NCBI GenBank assembly: GCA_965644315.1
Contig: CBFFRQ010000069.1
Span: 930,001 to 994,000 of the forward strand
DNA from: Caecitellus pseudoparvulus
Taxonomy: Eukaryota; Protista; Bigyra: Bicosoecida
Direction: 5' to 3'
DNA length: 64,000 nt
Shown: positions 1 to 64,000 of the stretch, in pieces
Position numbering within the stretch: the stretch's first letter is position 1
Layout of the letters: every line of letters starts with the position of its first letter
Program-made: the position numbers and the translations under genes
The notes under the pieces: generated by a model
The model's database searches: none
The model's input: only the letters and a program-made list of their open reading frames with translations
Told to the model about the DNA's origin: nothing

Positions 1-779
1 GTCTTCGTGGAGGCAGGTGTGGAAGCGCTGTGGCAGAGACTCGTAGAAAAACACGATGTTTGGCTTGATAGCCCCGCCCTTGCACTTGCGACACCTCGCC
101 ACGTCCCCGGCCGCTGCGGCACGCTTGACCCGTGACATGGCAGCGCTGGCGCCGCAGGCGACGCAGGACGCCTTGTCGAGGCTTCCATGGCATTGCACAA
201 TTGCTTTGGCTGGAACCCCCGCCCGAGCCTCCAAGGAGTCGATGTTCTGTGTGTACACCCTCTGCAGCTTGCCGGCCTTTGCGAGCTGGGCGACAAAGCG
301 GTGTGCGAGGGACGGCTCGGCTGCTTCAAAAGCCTGCAGCAAAGGTGACACCAGGGAATAGAACAGCTCAGGCTCCTCTTTGAAAACCCGCACGTCAAAC
401 CTGAGGGTGGGGTGGCAGTGAAGGTCGGCCGGGTGCACGCGTGCTGGCAAAGTGCAGGCGGCTGCACGTACAGTTCCTGTGGTTCCGAGAGCTGTGTGCC
501 GCCGAACTCTCCCGCAGCAATCTTAGCATACAGCCCAGAATTTGGACTTCGAAAGTCTGGGATTCCGCTGGACACTGACACGCCTGCTCCGAGAATGACG
601 ACCACTTTGCTGGCAGCTTGCAGCGCCTTCACCACGCACGCCAGAGAATGCACTGCTGGCTGAGGCTGCCGCGAGGAGTGGGCAACACGACGCTTGAGGG
701 ACAAATCTGCATCTAACACTTTCTGGGCGGCAGAGGCTATGCTGCTGCCGGCAGCCACCCTCCCATGCGCTGCAGCCAT
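1..779 (-). CDS. NAD-dependent deacylase, sirtuin (class I, SIRT1/2/3-like); 3' end runs off the window
   Basis: Manual minus-strand translation from ATG 779 with intron 401-471 gives LGAGVSVSSGIPDFRS, FYSL, RVYTQNIDSLE, QCHGS, CRKC and IKPNIVFFYESLP, all diagnostic Sir2 motifs. Not in the ORF track. Confidence 0.93.
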   Translation of the reverse strand, partial: MAAAHGRVAAGSSIASAAQKVLDADLSLKRRVAHSSRQPQPAVHSLACVVKALQAASKVVVILGAGVSVSSGIPDFRSPNSGLYAKIAAGEFGGTQLSEPQELYVQPPALCQHACTRPTFTATPPSGLTCGFSKRSLSCSIPWCHLCCRLLKQPSRPSHTALSPSSQRPASCRGCTHRTSTPWRLGRGFQPKQLCNAMEASTRRPASPAAPALPCHGSSVPQRPGTWRGVASARAGLSSQTSCFSTSLCHSASTPASTK

Positions 780-952
780 GGCTTGGGTTGGCGGCGAAGG
801 CGCGGAAATTGAACGCCGCACTCCCTACAAATTCGCCCCGCAGGCCACCATCACAAAATTTCAGTTCATGGGAGAGCATGCATGCTGTACCTGCCACAAA
901 GGGTGTTCTAAGTATGGAAATATATTGAAGGAGAATTCATTCGGCGCTGCAG

Positions 953-2029
953 TCACAAACTCAGAAGGCGCTTGAGCCACGGCTTATACTCCACAAACAT
1001 GTGCTCGTATGACCAGAATCCTTCCCTGGCAGCGTGCTCGTCAGAGTCCTCCGATGACGCTTCCCGGCGCTGGCTGCCTTGCTTGCGTTCAGGAGGGCCT
1101 CCTCCTGTGCTGCCCTGCCGTGCGCGGCCTCGCACAGGCGATGCACTGCGGTGCCTCGCCGCGCCAGCGGCCGTTGCCGCTGCACTGGCATGGGAGCTGC
1201 TTCGGGAATGGGCAGAGGATGCCGACGCGGCGGCAGCAAGGGCAGGAGCAGTGGCAGGCGCGGCAGGCATGTCGGGGCCGGCCGCCGCCACCATGGGCAC
1301 AAACAAACCCTCCGCCTCCACGCGCTCCCAGCCGCCCAGGCCGTCGATGAGCATTTCCTCCAAGTCATCGTCCGTGACTTCAGGGGGCAACATGCTGCGC
1401 AGCGTGGTGCGGAAGTAAGGCACGGGGATGGACCCTGACTTGTCAGGGTCGAATAGCTCGAAGGCTCCAATCATCTCGGATTCTGTGTGCTTGTGAGTGG
1501 CCTGCACACGCGACGCTTGGTGGGCGTGCCGCACACCCGCAACCTGCACTGCGCCCACACGCACCCGAATGGCCAGGACACTGATCAATTCCTCCAAGTC
1601 CAGCTGGCCGTTTCCATCAGCGTCTGTCAGCGCGATGAGTCTGCGCACGAAGGGTTGGCCTGCAGTGCGGAGCCAGCAGTCTTCGCACAGCCTGCCGCCT
1701 CCCTCACTGCTTCGTTTCCAGGGGCGTGATGTGGTCCCCCAAGTGGCGGAGCAGCGGTGCCAGCTTCTTTGCAGGCAACAACTTGATGTCTTCATCCGCG
1801 AACTCCAGGAACTGTGTTTCCAAGTACTCCATCTGGGCAGGGACCGCGCAAGGCGTGATGCAAGCGTTTCGCGTTGCGTCGCAGTCGACCGCACCTGCAC
1901 CGGCGTAAGCATGTCCAGCAGCTCACGATGCCGCGCAACCAAGTTCTTAGCAGCAAGAGACCGATTCCTGCTCCCCAGCTGGCGGGCCCTGCGGGCTCGG
2001 CCATTTCGCCGAGCAAAGGCTGCCCTCAT
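953..2029 (-). CDS. Calmodulin/centrin-like EF-hand protein with Ala/Ser-rich insertion (spliced)
   Basis: EF loops DADGNGQLDLEE and DPDKSGSIPVPY, plus EMIGAFELF. An alternative-frame exon at about 1706-1833 reads MEYLETQFLEF...LAPLLRHLG (degenerate EF1). GT-AG introns are present; the start codon is uncertain. Confidence 0.75.
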   Translation of the reverse strand: MRAAFARRNGRARRARQLGSRNRSLAAKNLVARHRELLDMLTPVQVRSTATQRETLASRLARSLPRWSTWKHSSWSSRMKTSSCCLQRSWHRCSATWGTTSRPWKRSSEGGGRLCEDCWLRTAGQPFVRRLIALTDADGNGQLDLEELISVLAIRVRVGAVQVAGVRHAHQASRVQATHKHTESEMIGAFELFDPDKSGSIPVPYFRTTLRSMLPPEVTDDDLEEMLIDGLGGWERVEAEGLFVPMVAAAGPDMPAAPATAPALAAAASASSAHSRSSSHASAAATAAGAARHRSASPVRGRARQGSTGGGPPERKQGSQRREASSEDSDEHAAREGFWSYEHMFVEYKPWLKRLLSL

Positions 2030-2367
2030 GGCTGCAAAGACCCTCTTGGCTGCTGCGAGACTATGCCCTTCCCGAGCTCCAAGCTGCGGCTTGCACGAGC
2101 CTCACTGCCCCTCCTTTCGCCTGCACGTGCCTTGAGCAGCAGGGAGTGCTCCTGTGAAAGAAGACTCTCGCGGGTCAGGGTTGTGTAAATTTCTCCAACG
2201 CTGCAGCTGCATCCCGCTGGCGCTGGGCAGCAACGCTGGATGCCTGTGGGGACGATTCAAGTGCACTCAGGGCGCCTCAGACGGCAAAACACAACACCAC
2301 CCCCGTTGGCTCTCCAAACTTATTGCAGACTGGGGCACTCCCTTACAGTCGTGCTCTGAGCTGCGCC

Positions 2368-4458
2368 ATGGCGGCCGCAGCAGGGAAGGAGGGAGCCTCC
2401 AACTCCCGGGATGCCGGGTACAATGTCGCGATGAAGTCTGAGTGCGTTTGGACTGGCTGCGTGCACGTGGGCGAGAAGCATGCGGCTCACGTGTATGTTC
2501 TCAGGTTCATCATCCCTTCGGACTTGCTGCAGCGCATGCGAGAGCTGCGCTCACAGCGTGTGGCAGATGCTACAGGCGCCAAAGTGGAAGTCGGCACCTA
2601 CAAGACTTTGGGCGGTGGCCAGCACAAGCGCAGGCTTACCGATCGAGGTGCGGCTGCCGACCAGAGCCCTCGCGGTCAACGAACACTCCACGCATTTACC
2701 CCCCGCTGCCTTGACCACAGGCATGGTCAAGTCTGCTGCTGCCACAGTGGCTCCAAGCACTGGTTTGGGTGAGTGAAACGCGTGCGAAACGCAGCCGCGT
2801 TCCGCATGCTCTGTTTGGCGGCCGCAGGTGAGGAACTGAACATTGTCAAGTCTGACTTGAAGACCAAGTTGAGGAAGAAACAGTACCCTTTCAAGACCGC
2901 GGCCCGGCAGGCGAAAGGTGGCAAGGGCGCGCAGAAGCGTGCCAGGGGAGGCCAAGCCGCCGACGCCACGGCCAGCGACGTGGCAAAGAAAGCCCGTGCC
3001 GAGGGCGGTGCTGTCACGACAGCAGCAGGCGAGAGCCATGCTGCAGTTGCGGCTTCCAGCTCCCCGCCAGCAGCAGCGGCAGCGGCGGAAGCACCTGGGG
3101 TTTCTGTGGAGCCTGAGGGTGACGACACGCCCCTCACTCCTCGCGAAAAGCGCCCGCTGGACCTGCAAGGCAAGGTGTACATCGCGCCGCTGACGACAGT
3201 CGGAAACCTGCCCTATCGACGGATCATGGTGGGCTTGGGTGCAGACGTGACAGTGTCGGAGATGGCGCTGGCGCACCAGTTACTGAAGGGTGAGAACAGG
3301 GAATGGGCCCTGGTGAAGCGCCACCCCTGCGAGAAGATGTTCGGACTGCAAGTGGCGGGGGCACACCCTGAGGACATGGGCCGCCTAGCGGAGTTGGTGC
3401 AGAATGAGCTGACGGTGGACTTCGTGGACGTGAACATGGGCTGCCCCATTGACCTCGTCTGCCAGCGCGGCATGGGCAGCACCCTCATGGGGCGCCAAGC
3501 CAAGATCCGCGGCATCATCAAGAACATGACCAGCATGATGGACGCGCCGCTGACGTTGAAGATGCGCATCGGCATCGACGACAAGAAGCCCATCGCGCAC
3601 AAAGTCGTGCAGGCGGCGCGGGAGGTCGGCGGTGTCCACGCCTGCGCCGTGCACGGGCGCTCCAAGGAGCAGCGCTACACGCGAGAGGCGAACTGGGACT
3701 ACATCTCCCGCCTGGTGGACGCGGCACAGGAGGGGGTGGGCCAGGACGGCGAGCTGCTGCCGCACATGCCCATCATCGGCAACGGCGACATCATGACGTG
3801 GCAGGACTGGGAGGCGGGTATGGCGACGGGCGTGACGACATGCATGCTGGCGCGTGGCGCCCTCATCAAGCCCTGGCTGCCGACCGAGATCAAGGAGCGC
3901 CGGACGTGGGACATCTCCTCCCGGGAGCGACTGGACATCCTGAAGGATTTCGCCAAGTACGGCCTCGAGCACTGGGGGTCAGACGACAAGGGTGTCGCGC
4001 GCACGAGGCGGTTCCTGCTCGAGTGGCTCTCATTCACCTGGCGGTACGTACCAGTGGGGCTCATGGAGCGCATGCCCCAGCGCATCAACCAGCGCCCGCC
4101 CCTGTACGTGGGCCGAGACGATCTGGAGACTCTCATGGCCTCCCCCGAGGCGGAGGACTGGGTGAAGCTGAGCGAGATTATCCTGGGCAAGGTGCCCCCA
4201 GGATTCACCTTCAAGCCCAAGCACAAAGCCAACTCGTACTCCATTGGCGGCACGTCCATCACCTCTTCCACCCTTTCCGAGCTGGACGCCACATTCTTGA
4301 CTGACGCGCTGGCCGGCACAGGCTTTGGTAAACGGCTGCAAACCCCCGAGTACAGTTTGCTCAGTAAGGTGATGGCAGAGCCGGACATGCCCATTGTCGG
4401 CTCTTACGAGGCGTATGTGTCAGAGCAAGATGGTGCTGCGGCCCCGCCTCAAGGCTAG
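2368..4458 (+). CDS. DUS3: tRNA-dihydrouridine(47) synthase, DUS3-like (5' introns)
   Basis: IAPLTTVGNLPYRR, VNMGCPIDLV, HGRSKEQRY, GNGDI, ARGALIKPWL, EHWGSDDKG and FKPKHKANSY are DUS3 hallmarks. Upstream exons from ATG 2368 are inferred. Confidence 0.93.
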
Positions 4459-4860
4459 GTGGGCAGGCCTGCCTCCGCCCCCCAAATGCATGCTTGAACC
4501 TTGAATTGGCAGTGAAGACGGCAGACACTTGGACTCGCAGATGCACAAAATCAGACCCCACAAAAGCTGCATCCCCGTGCTGCTGCCCTGTTCCCCTGCC
4601 AACAGCTCACACACAGCAGGTGCCAGCTCCGCTCCTCCAGCACCTCGATTGGTTCTGGCAGCACACTTCCGGTGCTTCCGCAGCGTCTTGAAACGTACCC
4701 TCCGCGCAGTAAGCCCACCTGTAGCTTTCACGTGAAAGGAGAAGGTGAGTTTGGCCGAGGCCTCGGCGGCGCCTGCAGGTTGCTGCCGGCTGCAAACGCC
4801 GCAGGTTGCTGCCTCCTGGTGCACCCCCCTCCACTTACAGGCCCTCCCTTGCCCCGCAGC

Positions 4861-6172
4861 ATGGCACAGTACCTGCGTTCATTCTTCGTCAAGGATGAAT
4901 GCCACAAGGCGTATTCGTTGGGCGCAGTGCTCGGCACTGGAAACTTTGCCACTGTAGGTTGCGGAAGATGCCTGCGGCAGGTGCCGCGGGACGTGCACTG
5001 GCCACACCTCCCACCTTGACTGCTGGCGTCACGTGCAGGTAAAGCGGGCCACAGACAAACAAGATGGCAGTGAGTGGGCCGTCAAGATCATTGACAAGGT
5101 GAGAGGTAGGCGTCCCGACGCTTGAGCGCTGGAGCCAGTGCTGCCGAGAGGCAGCATCGCAGGCCCTTGCACAAGGCGGTGACTGCATTTGGCAGTCAGA
5201 GCTCACCGGCATGAGCTCCACTTGCCCCCATCACAGGCCAAGCTGGATGCTGAGGATGAGGCTGCTCTTCAAGTGGAGGTGTCCATCCTGGAGCGGGTGG
5301 ACCACCCCAACATCGTCCGCATGCGGCAGGTGTTTGACTGCCCCCGCACCTTCTACATGGTCATGGAGATCATGACCGGTGGCGAGCTCTTTGATCGCAT
5401 TGTGGAGAAAGAGAAGTACTCTGAGGAAGAAGCCCGGCAAACCGTTCGCAAGATCGCTGACGCCCTCGTGTACTGCCACTCTGAAGGCATCGTCCACCGC
5501 GACCTGAAGCCAGAGAACCTGCTGTACGCCAGCGAGGCCGACGACGCCGAAATCAAGGTCGCCGACTTTGGCTTGGCCAAGCTCGTCGCAGAGGCTGACA
5601 TGATGGCAACGGCATGCGGCACGCCAGGCTACGTGGCGCCCGAGATTCTCAACGGTGTGCCATACGACGAGAAGTGCGACATGTGGAGCCTGGGCGTCAT
5701 CCTGTACATTTTGCTGTGCGGCTTCCCGCCATTCTACGATGAGAACAACGCGGAGCTTTTTGCACAGATCAAGTCTGCTTCCTACGACTACCCTTCTCCC
5801 TACTGGGATGAGGTGTCGGACGAGGCCAAGAGCCTCATCGACGCCCTGCTGGTGGTGGACCCTTCCCAGCGCCTGAGTGCTGCCGAGTTCTTGGAGCACC
5901 CGTGGGTTGTCAACAAGGCTTCCGAAGACACCCTCAGTGGGGCCGTGGAAGGCATGCGCAAGATCCAGGCCAGGAAGCGCTTCCGGCAGGCAGTTCTGCG
6001 TGTCGTAGCGGCCAACACCTTCAAGCGGGTCATGGCCAGCAACACCGGCATGTCCAACCCAGATGTCCTGGCCAAGGCAGCAGAGGAAATCGGCGAAGCG
6101 GTGCATGAAGAAGCCAAGGTTGCTGGGGAGGGCGAGGCCCCTGCAGCGGCTGGCGGCGGTGCTGGAGAGTAG
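4861..6172 (+). CDS. Ca2+/calmodulin-dependent protein kinase (CaMK1-like)
   Basis: LGTGNFATV exon, WAVKIIDK exon (about 5039-5098), HRDLKPEN, DFG, CGTPGYVAPE and a C-terminal CaM-binding-like ARKRFRQAV segment; two 5' introns. Confidence 0.92.
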
Positions 6173-6408
6173 GCCAGCCGGGTGCCTGTGAGGGGGCAGT
6201 GTGAGCTTGGATTTCCGGGTGGCAAACCTGATTCAATTCAGAAAGTCACAACATCGCCTTGGTGAAGCAAAGTAGCCGGAGAGTCAGCTGCAGCACTGGC
6301 CCTGCAGAGGAAGACTGGCGGGCAGAGCACCGCGCGGAGCGAGCCAGGCCAGACGAGTTCCCGACGGGCACCGTCGCGCGGCAGGTCGCTCACTTCGGGG
6401 GCAGAACT

Positions 6409-9400
6409 ATGGATGAAGCACCGAGTGGGGGGGCTTTTGCGAGTATTGGGGAGCAGCAGCAGGCCTCCTCTGCAGGAGGGCCAGTGTCCCCCAGGTACGG
6501 CCTGCCACGGCTCCGCTCGCGGCACACAGCATGGACCAGAAACTGCTCCGCACTCGCACAGGAGCGCCTTGTACTCTGAGCTGAAGAGCCATGACGCACA
6601 AGTGGCATCCATTGTTGTGAATGTGTATGACTCCAACCTGCAGACTTTGAAGGCTGCCTTTGATGCGCGCGCAGGCAACGTGAAAGAGGTTCGCCCTGCT
6701 GTCGCAGCGACCACTTGCCTGCTGCCACGCAGCCCTCCTCCGTATGCAGGCTGAGTTTGTGGAGATTCTCTCCGGTCTCTTGGAGGAGACGACGAGTATC
6801 TCATTCCGGAAACCTGCGCGCCTTGCGGTGGATGAGGCGAACTCTGCTGTGGCAGGCCAGGGCAACCACACCTCTGGCGTGAGCGAGGTGACCAACCTTT
6901 CACGGGAGCAGATGAAGCTGCGGCTCAGGCAGCTCTTTGTTGAGATCGATGCGAATGCTGACGGTATCGTGAGTTGGCACGACTACTCCTCGTGGAGTGT
7001 CGCACAGTCTGCACAGACCAGCGACACTGTGCTCTTCACCGACGCTGTCCGGCCCTACAGCCTCGCCCTCGACATCTTGCCTTCGTCCAGCACGACACGG
7101 GCTCCTGGTGTCAAGGCCATCCGAACCGCACCCAGAGGTTCGGGGGGAGCTGCTGCACGGGTCGGCTTCACGCGTCCTGTGCGTGCGCGGCCCTTGCGCA
7201 AGGCACACGCCTCGCTCATGGCAGCCCCGGCGGACGGCGAGGGGGAGGAGGAGGCTGGCGAGGACATGACCTTTGCCAAGGTGGGTGGCAAGTGGGTGTC
7301 TCCGCTTGGACCTGAGCCGTCTGTCGTGATCAAGCCCACCAGCACCCGCGTTGGCATGGTTCACGTGCCCAAGTCAGTCCTGCAGCACCGACTCGCGGAG
7401 ACGTTGTCGTCTGAGGAAGCCATGCGGGCAGCCCTCCTGGACAGCCACTCCGGGCACGGCCCGGCCAATCAGTCCACTAGAGGAGAATGGCTGCACCACC
7501 AAGTCAGGCACAGAGAGCACGCAAGCCTGCGCACGGGTGCCGCTCCCACCCAGCAGCGCAGACTTGCGGGGTCTGCCTCGGCACCGAACCTGACCCCGCT
7601 GTCTGAGCGATACTTGGACTGGGCCTCCTTCGCGCCCATTTTGCGGGACACCTTTGTGCCTGATGGGTATGTGGCCACCACAGCGGACGTCAGCACAGCA
7701 CATTCCAACTCCAATGTGCGGGCCAAGCAAGCTCGACAGGCTCCGACTTCAGTGTCGCCCGGCATCCCCAATACCATGCTTGCTGCCCGGCGAATCACTG
7801 GGTCGGAGGGCATGGCGGAGGGCCCACTGGCTGGACCAGACGATGGGCCTTTCTCAGCATCGGCTGCACATGGAGAGCTTGCTGGGCAGTCCCGGAATGC
7901 CATCGAATTCCTTCGCTACTTTGCGAGCTTGGACGTCGTGGCAAAGATTGACACCAGCATGCCTGGCGTGGAACTGTGGAATGCCACTGACCTCACGCCG
8001 TATGGCCTGCTCATTGACGATATGAACACCGTGGAGCGAGGGCCTGCCTGGGCGCGCACGACGGCAGCCGACCTGCAGCGCAGCCACGTTATCGAGACTC
8101 GCAAGGTGGAGGCGGTCGATGTGTTCACAAACCAGTCCGCTCGCCAGCCCCGATCATTCGCCTGCACATCAGCTGCGAATGGAACGCTGAGTTTGTGGGA
8201 CTTGGGCACGAAAGGCCGACGAGGAGAGGTCGTGCGCTTCCCAAAGCTCGCTACTTGGAGCGCTGGCGCAACTCAAACTGCGCTGCAGTTTTGGGAGAAG
8301 TACTCCGTACTGTATGCAGGGGACGATGAAGGGGAGGTCAGTGCCTGGGATGTCTTTCACACTGTGCGCATGTCACGCAGCAAGCCCTGCAAGGGCATGA
8401 TCACCGGTCTTGTGCCCCTGCCTGAGCTGGATGCGCTGGTGGTGGGCTCTGCCGACCACACAGCTGTCATCCTTGACGCCATGACAGGAGCCGTGCACGT
8501 GCGCCACGCTGGTCACCGCAGGGCGGTGGTGGGTGTTGACTACTTGGCCCACCGGCGCTTGGTGCTGACGGCCAGCGTGGACCATGACGCGCGTGTGTGG
8601 AGCGCGTCAGTGCCCGTGACCATCATGACCCTTTCTGGGCACATGGCGCCGCTGGTGGGCGTGTCAGCTGTGCAAGGCACGTCTGAAGTCATAACCGCTT
8701 CCCTGGATGGCGCGATCAAGGTGTGGGATCTCCGCAAGCCGGCACGGGCAGTGCAGACCTTGCACGTGTCCCGCACAGAGGAGGCCATGCGCATCCGGCT
8801 CAAGGAGGTGGCAGGCATGGGGCGCTCTCGGGCCGACAGCCGCGAAGATGCGGGGGAGGACTTTGCTGTCGGGACGGGCTTCGTAGGCGCCGCGACGGGC
8901 GGCGTTCAGTCTGCGCGGGGAACCACCAGTACGCCTGCGCAGGGTGGGGCTGCAAAAAGTGGGGGTGCAGTGGGTCTGCAGCGGGCAGTGCAGCTGGCAA
9001 GGCACGTCGCACACGGGACCGTCATGCGAGGATTTGCTGTGTGCCATGGGCGGCACCCCTCCATCCTGGCTGGCTTCAAGCACATCCAGAGATTCCGGCA
9101 AGCTCGTGCCCCAGCCACCAGCAGCGTCACCCACGATGACCTGGTCACGGGCGTCATCGTGGATTCGTTTCATGCCAGCATCATAACGTGCAGTGGCGGG
9201 CAAGTCTTTGTCTGGTCAGTCCTGACAGGGCAGCTGGAAAACAAGCACGTCATCAGTTCTGACCGCATCACTGCACTGGGCAAGTCAGCCGACGGCGGTG
9301 CCTTCGTTACAGGCACGGACAAAGGCGCGATCGCCGTCATGTCAATGGGGACCGGGCACAAGGTTCGCACCTTGCAGGCACACACGGCTGAGGTGGTTGC

Positions 9401-12212
9401 CTTCGCTTGCCTTGGCCACCATTTGGTGTCAGCTGGCAGGGACGGCCGCGTGCTGCTGCATGAAGACCCCTTCACAACGTCATTTTCCACTGAGGCTGCG
9501 CCGTTTACGGTCGTGTGTGGGGCTGCCTTTCCTCAGCGGCTCCTGCAAACCTTTGCGCGGCCCTCCGCAGCGTTCGGGCACGCGGCCAGTGGGGAGCGAA
9601 GCAAGCGATCGACGCAGGGCCGAGGCACGCCCGCATCCCGTGAGCTTGACCGCATCCTGCAGCGCCCCAAGGCCGCCCTGGGTTCTTTCCATGAAGGGGA
9701 AATTCGCTGCGTGGCAGCTCGGGGGGAGGCAGGGTACATTGCGTCCGGGGATTCAGCAGGTGTAGTGTTGCTGTTCAAGGCGAGTTCGGCGCACTGCGAA
9801 GCCAAGCTTCAGCACGCGTCGGCTGTGAACGCCGTCGTGATTCCGCCCCACGAAGACCTCATCCTGACAGCTGATGACACGGGCAGCATCCTGGTATGGC
9901 GCCTGGATAGGGGCGTGGCCGCGCAGCACGTGCTGTTGGCTGGCTGGCGCCACGTACCTCACAGCTTCTACAACCCACAACGCAGCGCTGAGCAAAAGGA
10001 GATCAGACGCAAAGCGCAAGCGAAGCGCAAGGCTGAAGCCCATGCTGCTGCGCTGGCAGCCGCTCAGGCACGGCAGTCCACTGCCTCGGCTGCCATTGCG
10101 TCCCTGGCGGCTGCACCGCACAGCACGGCCGCCCTCAGCGCGGCGGTTGACGCCGTTGCGGACGCAGCGCGGGAGTCCGTCCAGGCAACTGTGCCCCAAA
10201 CTGCACAAGCTGCGCTGCAGGACGCAAAGGGCGAGTACGAGAAGCTGCTTGCGCACACTCGACGCCAAGCAGCCCGTGATGCCCTGGCCTCGGTGTTTGG
10301 AGCCCGGCGCAGTGCTGACAGCGGAGGGACGCCTGCAGCAACGGCAAGTGGCACACCTTCGGAAGGCAAGGCGCCCGGGCGGACTGCTGTGCGGGCCAAA
10401 ACTGACACTGCCACTGCTTCCTTCTCTGCCCTGACACAACATGCAGTCATCACAAAGATGCTGTGGCACGCCGGCACACAGGCTCTGTACACCGTGGACG
10501 ACGATGGGTTGGTCTGTAGGTGGCATCTCGGCGACCTGTTGCACGCTATTCATGAGCGGGAAGGTGGCACGCGAGCGCGTAGCTTGCCCTCCACCGACGG
10601 CGTCAGGCGCAGCATGGCCACCCCCGTACGCCGCAGCCGTGCAGGTGCTGATCAGCCACCCTCTGCCACGATTGCAGGTGTGGCCACCGGAGTTGGGGAG
10701 CAGGAGGCGCCCCGGCCCGCTCGGATGGCAGACACAACTGCTGCCGCCACTCGGGTCGAGCTTCCCTCTATCAACGCCAGCTCAGCACAAGAGCGGCCGA
10801 AAGGCTCGCCGGCATCCCTGTCTCTTAGGGCTCGCCAAGCCAAGGTGCGGCATCGCAAGGTTGCCGCAAAAGCTCGCCGCAAAGCAGCAGCATCAGCAGC
10901 AGCATCGGCAGCCAGGGCAGCTTCAGAGCTCGACCCATACGCGCCACTGGCAAGCACAACGTCGGCGGACTCTCTGCTAGGAAGTCCGCATGCCTCCCAG
11001 CGTGGCTCTGGGTCTTTTGAGACTGAGAGCTCCCTGGCCCTCTCTAGCTCAGGCAAGCTTCGACGAGTTGGTTCGGCCGCTTCAAGTGCGGTGTGGAGCG
11101 AAGGTGGCTTTCCCGCTGAGCCCCATGCTGACGCAGGAACCCTGGGCAAGGGGCTGTCAAGCAGACCAAGGAGTTCCGCAGTGCGCCGACGCTCGCCTCC
11201 CTCGGGCCAAGAAGATGGCACCCCTGAACAGACGCGCGAAGTACAGCCTGTGCCAAGTAGTCGCCCCAAGCAGCGCTCCATTGGAACGTACAAATTGAAG
11301 TCAGCGGTGCTGCGTTTCTTCCAGCGATGTCCCCTGCTACACCCCGACCTTCCAGGAGTGTTTGATTTGCCCATCATTGCGTCTACAGTTGTGAGTTGTG
11401 ACTGGATGGCTCCTGCTCATACCAGTGCAGGGGCTGCGTTGGCGATGCTGGACATCCCTGGCACTCGCCCTCACATCGTGAGCGCGGGGATGGACCAGCG
11501 CGTTGTAGCAACAACCTGCATGGGTGGTGATCGGGCCGGCCTGCTCGTGGTGAATTCCACTGCCACGCGAAATCCGCTGTGGGACGTCATGGTCGATGTC
11601 GGTATGCTGCGCGGCTTCCTTCTCGCTGAAGAAGTGGCTGCAAAAGGCAGAGCGCGCTCGTCCCATGCCGGCGGGCAAACAAAGCGAGCCACTCCGCTGC
11701 AAGTGTCCAGCCCCAGCCCTTCAACGAGGGGCAGCAGTCGCCTTTCCATTCGGCAGTCTGCCTCAAGGAAGGCAAGCAGGGGCACCACGCTCGACCCTCT
11801 TTCCCAGGGCTCCCGGTACACTCAAGAAGTGCAGAAGGTGCTTCGGGACCAAGCTGCCTCCGCGTCCAGAGCTTCAGAGCAGGTGGGGTCCGTGGGCAAG
11901 GGCGGGCTCTTGTCGCCGTTCGAGGCTGATTGGCCAGATGACGGGCGACCCTCCTCAGCCTGGCTTCGGAAGGAGGCCGACAAGCTCGCCAGATCGCCGC
12001 GTAGCGCACAAGGGTCACCAACACGCAGCACGAGTCCTGGGGGTGCATTTTCGTTGCGGCATGGCAGCCAACGTGGCGCGCCTGCCCTGAGAAAAAGCTC
12101 GCTTCCTGCCTCTGCGCGCGGGCAGGTTCCGGAGGAAGTCTCACAACGAGCGAGAAGCGCCTTGGCGCTGTTGCACTCTGCCGATGACCTTGGCAGGTCC
12201 CTGCCAGTGTGA
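6409..12212 (+). CDS. EF-hand + WD40 repeat protein (WDR49/WDR64-like, probably ciliary)
   Basis: EF loop IDANADGIVSWHDY, many GH...WD/WS repeats (e.g. ITASLDGAIKVWD) and long disordered segments. Two short 5' introns link ATG 6409 to the 6744 ORF. Confidence 0.8.
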
Positions 12213-12228
12213 ATCTGTCCTGTACCTG

Positions 12229-14752
12229 TTACACGGGCGTTATCGTCACCATGAAATGCAGCGCATCTCCAAACTTCCATGGCTTGGGTGCAAGCGTGTT
12301 CAAGGAAAGAAAGGTGTCCCAGCCCCAGCTCTGGCTTGCAAGCGTGCCAAACAGCTTGCCCCCAGAGCAGCTCCCACGAATGGAGCTGAGAGTGGGGGTG
12401 CCTGGACCTCCACATAAACGAATGCTGAAGGACACACACACAGAAGAGCGGCTGTCAACAAAAGCAGCGCTCGAACCTGCGTGTTGCTGCACCTCCTCGG
12501 GGCTCGCAGCCAGCCGACGCAGGTACACCGCGAGCATTTCCCCGCCCCCCTCCTCGTCAAGGTACCGCTTGAGGTCCAAGCGCCACTTGGAGCCCATGAA
12601 TACCAGAGAGTTGCTGGAAATCGTCTGCGCAGCGCCCCCATGATGGAAGGGTGAGAGCTCCGAAGCGAGCGCACCTTCGACAGAGAAGCCTGCCCTGAGA
12701 GACGGCATTCGTTGGCACCGCACCGCGAGTGGCAGAGCGGGGTCCCCACGGAGAGCTTGCAGTGAGCTTTCTTCTCGGCGCACGGCCTCTTCAACTTGAC
12801 TGCGAAGCACAAGCTGCAGCCATCGGGCCTCCCGCAGCTTCTTCCCAGTCTGCAAACCGTCTCGGACAGCGTGCTCTCGGTGCTGTTGTGACTCGCCAAG
12901 CCTTTCAATCTCATCGAGGTCCAGCTTGGACATGTGGATGAAGCGCGTCTGAAAGACTGCTTCCTCGAAAATGCAGTCAATGACATCTCGTGCTGCTGGC
13001 ACATTCCACAGCGGACAAGTCAGAAACCTCGCCCGCCAGGGCTTGTCGACTGGCTCACGCTGCCAAGAGCCGTCAGGCCCCTTGGATGCCAGCGGAGAAA
13101 ATAAGCAAACACTGGCACCGCCGCCCACATGCTTCGGGGAGCATGTACTCGGCACAGCAACTTGCAATCGGCCACCTGCCCTGGCACTTCCGCTTGCCTG
13201 AACAGTCCTGCCTGGGAGAGCTTGCCCTTCGGCCCCACAACGCGACCCTCGCTCCCTGCCAGGAGATCCAGCAACTGGAGACACTATAGAGCCCTCATGG
13301 GTCCTTGTTGTTGGGCTCTGTGTGTTGTGCAGTTCAACACACCCGGAGCCTGCACCTTGCAGGACCTGCCATGCGACGACCCTTTTCAGCGTGGCCTCTG
13401 CCGAAGGCCTGCGGGCGACCAGTTTTCGCAGGAACTGCTCCACCACAGGGTTCTCTGGGGAAGAAAGCATGGCTTCTTGCAGCTGGAGTGAGCCTTGCAC
13501 CAATGGACATGCAAGCAGATTCGGTGGCAGCTGTCTTTTCTGCTCAAGTGCGGCCAAAATGGCCTGCCACTGCTGCGCCGCGAGTTGCAGTGTGGCCTGC
13601 CAATCTCCGAACAGGGCTGACAAAGTCGAAGAAGACGCACCCAAGGGGCCCCAGATGGATTCCAAGCTTTCTTGCTTCGCAGGAGGAGTGGGGGGGTGCT
13701 CCCACGAGAAGTTGTGTGCGCAGGACACGTGCGGTGAGCTTCCCCCTTCGCTGTGACGAGTGACGAGCTCTTGCTGCCGCCCCTGCCGATGCCTGGAGCC
13801 CTCCACAAAGCTGCGGGTCTCCACTCCTGCCTTCACTGTTGCATACATGTGCAACACGTCAAGGGCAGCAAACGGGAGTGCAACGCCCCACCCGCACTGC
13901 CGAAGGGCCTGCAGTGTGGCAGGAACATCCATGGCAAAAGGTGCGAACTCTTGCCCCAACAAGTCAACTGCACTCGACCAGTCTTGGGTTGCGTCTGTGG
14001 CCGAGGCCAATCGTCGCAGGCAGGACGCATGACATGAGGACACGATGTCCCAGCGCTTCGCTTCAGAAGTGTAGAAGGCTTCAGGGCTCAACAGCGGCTC
14101 GCACATCAGTGAGAGGGAAGTGTCAGCCAACTGGGGCATGACAGCGGCTGGGTCCCTGCGCAAGAGAGCTTCCGCGGCACCTCGAATGAGTTCCCCTGCA
14201 GCCCCAAGTTCGTGCTGCGAGACGAAGTTCAAGGCTGGCAGTATGCCGCCACGCGACATGTTGTGGTACTGCCAGTCAGCCGCAGCTGAGACGAGGTGGG
14301 GCAGGTCCAGAAAGGAGGCCGCCAGAAGGAGACCGGGGGTATCCGCTTCAGAGAACGCAGGTGGAATGCCATACAAGAATTGAATGCACGCAAGGACTTG
14401 CTCCTCCGTCACACCGGCCAGGTTGGGGGAGCCACTGTCCAGGTCAAGCTCAAAGTGGCATGGTGCCTTGTCTGACCAGGTGTTGTGGCCGCCCCCTGAC
14501 GGTACGCTGAGGTCATCAGCACCCCATGCTTCCCGCATCATGACTTCAAAGTACTGGCTCGCACTGAGTATGCACTGCGGCAGGAGGTGTGCCATGCCCT
14601 GAAGGTTCAGATGCTGATGGACGTGCGTTTCGACGACGCACCTTGTGCGCGTGAACTCGCCGGTCGCTCCCCTTGAATGAGATCAAGACATCGGCATGGG
14701 CCGATTGATTGTACAGATTTTGAATGTGTTGCTGCATGGTCTTCGCATCCAT
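12229..14752 (-). CDS. BTB/POZ domain protein with C-terminal MATH-like beta domain (germ cell-less/Btb-like)
   Basis: HADVLISFKG..VHAHK [intron] CILSASQYFEVM, IQFLYG and LLAASFLDL form a BTB domain. The C-terminus has FMGSKWRLD...LAVYLRR...SWGWDTF. Confidence 0.78.
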
Positions 14753-15211
14753 GTTGGCGCGAGCTGCGGTGGTGATCACGGGTCGGCGTTGAGCGACGTG
14801 CTGCTGCTGCTGCGGTGTCGACGGAAGCCGCCTCCAAATGCGCAGAGTTTCTCTTGCGCTGCCCAGATGGGGAGCTCTCCTTTAAGCCCAGGATTGTGCA
14901 TGAGGCAGAGCGTCACTTGCGAGCTGCGGGGTGCCAAAGATTGGTGTGGTGGTTGGATTTGACGGGCCGGCACACAAAGTGCCGGGCAGTGACGGGCCGA
15001 CACAGTCGTGCGCGCTCGGCACAGGGAGGCTCAGGCAGACGTGGCCGACAAACTTCAACCCCAACTCCAACCCTGCCTCTCGACCACACTGCCCCCTCCC
15101 CCTTGTGCCTTTTCCCTGTGCAACCGTACTGTGCCACACCACAGCTAGGGTGCAACAGCGGAAATTGAAGGTTTTGTTGCTGGCGGTTTCTCCTCGCAAC
15201 AACTCCTCAAG

Positions 15212-18200
15212 ATGGGGTGCTTCCCTTCAAAGCCGACCCACCCCTCAGCGGGCATGGACGATGTAGACGCCTCTGCGTTTGACGCGCCTGCTGATTCGAA
15301 GGGCAAGTCAGGGTGGTCTGCGGCGCCCGCGCCAGCTGCAAGCGACGAGCCTGAGGGTGGCAAGGAGCTTGGCGCCAAAGTGGAGGTGTCCGAGGCAGCA
15401 GCAGAGGCCATCGCTGACGCTGCGCACCTCCGTTCGACTCTTGGCCAGAAGGTCGGCTCTCCTTCCTTCGCGCTGCCTGTCCTGCCCTTCTTGAACCGTG
15501 AGTGCTCGAGGCAGTGCAGCTGCTGCCGCGCGCTGGCCGGGCGTCGTCACGCACAGGCGCAGCAGGAACGCCTGGGAGCTTCCGCTACTCTGTCTATGCT
15601 TTTTTACGTAACTTGTTCGTGCCCTTGCCGCAGTGTACGGTGCGCTGGTGGAGGACTTGTTCGATGCTGTCGAAACCGAGGATGGTGCCGTGTCGCTGGA
15701 CGCCTGGAAGGACGCTGTGGCGGGGCTGCAAGACCAAGTGCAGATCTCACCCGCCCAGGCGGAGGCTTACTTTGCATTGCTGGATGAGGGGCAGGTGAGG
15801 CAGGCGCACCGCATGAGGAGCAGCATTGGCGTGGTGGAGCGTGCCCATTGTTTGCCCAACCTCCTCAACGGTAACATCAGCAACCGCACCCACCGCCCTC
15901 GCCCCCGCCTGCCAGACTGGCTCTGTCTCCAAAGTGGAGCTTTTCATCGTGCCTGCACTTGCATCTGGATTCAACGACGCGGACACGCTAACTTGTACGC
16001 CAAGCCAACGTGGCCAGACTGCTGTGTGCGAGCCTGCACTGATGCCCGCAAACCTTTGCAGTTGTTTTCGAATTGCTGGGCGGCTCTGACGACGCGCCCT
16101 TGACCTCCGCGGCACTTCGAGATGGGATCATCCTGGCCATGCGCGGTATGGCCCTGAGCGAAGGTGACACGCCTCCCTCAGATGCCGACATCGAGCTCGT
16201 CTCCAAGGCCCTGCTGGCGCTGGCGGACGACAACCAAGACGCCACCATGAGCAAGGACGAGTTCCTGGACTTCGCCTTGCACCGCTCCCCCGAAGCCAAG
16301 TCCTATCTCGCGTACTTCAACGACCCTGTCGTGGATGCTGAGCTCCTGGTGGCAGCCGGCGCCGTCGACGCTGCCGGCATCTCCGTGCTGGATGTTGAGG
16401 ACGACGACGAAGACCCCCTGGGCGCGGCTCTGGGTGAAGAGAAGCCCAAGGTGCAGCGCAAAGCCATGGCATCCATGTACGGCATTGACTTGGAGGCTGC
16501 GGCGGCCAAAGAAGCTGCTGCAGCCGATGCGGGTGGCGCGGGGGGGCACACCTTCGGTGACCGGTCTGGCGCGCCGGTGGAGATCATCCAGCCCGGCCCG
16601 TCAGGCCCAGGTGGCTCTGGTGGCTTCGATTTTGCCTCTGCAGGGGATGAGGTGCTGCTGCAGGCTGATGTCATGGCTGATGAGCCCCTCCTCATGTACG
16701 AGGTGGCCCCCGATGAGGTGCCATCCAACGCTGAGGTGGAGGGAGCCCAAGAGGACCTCGTTGGCCCACCTGTGGGTCTGGACCTTGAGTACATCCACGG
16801 ATACCGCTGCCACGACGGTGCACGCAACCACGTGCGCGTGACGGCAGACGGCATGCTCGTGTACCCCGCCGCAGCGGTGGGCGTTGCTCTGGACCCTGCC
16901 ACTCGCTCCCAGCGATTCATGGCTGACCACGCCGACGACGTCGTGGGCTTGGCCTTGGCCCCTGATGGACGCACTGTAGCGTCCATCGAGATGGGCAAGC
17001 ACGCGCGTGTCGTGGTTTGGCGTGTGGCTGGCTCTGGCGCAGCAGCTGGAGAAGGCAAGGCATACGATACCGACGCCAATGACTTGCTACCTGAGGTCGT
17101 CCTTGCAGCCAAGAGCAAGCGGGGCCTGTCTCACGTTGCCTTCTCCCCAGATGGCACAAGAATCGCAGCCGTCGGGGAGGACGACGAGCACACCGTGACG
17201 GTGTGGGAGTGGCAGCGTCGGCGGCGCATTCTCTCCACCACCACTACAAATCGCAAGGTGCTGTCCCTGACGTGGAAGGACGACGACACAGTCGTCACAG
17301 CGGGCATGAACCACGCCTTCTTCACATCTGTGAAGGAGCAGACGCCGCGTAAGGCCCTTTTCGGGCGCCTGCGCGGGGTCAAGGTGCAGCCCCTGGTGGC
17401 GGTGGCCACCCTGCCCACGCTCACCGGGGGCGAGGCCAAGGCGTGGGCATCAGCAGGCGGCCGCTCGCGCTCGCGAGCCTCCACATCCCGCACCAAGCAG
17501 GGTGAGGTTGTCATCACCGGCACGAAATCGGGCGATCTGTACATCTGGCACGGCCGTTCCTGCGCCGCGTTCAAGAGCGGCGCCCACAAGGGCGCTGTCA
17601 CGTCCCTCTTCGCTCCATATGATGACAACGTGCCCAATGCGCCGGACCTTGCCCTGGCTTCAGGAGGCGCGGACGGCGTCGTGAAGCTGTGGTCCAAGCA
17701 CGGCGACATCGTGGCCAAGGTGGACTTCTCGTCCCCTGCCTGGGGCTGCTTGGATGCCAGCGTGCGCTCAGTATGCTGGGGCGGCCAAGGTGGTAGCGCT
17801 GGTCAGCAGCTGGTGGTGGCCGTGCGGTCTGGGGAGATCTACTCCTTGCCCCTCGCCGACGTGCTTGCAGGCGGCCCGGGCGGCGCGGGTGAGGGCAAGG
17901 CCGACGACTTGACCGGCTTTGGTGCCGCTGCCGTGCCCCTCGTCAGCGGGCACTCCAACTTTGAGACGTGGGGCCTGGCTCCTCACCCGAGCGAAGCCGA
18001 CATGTTCGCTACGTCTGGCGACGATGCCACGCTGCGCATTTGGCGTTTCAACACGCAGATCGCCAAGCGAGCCCTGCCCACCCTGGCCCGCTGCGTCGCG
18101 TGGAGCCCAGACGGCAGCCATGTCGCCGTGGGCCTGGGCGGTGACTTCGGTGGCATTCTGCGTGACGGAAAGGGCCGCGGAGCATGGAGTGGCCGAGGAG

Positions 18201-21200
18201 GCGAGGGGGTGGATGCCGACGCGTACGCAGGCTTTGCGCCGTCTGACCTCCGCCCTGGTGGCTTCATCGTCTTCGCGGTGTCGGCGGGGGGCCGAGCTCT
18301 CACGCCAGTGCATGCCGCACGGGACCAGGTGGAGTGGGTGTCCGACTTGAAGTTCTCACCGGATGGCAAGTACCTCGCAGTGGGCTCACACGACAACTCA
18401 GTCATGGTGTACGAGGCGGACGGGTGGGCCACTGCTGGAAAGTGCAACAAGTCCTCTTCATTCATCACCCGTCTGGATTGGGCCGCCGACTCCAGCGTCA
18501 TCCGCACCAACGACGGCGCTCACGAGATCCTGTACTTCTTCCCTGATGGCTCACAGGCTCTGCCAGGGCACTCCTTCCCTGGCGAGACCATCGACATGGT
18601 CTGGGCCACGAACACGTGCCCCCACAACGAAGCTGCGCTGGGCATCTGGCCTCTGGGCGCTGATGGCACGGACATCAACGCCACGGCAGTGTCCTCGTCT
18701 GGGGACGTGATCGTGGTGGGGGACGACTTCTCGCGGGTGAACTTGCACCCCTTCCCTTGCCCTCCAGATGGCACAAAGCCACTCCGCTACAAGGGACATG
18801 CTTCCTTCGTTCAGAATGTGACGTTCCTCGCTGACGACGCGCGAGTTGTGACGGTTGGCGGGTACGACAAGACTGTGGCTGTGTGGCGAGTTGTCGGGGG
18901 CGACGTGGACGACGCTGCAACCGAGGGTGGTGAGCCCGAGGCTGAGCCGGTGGACGACCCCGATGAGGTGGGCGCAGTGGCTCTGCGCCGCCCCTCCCCG
19001 CTGGAAGAGGCCATCAAGAGCGGAGATATCCACAAGGCAGCTCGCCTGCGAGAGCAGCAAGCCGAACAGAACGCTCTGTTTGGCACAACAGAGAGCAGTG
19101 CAGGCGCAGCTGCTGCCCCTGCCAGTGCCCAGCTGGCTCAGCTGCCACCAGGCAGTGCCCCCAACAAGCGCCCCTGGATGCGCACCCCTGAGGAAGTGCT
19201 ACCCCGCCCTGCATGGCCACACCCCATCACTGCCGCTGCCCCTGAGCAAGACCTGGCCCTGTCCTATGTGCATGGGTACCGAGGGCATGACCTGCGCAAC
19301 AACCTTGGGTACACCAGAGCTGGTGCCGTCGTGTACCCGGCGGCCGCCCTGGGCGTTGTCACAGCGCCAGTGGGCTCCGAGGCCCACGATGGGTCCAGCA
19401 AGAGCCCTTCCCAGCAGTTCTTTGGTGGCCACACTGACGACGTGCTGACTGTGGCCGTGCACCCGGATGGTGTGCACATTGCCACAGGGCAGATCGGGAA
19501 GGACCCCATCATCCACGTGTGGAACGCGGAGGCCATGGAGCCTGTCGCGTCTCTCCGTGGTGTCGTCAAGCGCGCCGTTGCAGGGCTGTCGTTCTCCCCA
19601 GACGGCTCTCGGCTGGCGGCTGTTGGGCGTGACGAGTACAACTCCGTTTCTGTGTACGACTGGAAGAACGAAGTGCTCGTCGCTTCCGCAGCTGGAGCAA
19701 AGGAGCCAACCCTGGCCATGGCGTTTGGCATGGCTGCTGGGGCAGGCAAGGGTGGCTCGGACGGGCTCTGCATCGTGCAGGCAGGGAAGCGCCATGCCCT
19801 GTTCCACTCGTGGCAAGGCCGCAGCGTCTCCACTCGCAAGGGGCTGCTGGGTGTCCGTGCCAAGGCCAAGAACTTCTACGCAGCGGCTTGGGTGGGCGGC
19901 CAGGCCGTGCTTGGCACAGACACGGGTGCGCTGTACGTCTTCTCGGGCCGCCAGCGCAAGCGGTCGGTCAAGTCCCACAAGGGCCCCGTGTACGCCCTGC
20001 ATACGCCCACTGCCCGTGCAACGAGCGGTGGCGTGGCGCTCTTCTCTGGCGGGGCTGACGGCAAGGTCATCACGTACTCTGCAGACCTCTCCGTGCTGAA
20101 TACCTTTGATGTGGCGGAGGCAGCTGGGTCCCTGCTCGTGCGTCCCAAGATTCGAGCTCTGGGCTTGTCAGATGACGGCTCCAAGCTGGCGGTGGGCACC
20201 ATTTCCTGCGAGATCGTCGAGCTCAGCACCGAAAACGGCTCCATCATCTCCACAGACAGCAAGGGCAATGCGACTGCGCTGGTCCGGGGGCACTACCGGG
20301 ATGAGCTGTGGGGCCTCGCGACCTCCCCAGTGAACCCAGACACCTACGTCACGGTTGGTGACGACGGCATGCTGGCTGTATGGTCCCTTGCGCAGCGCAC
20401 GTGCGTCGCCAAGTCCATGCTGGGAGGTGTCGCCCGTGCTGTGGCGTTCCATCCCACAGGCCGCCTGCTGGCTGTGGGCCTCGGCGGTGACAGCAACCGA
20501 ACCGGGGACTCAGCAGACGACACGAAGAGCAAGGGCCTGGATGGCGCGGTCATGGTGCTGTCCACTGCCACCTTGGAAGTCCTCTGGCAGGAGAAGCGGG
20601 CCAAGGAGTGGATTTCGGACATTAAGTTCTCCCCAGATGGCGAGTCCCTGGCAGTTGGCTCCCACGACAACTCCGTGTACGTGTATGATGTCGAAGAGGA
20701 GGGGGATGGCGTGCGGGTCGGCTTGCGCTGCAAGTTCAGCAAGCACTCCTCCTTCGTGAAGCACCTGGATTTCACGTCTGATTCAGCGTACATGCAGGTG
20801 TCAGCTGGCTCCCACGAGCTGCTCTTCGCGAATGCGACCACTGGCGAGCACGTCGTCACGAAGGACACACTGGATGGGAAGGAGTGGGCCACGAACACCA
20901 CCGACCTGGCGTGGGCACTCTTGGGCGTGCACCCACGAGGCACGGACGGCACAGATGTGAATGCTGTGGACGTTACCCCCACGCCGCTGCTGCGTGATGC
21001 TGGGCCAGCGGACGCAACTGTCGTTGCTGGCGATGACTTTGGCCGCGTGGTGCAGTACCGGTATCCCTGTGTGCTGAAGAAGGCAGGCCACAAGTCCTAC
21101 ACTGGCCACTCCTCTCACGTCACCAAGGTCGCCTTCGCTTCCGATGGGCAGTGGGTCGTGTCTACTGGTGGCTTTGACCGGTGCACATTTGTCTGGCAAG

Positions 21201-23527
21201 TGTTGGGCGACGCGGAAGCTGCAGCAGAGGTGGCCGAAGCAGCGGCAGCTGCTGCGACTGGCGCTGGCTCTGCGACAGAGCTGCCGAAGCTGGCCGGCTA
21301 CGAGGGGCGCGGGGATGATGCCGCCAGCGTGGCAAGCGACCCTGCCGAGACGGTTGCTGGAAGCACTGCCAGGGACGTGGACTTTGCCGCTGACCGACGC
21401 AGCCGTGCGAACTTGGGCAAGAAGGCATTGGTGCCCACGATTGCCTCGCACTCAGACGGCGCAGCCCCGGACGCAGGGCTGAAGCTGGAGTGGGTGTACG
21501 GCTACGAAGGTGTGCGGGGCCGGCGCAACCTCGCGTACAACGCTGCGGGGGGTATCGTGTACTATGCAGCAGGCACTGGCATCGTGTACAACCGCACTGA
21601 GCATGCACAGCACTTCTACACCAAGCATGCGGATGACATTTCGGCGCTTGCCATGGACGCCTCGGGAGCATTCGTTGCAACTGGTGAGATGGGGCGGCGC
21701 CCCAGCGTGCGTGTGTGGCGAGCCGTGGGAGCTGACCACGTGATCACCTTGCCCCCTGTGCACATGCGGGCTGTGATCAGCCTCAGCTTCGACCCATCCG
21801 GGCACTTCCTCATGTCCGTCGGCGACGACGATATGCACACCGTTGCCGTGTACTACTCTGCAGCCGGGGATTGGCATGACGCCGTGCTTGTAGGGAAGGA
21901 GCAGAGCGACACTAACATGGTCCTCTTCTCACGCTGCCTGCCCCCTGCGGACGGCCGCAGCCCTGGGGCATACCATGCCGTCACGGGCGGTAAGAAGCAC
22001 CTCAAGTTTTGGCAGTTCCCTGTCACTGCCACGGGTGCTGCGGGGTCCACCCGGACCACAACCACCGCCCTATCCTCAGGCCGGTCTCGGTCCCACGGCC
22101 TCAGCACGAAGAAGGGGCTCATGGGCGAGCATCTGGGCAGCATTGCCACAGATGCTGTCATCATCGGGTCAGGTTCTTCGTGGGCGCTTATTGTGGGAAC
22201 CACCGATGGCAGCCTGCTGAACTATGGGCAGGACCGCAGGTACTCCTCCTCTGCGAAGATTGGTGCGGGTGTCACCGCCATGTGGGGCTTCGAGGGAGGC
22301 CTGGTCGTTGGTACAGCGGCCGGTGGCGTGCACGTTTTCGACTTGGGCCTGGCCAAGACCTCGTCGTACAATGCCCCTGGCTCCAGTGGCTTTGGCGCCC
22401 TCGTGCGCTCTGTGGCCTTGCGCCCAGACGGCCGCTCCTTGCTAGTAGGCACGGCCTTGTGCGAGGTGTGGGAGGTCACGCGTGACACCGCCAACGCCTC
22501 CCGACTGGTCAAGGGTCACTACGGCCGTGGAGAGGTGTGGGGCCTGGCAGTAGCGCCTGGCAGTGGTCAGGCTGACAGCGGGAACCCATTCCTCGCCGCC
22601 ACCTCCGGAGATGACGGGGACATTATCGTATGGGACCTCCAGCGCCGTGTGGCCGTGTCGGTTACGAACGTTTCAGACCCAGCTGCTCACGGAGCCCCCG
22701 TGCGAACCCTGAGCTGGACTGGGGCATGGGGCAACAAGGCCGGCGTGGGAGGCGCTCGCGCTCCATATGGCCTCATTGCTGCTGGCATCGGCGGTCGCTT
22801 GGGAGGCACCAGGGCTGATGCCACCAATTCCGGTGAGGTGTGCCTGTTCGATCCTGCAGCCGGCAAGGTGCTCTCTGGCTTGAAGGTGACGGATGCTGAC
22901 ATCAACAGCCTGCTCATCTCCCCGGACGGCACCCGCATGGCCATGGGCTGCGCAGACACCAAGGTGTACATTGCTGCCGTAGCGGGTGAGTCAGGTGCAG
23001 TGCCTTCCTTCGAAGTGCAGCAGGTGTGCAACAAGAACACTTCAGTTGTGCGCCACGTGTCTTGGGACGCCAGCAGCACCACGGTCATGGCCGACGATGC
23101 TGGCGGGGAAGCGCTGTACTTTGCCGCCGACTCTGGCGAGCAGGTCTTGGCCACGGACGCTGAGTTGACTGACCGTGGCATTGTCTTTGCCTCCATGAAT
23201 TGCGTTTTCGGGGAGAAGGTGGCGGGCATCTGGCCAGCGTACTCGGACAACACGGACGTCAACGCCACTGACACGTCACCTGACGGCAAACTCCTTGCAA
23301 CCGCTGACGACTATGGTGACGTCCGCCTGTTCAAATACCCGAGCACGCATCGCCGCTCAGCTTCCGTTGCGGGTGTCGGTGCCCACAGCAGCCACGTCAC
23401 AAACGTTCGCTTCACGCGTGACGGCAGCCATGTCCTTACCACTGGTGGAAACGATCGAACCCTGATGCAGTGGCGGGTCACGGGGGGCGCCGACAGCTCC
23501 GGTGCAAGCTCGACTTCCCATAAATGA
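15212..23527 (+). CDS. Echinoderm microtubule-associated protein-like (EML5/6-type, three TAPE modules) with N-terminal MGC acylation motif and EF hands
   Basis: Three HELP-like motifs (LDLEYIHGY, LALSYVHGY, LKLEWVYGY), each followed by WD propellers ending in DGTDINA/GHSSHVT-type motifs. 5' exons give MGCFPSK and EF loops LDEGQTGSVSKVE and DDNQDATMSKDE. Confidence 0.9.
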
Positions 23528-23691
23528 GTGTGTTGGTGACACCTCCGGGTGGGGTGCAGGAGTGCACCCAAGCGTTCAGTGCCGCCTGCCTGTGTGTGGG
23601 GCAAGCTGCGCTGTCACTTGGGTGATTTTGTGATCAATGGATGAATGCATTCCAACTCGAAGCGCGCATTCTTGCAGTCAGAGCGGGCACA

Positions 23692-26600
23692 TCAATTCTC
23701 CTCGACAGGACTGTACGTGCCAGCGCCGGCCGGCGTAGCAGCGGTAACCCCATCGCTTGCAGGGCTCAAGTCGTCATCATCAGGGGGAGAATAGTCTGGG
23801 CTTGATGGTGACACCATTGTATCACTTGCAGGGGATGGGCCCTGGTCCTCTGGAGGACTGTACGCAGGCGACGTGTCTGACACAGCAGGAGACGTATCTG
23901 AAGCTCCATCGGGTGACGTAGCTCCAGTTTCTGGTGGGCTGTAAGATGGGCTTGTCGGGCTGTACGCAGGACTGGCACCGTGAGCAGAGGAGGCACCCTG
24001 CTCTACAGAAGTGCCAGCAGGTGGGCTGTACGCAGGGCTTGTCGGGCTGTACGCCGGACTGGTAGGACTGTACGCCGGGCTCGTAGGACTGTACGCCGGG
24101 CTCGTAGGACTGTACGCAGGGCTGGTAGGACTGTATGCCGGGCTCGTCGGGCTGTATGCCGGGCTTGTCGGACTGTACGCGGGACTGGTAGGACTGTACG
24201 CAGGACTAGTTGGGCTGTATGCCGGGCTTGTCGGGCTGTACGCCGGACTGGTAGGACTGTATGCCGGGCTCGTCGGGCTGTACGCAGGGCTTGTCGGGCT
24301 GTACGCCGGACTGGTAGGACTGTATGCGGGACTTGTAGGGCTGTAAGCCGGACTGGTAGGACTGTATGCCGGACTGGTTGGACTGTATGCCGGACTTGTA
24401 GGGCTGTACGCCGGACTAGTAGGACTGTATGCCGGACTGGTTGGACTGTATGCCGGGCTTGTAGGACTGTATGCCGGACTGGTAGGACTGTACGCGGGGC
24501 TTGTCGGGCTGTATGCCGGGCTCGTCGGGCTGTACGCAGGACTAGTTGGGCTGTATGCGGGACTGGTTGGGCTTGAAGCCTGAGCATCATACCTGGGAGA
24601 GGAAGTCATCGCAGGTGATCGCTCGACAGACATAACCGAAGCCATGCCAGGTGACATGGCCGAAGCTCCACCGTATGCTGATCCCTGCCCAACTGCAGGC
24701 GAGAAGGCGCCTGCAGCGAAAGAGGAGCCCATCTCAGACATGGCACCAGGAGTGAAGGCATAGTCAGTAGAGGGAGAGGCAGCAGCTTCACGCATCATAG
24801 GGGTGTTGCCGAGAACGGCATCCTCAGGGTCGCCATACTCGCCCAATGTGCCACCACGGTCAGCTGACGTCATCACTGCATACTTCAACATAGTGTCATC
24901 CAGCAGCAACTCAAAGTGCCCCGTGCCAATGGGAGCAAATTGCCCCAGCATGATGTTCTCTGACACACCCTCCATGCCGTCACGCTCGGCGTACACGGCA
25001 GCGTCCATGAGAATCTCCACAGTCTCCTCGAAGGATGCCCGCTGGAGCGGTCCGTTGTCCACTCGATTGATGCCGTGCCTTGTCACAGCAGTCAGGTACC
25101 CCCGGAACGTCATGGCATCAACCAGAACCGCCAAGTGGCGATGGTTTACGTATGCACCATCGAACTGAATGACGTTTCGCACCTCATTCAGCAGTGCTGC
25201 CCGGCAAGCTTCGATTCCCAGCACCGACAAGATTTCCACCATGTCGTTGGAAATGGTGCGAGTTGCATCAACCATGGGGTGCGCGAGGACCTCAAAAAGA
25301 TTCGTGCCATCGGTGTCGATGATCATCTCAGGTGGGCGCCTGGTCAGGCCCAAGTGCGGTGCGAAGGTGTGTCCCTTGCCTTCTCTGTGGTGCAACTTGT
25401 TGATGTGCTGCACACCCTGCAGCTGCAGAACATCAAGAAGAAGCTGCTCAAACGACTTCAAGTACACGACGTCCGCGTCTGGGTCATCTGCACCGTCATC
25501 GCTCTTCAAGCTCGTCAGGGTCGTCTGCGACATGCGGATGCGCAGAATGGGCACTGTGGCATTGTCATCATTGTACACGATGTGCAGCGTGCTGTTCAAA
25601 TCCCGCAGGATTGTCTCCTTGATGTGCGCGAATGTGATGGAGCGCTGAGTCATGGCTGCCATGCTCAGCTTCATGCGCAACACCCAAGGTGAGAGGGAGT
25701 CCAAGGTGGCAGAGTCCTCAACCATGGCGGCCACAGAGACAAACTCCTCATCCTCTGGGATCACGGAGGTGGTTGGATCGGGGTCGTACAGGATCTGTGT
25801 GCCAACCACTAAATCCTTCAGCAGGGCAAACTCCAAGTCCTTCACCATCTTCTGGAACACAGCATCGTCCTGGCCAAATTCAGGCTTGAGGTGGATCTGC
25901 ACCGCTGGAGTCTTCAGCTTCTTCGCGATGTTTATGAGCTCGCGCAGACGAGGGACACCCAAGGTGACGTTCTTCGCGGAAACACCGGCGTAGTGAAACG
26001 TGTTCAAGGTCATCTGCGTGGCAGGCTCCCCGATGCTTTGGGCAGCGAGGACACCGCACATTTCCCCGGCAGCGGCGCGGCAGACATTGAACCTGTTCTC
26101 AACTTCGCCCAGCAGCCACTGAAATGCTTCTCGTGTCAGGCGGTGGGTTTCGATGACGCGTCGGGAAGCCAGGCATGACCGCAGGAGGGCCTTGGTCAAG
26201 CCCACAGCATTTGCGTTTGCGTTGCCGATCACTTCTTGAGTGCCCGGCACGACAATCAGGCGATCCAGCACTTCCCTGACACTGTTCACGACCTCCACGG
26301 GGTTCAAATCAGATACCCCGCCGTGCTCGTCGATGGAGAACTTGCGCTGCGCGTTGAAAATGAGGCGATGAGCGGGTACCGGCATGGGCAGCTTGCCTGA
26401 CGTGATGGCCTTGGAATCTGCTCGCTGGAATGCCGCGTAGATGACCTCTCGATCCAACACCAGCGCGTCCACCTCCTGAGCCAGCAAGTCTCGAGCAGCC
26501 TCGTCCATCTGCAGAGCACGAAGGATCCTCAGATCCATGAATGGGCGCTGGTCGGGGCCAGCCAAGCCGACCGTGTGGTCGTCCAAATCCCAGCCAAACT

Positions 26601-29583
26601 CCTGTCGCAGCTTGTCATCCGACAGCCCCATGCGCCAGGTAGGAAATTTGGCATCCTCAATCCAACGCCCGTCCATACCATCTTCGCCGTACAGGAACTG
26701 CACGACCTCGCCCATGGAGTTGCGGACGGTGCCGTCGTACAGCACCGTCAAATCCTCCATCGCCTTCACCAGTCGCCGCTGAATGTAGCCGGTCTCAGCT
26801 GTCTTCACAGCAGTGTCGATGAGGCCTTCCCGACCTCCCATCATGTGGAAGTAGAACTCCTCAGGTGTCAACCCCTTCAAGTATGAGTTCTGCACGAAAC
26901 CTCGGCTCTCAGCGCCGACGTCGAACTTCGTGAAGTGTGGCAGGGTGCGATCTCGAAAGCCAAAGCGAAGGCGGGCACCTTCAACGTTCTGCTGCCCGAC
27001 ACAGGCTATGATCTGGGACACGTTGATCTTTGACCCCTTCGAGCCGGCCTGCATCATTCCCACAATGCTGTTCTTGTCTTCCTCCAGGGCATCTGCAGCC
27101 ACGTCTCCTGCCTGGGCACGAGCATCGTTCAAGCACTGGTTCACCAGCGACTCGAAAGTCTCGTGCATGGACTTGCCTGCCTGGCGCTGCAGGTCGCCCA
27201 GCTGGGCCCGGTGCACCAGGTTGCGCACCGTTTCCTTCGCCTGCCTGATGATGTCTGCAATTTTGTTGAGGATTTCAGAGCTGGCGTCAGTGTCGCCAAT
27301 TCCCACGGTGAAGCCTCGGTGAATGAGCCAGTGGTTGACTGTGCGCTGCAGCGTGTCGATGAAGTCCCTGGCACTCGTGTACCCGACGTCATTGCATACA
27401 ATGTGCACGATGCCCCCCGCGCGTTTCGCGCCAAGTGAAGACTTGTCCAGCTGCCCCGCCACGATGTCGCCATTGTGGATGATGAGCTTCGTGTCGGTAG
27501 GGTGCAGCTTCGAAGCAGGGGGCTCTTCCTTCGGGTGCCCCGTCGAATTGGACGTCAAGTTGATGGGGGGCATGTACATGGACACGACTTGCTTGCCAGT
27601 CCAGTAGCCAACTGGCGGCAGCCGCGCGCCGGAGCTGTCTCGGCCACCTGGCACCATGACGGCTGGCTGGGGAATGCGGCCATCCCAAGACGTGTCCATG
27701 GCCATGATGATGTTGAAGAGGAGGTCCTTCTCAATGAAGGTGTCTCGCTTCGTGATGAGGCGGCTGCCCAGCAACGTGTCCTGCACGATGCCCATGACAG
27801 GCCGGTTGGACTGCGCCGAGACGAGGTTGCGGAACGAGGCCATGAGTTCTTTGGCCTCCACGATGGCGGGGATGGTCTGCAGCGCGTGCATGTTCATCTC
27901 ATCCCCGTCGAAATCGGCGTTGTACGGCGTCGTGCACGTCAAGTTCATGCGGAACGTGGAGTAGTCCAGGACTTTGGCACGGTGACACATGATGGACATC
28001 TTATGCAGGGTGGGCTGGCGGTTAAACAGGACGTAGTCGCCGTCGCGAAGGTGGCGCTCCACAATCCACCCCTCCTGAAGCTGCAGGTCGCTGGTGGCGG
28101 CGACAAAGCGCAGGTCATGGCGGGAGCCGTCACTGTGAATGATATACCGAGCCCCTGGGTGGGTGTCCGGGCCATTCTCAACCAGTTGCTGCAGCTTAGC
28201 TTTGTTGAATCGATGCACTCGCTCTGGAATGGTGAGGGTGCGCGCGATGGAGCGGGGCACGCCCACCTGCTCGATGCTGATGCAGGGGTCGGCGGTAATG
28301 ACTGAGCGGGACGAAAAATCCACACGTTTCCCCATGAGATTGCCGCGCACACGGCCATACTTGCCCACCAGCCGCTCTCGAATGGTCTTCAGTGGCTTGC
28401 CGGAGCGCTGGGAGGCCTGCGGCTGCCCGGCAATCTGATTGTCGATGAGGCAGGCGCAATAGTACTGCAGGAGCTTCTCGTGGGATTGGACGATGGTGGG
28501 TCCAGCTGACGAGCTCTTGGCTTGCCGCAGGGCATCGTTCGCCTTCACGATACTGGCGTAGCAGTGCGTGATGTCATCCTGCGCTCGTGTGAGGGAGTCG
28601 AAGGCGACGCTGGGGCGGATGTGGGGGGGGCCCACGGGGAGGACAGTCCAAATCAGCCACTCAGGCCTTGCAAACACGGGGTCCAGCCCCAGGATGCGGG
28701 CGTTCTCGTCGGAGATCCTGCTGAAGACGTCGTGGCACTCCTCCGGCGTCAAGATGCGCTTGCGGTCGGCCATGCCGCCCATGCCTTCGTCCTCCGCGCC
28801 AGGGGCGTACTCCACCGTGATCTCGTACCCTGTGCGCCTGAACGTGGGCTGGGTATGCTCACAGCCAGGGCCTTGGCCCTTGATGCTTGGGTCTCCGCCC
28901 GAGCCCGGCTCTAGCTGGGGGGCATTCCCCATGCACTTCTTGCCTTTGCACAGAGCCATGATGGCCAGCATGCGCTTCTTGCCCTTCTTCGTGCGGAGAA
29001 TACGCATAACTTCCTTGCTTTGCTGTGGTGGCGAGTGCAGAAGGCCCGTGCGCTGTTCTGGTCGTGACCGCTCGCAGGGAGGTCAGGAAGGGCGGACTCA
29101 CCGTATCGCAGAGCAGGCGAGAGCAGTGCTGGCAGACACACTGCGCAATCTTGTACACCTGGGACAGGAAGCCAATGTGCCAGACAGGAGAGGCCAGCTG
29201 TGCAACAGGGGAGAGGCAGCGTGGAGCTCGCTGTGATAGGCCAATGAAGGTGGCTGTGGACACCCACATCGATGTGCCCAAAGTATCCAGGGTGGTCATC
29301 ATCCGTACCCGGCCCTGTGTCACCCATGGCAGGGTCGGAAAGGCCGCCTTTGATGGGATCTCCCGTCCCAGAGTAGGTCGCGAACTTGGTCACTTCGCAG
29401 ACAGACATGCTTTTCTGCGCAGTGGCCGCAGCAGTCGGGACGCCAAGTGCGGCACTGCACCAGACCAGCACCATGCACGCCAGCGGCTCTCACGATGTCA
29501 TGGGGAGGCATCACACCAAACTGAATGCGCTGCACAGGCCTCATGGGCACTGCTGAGTGTTTGAAGCCAAACACTCCCTCCAT
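23692..29583 (-). CDS. RPB1: DNA-directed RNA polymerase II largest subunit (three 5' introns)
   Basis: NADFDGD active site, GNLMGKRVDFS, TQMTLNTFH and CTD heptads. First exon MEGVFGFKHS...IQFG starts at 29583. Confidence 0.99.
24024..24573 (-). repeat. RPB1 CTD heptad array, about 25 x YSPTSPA (21-bp coding tandem repeat)
   Basis: 21-nt periodic repeat with synonymous variation, in frame within RPB1. Confidence 0.98.
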
Positions 29584-29967
29584 GGCGCACCGGGTGGGGG
29601 TCTGGCCTGCCTGGCGCTGTGCCTGAAAGCCAGCTGGTGCACTGTCAGTGCCGCTGCCGCTGGGCTTGGCAACTGGCGCACGTCAGGAAGCAGCGGGTCC
29701 AGGGCGGCAGCCAGGGTGTGGAGTGGAAGAAGGGGAGAAGGCAGGCCACAGCCAAGGCCTCCGGGGGAGTTTGGTCGGTGGGCGAGAATTGTGCGAGGTC
29801 GTGTGCTGCTCGAAACTCCGCAGGCACAGCGCCAACGCAGCCCGCGACTGCCCCAGGCGCCCATCACTTTCAAAGACCAGCAAGCCCGCACCAAAGCCCC
29901 TGCACGTGTCCTCCCCCAGTGTCGCCCCAGACTCCACCGGACCTGACTCAAGTGTCGCCCTCCAGCC

Positions 29968-31828
29968 ATGGCAGCAGCAGCATCATGCCCTATGGGGGCA
30001 GACTACCGCAAGGGTCGGGAAGACGGCCCCGCGAAGTGCACCTGGTACCCCGGCACGACCGAAGCATCTCCCCATGGCACTGTTCCTGCGTGCGTTGTGC
30101 AGCTGTCTGCTGCGATGCGCGCTTTCAGCTGGGGCGCGTTGCGGTGCGGAACATGCCTCACGGCTCTTTGTGCACAGCGATGACAAGCGGCACACCGTCA
30201 TGGACAGCGCCCTGGACGCGGTGGGGTGGACGCCTCTTGTCAGGCTGAACCGCATCCCTGCAGAGGAGGGCCTTGAGTGTGAGATCCTGGCCAAGTGCGA
30301 GTTCTTCAACGCTGGGGGCTCCGTGAAGGACCGCATCGGCAAGGTAAGTGCAGTGCACTTGAGCTGCACGCCAGGACACCCCCTCACTATCAGCTGCTCA
30401 CCTCGCTGCACAGCGCATGGTTTTGGAAGCCGAGAAGTCAGGGCGCATCAAGCCAGGCGATACATTGATCGAGCCCACCTCTGGCAACACTGGTGCGTCC
30501 CCCCACTGCATTGAAGCGGCTTGCGCCGCTGCCACAGCTTCACGCCCTCTTGCGCAGGCATTGGCATCGCCCTGGCGGCTGCCGTGCGCGGGTACCGCTG
30601 CATCATCACCATGCCTGAGAAGATGTCTCAGGAGAAGGTGGACGTGCTGAAGGCGCTTGGTGCTGAGATCGTGCGCACGCCCACGGAGGCCTCCTTCGAC
30701 TCCCCCGAGTCACACATCTCCGTGGCTCAGCGCCTGAACAAGGAGATCCCCAACTCCCACATCTTGGACCAGTACTCCAACCCCGACAACCCCCTGGCGC
30801 ACTACGAGGGCACGGCTGTGGAGCTCATCGAGCAGGCGGGCGGCCCCGTGGACATGGTGGTGATGGGCACCGGCACTGGTGGCACCCTCACTGGCGTCGC
30901 CCGGCGCTTGAAGGAGGCCTGGCCCAGCGTGAAGATCGTCGGCGTGGACCCCAAGGGTAGCATCCTGGCAGAGCCCGCCTCCCTGAACGAGGAGGGCAAG
31001 CTGGAGCCGTACCTGGTGGAGGGCACCGGGTACGACTTCATCCCCGACGTCCTGGACCGCTCCCTGGTGGACTTCTGGATGAAGACGACTGACGAAGAGT
31101 CCTTCATGGCATCTCGGCGCCTCATCCGCTCCGAGGGCCTGCTGTGTGGTGGCTCCTCCGGCGGCACCCTCTCCGCTGCCATCCGCGCCGCAAAGCAGGC
31201 TGGCCTGAAGAAGGGGGACCGCGTCATCGTCCTCCTCGCCGACTCCATCCGCAACTACCTCTCCAAGTTCGTCAACAACGACTGGATGTGGGGGCACGGC
31301 TTCGTGGACGCGACGCGCGGCATCGGCGCCGCCGACCCGAAGTACACTGGTGACCTCTGGTGGGCCGGCAAGCGCGTGGGGGACCTGTCCTTCTCCACCC
31401 CCTTCACCATCCTGCCGGACGTCTCGTGCGAGGACGCTGTGAAGGTGCTGGCGGGGGAGGGCTTTGACCAGCTGCCGGTCGTCTCCGCCGACAACGAGGT
31501 GCTGGGCGTCGTGACCGAGGGCAACCTGCGGTCCAAGCTCATGCTGTCCCGCCTGCAGCAGAGCGACCCCGTGTCCAAGGCCATGTTCAAGCAGTTCAAG
31601 CGCGTGGCGGCCGACACGCCCCTGCGAGACCTCGCCCGCATCTTCGACTCAGACCACTTCGCCCTCGTCGTCACGTCTCAGCGTGTCTATGGCGGCAAGG
31701 GCGCTGCGGCGGCCACCAAGAGCATCGTCTCAGGCGTCGTCTCCCGCATTGACCTGTTGAAGTTCCTGTCCGAGCACGGGCCCGAGGGGGCGGGTGTCCC
31801 CGTCCCAGCTGCCGCGGCGGAGGAGTAG
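29968..31828 (+). CDS. CBS: Cystathionine beta-synthase with N-terminal heme-binding motif and C-terminal CBS domains
   Basis: KCEFFNAGGSVKDRI (PLP Lys), EPTSGNTG, GTGTGGT, VEGTGYDFIP, DSIRNYLSKF and CBS pair (GFDQLPVV...GVVSRIDLL); three introns, the first at 30090-30177. Confidence 0.96.
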
Positions 31829-31889
31829 GAATGCACGAAGCCGGGCACAAAGCCGGGCACGCCTTTGGCCCCCCTGCACAGGCCTGGCT

Positions 31890-33023
31890 TCATGGGGTGG
31901 AATCCGCCCAAGCGACGGCGCGCTGCATCGCAGCGGTGTGGCCGAGCAGGGCACAGCCCCCGCCCCCATGAACCGCTGCCCACGACCCCTGCTCTGGCCA
32001 GTGCCCTTGCAACTCCGCCACACACTGCAGGAGCTTGGCAGTGTACACTGGGTCAGCTAGAACCCCACACGAGCGGGCCAGTGTGACGGCCCACCTGGCC
32101 ACAGACGCAGGCACGCTGCCGAAAGCGCGCCCTGACGCCGGCCGGTGCGTGAAGACGTTCAGCGCGGAGGCGACGCTGTCAGTGGGGGGAGCGCCTGGTG
32201 CGTGCCAGACCACAGGCCAGCGAGGGGGGCCAACCTCGCGGCTCGCAGCCAGCGCGATTCTCCGCAGGGCGGGGGTGTCGCTGGCCAGCGTGATGCCATG
32301 CAGAGTGGGGGGGGGGGCCGGGCGGCTAGCCAACGCGGCCACCAGGCCCCCCAGGCTGCAGCCCGTGCCGACGTCGAGACAGACATGCGCCCGGCTGCCT
32401 GAAAGCAGGGCCGGTGGAATGCTCTGGACGAGCGATGCTGCGCCTCGGAGGCCCGCGGGCTGCAGGCAGCCCTCCCACACGATGGGCTGGTCTGCCAGCT
32501 GCGGATCGAGACACCCGACGGCCCCGCCCAGCACGCTGGCGGCCTCTCGCGCTACATCCGCGATGAGTGCAGACACTGTGCAGGCAGGGTCTGGTGAGTG
32601 GATGTCGCGGATTCGGGATGGGGGCAGCATCATGTGCAGCAGCAGAGCATTGCCGTGCAGCTGCTTGGGCCGGTGCGTGGAGGTTGCATGCACGATGGCT
32701 TGCTTCCCTGCACAGCGCAGCGCCTGCACAGCCGCCACAACGTTATTCGAGTGCAGACCGCCGACGACATGCCACTCTTGGTGCTGTGACCAGGCAGCTG
32801 AGCGGGCCACCTCTGCGAGCTTCCGGTGCTTGCTGCCTCCAAGCAGGCCACCCACGAAGTCTTCTCTGATCAAGGCCAGCGGGGTTCCTGCAGAGCCCCC
32901 TGCCCAACCCGCACCTAAGTTCTGAATGAAGGACTGAACTTCGTCCCCTGCCCTTGTGTGAATGTGGCCGGGCGGCCACGGGCAAGCCTTCTTGCCCAGT
33001 GAAGCACGCACTGCCGCGAGCAT
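31890..33023 (-). CDS. PLP-dependent D-cysteine desulfhydrase / ACC-deaminase family protein (divergent)
   Basis: IRED...GGSKHRKL (PLP Lys), GGLHSNN, GNALL, DVGTGCS and ADPVYTAK; intronless ORF; ATG at 33023 preferred. Confidence 0.8.
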   Translation of the reverse strand: MLAAVRASLGKKACPWPPGHIHTRAGDEVQSFIQNLGAGWAGGSAGTPLALIREDFVGGLLGGSKHRKLAEVARSAAWSQHQEWHVVGGLHSNNVVAAVQALRCAGKQAIVHATSTHRPKQLHGNALLLHMMLPPSRIRDIHSPDPACTVSALIADVAREAASVLGGAVGCLDPQLADQPIVWEGCLQPAGLRGAASLVQSIPPALLSGSRAHVCLDVGTGCSLGGLVAALASRPAPPPTLHGITLASDTPALRRIALAASREVGPPRWPVVWHAPGAPPTDSVASALNVFTHRPASGRAFGSVPASVARWAVTLARSCGVLADPVYTAKLLQCVAELQGHWPEQGSWAAVHGGGGCALLGHTAAMQRAVAWADSTP

Positions 33024-33323
33024 GCGGAAATTGGTTGCTGAGCCACAGCCACAACGATTCACGCACTGCCGCCGCAGTCAAGAGAATCTAAGGTTCTTCG
33101 AGTTGCGCACAACTTAATTCTATAGTGCGGAAGGTATTGGGTGGGACGCTGTTATGGGGAGCCCTGCCCGCGCTCCTGGTGGCGTGCTAGTTGGGTCGCC
33201 TGTGGTGGGGAATCTGTGCAGCTGGCACTGTCCCGCACCGGGCAAATTCACACAGCCGCCTAACTCGCACCTTGACAACTTGTAGCAACAGTTCTGGAAT
33301 AACATCCGTTCTAGTTGTACGGT
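33024..33323. promoter_or_regulatory. Probable bidirectional promoter between the desulfhydrase-like gene and G6PD-hexokinase
   Basis: 300-bp gap between divergent ATGs with AT-richer patches and a GCGGAAATTG motif at 33024-33033. Confidence 0.5.
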
Positions 33324-36300
33324 ATGGCGGCCACCACGTCGCCAGGGGGCCCTGGGGGCTTTCCCGGTGGGGTGGCCGAGTCTGGAGCAGCAGACCACCT
33401 GACTGCCATTCCTGACACAGACACCTTGTCCATTTTCGTCATCGGCGCGAGCGGAGACCTAGCCAAGAAGAAGACCTTCCCTGCCATCTTTGAGCTGTTC
33501 CAGAATGGCTTCCTGCCCTCCAAGGTGGCTGTCGTGGGCTACTCGCGAAGCTCCATCAGCGACGCGGACTTCCGTGAGCACATTGCAGGGCACTTGACGG
33601 GCGACGCTGAGGACAAGGCAGCCTTCCTGCAGAAGTGCTTCTACCGGAACGGCCAGTATGATTCAGAAGAAGGTTTTGCTACCGCTGTTGCCTTTGCCAA
33701 GGAGATGGAAGCCCCGGAAGGGGCAGGCAGCGCCCATAGGTGCGTGGTGTGGCGCTGGTGGTGCTGCAGTGCAGCAGCTGTGCTCCTGCGCAACCACGCC
33801 GACACGCACCCCGCGCGCGCAGGCTGTTTTACTTCGCCATCCCTCCCTCTGTCTTTGCCCCCATCTCGTCTGTCATCCATGCGGTTGGCCTGGAGTGCTC
33901 TGGCTGGTCCCGCGTTGTTGTGGAGAAGCCCTTTGGCAGGGACAGTGAGACTTCAGCTGAGCTGTCTGCCCAGCTGGCCAAGCACTTCAGTGAAGACCAA
34001 GTGTACCGCATTGATCATTACCTTGGCAAGGAGATGGTGCAGAACCTCATGGTGCTGCGCTTTGCCAATGCCGTCTTTGAGCCGGTGTGGAATCGCCACC
34101 ACATCAACACTGTCACCATCACCTTCAAGGAGCCTTTTGGCACGGAAGGCAGGGGAGGGTACTTTGACAAGGTGGGCATCCTCCGAGACGTCATGCAGAA
34201 TCACTTGCTGCAGGTCATGTCCCTCGTGGCCATGGAGACGCCCGTGTCCCTGGACGCAGAGGCGGTGCGGGACGAGAAGGTCAAGGTGCTGCGGTGCGTG
34301 CCCCCCCTGGACCTGGCCAATGTGGTCCTGGGTCAGTATGGCGCGAATGCCGTTGGCACCAAGCCTGCGTACACCCACGATGCGGGGGTGCCAGATGACT
34401 CCGTCACACCCACCTTCGCTACCGCTGTGCTGAGCGTGAACAATCCCAGGTGGACCGGCGTTCCCTTCATTCTCAAGTGTGGCAAGGCTCTGAACGAGCG
34501 CAAGGCTGAGATCCGCATCCAGTTCAAGCAGCCACCCAACACCCTGTTTGGGTCCATGTCTGGCACCTCTGACAGGTGGGCCCACAACAATGAGCTGGTC
34601 ATCCGCATCCAGCCAAACGAAGCAGTGTACCTGAAGGTCATGTGCAAAATGCCTGGCTTGACTGGCTCCCCGGTAGAGACAGAGCTGAACCTGTCCTTCC
34701 GCTCCCGGTACCCCACGCGGTCTCTGCCAGACGCATACACCCGCCTGCTCCTGGACGTCTTGCGGGGTGACCACTCGCAGTTCGTGCGGAGTGACGAGCT
34801 GGCAGCAGCTTGGAACATCTTCACTCCCCTCCTGCACGAAGTGGAGAGCAAGCGCATTCCACCATTTGTGTACCCGTATGGGTCCCGTGGCCCGCCTGCT
34901 AGCGACAGCCTCATCCGCTCCAAGGGGTACCGGTACGAAGGGTCGTACTCAGGTGCCTGGCGTGCACTGTCTGCCCCTGAGTCTGCAAAGGAAGCGCTCA
35001 TGAGCGTCCACAATGAGTTCAGCCTTCCCACACAGCGCCTGGTGCAGTTGCTGCACAACTTCCGGGAGGAGATGCACGCTGGACTGGCAGGCATGCCGTC
35101 CACGATCAGCATGATCCCCACCTTCATCACGCAACTTCCCAGTGGCGAGGAGACGGGCGAGGTGTGGGCCGTGGACATGGGCGGCACCAACCTCCGCATC
35201 ATCCAATTCCGCATGCTTGGGCGAGGCCGCGTGGAGCAGGTAAAGGTGCACCGCCACACCATTCACAAATCCCTGCAGGAGGGGCCTGGCGTGGACCTCT
35301 TCGCATTCGTTGCCGAAAGCATCCTGGCTGCTGAGGTGCCACCTGACGCCACCCTCGGCTTCACATTCTCCTTCCCTGTGCAGCAGCTGAGCCTGGCTCG
35401 GGGGCGCCTCATGTCCTGGACGAAAGGCTTCTGCGCCTCAGGCGTGGAGGGCATGGAGGTGACGGGACTGCTGGAGCAGGCCCTCGCCGACGTGGGGCTA
35501 GGAGGTGTCAACGTCATCGCACTCGTCAACGACACAGCAGGCACCCTCATGGCACAGCGGTACCGGGACAGCTCCTGCGGCATCGGCGTCATCATTGGCA
35601 CTGGGACGAACGCGGCGTACGTCGAGCACATCGCGAACATTCCCAAGTGGACAGGCGGTGGGGCGGGACCCATGGTCATCAACATGGAGTGGGGTGCCTT
35701 CGGCTCTGGCTCAGGCGGCCGTGCCCTGCTGCCCCTCACTGACATAGACCACCGCGTGGACTCCACGACCCCCAACCCGGGCAAGCAACGCTTTGAAAAG
35801 ATGATCTCGGGGCAGTACCTGGGGGAGCTGATGCGTGTCATTTTGGAAGACCTCCGGGCTGCGGGGCTGCTGTTCGTGCCAGAGCACATCCGCAAAGCCC
35901 GCGCAGCTGCTTCCAAGGGAACTCTCACTTCAGGTTCGTCTGCTGCCGACGTCGCGGCAGCGGTCAGTGGGCCGGGTGCCGCTGCTGTGGATGCGAGTGT
36001 CCGGCTTGGAGATGATGACGTCGTGCCACTGGACTCCCCTCTGCGTGAGCCATGGCGCCTGGGCACGGACATCGTGTCTGCTGTGGAGGCCGATGATACA
36101 GCCACACTGGAAGTCATCCAAGACCTGTTGAAGAAGCACCTGGGCCTGCGTAACAGCACCGTGGAAGACAGGCGTATCGTGAAGGACGTGGGCACGCTCG
36201 TTGCTCAGCGTGCTGCACGTTTGGCAGCTGTCGGCATCGCTGCCGTGGCCATGCAAATGGGCGAGGGCTCTTTGGCGCGGCAGGTGTCGGCTGGCATTGA

Positions 36301-36514
36301 CGGCAGTGTATTCGAAAAGCACCCGTGCTTCAAGCACTGGATTGAGGATGCCCTTACTGAGCTGGGCGTCTCGTGCGACATCCAGCACTCTCCCGATGGC
36401 AGTGGCCTGGGAGCAGCCATCGTGGCTGCAGCTGCTGCGAAGGCCGCCGCCACAACGGAGGCAGCCGTCGCTGCTGCTGCTGCTGCCTCCGAGGCCCCCG
36501 CCTCAGGCAAGTGA
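33324..36514 (+). CDS. Bifunctional glucose-6-phosphate dehydrogenase-hexokinase fusion (one intron, 33740-33822)
   Basis: G6PD motifs GASGDLAKKK, YRIDHYLGKE, RGGYFD..ILRDVMQNHL and YPYGSRGP run in frame into hexokinase motifs DMGGTNLR, LGFTFSFP, WTKGF, VNDT, GTGTN, INMEWG, FEKMISG.YLGE, DGSV and DGSGLGAA. Confidence 0.95.
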
Positions 36515-36533
36515 TGCAATGCAAGCTGCCCTG

Positions 36534-38931
36534 TCACCGTCGCTTGCCGCCTCGCCCGCCCCGCCGGTCAGCCTTGCCTCCCCGAGGCCTGCCACCATAC
36601 AGCATGCCTTTACGGGCGCTCTTGCTGGTCATTGCCCTGCGTTTCTTCCTGTCCTTGCGCACAAAATCGTCCAGCTTGGCCAGGGCCTCTGCAGCGTCTG
36701 GGGCTCTCGGAGGGGCAGTTGTTGGTGCCAAGTTCGGCAAGGCAGATTGCATATCAGCCTCGCCCCCGTCGCCTTGCTCCCCTGCATCGCCAACCCCTGC
36801 TGCGGCAAGCTCCTTCCCGTGCACAGCTGCGTCAAACTGGGCTTGGGAGATCTTCCCAGCCCTCAGCTTGCGCACCAAGCGCTCCTCGGCAGCGAAGTCG
36901 TCCCACTCAGCAAACAGCTTGTCCTGTTGCCCAGTGCGCTTGCGCTTCGTGCCGCGCTTGGTTTGGCCCTTGCCCTTACCCCCACAGCTGCTGGACTCCT
37001 TCTCCCTTGCTTGAGACTCGAGGTCTGCTGCAGCTTCAGCAGCCAATTGCGCTTGGCGTTTGGCCTGCCGGGCAGCCTCGCGCGTCGCGTCTCGGTAAGG
37101 GATGGTAGCCGTGTTGATTGCTGAGCCAAGGATCTCATCAGGGGCAGAGTACTGCACCTTCTTCGCCCCACGAAGGTCCTTCAAGTGCGGAAACTTCAAC
37201 AGGGCAAAGCCCCGCGCAAGCTTGGCCAGATGCAGCTTGGAGAACCGAAAGATGTACTTGCACTGGTGCTCCTGATAGCCCCTCACGAACGCGACAAAGG
37301 CCCGTGTGCCTCGCTCAAGTAGGTCACGGTCCCAGCAGTTCAAATTCATGATGGCAGGAGTAACGTCGGGCACCGTCGCGAGGGTGGCGACCCCCGCAGC
37401 AGCCTCTGCCTGCGTAGAAGCAGCAGTCCCTCGATCTGCCTTGGCCACCCTTGATGCAAGCTCCGGAGGAGCTGTAGGGGACTTGACATCATATGACAAC
37501 ATGTGTTGCAGCGTCGTGTGCGTTGTCGGTACACCGTTCATGTCAAGGAGCGCAATGTAGTCCGCTTCCTGAGGCAGCAACATCACCAAAGCCACGCCAA
37601 GGCGCCCCGCACGGGCCGTCCGGCCCACTCGGTGCACAAAGAAGTCTGGGTCACTAGGAGGGTCGTACTGCACACACCAGTCCAAGTCAGGGATGTCAAT
37701 GCCTCGGGCAGCCACGTCTGTACACACCAACACGCCGCCGTCCGCCTGCATGAACGCCTCGTACACACCGCTGCGTTTCTTTGCTGCCATGCGACCGTGC
37801 AGCCCCCACACTTGTGCAGCCGCTGCAAGTTTTCCAGGCCCCTCTTCCCGTGTGTCCCCCACAGGCACGCCATCTGCACCGACAGTTCCGAGGAGAAGTC
37901 GCTGAAGCTGAGGGGTCAGCACGTCAACCCCCGCGCCTGTCATGGTAAACACAATCCACTTCTCGGAGGCAAAGCGACCAGACTCACGCCTAGAGCGAAT
38001 GAGGTGCACTAGTGCAGACAGCTTGCTGTCCTCCTCGGCGAGCACGTAGAAATTGTGCAGCCCCGTTGGCGTCCGTGCTGGCGTGTGACTGGCCTGTGCG
38101 CCCGACGCAGTGGGGCCCCCCGCGGCAGCCGCGGCACTCGCAGTGGGCGCCTGCACTTGTACTCGCACGACAGCTGGGTTGCGCATGCCTGCACGAGCAA
38201 GCGCTTTGACTTCTGTGGTCTGGGTGGCCGAGAAGAGCCCTGTGCGGCGCTGCTTGGGTAAGGAGCTGAGAATGCGGGTGAGTTCGTCCTTGAAGCCCAT
38301 GGCCAGCAAGGTGTCAGCTTCGTCCAGCACCAAGACGTCCACCGACTTCCAGTTGATGGTCACCCCGCCGGGTACAGCTGCTGCGGCAGCTGCCGCAGCA
38401 GGCCCTGTTTTCTCCATGATGGCAAGCAGGCGCCCCGGGGTCGCCACCACGATATTGCAGCCGCTGGTGACACACGCGTTCACATCGTCGTGCACGCTGC
38501 TCCCACCTGTCAAGAGAATGTCACTCAGGCGGCGCCCATAGCTCGAGCAAGCCACAAACTCTCCCACGACTGTGAACAGCTGCTTCGCCAACTCTCGCGT
38601 TGGAGCAATGATGACTGCCCCCACTTCGTGCGCAGCAAGTGGGACTGGCCTACGCTGCAGCATTTCGAGAATGGGTATGACGAACGCCAGGGTCTTCCCA
38701 CTGCCTGTGCAGGCCTGCGATGGCCATCAGCAGTCGGGGCGATGCGGAAATTGTACACAGGCAAGCCCGCCTCGGCTCTTCGCGTACCTCTGCACAGACA
38801 TCCTTGTGGCTCAAGAACAGTGGAATGGCAGCTCCCTGTACTGGTGTCATGTGGTGGAAATCCTTCTTCCTCACCACTTCAAGCGTCCCTGGCAACAGCG
38901 CAGGCTTGCATGTAGCAAAGGGCACAGCCAT
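36534..38931 (-). CDS. DDX55: ATP-dependent DEAD-box RNA helicase DDX55/Spb4 (one 5' intron)
   Basis: MTPVQ..AIPLFLSHKDV, ACTGSGKTLAF, APTRELA, LDEAD, QRRTGLFSAT, HRVGRTAR and the Spb4-specific AFVAFVRGY..H.C.YIF. Confidence 0.93.
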
Positions 38932-39326
38932 GGTTCTGCTTGCTCAAGGATTGCGCCGTCCGTCGCTGGCTGCTACACTGAATGCCACGGGAGCATCCTG
39001 GCCATGGGTGACCTCGACTTCCTCCAAGGGTGCCTGGGGGCAGTCTTTTGCACTTGCTTGTGGATGCCCCACTCGCCAGGCGGTGTCTGAGGGGTGTGAG
39101 GGGGGGGGGTGAGGTGGCCGGGTCAACATCCCTGCAACGCCAGCGCGCCTCGACGCAGTGTCCGGCGCCGTTCACTACCCCCATCACTCCGCGCACAACT
39201 CCAAACCCTTGTTTCGCGCAACAGTCTACAACCTGTGTGGCCTGCCTGTCCTTAAACCTTTGGGTATCTTCCCCGCAGCAACCTTCTCCGCTAACGTGTG
39301 TCAGCGCGCGAGTCAAATTCCGCACG

Positions 39327-41163
39327 ATGGCCGCTCAGAGGGTTTCAAGCGTACCTGCTGCGCCAACTGGCGTCAGCACCGATGCATCCGGGAGCATGAA
39401 AGCTTTCAAGGTGCTGAAGGTCCTAGGAAAGGGCAGCTATGGCACTGTCATGCAGTGCAAGCGCAAGAGCGACGGAGAGACGTGAGGCCAGAGAGCGCGC
39501 CCGTTGACACACGCTAAGCATCCCCCACGGCTTGAGCCGCCGTGCCTGCACAGCTATGCCATCAAGGAGGTCAACATTCGCAAGCTTTCTCCTCGTGAGA
39601 GGGAGGATGCTGTGAATGAAATTCGCATCCTCGCCTCCATCCGCCACGTCAACATCGTCAGGTGTGTGGCGCCAAGAAATCTCTAACCGCTGTGACCCTC
39701 CGCCCGCCACGCTGCGGCGGACACATTTCGCGACTTGAGAGCACCCTCCTCCGCTCTCACCTTTGCAGGTACTGCGAGGCATTTGTTGAACGCGACAACC
39801 TGTACATCGTCATGGAAATGGCGGAGCACGGGGATGGTGCGTGTGGCGCGTGCATGATGCCTCAGCCGGACAAACTCTCTTCACACACTCGCTGCTCCAC
39901 GTGCACAGTGCACCGCCAGCTGTCCCGGTTCAAAGCTGCCAACAAGTATGTCAAGGAAGCCACCATCTGGAGCTACCTGTGCCAGCTCTGCTTGGCCCTG
40001 CAAGAGCTGCACAGCCGCAAGATCCTGCACCGGGTAAGGCGCTGCGGTGCCACTTGCTAGTCGTACCCCGCAGCCACCCCCCTCCCTCTCCGGTGCCTTG
40101 ACTTGAACAGGACATCAAACCAAAGAACGTCTTCTTGACAGGCAAGAACATGGTGCGCCTGGGAGACCTGGGCTGCGCCAAGCTTATGAAGAGCGGCATG
40201 GCGCGCACCCAGATCGGCACTCCGTACTACATGTCGCCCGAAATCTGGTCCCACCGCCCATACGACGCAAAGAGCGATATCTGGGCGCTGGGTGCCATGC
40301 TGTACGAGATGTGCATGCTGAACCCTCCCTTCCTGGCCAACGACATGAACTCCCTTGCTCGCAAGGTGAAGACGGCACCCACACCCCGCATTTCCAAGCA
40401 CTACTCGTCAGAGCTGCACGCCATCATCAATGCCATGCTGTCAAAGAACCCAGCTTCCCGCCCCTCGGTCGCTGACATCCTCTCGGATCCCTCGGTTACG
40501 TCACGGCTGCACTTGGTTCCCAGCAGTGACAAGACGAAGTGGACAGACGAGCGGGAAAGCGCTCTCCTGGCCACCATCAAGGTGCCTAAGTACATGGGCT
40601 ATGGCGCTGCTCGAGGCATCAAGCTCCCAGACGCTGCGTACCCCGCCGAAGTCATGCCAGCGGATGCTGCCGCTGTGCGCCCTGGCACATCCCCCGCCAA
40701 GCCTGTCGTCCAGCGAGCCCCAGCGGCGGTACCAGCCAGGCCTTCCACCGCCCAATCTTCGTACCAGCCAAAACCAGTGGTGTCCCATGGCCTGCGCAAA
40801 GTGCCCTCTGGGGGTGCACTGCCAAGTAGGTCCAAGCCATCTCTGGGTGGTGTCCACGCCCCTGCGCCGTCTAGCAGGTACGCTCGTGCGCCTTCCTCCC
40901 GCGGTGGTGCAGGTCGCATGGCGGCAGTTGCAGCTGCCCATGGACCATCTTCCAGGGCCCCTTCCTCCCGTGCCCCCTCTTCCCGGGCTGTGTCCAGCCG
41001 TGCAGGCGCTGGGGGCGTCGTGGCCAGCCGCCGACCCACTGCTGCCGCCGCGCGACGCTACGGCGCAGCTGCCGCGGCCGCCGGAGGCCGCAAGGCACCC
41101 GTCTCCGCTGCCTACCGCGCTCCGTCCTACCGAGGTGGTGTGCCGAGCTCTCGACCTTGGTAA
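39327..41163 (+). CDS. NIMA-related (NEK) Ser/Thr kinase with basic low-complexity tail (multi-exon)
   Basis: LGKGSYGTV, YAIKEV, AVNEIRILAS, ILHR/DIKPKN, LGDLG and TQIGTPYYMSPE across four introns. Confidence 0.93.
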
Positions 41164-41278
41164 GGCAGGCGGAGTGAGACAGCGCGTTCGCTGAGCTGTG
41201 CAAAACTGATTGCCTCGGGTTTGCAGGCAGCCCAGCGAAGCGCAGGGCTAATGTGACATGTGCAGTGCAAGGAAGCGA

Positions 41279-41290
41279 CAAATGCATTTG
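41279..41290. promoter_or_regulatory. Palindrome CAAATGCATTTG between convergent NEK and OXA1; candidate bidirectional 3'-end signal
   Basis: Perfect 12-bp palindrome carrying AATGCA on both strands; the same hexamer follows many stop codons in the window. Confidence 0.4.
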
Positions 41291-41320
41291 CTCCCCGTGG
41301 ATGCAGTGTCACTACTCGTG

Positions 41321-43114
41321 TCACTTCTTCCCTCGCTTGCCTCCTGAGCGCTTACCTTTGCCTGCTGCCCGCTTGGTGCCGGACGCGCTTGATGGAGCTT
41401 GTGCCTTGCGGAGCTTGGCGAGCTCTTGCTGCGTCAGGAGACGCTTGGAGTTGGAGGTAGGTGCTTCAGTGCCAGCATCCGGCTGGGCAGTTGGTGGTGG
41501 CGGCGGCGGGGGGGGGGCTTGCAAGCCTTTCCACGTAATGTAGTCGCCTGACTCGGACGTCTGCACAGCGGGGCGCGAGGAGCCCCCGAGCCCGGGCACC
41601 GCCCTGCTCGATCCCGACACTGGGTTGGCGTTGTATGACGCGGCAGCCGCTCCTGCTGCGCCCACAGGGCCTGACAAGTCCCCAAAGCCGGGGGGGATGA
41701 CTCCTCTGGCAATTGATGCCTTGACCTCGTCTGCCATGAAGAAGCCCATGAACGGGCTTTTGGCAGCGTTCTGCATGGCGGTAAGCTGGGAAGCACGGTA
41801 CATCTCCAAGGCCTCCTCGGGCGTCTGTCCAGCTGTGGGCAGCGGAGGGGGGTTCGGAAACCCACTGGGGATTCCAGCCAGCCGTTGCAGGAAGGGCACC
41901 CGCACCATGAGCTGTTGCATGAGAACCGTGAAGGAGCCTGACAGGATGAGCAGCTGCATGCCTGCGGGGAACATGGCCGTGACGGCGCTGAATGAGACAC
42001 TTGTCATCATGAAAAATCGCCTCATTTGGTCATTGGGCACACCCAAACTGGGAATGCCGCTCTGGTTCGGATTGGCAAAAGCACTCGCAATGCCACAAGC
42101 CATGGACGCCAACGGTAGCGCATAGTATGGGTCCGGGACGGTCAAGTCGTACAGCCACAGTGGCCCGTCTTGCGTTATGCTGGGCAGATACTCTGCGGAG
42201 TTCAGGATCCTTCTCACGCCGTAGAAGAAGCCAATGCCCAGGGGCAGCTGGAAAAGCAGGCCGTAGAAGGGCGCCGCCATGCTGACACCGTGCTTCTTCA
42301 GCAACTTGGAGCGCTCCTTGTAGTACTGCATGGCAGTTTGCTGGTCTCCCCGCTCATTTGCAGCCTTAAATTTTGACATCAGCTCATTGTGAAGGAGCTG
42401 CACCTTCCGGAACCTCATGCCGGAGCCAGTCTGTGCAGTGGGCGGCCTCGCGCATGCTCAACAAATCCGGCGCGGGGTGCCAGTCTTTGAAAACACGCAC
42501 CGCGTAGAAGTAGAATGGCAAGTTTAGCATGCGCAGGCCAAGAACGCCGGCCAGGATGACCTGCCAATAGGGGAATCCAGTCAGCTCGTGCACGTGAGCG
42601 ATTTGCTGGGCGAAGAAGACGAAGAAGCCAGACTCTGGGATGAAGACACGAGGGAGCGTGGGGAAGGCGCCGTATTCTTTGCTTGCTGAAACAGCACTTA
42701 CCATCCATGAACGGGGGGGTCATGTCCCCTGCTGAGGTGCTAAGTGCTTCAGCAGTGGATCCCACCTCGGCTGAAAATGCGGAGATGGCAGTGTCATCCC
42801 GGTTCGAGGCTTGAATCAGAGGGTTGCAGGGTGCAGACTCCTGTATAGCATCTCGTGTATCCCTGACATCACCTGCTGTTGGGCGCCCTGACCACTTTGA
42901 CCTGTGGCATTCGCAAGGCGTCGGTCCTTGGTGCGGACTTTGCCTTCATCTCAGTAATTCCGCACCTAACCCATGCCCCAACCTCTGAAAGCGAAGACAC
43001 GCTCCTAGATGAACCCAGGCAAGCTGATGAAGCCCGTTGCAAACCTTTCAAGGCCTGGACAGACCTTCTGCATGCGGCGTGTCTCAGGGTGAGGCGCAGG
43101 CGCTGGCAATGCAT
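41321..43114 (-). CDS. OXA1: Mitochondrial Oxa1/YidC membrane insertase (multi-exon; start uncertain)
   Basis: HELTGFPYWQVIL..LR, QLPLGIGFF and GPLWLYDLTVPDPYYALP; Arg/Ser-rich N-terminus resembles a transit peptide. Confidence 0.82.
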
Positions 43115-43715
43115 CTCGCCAGCATCACTTACCCGCCCGCAGACGCTGCCCTGGACAACATGACAGCCTGCGCGCAATGCAGAGGGTGCAACTCGCGCTC
43201 ACTTTGGCACTGGTTCGGTCTGCTGTGCAAAAAGGACAGGGGGCTGTTTTTGTTGTGATCTGTTCTTTTTTCAAAGTGGGGTGTAAGTTTATTGTTTAGA
43301 ACGCAGTACACCACGCCCGTTTTTTTTACATGAAGGGCGTCTCTACAGGTAGGCACTAGCTGCGAGGCGTGTCGAGGTCCCGTCGTCGACGCAACACAGC
43401 CTGAACCAAAACGCGCCCACAAAGAAAGTCACGTGATGCACGAGGGCACCTTCACGCCCTCCTAGTGGTGTGCTGGCGGCGCCTAGACTTTGCAACGCGA
43501 AGGGAGCTACACCAGCCTGCTCGCGTTCCATTGCGCCAGCAGCAAGGTTGGCTGCAAAAGGGCCGTTTCAAGCAAACCAAAGCGACCTGATGGAATCTTC
43601 AGACTCTTTGAAGAGGCTGGACAGTCCAGGGTTGGTCGTGGACACGTCTGGTTTGTACGGTGAGTGACCTCGCAACGCACGATCTTTGCCTGCGCCTCAT
43701 TGGCGCACAGGGCGA

Positions 43716-46700
43716 ATGCTGCCGGGCACACAAGTGCACACTAGTTCGATCATGACCACAGAGCGCTTGCGGACAGCCAGCCGAGGCCTGCCAAAGGAAG
43801 ACGAGCACAGCGCCTGGCCTTCACCTACTCGCCTGAAGCCTGGGAGCGCCAGACGCTCAGCTCGGCCTGAAGTGGAGAGCAAGGAACTTGCACCACAGTC
43901 TGAAGCTAGAAGTGGGGCGTCAGCTGCCTTAGTTGCCGAAGTTGAGCCCTTGAAACGCGGGAGACGCCGGCAAGCTAAGGCCGGCCCTGCCCCTCGCCTT
44001 CTTGAGATCGAGAAGCGGTATGTCCTGGACGATGCACGTCTGAGAGCATCCATTGCGACGGCCAAGACACCCACTGAAGCGCAGCTTGGGGGCAGATTTT
44101 TTGGATCTGAAGAACTGCTGAGGCGCAACTTGCCTCGCCACGTTCTGCTGAAGGCCAAAAACCCTCTTCGGCACACACCACAGACTGCACGGCAGCGACT
44201 CCGCCGACGGGAGGAGGGCCGGAAGCTATTGGCCTTGGAATCCAAGAAGGACTCTGCTCTGATCAAACCCGCCCCACTTGGGCGGCCTCCTTCACACCAG
44301 GGTTTCGGCACCGTGGAGCCTGCTGCTCCGCATACTTCAGCTCCGGCGGTGCAGCAAAGCACCGAGGAAAGTCAGCCGGAAGTGGGAATGAAGACGGGTC
44401 GCACGATGAGAGGTGACGCGGGCGCAGTGATCCCCTTTTCACACCAGCGGCGGCTTCGAGAGCACCAGCTGCGCCTGGGAGACCTGGCAGATTTCGTGCT
44501 GGATAGGGGAGGTGGCCACGAGGAGGGTTTGCGTGGGGTGTCGAGCAGGGGCTCATTCACGCAACAAGGTAGCTCAAGTGCCAGCCGGGCGCTGAAAGGT
44601 GCCTCATCTAAGCGCCGTTGGGCACCAAAGATGGGCATGGGTCCAAGCCCAGCATTTGGGAGTACGTACTCCTCAGTATTCTTCCTGCCGCCGCCCCTGC
44701 CACTGGCGCCAGTACCACAAGATGTCGAGCCCCCCTTCGTCGCTTTCCCGCACGTGCTTCTGCATCGATGGTACCAGCAGCGTGACATAAACCCGAACCC
44801 CGTGTTGGGCGTGCAGCTCATTCCCCAGTACAGACCAGATGGCACGGAGAAAATGCCCCTCTTCCGAACAGAGTCCCGGCTCATATCAAGAAGTGCGCCA
44901 CTGAAGCACTTGATTCTTTCAGCAGTCCCAATGTCCACATCAGTGCAGCTGTTGAAAGAGCAAGCGCATCAGGGTGCGCCTTTGCAGGGTCTCCACTCCT
45001 GGGACGACACACTCCTCGCGGAGTCATCTGGCAGCATCCCTCATGCCGAGGACGAACTCCAGACCAGAGACATGCGCTGGACAATGGAAGCGGTTTTGAA
45101 GGCTTGGAGGGCTGAAGAGTTGGCATCAGCCACATGTGAAGACCGTGGTGCTTGCATAGTGCCCGACGGGTGTGGTGAGACGTGGGGTCCGAAGAGTACG
45201 TTTGAGCAGTACTCTGGCGCGGCCGACATAGACGTCAGCAGGATCATTCGGGCCAAATCTGGCGTAACCCGCGTTTTGCTCCCACAGTCTGGTGTGCCGA
45301 TCGGGTGGAATGCCATAAGTGCTGACCTGCGAGGTTGGGCTGTGTCTCGCGCCAGCTTCACGCGCCTCGTAGACCAAGGCTCACACTTGGTGCGCCTGGT
45401 GCTGGGTCCATGGCAAGCACGCTGCCTAGGAAAACGGGAACTGTTTCAAGCCTTCAGTCTCTTGCATTCACTGAAGCACGTCGCCTTGCCTGCTTGCACG
45501 GCGTTTGATGACGAAGTTGCAGCGTTCGTGGCAGCCTCACCGTGTGCTCCCCACCTCCTGTCCCTTGACTTGTCTCATTCCACATCGTTCTCAAACGATG
45601 GGCTGGGGCTGCTTTGCAGTGGGTGTAGGCAGCTTGAAGCATTGTCGCTGGTGGGCTGCACTCAGTTGCTTGACTCAGGGATGCTTGCCATAAGCAGCGA
45701 CCTCCGCCTCTTGCACGCCCTGGACGTTTCCTGGTGCGAGGGGATTTCGCACCTTGGCTTAGTTTCGGTACTGGCTCGATGCCCAGTGCAACACCTGGCA
45801 GCACGTGGACTGGGGCGGGGCTTCGTCTCCCCTCAGCGTGCAATGGACCTGGCAGCTCACAGGGCGAAACCGGGCGCAGAAGGAACGCCTGGGGCAGGTG
45901 AACGCGACCCCCAATTTGATCCAAGAGGAGTGCCATCTGACTGGAGGGCTGTGGTGCCAGACTCAGTGCATGTCAACATCACAGAGCCAGCTTCTGCCTC
46001 AATCCTCGCGGATCAAGGTGGCGCAGGGCTTGCAACTGCTTCTGCATCATCCCTCGGCGACAGTGCCGTGCTGCCAGCTTGCGAGGTGCCGGCCAGCTCC
46101 TGGCAGCATCTCAGCAAGGTGCAAGTTGATGTGGGGCAAGGCATGGGTGGCGGCGAGTGGCTTCGACAAGACCTTATGGGGGCGCTTGTGGAAGTGCAAG
46201 TGACTTCGCTCAAACAAGTGGACTTGACGGCTGCCGTGGGTGTGGAGGATGCCACTGTCATTTCTTTGGTTCGAAATGCCCCAAACCTGACACACTTTCG
46301 CGCCGGTCACTGTACACGACTGACAGCTGCCTCCACCACCGCTCTAGCTTTGTTTTCAGAGCACTTGCTTGAGCTTCACCTGCCCTACTGCACAGGGGTT
46401 GCTTCCCCACTGGTTGACCGGGACATTGCTTTCTTGCTCGCAACTCGGGCAGGGCTCCTCAAGCATGCATCCCAGCCCCCATCCGACGAAGCAGATGAGG
46501 GTCTCTGTCGGGGTGTGACCGACCAAGTCCGAGCTTCAGAGCGAGCGAGGGCGCGGTACAGTGTTCGACACGCATCAGAGCGCGTGCGTGACACAGACGC
46601 CTTTGACAAGCTGGCAGCCCTCCCTGCAGACCATGAGCAGATACTGCAACCACGTTGGCAGAGTCTTCGGTCCTTAGACCTCGGTGGCTGCGCAGGTGTC

Positions 46701-49700
46701 CTTCAGGAGGACGTCCAACAGCTCCTGGAAGGCTGCCCGGACATATCCACCCTCAGGCTCAGTGCTGTGCATGACATAGGAGCTGATCTCTTTGAGAAGC
46801 TAAAGGTCGGAACGTTCCGGCTCACGAGTATCTCCTTGAGGTGCATCCCATCGATCGACAGCGTCGCTGTGCAGACCCTTGCGGAGGCCTGCCCCGACCT
46901 GCGCAAGCTGGACCTCACCGCCTGCACGGCTGTGACAGATGCAGGGGTCGCTGCTCTTGCAGTGCACTGCCCGCTGCTTCATGAGATTCGACTGGGCAAG
47001 TGCTCTGCATCCCTTTCCTGTGGTGCAGTTCTTGCCCTGGCCAAGGGGTGTCGACAGCTTCGGGTTCTGGAGGCAGGACATGCGTCGGGGCCAGCAGGTC
47101 GCGGCTCATCACGAGGTGCCCCCCTCCGTGGACTTGACGAAACAGAGCTCCTGGTGGATTACACCTTTGATGGCGACATGCTTCTCTTCCTCGTATCACT
47201 TGCCATTTGTTGTCCGTATTTGGTTGAGTTGGATCTCGCGCATCGGATGCTCCCGAGGAGCTCAGCAGGCCCCGGAGGTGGTGCTGGTTTGGCAGCGTCG
47301 ATGTCGACTGCAAGGAGCCTGCTTCCAAGGGATTCACTTCCTGACGTAGCTTCAGCGGGAAACCTTGGGGCGGGTGCCACTGCACAGTCCTCACGTGGCA
47401 TGCGGTGGAGCCGAGTGTTGTCTGGTGCGGAGCCCATTGGGGACATTGTGGACCCCTCTGGAAAAGAGCAGCACCTCCGAGATCCAGGAGCTGGTCCCTC
47501 CCTGCGATTCAGGGCACGTACTTCGCTCGGGTCTGAGGCTGGTGTCGGACGAGACTCTCAAGGTTCGTCATCTCCTCTCGACCTCTCCGTCTCAAGTTCG
47601 TCTCGAGGGCCGGTATCTTCAGAGCTTCTGTTCCCACAACTTTCTCGTCTCAACCTCCGAAACAGTGGCTACCTCAGCGACTCTGCCCTGACCCTTGTTC
47701 TCGGTGCGGCGCCGAATTTGCTGCACCTTGACGTGACGGGGTGCGAAGGAGTGACTGCCGCGTGTGTCTCCCACGTGGCAGCTCAGCGAAGGTGCGTGTC
47801 GTTCGTCATGAATATCCCATCATCGGCGAGCGGTGAACTTCGTCAGGGACCCCTTCCCAGTTTGCGTCAGATGGGGTCACGGGTGGCGTCCAGCGTCACT
47901 GTCGCCGACGAGCGCCAGCCACCACCGCCAGTGTCTGAGGGTGCTAGTTTACCCCTCCCCCGGAAACCGACGCCCTACTCATGTACAGCTGTTCCGGGCT
48001 TCCCTGGGGAGCGATCTGGAAGTGCGGGGAACATCGCTCTGGCACAGAGCACCGTTTCCATGGAAGGCGCCCGTTTTCAGCCGACGGGGCGAGAAGCAGA
48101 CCCTGGTGGGCGAGTCTTCCAGCAACCTTTTCTGGGGTTCTGCCCAGTGCAGGGGGCTTCTTTTGCACTGGAAACCGAAGCAGTGACCCGACGCTTGGGG
48201 CTGGAGCACACCTCTGCCAATCGAATCCGCATGCTTGTGCTGCACGGCATCAGAAAGCAGAAGCAATTGCTGTTCACATTGACTTGGCGTCTCCGTGTCA
48301 AACGCCTTGCGCAGATCCAGTACTCAGCGCGTCGGGTGGCCCGTTTCATTCGAACCGTAGCTGCCTGGAAGTGTGCCCAACGGCTTGCCGCCTCCACCCA
48401 CCTGTGCATGTGGTGGAGGCGAATGAGGCTCATACTTGCCTGCCAGCGCCGTGTTATGGCGGCCATTGAAGCAAGACGAGTGGCGCAAACCAAGCGTTTG
48501 GCTGCAAGCATGCTCATCAGCACCGTGGATTCCATTCTCACGCGACTTGCCTTCAACTGGCTGAGGATGCGCGCACTCGTCGGTCGATGGGAGGATGAAA
48601 GGCGTGAGAATCAAGTTCGGGGCCTTGTACCGAGGTACGACCAAGACGGGCGCCCGCGAGTGCAGTTTGCGCTCCCTGCGGCGGGCCCCGAGGTTCTGGG
48701 TGCAACGGCAGCAAAAGCTGCCTCGCTCTTTGCAAAGCATCGAGTGGGATCTGCCGAGGTGCTGTCTGCTTCACAGCAGCGCGCAGCGGAAGAGGCAGCA
48801 TCTGACGCAGCGGAGGCTGCCAGTGACGCACGATGGCTGAATGACGAAGGCAGTGCTCCGCGACCTGGCTTGGACTTGGCGACTTCAGCAGCCGTCGCTG
48901 AGCGTTTGCTTGCCAGGCAGCAGCGGGCAGAAGAAAGGGAACTGGTGCAGGCAGCCACGGCACAGCTAGAGCAACGAGATCTTGCCAGGGCTGCGGCAGG
49001 GAGTCAGGTGGATTTGCAAGCTTCTTCACCAAGTCGCTCTGCGGTGCTGGGCGCTATCGTGCCTTCGGCACGGCTTGAGAAAGCCACCAGCGAGGCACGG
49101 TTTCACCGGCTTGCAGTTGCCTCCAGGAGACTTCGGAAGTCGGACGCGTCGCTCCTCATCCAAGGAGCCGACGGGATGTTCCGCATGGCGCGGGACTCTG
49201 ATGCTGGGCGAACTGACATAGTGCGACCCAAGCGACGTGCGGTACCTCAGGCGACCTCCCCCTCAGCGCAGCGGCAAGGCCTCGTGGACAGAGCAAATTC
49301 TTCTGGGATGCACGCCACGCATCATGCCACCGAGTCACCACCTGAAACTGGGCAGCAAGATGCTTCTGAGCCAGATTTTGGACCTGCAGAACACGCCTTA
49401 CCCTCTGCAGAGCAGGTGGGGCGCGAGCCTTTCCCTGTCACAGTCACCTCAGATGGAGCGGGTGAGCTCAGCAAGCTTGCTACTTCGATTGCTTCCCAGC
49501 CTGCGACGAGTGAAGGGCGGCAAGGGCAGCCCCAAAAGCACCCGGAGAGAGGCGGCGTGCAGTCCAGCCGACCCAAGTCTGTGTCATGGCGTGTCGAAGA
49601 TGCTCTCCAGGCAGCACCCGAGGCATCGACAGACGACAGTAAATGCGCAACGACACGAGTGCACGATGGAGGGTCAAAGGAGGGCATCCCAACATTGGAG

Positions 49701-52700
49701 GAGCACGAAGCGAGTCAAGATGCCCGGGCCAGCTTTGTGCGTGCCGACGTCTACCCCCGCCAATTTGTACCTCCGAAAGGCATGCCGCTCACAGATGTGA
49801 AAGACGTTGACCTGCGACCAGTGCGCTGGACCCAGCCGAGCACCGACTCCAGGTTCTTGGCCAGAAGAGTGTTTGGTGACGCATGTCCAACTGATGGCGT
49901 TGTCTCAGCGTCGACTGGGGCGTCTGCCGTACGAGCTGCTTTGGCCACGCAGTTGGGTATCGACGTCCAGGCGGCCAGAGAAAGACGAGCTGAACTGGAA
50001 TCGCGTGAATCATACGCCAGGCACGTTGCCGACTCAATCAAGGCTTGCGGTAGTGTGAGGAGCCGACCTGGATCAAGCTCCTTACTTCGGGACGGCACTC
50101 GCCCAGCCAGTGCTGGATCAAAGCAAATTTTGCCGCAGCTGAAGAACCCCTACAGGCTTCCAAAGGGGCTCGTTCGAACCGTTCTTTCCAATCCCATGCG
50201 AGAGTACTGGGAGAATCCTCGGGCACAGCTTCCACAGAGCGCTGTGCACGAGTGGCTGACAAAGGCTGGAGTCGTTACTGAGCATGGAAGCGCACAGGGT
50301 GGTGGGAACGTTTTCGGAAGTCAGAGCAGCATTCTAGTGCAACTAGGGAATGCGAACGACCCAGTGGAAGCCATGCAAGGCATTGTGGGCCCCCGTGCAT
50401 TCATCACAGCAGCAAAGCGAAGGATCGTCGACGAGCTGCGTGCTTGGCAGGACCGGCGGGAGCAGGCGAAGCTCAGGCAGCTCCAAGCACAGCGCGGGAC
50501 AGAACTGAGGATCCGGCAAGGACTTGCTCGCCGCATACAGCTAGCCTATCGGCAGCACCTTTTTGATGTGGTCGTCAGGCGCGAAGTGTCACGGGCCCAA
50601 CAACGCGAAGCAGATGCCCAAGCCGCGGCGGACTACGAGCGAGGGCTGACCCAGGGAGAGTTTGCGCAGGGGGGCACAGCGTGGCAGCACCGCTGTGCCG
50701 CACTGATCCAAAGCATAGTGCGTATGCACTCCGCTATGGTGTACGCTTGCCGGCTGCGAAGGGCCAGAGCAGCGGAGGATGTTGTCAAAGCAGTTCATGT
50801 TCTTGCAGGTCATGCCACAACAATGGAGCACAGCGGCCACGACTACTCTGGCGCGGCAGATGCCATCCTGGAGTTGCGGGGTGCGTGTCTTCACGAGGCA
50901 AGAATGTCTGAGGTGTTGTGCCGGGTCAGTTCCTTTGCCCGGCGCTCCACCCACCTCGTGCAGCAGCGTGACGAGCGTTCGAGCGCTATGTACGTCGTGG
51001 ACGAAGTGGAGCATTTGATGACTGCTATGCGGGAGGGATCAGAGCAGGAGGTGGCAGGGTTGCTCCGCCAGCTTGTCGCTACCTTCCATCCTGCTGGGTG
51101 CGACATCGGCACAGCTATTCCCCACAATTTGCGGGAGGCAAGCGGGGTGCTGTTGCAGGGCTTTGGACTTGGGAATCGATATGGTGGTGAGGGGCAGCTT
51201 GCTGGACCTCATGTTAACCAAGCCGACCTTGTCCACAGCTTGCACTTTAGCGCTGCTTGGAAGCGCGCAAAGCGGGCACTGGGCGGCTTGTCAACTCTTC
51301 AGCGCTTGGAGCTTGACTGTGCGGTGGCGGTCGAGCGTGGAACACTGGACATAGAGCACCTCACAGCGATTCAAGGCGACCTTGAAGCGGCACTGCGCGT
51401 GGCTGGCTGGATTCCGTTTCACAACCTTGAGGCACTGCAAGCTGCAGCCTTGGTCACTGCTGGCCCGGCCCCGCCAACACCAGTAGGGCAGGCATTAAGG
51501 AGAGCCTTCGACTTTAAGAGTCAGAGCGGCCGAAGATTCAGCAAGCGCCTTGCACACCACACGGTTGAACAACTCCCGGTTGAGGATGGAGCGACCGGCA
51601 CAGCTTCAACGCGCTTCTTGCCAGGCTCGGCAAAGAAGCTGGCCAGGTCCTGCACCATTCAGGCAACAAGGGCTGATGCACGCGCCATTCGCCAGCTACT
51701 CCTGGGTGAAGGTGCGCTCTCAAGTGGTGATGCTGCACACTATGAAGGCACCTCAGTGGGCTCTGCTGATTGGCTGGAATCGGAAGCACAGGCTGATGTC
51801 GGCCGATGCGTCGCGATTGCCTACCGAGTGTCTGATGGAGACGAACGCCCAGAGGCCGGCTCAGAAGTCAAGTCATGGGAACCATGGCAACTGGCTGGAC
51901 TTGTGGTACTGGAAGAAGCTGGCCCACGTGTCAGTCTTTGTGAGGAACAGCGGCAGATAGCGTCGATCCTGCCAGGGGACATTGACAACGTCGAGCGGCT
52001 CGGCATCCTGGCGAAACGAGAGGTCAGAGAAGGACCAGAGGACAGCAAGCTGCTTACATCAGCTGTACTGCATGACCGTCGTGTCCAATCGACAGCGGCA
52101 TCTGCACGGCCGCAGCAGCCAAGCCTCGCCGTGGCAGCAAGCGAATCAGGCCACGGCCCACCACCCCCCAGCAACCCGAACGAGGAGCTCGTTCAGCAAG
52201 CTAGAAATCTGGACATGACCAAGGTCCTGGAATCTTCCTCTAGAGACTCTGGCCTGACCACGATTCTCGAAGCCCACTGCTTGCTGTCCTCAGAGCAGAT
52301 GGTGCTTGCCAGGCAAGCGCGCTGTGACCGGGAGTTTGCGCATCAGTTGAGCGTGTACGCACACAGGGCCCTGGAGAGCCGGCAGCGTATGCGACAGTTC
52401 ATTGAAGAGGTGCTCCCAATGTCAATTGAAGACAGTAAGTGCAGGTGCCATGCATCCGCACGCCAAGCACACGCTTGGCTTGCCCGGTGGAGGCGCAGCT
52501 ATGAACGGCTCAAGGCAGCGGCAGCGGCTACTCCCAAAATCAGCGATGTGTTTGCGAGATTGGATTACGAAAGACAGCAGCTTCGGGTACAACTCATGAC
52601 CTCTCGGATGAATTCCGAAACGGCACATGCGCACTTTGCCAAAGACATCCTTCGGTCGTTCAAGGAGGTGCACTCGTGGGGAAGGCAGATCCTGGCAGCG

Positions 52701-55700
52701 TTGGAGCAGCGCTCAGAGAACGACGACAAGCTCATCCGCCGCTTGCAGCATCAGATTCCTGAATGCGAGAAGATCCTTACGTTTGTGCGGTTGAGACTCG
52801 CCGCCCTCCGTTCGCAGTGGGCAAAGCAGAGACAGTCTACAGGAGCGAGCAGGGCTGCGCCGCTTCGCTCTGCGAAAGCAGCGACCGCCATGGCCAAAGC
52901 TCAGGAACAGATCGAAGAAGTGGAGGCCCTACTGCTGGACGCTGAAGATAGCGAGGACAGCGATTATGGCGCCTTGGCACAAAGCGGCACGGAGGCGTCC
53001 GAGTCAGAGCCCGCTCTACGGCACACGGAACGCATTCTTCAAGTGGAGCGCATCGACGATGATTGGGAACGTGTTCAAATCAGGCAAGAGGTTGAAGTGC
53101 TCGTGCCTATGGAGTTCAAATGGCAAGAGGACCCCAAGTGGACTGTGCACCGCACCAAGGAGGGGCAAACGTACTACTTCAATACCGAAACCCAGACCTC
53201 TCAGTGGGAGGAGCCAACATGGCCGAAGGGTGAAGAGCCCCCTCCAATCAAGCAAAAGGCCGAGAAGATAACTTGGGAGAAGCGTAGAATTCGTGGGGGT
53301 CGAGCTGAGCTGCGTGAGGTGTCTGATGCCAAAAAGCTGCGCGAGGCACGCCTTCGAGGGCGCATGAAGCTGTCAGGGTTCCTACTTGAGGGGGGCGACG
53401 TGCAAGACCTCCAAACCGCCTCTCTCGATCCTGCCGAGTGCCGACGGGAAATCTCTTGGCTGGAGCGAGAGGAGCAGCTGCTCGAAGCTTGCAGTACACG
53501 GCTTCAGATTTTCTTGGCTTCTGCGCTGAGCCAGTTCCACCATCGAAACAAAGTCGAAAGCAAGATGGTCTCCGAAGTGGAGCAGCTCCAGGAGCAGCTG
53601 CGGCTCGCTGCTGGGGAGCACCGGCGTTCAGAGGTTGAGGTGGCTCAGGTTCGGGCAGAGGTGGCAGCCAATGAGTTCTTCAAGGCAAACGAAGCAGTTG
53701 TAAAGGAAACAGAGGCGCTCAAGCAGCTGGCACGACGTCCACCTCCAGTGCCCACCCGTCCACGCATCGAACTTGCTGTTCAAGGTGCAAGGGCCATGCA
53801 GCGAAGCGGCCTTGTGAAGTGGAACTCGGCACGCTTCGCGCGAGAACAGGCGCAGCTCGTCCGCACGGGCCAGAACAGGCGCCAAGGGAAGGCCATCAAA
53901 GACGTCGCGCTTGAAAACCGAACTCGGTACATGGAATCTGTGCTACAAACAACGGAAGTCGTGGCGCGTTCTTTGGCGCGGTCCAAGACCATGCGTGCGG
54001 TGCTCATGCCGAATGGGGAGGAAACTCCTCCGGGAACAGTGCTTGCCGCGAAGCAGCCGCCTCCTCACCCCCCACGTCCAGCAAGAGTGCGAAAACCCAC
54101 CATGGTATTTGATGGCTCCAAAGAAGTGCTCGGGGAAGAGGAGGTGACCGTGTGGAGCCTTCCCCGACCGCGGACCTTCCGCCCTGCCCAAGCCTCACTC
54201 ACAGCGGCAGCATGGCTGTTCTATGCCTGCACTGATGACGGCGAGGACATGGCTAACCCTGGGTTTTGGTACGCTGGTCCCCCCCTTGATGTGGTGTATG
54301 GCGTGTTCGGCGTAAGGATGCAGGTTCCGCCGCATGCAGCGTGTACGCCACTTGCGCCTGCGACACCTCCTATGAGCGATGTGGAGCTGTCCCCGCGCCC
54401 TGCCGCAGCGGACGGCACAACTCTCAGCACGAGAGGTGCTGCAGAGCTAGCACGTGCACGTGAAGCTGCTGCACAAGCGAAGGCTATCAGGCATGCCGCC
54501 GCCAGAAAGCGGCAGGGGCGGATGAGCGCCGCGGCAGTCAAGTCAAGTCGCGGCAAAGGGCGAGTGAGGCGGGGCGGCCACCGACGAATGTTTTCCGACA
54601 TGTTTGGGACACCAGCCATAGCTGATACAGACATCCAAGCAACAGATGCTGCCCCTGGTGCTCTGTGTGCTGGCGGCACACATGTTGGCTCGAAGGTGGA
54701 GGAGCAACAAGCACAGCTCACAGATGCAATGCTTGAGCGGGCCCGTCGTCACGGCCGAGCGTTCTTGCGCAGGCTTAAGCACGCCATGGAAGCGGCTGAA
54801 TCAATGCCTGATGATGCGCTGAGCAAGCTTCGTGAGCGTTTGGGCGCTCGAACAAGCCCGCTGCTGTTGGGTTCAGGTGAGATGAGGGCGAGGGGCATTC
54901 AACCCCCGCGCGGTACCCTTCCGCAGGCGTCCATGATGAGCTTTGGCGTCGAGGATGATGTAGCCGCCGACGACTTTGCTCGCCTGTTCGAAGAGGAGCT
55001 GAAGCAAGACGAGGGGCTGTCAGGAGAGGCTGCACAGAACATGGAGCACTTGGGGCTTGCTGGGCGCCTCATGGAGGAAGCGGCTGGAGTGCTAGACGAG
55101 GCTGAGCACGAAGCGACAGCGCGTTCCACTCCGTTTCCTTGGAAAGAACACCCAGAAGAGTGGGTGGCTTGCCACAGCGCAGGGGGCCTTGCAGCTTGGG
55201 GGGCGACCTTCTTCTTTCATGTCCCCTCCGGAACGTCGTTGTGGAGCCCGCCAACTGTAAGCCAGCGAGCAAACTTGATGCGCAAAGCGTTTAAGGTGCA
55301 GGAGAGCGCACGGAAGGCGAGAGAGCAGGCAGAGAAAGCCAAACAAGAGGCTGAAGCGAGAGCAGCGCAGCAAAAGCGCGAGGCTGAGAGGCAGGCACTC
55401 GAAGAGTTTCGGTGGATTCAAGGACAGCTGTCCAAGCACGTGTCCCAGTTGGAGGCAGCGTGTCCTGACGCAGTCAACGCTCTCCGCAAAATGGACCGTC
55501 ACGAGTTCAAGAAATGGTTGCTGCTTCTCTTGCTTCCGCAAGCAGCTCGCGACGACATCCTGTGTGGGCGCGCCACAGAACTGGCGCCTGCGGCACAGGT
55601 CTTGTCCAGCGACATGCGGGCTGCCATGCGGCTGCACTCTGAGCGCTCAGGGGCTGTGCACAAAGAGGCCCTCGCAAAGGTGGAAGTCCAGGAGATTGTG

Positions 55701-58700
55701 GCTGCTGTGTACAAGGTAGCAGAGGCAGCCTCTGTGGAGTTTGTACAGACCCTGTCTCTGCGTGCCGTGCTTCGGCGAGTGAAAACCCGTGCTGACTTCG
55801 ATCGAATTGCTGAGAAGCTGGCGGACATGCAAGCAGACGTGGACGCCGAAGACACGCCAGATTGGTGGCGAATGATGGGGTTGGTGGACCAACAGGCCCT
55901 GCAGCACCGGGGATTTGGCGGGGCTGCCTACTTTCAGTCTCCGGATGGGGCCTACAAGGCTTCTCTACAACAGCAACTGGATCGAGCAGTTGTGCGCCTG
56001 CTTCAGTGCAAGTCCCAGCGGGCTAGCTTGCACGCAAAGCTCATCAGTGTCTTGGGCAAGCTGCTGGACGCCATGCGCCCTGCAGTACACGTTCGCGTTC
56101 CTGCCGTCGTGGAAGCGCTTCGAGTGCAGTCCACAGCTGCGACCGACACGGTAGCCCGCCGCAGGTTTGAGAGGCAGGCCAGGGAGAGGCGCCGAAAACA
56201 CGAAGAGCAGTTGAGGGAGAAACTCGTGGTGAAAGCAAGGAACCTCTTTGGGGTCCCTGAAGAAGACCCGCGTGGCGAAGAGGAGTTGATCGGCATGCTC
56301 CGACAGCGAGCTCGCACTACCAAGGTTGCCAAGCTTGGTTCTTCAGCTGTGCCGGATGGAGAGGTCGTGTACGACTCAGACGAAGAGGCTTTTCAGGAAT
56401 GGCAGAGTCTGCATGCACCGAAGTTTGCATCAGAGGGGTTCCGCTGCGTGATTGCGCCCGACGGAAGCGCGCTGCGTTTCGCTGGGGATGGGACTGAGTT
56501 TGTGCAAGAGCAGTGGCTTCACAGGTACCGCCAACGTCCGTGGGAAACAGGTGCTCGGTTGTTGGATGGACTTGGGATCGGCAAATCTGGCTCAGCCACG
56601 GAGCACGCGAATGCCCCAACCCTGAAGCAGCTGCGGGAGTACAAGTTGGGCGCCGCCAAATTGCAGGCGGGAGGCCTGCAAGCGCGAAGGGAGCGGGTCT
56701 TGGCTAAGCGCGCCGCGCTCGCTGCGGATGCTGCTGCTGCCGCGAAGAAGCAACAAGAAGCTTGGGAAGAGAAAGTGCGCCGAAGGGTGGAGAGAGAGGT
56801 GGCCAAGAAGAAAGACTTTGCAAAGCGTCATGCTCTGAATAGAGGTGCTCAGGCAAGTACTGATGTGAGGCACATTGACGCGTTGGACTCCTTCGAACAC
56901 TCGCGCACTGACTCGGCGCCACCTCTGGCACTACAACAAACGCGAGGGCGGGTTGCCTTCAGTGGACCACTCGCAGCTTTGAAGCACATGTGGGGCAAGC
57001 TGAAGGGCTCAACGACAGGCGTCTCGTTCCCGGCCGCGTTGCAAAGACGGAGTAAGAGCACGCTCAGTGTTGACTCAAAAACAGGGCTATCACTTCAACG
57101 TGCGACTGTTCGCGAAAGCAGCAAAATTGACCTCAGGCGTCGAGAGGTAGGTGGCAAACTCCGGGGGGTCGCAAGCATCCAGATTGTGTGCGGCAGGTTC
57201 GCCAACGCTGACATGGCCAGGAAGCAAGCGAGGAAAATGGCGGCGCTTGGCACAAAGCAAAGCAGAGAAGCCAGCAGCGGCGTCTTCTTGCAGCTGGCGC
57301 CCAATCTTGGGGATGAACAGGTGCCAGTGCACCTTTGGTATTCCAAGACAGAGGAAATGAGTGACATGATGGGCCACCTCGTGCTGGGCCCGTACGCATT
57401 CGACAACGATCTGGCAGACGACCTTCGCCATAGTGGTTACAAGTACTGCACCCACGCTCGGGCGCTGCCTGGCGTAGGGTTGTGGTACCTTGCCGGAACC
57501 GGGGCCCCAATTACATCCCTCACGGTAACGATCGGAGATGCTACCAAAGAAGTGGAGTTAAAAGCTCGGAAGTTTCAGCAAGTCACAGGGACATGGGGGG
57601 AAGGAAGTTTGGTTGCGCCCAACGTCAAGCTGTGGTACAAGACTGAAATGGTGCTGCAGAGCGACGCCTTCGCACGAGACCTGCACAAGGCTCTGAGCAC
57701 TGAAATATTCTGGCTTCGGAATGTGCTTGCTGAGCTGAATGCCCGGGCAGAAGCCTTGCTCGCAAAAGGGGACATCATCCCCCCTGCCTTCCAGGAGTGC
57801 CTTAGGTATGTGGAGCTGGAGCTTGCCCGGAAAGAGGGCAGCCAAGCACCCCTCGAGGATGGGGCGGCCGCTGTATCGGTACGTGACACCATGCACTTCA
57901 ACTCAGCAGCCATGACGGCTCTGAGGGACTCCTTCGAAAGGATAGGCCTGAATCGCTCGGGGTGCACTGATGTGCCAACCTTGTTGCGCTTCGTGTCTGT
58001 GGCCCCGGCCCCGCTATGGGACATGCTGCTGCACTCTCTTGACAGGGACTTTGATGGCCGCATGACTTTCGGCGCATTTATGCGCACCATCGTCACGCTG
58101 TGCATGATGGACGCTGAGGAGCTGTCAGCTTTCCTCTTCTCCATCGTGTCCATGAACCTTGCAGCCGCCGTGCCAGCCTTTCGTGAGGCACTCACCACCA
58201 CCGGCAGCCCAAAGTCTCAGCACTGGTGGCAAGGGAAGCTTCCCTGGGAGGGTCCTGGTGCGCAAGGGACAGTGACCATGGTTCCTGTTCTGGCCTTCGA
58301 GCAGCTCGTGAAAGCCATGCACCCTTCCAGCAACAACGTGACCAGCCACGTCATGTCAGCGATCGATGAGGCACACTTTCTGAGCGTGGGTGACAAAGTT
58401 TCCTTCATGCACTTTTCAGCGCTCTTTCGTCGCCACCAAGCACTCTTCCTGCCTGTCTTCGACTTCCAGCAGGCTCTGCGAGATGCCTTCCCCAACGAAG
58501 CGTTCTACAAAGCGCAGGTGCCGGAGTTCACGTTGGACAGACAGGCGTGGCGTGCTTCACTCAACCGCCGCATTGACGAGGAGTTTGACCGGAGGAGGCA
58601 GTGGATGAAGCAGGTCTCGGGGGTGATCAGCACGTCGGAAAAGGTGCTGGCAGGCAAGCCTTCACACTCCCAGCTCCCCACTGCGCCAGGGGATGCCTTG

Positions 58701-58724
58701 GCCGCACGCACTGGCGCTGGATGA
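43716..58724 (+). CDS. Giant (about 5,000 aa) uninterrupted ORF: cysteine-containing LRRs, IQ-like motifs, two WW domains, MABP-like repeats, C-terminal EF hands
   Basis: 15-kb stop-free frame. LxxLDLxxCxxVTD repeats at about 45400-47800; WW motifs WTVHRTKEGQTYYFNTETQTSQWEEP and W..H...FFFHVPSGTSLWSPP; EF loop LDRDFDGRMTFGAF. First ATG at 43716. Confidence 0.85.
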   Translation: MLPGTQVHTSSIMTTERLRTASRGLPKEDEHSAWPSPTRLKPGSARRSARPEVESKELAPQSEARSGASAALVAEVEPLKRGRRRQAKAGPAPRLLEIEKRYVLDDARLRASIATAKTPTEAQLGGRFFGSEELLRRNLPRHVLLKAKNPLRHTPQTARQRLRRREEGRKLLALESKKDSALIKPAPLGRPPSHQGFGTVEPAAPHTSAPAVQQSTEESQPEVGMKTGRTMRGDAGAVIPFSHQRRLREHQLRLGDLADFVLDRGGGHEEGLRGVSSRGSFTQQGSSSASRALKGASSKRRWAPKMGMGPSPAFGSTYSSVFFLPPPLPLAPVPQDVEPPFVAFPHVLLHRWYQQRDINPNPVLGVQLIPQYRPDGTEKMPLFRTESRLISRSAPLKHLILSAVPMSTSVQLLKEQAHQGAPLQGLHSWDDTLLAESSGSIPHAEDELQTRDMRWTMEAVLKAWRAEELASATCEDRGACIVPDGCGETWGPKSTFEQYSGAADIDVSRIIRAKSGVTRVLLPQSGVPIGWNAISADLRGWAVSRASFTRLVDQGSHLVRLVLGPWQARCLGKRELFQAFSLLHSLKHVALPACTAFDDEVAAFVAASPCAPHLLSLDLSHSTSFSNDGLGLLCSGCRQLEALSLVGCTQLLDSGMLAISSDLRLLHALDVSWCEGISHLGLVSVLARCPVQHLAARGLGRGFVSPQRAMDLAAHRAKPGAEGTPGAGERDPQFDPRGVPSDWRAVVPDSVHVNITEPASASILADQGGAGLATASASSLGDSAVLPACEVPASSWQHLSKVQVDVGQGMGGGEWLRQDLMGALVEVQVTSLKQVDLTAAVGVEDATVISLVRNAPNLTHFRAGHCTRLTAASTTALALFSEHLLELHLPYCTGVASPLVDRDIAFLLATRAGLLKHASQPPSDEADEGLCRGVTDQVRASERARARYSVRHASERVRDTDAFDKLAALPADHEQILQPRWQSLRSLDLGGCAGVLQEDVQQLLEGCPDISTLRLSAVHDIGADLFEKLKVGTFRLTSISLRCIPSIDSVAVQTLAEACPDLRKLDLTACTAVTDAGVAALAVHCPLLHEIRLGKCSASLSCGAVLALAKGCRQLRVLEAGHASGPAGRGSSRGAPLRGLDETELLVDYTFDGDMLLFLVSLAICCPYLVELDLAHRMLPRSSAGPGGGAGLAASMSTARSLLPRDSLPDVASAGNLGAGATAQSSRGMRWSRVLSGAEPIGDIVDPSGKEQHLRDPGAGPSLRFRARTSLGSEAGVGRDSQGSSSPLDLSVSSSSRGPVSSELLFPQLSRLNLRNSGYLSDSALTLVLGAAPNLLHLDVTGCEGVTAACVSHVAAQRRCVSFVMNIPSSASGELRQGPLPSLRQMGSRVASSVTVADERQPPPPVSEGASLPLPRKPTPYSCTAVPGFPGERSGSAGNIALAQSTVSMEGARFQPTGREADPGGRVFQQPFLGFCPVQGASFALETEAVTRRLGLEHTSANRIRMLVLHGIRKQKQLLFTLTWRLRVKRLAQIQYSARRVARFIRTVAAWKCAQRLAASTHLCMWWRRMRLILACQRRVMAAIEARRVAQTKRLAASMLISTVDSILTRLAFNWLRMRALVGRWEDERRENQVRGLVPRYDQDGRPRVQFALPAAGPEVLGATAAKAASLFAKHRVGSAEVLSASQQRAAEEAASDAAEAASDARWLNDEGSAPRPGLDLATSAAVAERLLARQQRAEERELVQAATAQLEQRDLARAAAGSQVDLQASSPSRSAVLGAIVPSARLEKATSEARFHRLAVASRRLRKSDASLLIQGADGMFRMARDSDAGRTDIVRPKRRAVPQATSPSAQRQGLVDRANSSGMHATHHATESPPETGQQDASEPDFGPAEHALPSAEQVGREPFPVTVTSDGAGELSKLATSIASQPATSEGRQGQPQKHPERGGVQSSRPKSVSWRVEDALQAAPEASTDDSKCATTRVHDGGSKEGIPTLEEHEASQDARASFVRADVYPRQFVPPKGMPLTDVKDVDLRPVRWTQPSTDSRFLARRVFGDACPTDGVVSASTGASAVRAALATQLGIDVQAARERRAELESRESYARHVADSIKACGSVRSRPGSSSLLRDGTRPASAGSKQILPQLKNPYRLPKGLVRTVLSNPMREYWENPRAQLPQSAVHEWLTKAGVVTEHGSAQGGGNVFGSQSSILVQLGNANDPVEAMQGIVGPRAFITAAKRRIVDELRAWQDRREQAKLRQLQAQRGTELRIRQGLARRIQLAYRQHLFDVVVRREVSRAQQREADAQAAADYERGLTQGEFAQGGTAWQHRCAALIQSIVRMHSAMVYACRLRRARAAEDVVKAVHVLAGHATTMEHSGHDYSGAADAILELRGACLHEARMSEVLCRVSSFARRSTHLVQQRDERSSAMYVVDEVEHLMTAMREGSEQEVAGLLRQLVATFHPAGCDIGTAIPHNLREASGVLLQGFGLGNRYGGEGQLAGPHVNQADLVHSLHFSAAWKRAKRALGGLSTLQRLELDCAVAVERGTLDIEHLTAIQGDLEAALRVAGWIPFHNLEALQAAALVTAGPAPPTPVGQALRRAFDFKSQSGRRFSKRLAHHTVEQLPVEDGATGTASTRFLPGSAKKLARSCTIQATRADARAIRQLLLGEGALSSGDAAHYEGTSVGSADWLESEAQADVGRCVAIAYRVSDGDERPEAGSEVKSWEPWQLAGLVVLEEAGPRVSLCEEQRQIASILPGDIDNVERLGILAKREVREGPEDSKLLTSAVLHDRRVQSTAASARPQQPSLAVAASESGHGPPPPSNPNEELVQQARNLDMTKVLESSSRDSGLTTILEAHCLLSSEQMVLARQARCDREFAHQLSVYAHRALESRQRMRQFIEEVLPMSIEDSKCRCHASARQAHAWLARWRRSYERLKAAAAATPKISDVFARLDYERQQLRVQLMTSRMNSETAHAHFAKDILRSFKEVHSWGRQILAALEQRSENDDKLIRRLQHQIPECEKILTFVRLRLAALRSQWAKQRQSTGASRAAPLRSAKAATAMAKAQEQIEEVEALLLDAEDSEDSDYGALAQSGTEASESEPALRHTERILQVERIDDDWERVQIRQEVEVLVPMEFKWQEDPKWTVHRTKEGQTYYFNTETQTSQWEEPTWPKGEEPPPIKQKAEKITWEKRRIRGGRAELREVSDAKKLREARLRGRMKLSGFLLEGGDVQDLQTASLDPAECRREISWLEREEQLLEACSTRLQIFLASALSQFHHRNKVESKMVSEVEQLQEQLRLAAGEHRRSEVEVAQVRAEVAANEFFKANEAVVKETEALKQLARRPPPVPTRPRIELAVQGARAMQRSGLVKWNSARFAREQAQLVRTGQNRRQGKAIKDVALENRTRYMESVLQTTEVVARSLARSKTMRAVLMPNGEETPPGTVLAAKQPPPHPPRPARVRKPTMVFDGSKEVLGEEEVTVWSLPRPRTFRPAQASLTAAAWLFYACTDDGEDMANPGFWYAGPPLDVVYGVFGVRMQVPPHAACTPLAPATPPMSDVELSPRPAAADGTTLSTRGAAELARAREAAAQAKAIRHAAARKRQGRMSAAAVKSSRGKGRVRRGGHRRMFSDMFGTPAIADTDIQATDAAPGALCAGGTHVGSKVEEQQAQLTDAMLERARRHGRAFLRRLKHAMEAAESMPDDALSKLRERLGARTSPLLLGSGEMRARGIQPPRGTLPQASMMSFGVEDDVAADDFARLFEEELKQDEGLSGEAAQNMEHLGLAGRLMEEAAGVLDEAEHEATARSTPFPWKEHPEEWVACHSAGGLAAWGATFFFHVPSGTSLWSPPTVSQRANLMRKAFKVQESARKAREQAEKAKQEAEARAAQQKREAERQALEEFRWIQGQLSKHVSQLEAACPDAVNALRKMDRHEFKKWLLLLLLPQAARDDILCGRATELAPAAQVLSSDMRAAMRLHSERSGAVHKEALAKVEVQEIVAAVYKVAEAASVEFVQTLSLRAVLRRVKTRADFDRIAEKLADMQADVDAEDTPDWWRMMGLVDQQALQHRGFGGAAYFQSPDGAYKASLQQQLDRAVVRLLQCKSQRASLHAKLISVLGKLLDAMRPAVHVRVPAVVEALRVQSTAATDTVARRRFERQARERRRKHEEQLREKLVVKARNLFGVPEEDPRGEEELIGMLRQRARTTKVAKLGSSAVPDGEVVYDSDEEAFQEWQSLHAPKFASEGFRCVIAPDGSALRFAGDGTEFVQEQWLHRYRQRPWETGARLLDGLGIGKSGSATEHANAPTLKQLREYKLGAAKLQAGGLQARRERVLAKRAALAADAAAAAKKQQEAWEEKVRRRVEREVAKKKDFAKRHALNRGAQASTDVRHIDALDSFEHSRTDSAPPLALQQTRGRVAFSGPLAALKHMWGKLKGSTTGVSFPAALQRRSKSTLSVDSKTGLSLQRATVRESSKIDLRRREVGGKLRGVASIQIVCGRFANADMARKQARKMAALGTKQSREASSGVFLQLAPNLGDEQVPVHLWYSKTEEMSDMMGHLVLGPYAFDNDLADDLRHSGYKYCTHARALPGVGLWYLAGTGAPITSLTVTIGDATKEVELKARKFQQVTGTWGEGSLVAPNVKLWYKTEMVLQSDAFARDLHKALSTEIFWLRNVLAELNARAEALLAKGDIIPPAFQECLRYVELELARKEGSQAPLEDGAAAVSVRDTMHFNSAAMTALRDSFERIGLNRSGCTDVPTLLRFVSVAPAPLWDMLLHSLDRDFDGRMTFGAFMRTIVTLCMMDAEELSAFLFSIVSMNLAAAVPAFREALTTTGSPKSQHWWQGKLPWEGPGAQGTVTMVPVLAFEQLVKAMHPSSNNVTSHVMSAIDEAHFLSVGDKVSFMHFSALFRRHQALFLPVFDFQQALRDAFPNEAFYKAQVPEFTLDRQAWRASLNRRIDEEFDRRRQWMKQVSGVISTSEKVLAGKPSHSQLPTAPGDALAARTGAG

Positions 58725-58747
58725 CAACAATGCAGAGGCCCACCAGC

Positions 58748-59458
58748 CTATGACGCGGTGTCACGCTCGTCCCCGAAGAAGTGGTAAAGGTACACCGGCG
58801 TTTTGACCAGGGCTGATGATGTGGCCCAGGCGACTGAGTGCGGAGCGCAGCACACCCCAGCAGGCACCCTGTACAGCACAGACACCATCCTAAGGACGGG
58901 GGCATCCGACCCTTTCATCTCTGCGGCGCGGGCACACTCGCAAGGCTCGCTTTCCGCGGCGGCGGCGCTGGGCACAGTCAGGGCTACCTGAGCCGTGCCA
59001 TGCTCGGCCTGCGCATCGCCACCCCTTGCTCGACGCCGCGCAGCTTCATCGAGCAAAAGGGGCACGAAGCGCTTCAAGCCACGCTCAATGAGGAACAGGA
59101 ATACAGCGCTGGGTTCGCCCAAGTCTGCGGTTGAGCAGGGCTTAGCTTGCATCAGGCCGCGTGGGTCTGGAGCAATTACCGCAGCCTCACCCGCTTCAAG
59201 GGCGTTCATGCAGCGAATGGAGATGGACTCCTGCAGGCCCGCCTCCTTCACAGCCTTTTCAGTTTCGGCAGCTCTGGCCTCGTTCACTTCCACGCCAATG
59301 CACGAGCAGCCATACTCCTGGGCCGCAGACATCAACACCCGTCCATCCCCGCAGCCAAAGTCTGCGAGCGTGTCATGTTTGCTTAGGTCCAGCAGCCGCA
59401 GCCCCTGCGCGACAGCTGCTTCAGGTGTGGTCCACAGCTTCCGCTGTGGTGCAAGCAT
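58748..59458 (-). CDS. Class I SAM-dependent methyltransferase (FAM173/ATPSCKMT-like); likely in-frame intron 59125-59190
   Basis: LWTTP, ADFGCGDGRVL, CIGVEVN, VFLFL and RMVSVLYRV. Confidence 0.85.
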   Translation of the reverse strand: MLAPQRKLWTTPEAAVAQGLRLLDLSKHDTLADFGCGDGRVLMSAAQEYGCSCIGVEVNEARAAETEKAVKEAGLQESISIRCMNALEAGEAAVIAPDPRGLMQAKPCSTADLGEPSAVFLFLIERGLKRFVPLLLDEAARRRARGGDAQAEHGTAQVALTVPSAAAAESEPCECARAAEMKGSDAPVLRMVSVLYRVPAGVCCAPHSVAWATSSALVKTPVYLYHFFGDERDTAS

Positions 59459-59590
59459 GGCTTTCTTAGGCCCCGCAAGTCTACCGTGCGAAGGTGGGCG
59501 ACGTGCTCTGTGCAGGGAAGGTGAGTCGGTTTGGGTGGTGGATTGTGGCTGCCGCTACCGCCTGTCGCAAGCCCCCTCTGATCAGTAGGC

Positions 59591-60723
59591 TCACCCACGC
59601 CACAGCTTCCGAATGGAGGAACTCCAGACGACGTCTGTTTCTGAGTTGTCCGGCACCTCCTCTGCCCAGTCTTTCCCTTGCCACATGGCCACGTTGATGC
59701 GGACGTGCTGCCCAACTGCCGTGTGGTCGAAGATCCAGTTGCCAGAGGACGTAAGGGTGATAATGGAGAAGGTGTCACGTACAATGACGTCTCCGTTTGC
59801 ATCGTACTCGCGGATGGGCACGAAGGGCTCCGGTTCCGGCTCAGGTGTTGGATCGGGCTTCTTGATCTTCTTCCGCTTGCGAACGATCTTCTTCTTCTTG
59901 ATCTTCTTCACCTTCTTGCCGGACTTCTTGCCTGCACTACCCTTCACTGGTGGAGAGGGTGCCACCTGCTCCCCCTGCGCTCCAGCCGCGCTGCTTCCGT
60001 CAGGTGACACGTCGACCTCTGCCGACGCTTCTTCATCTGCCAGGCGCGTTGCTTCCTCCTCTTCCTTGGCTTTGCGCCTGGCTTCCTTCTCCTTCCGGCG
60101 CTTGGCTTCACGTGCTAAGCGCCGGTCTCGCATGATCTCCCAGTCCTTTTTCCAGCGCTTCTTCTCTGCGGCCTCGGCGTCCAGCTCCTCCTTGCTCTTG
60201 CCTTGCCTCGTCAGCAACTTCCAGTTTTCCTCTCCCTCAACCTGTAAAGGGACGCAAGCATGTCAATGTGCAGTTGCCCCATGGGCATTGGAGGGCCCCT
60301 GCTCACCTCCAGATCCTGGACCAGGACATCCACCATGCGGCGCCAGAAAGCGCCTTCCCAGCGCCACACCATGCGCTTAGTGATTTCTCCAGTGGCCACG
60401 CCACCCAGAAAGGCTCGATTAAAGCGGTGTTTGCCTGTGTGCAAGCCCTTGAAGTCACCGGGCAGGGTCTTGTTCCCTTTCCACTGCCAGCCCCCCACGT
60501 ACATGCCGACGACGAAGGAGCAGCCCTCCTCTGTGTCGCAGCCTGCATCATTAGGGTGTGTCACATTCAGGCGCATGACAGAGGGCCCGTTCTCGCCTCG
60601 GTGGCCCCGCTGCAGGAGAGTCACGTTGGAGATGGGCACAGCACGCAGGGCAGCCGCCGCGGAGCACAGAGCCCAACTCGTGACAGCGGCCAGACAAACA
60701 GCAGCTGTGCGGCCCTGCATCAT
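59591..60723 (-). CDS. Uncharacterised signal-peptide protein with Lys/Glu-rich region; may continue into the methyltransferase by splicing
   Basis: Hydrophobic N-terminus (AAVCLAAVTSWALCSAAAA). An intron at about 60242-60306 joins ORFs 60211-60723 and 59591-60217. Confidence 0.65.
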
Positions 60724-61116
60724 GACAGACGAACTTCACACCCTGCGCGGCAGGTTGGGGGGGGCGGGTGTCTCTGCTGCTGCAGGGCTTGCTGCATGGC
60801 TTGCCACGGCTGGCAGGTCATTGGCACGTGGACACTTGACACGTGTTCACTCTGCCACAAGCGGTGGATGGCACTGCAGCCAGGCAGCAGACGCAAAGCA
60901 AACTTTTACATCACGCACAATGCAGAATGTCCAGACTGGGCCCAGCTGCGCAACTTCTGCGCCTCAAGGCTGCTGTCTTCGTTGCCAGTGCTGTTGGCGA
61001 AACACCGAAACGCAGGGCCGTGGTGAGCGCAGCCCCCGACTGCCAAGAACGGCGAGGGTGGGGCGGGCTGCCAGTCCACTGTGGCATGCATTGAGTAAAA
61101 CAAAATGTGGCGGCTA

Positions 61117-62184
61117 CTACTGGCTGGTCGTCATCCGCTCGTGGTGCCCTGCCGCAAGCGAATCACCCCCCACGAAAGCGCCCTCCTCCGCTTCACTGTC
61201 ATCCTCCTCTGTCCCGATAGCAAAGGTAGTCGAGGCAGGTGCTGGAGCAGGCGAGCGGGCATCAGGGGAAGGTGACAGCGTGTCCAGTTGGATGGTGGTG
61301 TCGCCTTCCTCCTCCCCTTGCACCAGTGGCGCATACTGCCCTGTGGAGCCCTGCCCCTGGCTGGGCTGTGTTGTGCCCACCCCGCCCCGTCGGAATGCCT
61401 TGGCAAAGGAGGAGAACCGGGAGGAAATGCCAGAACCGACGCTGCTCAAGCCACTTTTGAAGCTCTCCCAGGTGGAGGGGCCACTGGGCTGGGCTGGCTG
61501 CGAGGCGCCCTGGCTGCCGCTGCCTTGCAGCGCCGCTCGGCGTTCCTCACGGGTGGTGCCCTGCAGGTACTCCTGTTCGGCCTGCAAGTAGTCTGCGAAC
61601 TCCGGGTTGGCGCGGAGAGCCGCAATGAAGCGCTCATCCGCGAACATGGCCGCCATCTCCTCCTCGTCGAGGTCACGAAGGGGCGCCTCGGCTGTCGGCG
61701 GCGCGCGTGTCTGCTGGCCCCGCGCCAACACCGGCTCAGTGCCAGGGACTTTTAGGAAGTCTGCTGGGAGGGGCGTTCTCCAGCAATACTCAGAGCCTGG
61801 AACCACGATGCGCTGGGCGGCCCGGCGTCCGCGGCGTGGCGGAGCGGGCGCTTCTTCATATGGGCGCGGAGCCACAGGCGGAGCGTGCCTGCACAAGGCG
61901 GCAAGCAGAAGAGCATGAGGGCAGGCAGGACAGTGGGCGGATTCCAAGCAACGCACACGTCGCCTCCAGCCTGCACGTTCAGCAGTTGCTCCGTCGTGTG
62001 CTCCATGTGGCCCCCTGCACGTGGAGAGTTGTGCAGTGAAACGCCAGAGCCACCACGCCGCTGTTACGCGGCACCACGACGCACGGCACTGCCGCAGCAC
62101 GGCTTCAATGGTGACAGGGTCAATGTCCGGGAACATGGACTGCAGGGTGCTCATGGCTTCCTGCTTTGTGAGGGTGGCTGCCAT
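61117..62184 (-). CDS. CUE-domain (ubiquitin-binding) protein, CUEDC1-like
   Basis: LQSMFPDID..TIEAVL [intron] GHMEHTTEQLL matches the CUE MFP...LL signature; LPADFL motif follows. Confidence 0.8.
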   Translation of the reverse strand: MAATLTKQEAMSTLQSMFPDIDPVTIEAVLRQCRASWCRVTAAWWLWRFTAQLSTCRGPHGAHDGATAERAGWRRRVRCLESAHCPACPHALLLAALCRHAPPVAPRPYEEAPAPPRRGRRAAQRIVVPGSEYCWRTPLPADFLKVPGTEPVLARGQQTRAPPTAEAPLRDLDEEEMAAMFADERFIAALRANPEFADYLQAEQEYLQGTTREERRAALQGSGSQGASQPAQPSGPSTWESFKSGLSSVGSGISSRFSSFAKAFRRGGVGTTQPSQGQGSTGQYAPLVQGEEEGDTTIQLDTLSPSPDARSPAPAPASTTFAIGTEEDDSEAEEGAFVGGDSLAAGHHERMTTSQ

Positions 62185-62325
62185 GGTTGGAGGAGCAGCA
62201 AGACGCCACAAGTGCGCGGGAGGCGAAGGGAAGGCCGCGTGGGGTCAACGACGAAGGAATCGTACATTGCATGGCAAGCAGCGGTGGAGGTTCGTGGCGG
62301 AGTGTCGTTTTGTGCCGTGCGGTGC

Positions 62326-63978
62326 TCAGTGCTCCTGGCTCCACTGGATGGACTTCAGGTCAATGCCCTCCTGCACCATCTCCCACAGCGGCGACATCTC
62401 CCGCAGCCGCTGCACGTGCTTCACGCACAGGTCCACCGCCATGTCCACCTCTTCCTCCGTCGTGAAGCGCCCGATGCCGAAGCGGATGCTGGTGTGCGCG
62501 AGGTCCTCCTCCACCCCGATGGCCCGCAGCACGTAGCTAGGCTCCAGGCTGGCGCTGGTGCAGGCTGAGCCGCTGCTCACAGCCACGTTCTTCAGCGCCA
62601 TGAGGAGGCTCTCACCCTCCACGTACGCGAAGGAGATGTTCAAGTTGCCGGGGTACCTGGCGTCCTTGTCGCCGTTCAGCACGACGTCGTCCAGCTGGGA
62701 GGTGATGCCGTTGTACAGCCGCTCACCCAGCGCGCTCACCCAGGCTGTGTCAGCCTCCATTTCCTGCGCGGCCACGTCACAGGCGGCGCCCAGGCCCACG
62801 ACGAGGGGATGCGGCAGGGTGCCGGAGCGCAGGCCACGCTCCTGCCCCCCCCCTGAAATCAGCGGCTCCATGCGCACCCGAGGGCGCCGGCGCACGTACA
62901 GCGCCCCCACCCCCTTGGGGCCGTACAGCTTGTGCCCGGAGATGGACAGGGCGTCGATGTTGCAGGCGTTGACATCCAGGGGCATCTTGCCCACCATCTG
63001 CGCGGCGTCGCAGTGGAAGAACACCTTGTTGGCGCGGCACACCTTCCCGATGGCCTCCAGAGGCTGCACAACGCCAATCTCATTGTTCACGCCCATGATG
63101 CTGACCAGGGCAGTGTCGGGGCGGATGGCAGCCTCCAGCTGGGCCACGTCCACGAGGCCGTTGGACTGCACGGGCAGGTACGTGACGTCCCACCCCTCAG
63201 CTTCCAGCCACCTGCAGCTGTCCAGGACGCACTTGTGCTCTGTGGTGGTGGTGATGACGTGCTTCTTACGGTTGCGGTAGAAACGGGCAATGCCCTTGAT
63301 GGCTGCGTTGTTGCTCTCCGTGGCGCCCGAGGTGAAGACGACTTCCTTGGGGTTGGCGCCGATGAGGTCAGCCACTTGCTGCGTCGGGGTGTGTGCAAGC
63401 GGGGGGTGCGGTGGCGGGCTGGGCCGTGGAGCACACGCCACGTACCTTGCGAGCGACCTCCACGGCTTGCTCGGCTTCCCACCCGAAGGAGTGTGTCCGA
63501 GAGTGCGGGTTGCCGTACTGCTCAGTCATGAAAGGCATCATTGCATCCAAGACGCGGGGGTCCAGAGGCGTCGTTGCCTGGGGGGCATGCCAAGCGGTAT
63601 GCAGCCAGCGCGTTGTGGGTTGCGGAATTTGCCGACACACACCTGCATGTCCAGGTACGCAGGCCTGCCGGCCAAGGCCTGGCCCTTGATGGAGAAGCCA
63701 GGGGAGTGCACTGTGTCTGCCTGCATCCCGCTGAGGACAGACTCGGGCACCTTGCCCGAGGCTGAGTAGCGCTTGTCTGCGCCAAAGGCAGGAGGGGCGT
63801 GTTGCGAAGGTGGCGGACTGCAGCGCCGATTTCAGAGCCACCCACCCTTTGCCATCTGCTCAAAAGAGGTGGATGTCACAGGTTCTGTAGCCATGCATCG
63901 CATGAGCGGCGCCGTTCCAGTAGGAACCGCTCGCCGGGCGGCCAGTAGGCACGAAGTGGCAGCCCTTGCCAGAGCCAT
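62326..63978 (-). CDS. NFS1: Mitochondrial cysteine desulfurase (multi-exon)
   Basis: [55 protein letters not shown] and C-terminal IQWSQEH; N-terminal transit-like peptide from ATG 63978. Confidence 0.97.
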
Positions 63979-64000
63979 GGCGAGTTGCTGACGTGGTGCT

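What the first reader, a model, noticed from the sequence alone, without database searches (positions are those of the whole stretch)
33324..36514. G6PD-hexokinase fusion: a single polypeptide linking glucose phosphorylation to NADPH production
Seen: one spliced ORF (about 1,035 aa) with a complete G6PD (NADP site GASGDLAKKK, catalytic RIDHYLGKE and QNH). It is joined with no stop, through a short linker near 34930-34990, to a complete single-domain eukaryotic hexokinase with its ATP- and sugar-binding motifs intact. Known: described G6PD fusions are mainly with downstream pentose-phosphate enzymes (6-phosphogluconolactonase in H6PD, Plasmodium and Giardia; 6PGD in some algae). I do not recall a described fusion with the upstream enzyme, and well-studied stramenopiles such as diatoms and oomycetes are reported to rely on glucokinases. 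Inference: the fusion could channel G6P into the oxidative pentose phosphate pathway instead of glycolysis, and it is a natural one-protein version of the HK/G6PD glucose assay.
Basis: partly seen in the sequence, partly recalled or inferred. Interest (0 to 1): 0.92.

Follow-up and report, generated by a model that had tools for sequence, protein, structure and literature searches.

The report
Conserved G6PD-hexokinase fusion in heterotrophic stramenopiles
This marine protist makes its only ATP-dependent glucose kinase and its only ordinary glucose-6-phosphate dehydrogenase as one protein, an apparently undescribed fusion also found in Cafeteria and in oil-producing thraustochytrids, where the dehydrogenase half has lost its NADP-binding signature and may act as a regulator.

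Summary
The fusion is real: two exons (33324-33739, 33823-36514; 83-nt GT-AG intron) encode 1,035 aa, a complete G6PD followed in frame by a complete hexokinase (HK), with all checked catalytic residues intact. It is not misassembly: independent assemblies hold the same ORF, and about 50 protein clusters share the architecture, including Cafeteria roenbergensis, complete transcriptome ORFs and Hondaea fermentalgiana. In the Cafeteria-type clade the junction is nearly fixed in length (50 aa) and is G6PD's own structural-NADP-binding tail. It is the genome's only HK and only canonical G6PD; PGI and PFK are present, so strict channelling 'instead of glycolysis' is unlikely. A tethered, co-regulated bifunctional enzyme is more likely. 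In the labyrinthulomycete subfamily the G6PD half keeps its G6P and catalytic residues but has lost the coenzyme fingerprint, suggesting a G6P-sensing pseudoenzyme or a changed coenzyme. One or two origins are unresolved. Ten literature searches found no description; databases name it G6PD or HK. The scan noted this stretch before (s1-679076); no note on other DNA of this genome came up.

The parts
33324..33739 (+). Exon 1: start codon, low-complexity acidic N-terminus (no evident signal or transit peptide), first part of the G6PD Rossmann domain with the GxxGDL fingerprint and R72/Y112 equivalents
33740..33822 (+). 83-nt GT-AG intron inside G6PD_N
   Evidence: homologues continuous across it
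33823..36514 (+). Exon 2: rest of G6PD, junction, hexokinase, stop codon
33824..34936 (+). G6PD second half of NAD(P)-binding domain plus full C-terminal domain; K171, D200, H201, Y202, K205, E239, D258, H263, K360, R365, Q395 equivalents all present
   Evidence: residue roles from PMC11448927
34877..35026 (+). Junction: G6PD C-terminal tail with structural-NADP+ residues (R487, Y503, Y507, W509 equivalents) running into the first HK helix; 50 aa between anchors, identical length in 11 of the 17 Cafeteria-type homologues aligned (46-54 in the rest)
   Evidence: predicted as consecutive helices in a homologue model
35000..35563 (+). Hexokinase_1 (small domain): phosphate-1, sugar-binding and catalytic-Asp motifs intact
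35582..36430 (+). Hexokinase_2 (large domain): phosphate-2, glucose-binding Glu, adenosine and connect-2 motifs intact; contains an Ala/Ser-rich insert of about 50 aa at 35885-36031
36431..36514 (+). Ala-rich C-terminal tail and TGA; no canonical PTS1
   Evidence: sequence read directly

Best explanation
A cytosolic bifunctional enzyme: an NADP+-specific G6PD core (probably dimer or tetramer, as for all solved relatives) that carries a single-domain ATP-dependent hexokinase on each subunit's C-terminal tail. HK makes G6P (inferred from intact motifs). G6P is released and shared between the tethered G6PD (NADPH, oxidative PPP) and free PGI/PFK (glycolysis). The fusion fixes 1:1 co-expression and proximity of glucose entry and NADPH production, giving at most partial, proximity-type channelling. 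The tether is the tail that in human G6PD is ordered only when structural NADP+ is bound, so NADP(H) status could also reposition or regulate the kinase (inferred, untested). Shown: the gene, its architecture, residue conservation, copy number and family distribution. Inferred: activity, oligomer state and any coupling.
For: All checked coenzyme, G6P and catalytic G6PD residues and all HK motifs are conserved in the window protein and in essentially all of 22 Cafeteria-type homologues. It is the only HK and the only canonical G6PD; the other G6PD-family locus is a 34%-identity divergent gene. No GLK or ROK was found. PGI, two PFK loci, and stand-alone 6PGL and 6PGD are present. Junction length is conserved although the HK halves are only 41% identical on average. 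Structural-NADP residues R487, Y503 (or W/F), Y507 and W509 are kept in the tether; the human tail is flexible unless NADP+ is bound (PMC11448927). Complete transcriptome-derived ORFs of homologues carry both halves (P0009 TSA, P0273 and P0427 MMETSP).
Against: No activity data and no RNA reads for this species. AlphaFold models of two homologues give pTM 0.54 and 0.52 from shallow alignments, so neither a fixed nor a flexible arrangement is shown. An ADP-dependent glucokinase-like gene (N-terminus looks signal-peptide-like) and a reported glycogen phosphorylase (s1-679084, unchecked) could supply G6P independently, which weakens the argument that HK must release its product. D421 of the structural site is N/S/A in most of the clade, so the site may be altered.
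Confidence: 0.6

Rival explanations
1. True substrate channelling: the conserved junction holds the two active sites so that G6P passes directly to G6PD, committing imported glucose to NADPH production, while glycolytic G6P comes from ADP-glucokinase or storage glucans.
For: Strict conservation of junction length; consecutive helices at the junction; alternative G6P sources may exist (s1-679084); the genome has several NADPH-oxidase notes (unchecked).
Against: Both enzymes have open clefts and G6P is a stable, soluble metabolite (established knowledge). HK is the only ATP-dependent glucose kinase found, and PGI/PFK are present. The fusion persists in labyrinthulomycetes after decay of the coenzyme site, which channelling would not explain.
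Confidence: 0.12
2. The G6PD half is, or has become, mainly a regulatory G6P/NADP(H) sensor for the kinase, analogous to the non-catalytic N-terminal half of mammalian HK1; catalysis is retained in the Cafeteria-type clade and reduced or lost in labyrinthulomycetes.
For: Labyrinthulomycete fusions keep K171, D200, H201, K205, E239, H263, K360, R365 and Q395 but lose GxxGDL, R72, Y112 and A141. Their G6PD half evolves faster than HK (46% vs 58% identity), the reverse of the Cafeteria-type clade (58% vs 41%). The fold is retained. Aurantiochytrium T66 lists HK and G6PDH as separate genes with different expression.
Against: In the window's protein the G6PD half is fully intact and is the only canonical G6PD, so it must be catalytic. 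R72 replaced by E/D could instead mean a switch to NAD+. That T66's HK gene is the fusion was not checked.
Confidence: 0.2
3. Neutral frozen accident: a chance read-through fusion tolerated and inherited, with no functional coupling.
For: Apparent fission or replacement occurs: P0037 is a stand-alone G6PD with another C-terminal extension inside the fusion clade, and P0345/P0401 are stand-alone HKs sister to the labyrinthulomycete fusions.
Against: Fixed junction length across deeply diverged members; retention of about 500 aa of degenerate G6PD in labyrinthulomycetes.
Confidence: 0.07
4. Artefact: misassembly or two overlapping genes.
For: One near-identical HK part (P0121, 96%) is annotated alone as Hk2 on a 4.5-kb contig of a Symbiodinium sp. 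KB8 assembly; no RNA reads were laid here.
Against: One open frame of 924 codons; the same ORF in independent assemblies; about 50 homologous fusions including complete transcripts.
Confidence: 0.01

Closest known systems
G6PD-6PGL bifunctional enzymes (vertebrate H6PD, Plasmodium GluPho, Giardia G6PD::6PGL) and diatom G6PD-6PGD (PMC3148214, PMC11448927)
   Same: G6PD fused in one chain to an enzyme of an adjacent step; G6PD N-terminal as in H6PD and Giardia (orientation from memory).
   Different: The partner is the upstream, G6P-producing kinase, and the shared intermediate is a stable branch-point metabolite, not a labile lactone. 6PGL and 6PGD are stand-alone genes here.
Cytosolic eukaryotic G6PD (human G6PD, PDB 2bh9/7sni; TIGR00871)
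   Same: Fold (on a homologue model), all coenzyme and catalytic residues, and the structural-NADP+ tail; about 60% identity over the G6PD part of exon 2.
   Different: The C-terminal tail continues into a hexokinase; D421 is N.
Single-domain eukaryotic hexokinases and vertebrate 100-kDa HK1-3
   Same: Hexokinase_1 plus Hexokinase_2 with all motifs; about 35% identity. Like HK1, a catalytic C-terminal HK with an N-terminal 50-kDa partner.
   Different: The N-terminal partner is a G6PD, not a duplicated HK.
Cafeteria roenbergensis FNF29_06279 (KAA0148987.1) and Hondaea fermentalgiana 983-aa protein (GCA_002897355.1, BEYU01000059.1)
   Same: Same four-domain architecture and order; junction 46 and about 45 aa. 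Auto-named G6PD or hexokinase only.
   Different: Cafeteria is a long-branch member of the same clade. The Hondaea type has a degenerate coenzyme site, and its shared origin with the window's clade is unresolved.
TPI-GAPDH fusion of stramenopiles (PMC6198282)
   Same: Fusion of consecutive carbon-metabolism enzymes in stramenopiles.
   Different: Mitochondrial, lower glycolysis; unrelated enzymes.

Membership tests
NADP+-dependent G6PD (EC 1.1.1.49) | G6PD_N plus G6PD_C domains above family cut-offs | tested here: met
   (zwf 501.6 > 400.6 for exon 2 alone)
NADP+-dependent G6PD (EC 1.1.1.49) | GxxGDL fingerprint and R72 for the 2'-phosphate | tested here: met
NADP+-dependent G6PD (EC 1.1.1.49) | D200/H263 catalytic dyad; H201, Y202, K205 phosphate binding | tested here: met
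   roles from PMC11448927
NADP+-dependent G6PD (EC 1.1.1.49) | Structural NADP+ site (K238, K366, R370, R393, Y401, K403, D421, R487, Y503, W509) | tested here: inconclusive
   All kept except D421 (N); binding not shown
NADP+-dependent G6PD (EC 1.1.1.49) | Measured activity and dimer/tetramer | not testable with these tools
   needs assay
Eukaryotic hexokinase (EC 2.7.1.1) | Hexokinase_1 plus Hexokinase_2, full length | tested here: met
   (profile 3-201/201 and 2-241/242)
Eukaryotic hexokinase (EC 2.7.1.1) | Phosphate-1/2, sugar-binding, catalytic Asp, adenosine and connect motifs | tested here: met
Eukaryotic hexokinase (EC 2.7.1.1) | Measured ATP-dependent hexose phosphorylation and specificity | not testable with these tools
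   needs assay
G6PD-6PGL bifunctional group (H6PD/GluPho) | Fused 6PGL domain | tested here: not met
   No PF01182 in the protein; 6PGL lies on another contig
Channelling bifunctional enzymes | Tunnel or fixed interface; kinetic protection of the intermediate | tested here: inconclusive
   Homologue models pTM 0.52-0.54, no inter-domain information; kinetics not testable
Cafeteria-type (bicosoecid-associated) G6PD-HK fusion clade | Both halves group with the Cafeteria fusion; junction about 50 aa | tested here: met
   G6PD clade SH-aLRT 97-98, HK clade 96 (quick trees, limited outgroups)
Single Bigyra-wide fusion (Cafeteria type plus labyrinthulomycete type) | Both halves monophyletic across the two subfamilies | tested here: inconclusive
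   G6PD: not rejected, p-AU 0.815 (long branch). HK: strict clade borderline p-AU 0.047; with two stand-alone sister HKs included p-AU 0.30

The most novel reading that the evidence does not exclude
An ancient G6PD-HK fusion, inherited by both bicosoecids and labyrinthulomycetes, couples glucose phosphorylation allosterically to NADP(H)/G6P status through G6PD's structural-NADP tail. In thraustochytrids the G6PD half has become a catalytically dead G6P-sensing domain, an independent route to the regulatory-half design of mammalian HK1. It would also be a rare genomic character bearing on the contested monophyly of Bigyra.
Probability: 0.25. Interest if true: 0.82.

Novelty: new variant of a known kind. 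Interest (0 to 1): 0.62.

Why it matters
Hexokinase and G6PD sit on either side of the main branch point of sugar metabolism. A natural fusion, kept across many heterotrophic stramenopiles, is a ready system for asking whether tethering biases G6P towards NADPH or gives redox feedback on glucose entry. The degenerate version sits in thraustochytrids used for DHA production, where NADPH supply and G6PD are engineering targets (PMC9866257, PMC6923395) and where automatic annotation calls this protein either G6PD or HK, so expression studies may mislabel it. The distribution bears on Bigyra monophyly, described as recently shaken (PMC11412368). As a reagent it would be a one-protein glucose + ATP + NADP+ to NADPH converter.

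Tried and rejected
Exon 2 was still read from /data in local alignment and tree scripts, and a short protein motif that overlaps those places was typed as an anchor in two local scripts. The spliced model was searched exon by exon; the joined protein was never built or searched (only exon lengths were summed). The HK-half homologue search was swamped by vertebrate double-domain HKs and did not reveal the donor lineage. The ESM Atlas gave no usable hit. Ten literature searches found no natural fusion; hits for 'hexokinase-G6PD' were assay methods. The careful HK tree did not finish, so quick trees (SH-aLRT only) are reported. The EukProt protein g183.t1 (P0029, 212-aa low-complexity linker) could not be assigned to an organism and groups with neither subfamily; it may be an independent fusion or a merged gene model. 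Rejected: misassembly; a separate HK start near 34997-35000 as the main product; H6PD-type membership; a conserved CBS/cysteine-desulfhydrase/G6PD-HK cluster (other loci have other neighbours). That TSA prefix GECG01 is Halocafeteria seosinensis is from memory and was not confirmed.

Full report
Observation. The sequence shows an ATG at 33324, a GT-AG intron at 33740-33822 and an open exon 2 to the TGA at 36512-36514. The exon lengths (416 + 2692 nt) give 1,035 aa. Searched exon by exon, Pfam finds G6PD_N split by the intron, a full G6PD_C, and full Hexokinase_1 and Hexokinase_2 domains in that order. NCBIfam zwf passes its cut-off on exon 2 alone, and PDB hits are human G6PD for residues 1-376 and hexokinases for the rest.

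Not an artefact. 921-aa ORFs 99.5-100% identical to exon 2 across the junction occur in independent ENA and Logan assemblies. Complete transcriptome ORFs of homologues carry both halves: EukProt TSA GECG01002386.1 (Halocafeteria, from memory), and MMETSP transcripts P0273 and P0427.

A family. About 34 clusters at 90% identity with G6PD followed by HK came from the first search, including Cafeteria roenbergensis FNF29_06279. A profile search of 1.8 billion representatives and a search with a divergent hit added about 15 more, including Hondaea fermentalgiana. All have G6PD first. In quick ML trees the window's G6PD and HK each fall in a supported clade with the Cafeteria and GECG01 fusions and many environmental sequences (97-98 and 96 SH-aLRT), so the host is probably a bicosoecid or a close relative (inference). 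Oomycete and diatom G6PDs found are not fused to HK and form a separate clade; diatoms lack HK (PMC2173943).

Residues. Against vertebrate numbering, the window protein keeps the coenzyme fingerprint (G38-L43, R72, Y112, A141, P143, K171), the G6P and catalytic set (D200, H201, Y202, K205, E239, D258, H263, K360, R365, Q395) and the structural-NADP set except D421 (roles from PMC11448927). All HK motifs are intact. The distance between fixed anchors on either side of the junction is 50 aa in the window and in 11 of 17 aligned homologues of the clade (46 in the four Cafeteria-like ones, 51 and 54 in two others), although HK halves average only 41% identity. Most of this junction is G6PD's own tail with the R487, Y503, Y507 and W509 equivalents; in human G6PD this tail is flexible unless structural NADP+ is bound (PMC11448927). 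An AlphaFold model of the GECG01 homologue gives both folds (pLDDT 77.8; best PDB matches human G6PD) with helices running through the junction, but pTM 0.54, so relative orientation is not predicted.

Genomic context. This is the only HK locus in the 30.6-Mb genome; no bacterial-type glucokinase or ROK was found (absence in an assembly is not proof). The only other G6PD-family gene is a 34%-identity, H6PD-like divergent locus. PGI, two PFK loci, 6PGL and 6PGD are separate genes, and an ADP-dependent glucokinase-like gene with a signal-peptide-like start exists. The fused HK is therefore most likely the cytosolic entry point for free glucose into both glycolysis and the oxidative PPP, which argues against exclusive channelling. 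The neighbours (CBS, a D-cysteine-desulfhydrase-like gene, an SPB4-like DEAD-box helicase) are not shared by other fusion loci.

A second subfamily. Hondaea, MMETSP and environmental relatives form a separate HK clade (95-97) with junctions of 45-47 aa in most (51 and 71 in the two most degenerate). Their G6PD half keeps most G6P-binding and catalytic residues but has lost GxxGDL, R72, Y112, A141 and the aromatic tail residues, and it evolves faster than HK (46% vs 58% identity; the reverse of 58% vs 41% in the Cafeteria-type clade). The fold is retained. Two environmental members (P0314, P0316) have also lost G6P residues. Aurantiochytrium T66 lists HK and G6PDH as separate genes, consistent with a separate working G6PD, though I could not check which is the fusion. 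This suggests a G6P-binding regulatory pseudoenzyme or a coenzyme switch.

Origin. G6PD halves of the two subfamilies are compatible with one clade (p-AU 0.815; long-branch caveat). HK halves are borderline rejected as a strict clade (p-AU 0.047) but not when two stand-alone HKs that are sister to the labyrinthulomycete group are included (p-AU 0.30); these have no G6PD upstream. A stand-alone G6PD with a different C-terminal extension nests in the Cafeteria-type clade (P0037). One origin with fissions and two origins both remain open. P0029 (212-aa linker) groups with neither.

Mechanism. Most likely (0.6): a tethered bifunctional enzyme with both halves active, G6P released and shared, 1:1 co-expression, modest proximity effects, and possibly NADP-dependent coupling through the tail. 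Rivals: mainly regulatory G6PD half (0.2; likely for labyrinthulomycetes, less so here), true channelling (0.12), neutral fusion (0.07), artefact (0.01).

Known versus new. Described G6PD fusions are with 6PGL or 6PGD (PMC3148214, PMC11448927). A recent survey of eukaryotic central carbon metabolism showed no passage on an HK-G6PD fusion in a term search (PMC11976288), and ten searches of open literature found none; subscription papers were not searched. The architecture is present, under single-enzyme names, in public proteomes, so it is unrecognised rather than unsequenced. Verdict: new variant of a known kind (a G6PD fused to a neighbouring pathway enzyme, here the upstream kinase), interest 0.62.

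Noticed in passing
P0425, P0273, P0426-P0431, P0314, P0316, P0356 (L017, L024, L025): Labyrinthulomycete-type G6PD-HK fusions with a degenerate coenzyme site but retained G6P-binding residues; candidate pseudoenzyme sensor or NAD+ switch.
   Followed up: partly
L002:457-2616 (G000:C42, minus strand): Highly divergent G6PD-family gene (34% identity, only the start of G6PD_C recognisable, possible signal peptide upstream); H6PD-like but with no 6PGL domain found.
   Followed up: partly
L011/L012 (G000:C68:697339-699420, minus strand): ADP-dependent glucokinase-like gene with long insertions and a signal-peptide-like N-terminus.
   Followed up: partly
L030:2008-4044 (P0037): Stand-alone G6PD nested in the fusion clade, with a C-terminal extension that looks PH-like by eye (no Pfam hit) in place of hexokinase.
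   Followed up: partly
P0029 (EukProt g183.t1): G6PD-HK protein with a 212-aa low-complexity linker that groups with neither subfamily; independent fusion or merged gene model; organism unknown.
   Followed up: partly
P0121 and P0129 (NCBI CAE7679359.1, CAE7915165.1): Proteins labelled Symbiodinium sp. KB8 are 96% identical to the window's HK and cluster with Cafeteria's fusion, respectively; that assembly probably contains two flagellate contaminants.
   Followed up: no
window 29968-33062: Cystathionine beta-synthase (+) and a divergent D-cysteine desulfhydrase/ACC deaminase-like PLP enzyme (-, 31890-33062), the latter head-to-head with the fusion gene about 260 nt away.
   Followed up: partly
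window 36534-38663 (-): SPB4/DDX55-like DEAD-box helicase whose stop lies 20 nt from the fusion's stop (tail-to-tail; 3' UTRs must overlap).
   Followed up: no
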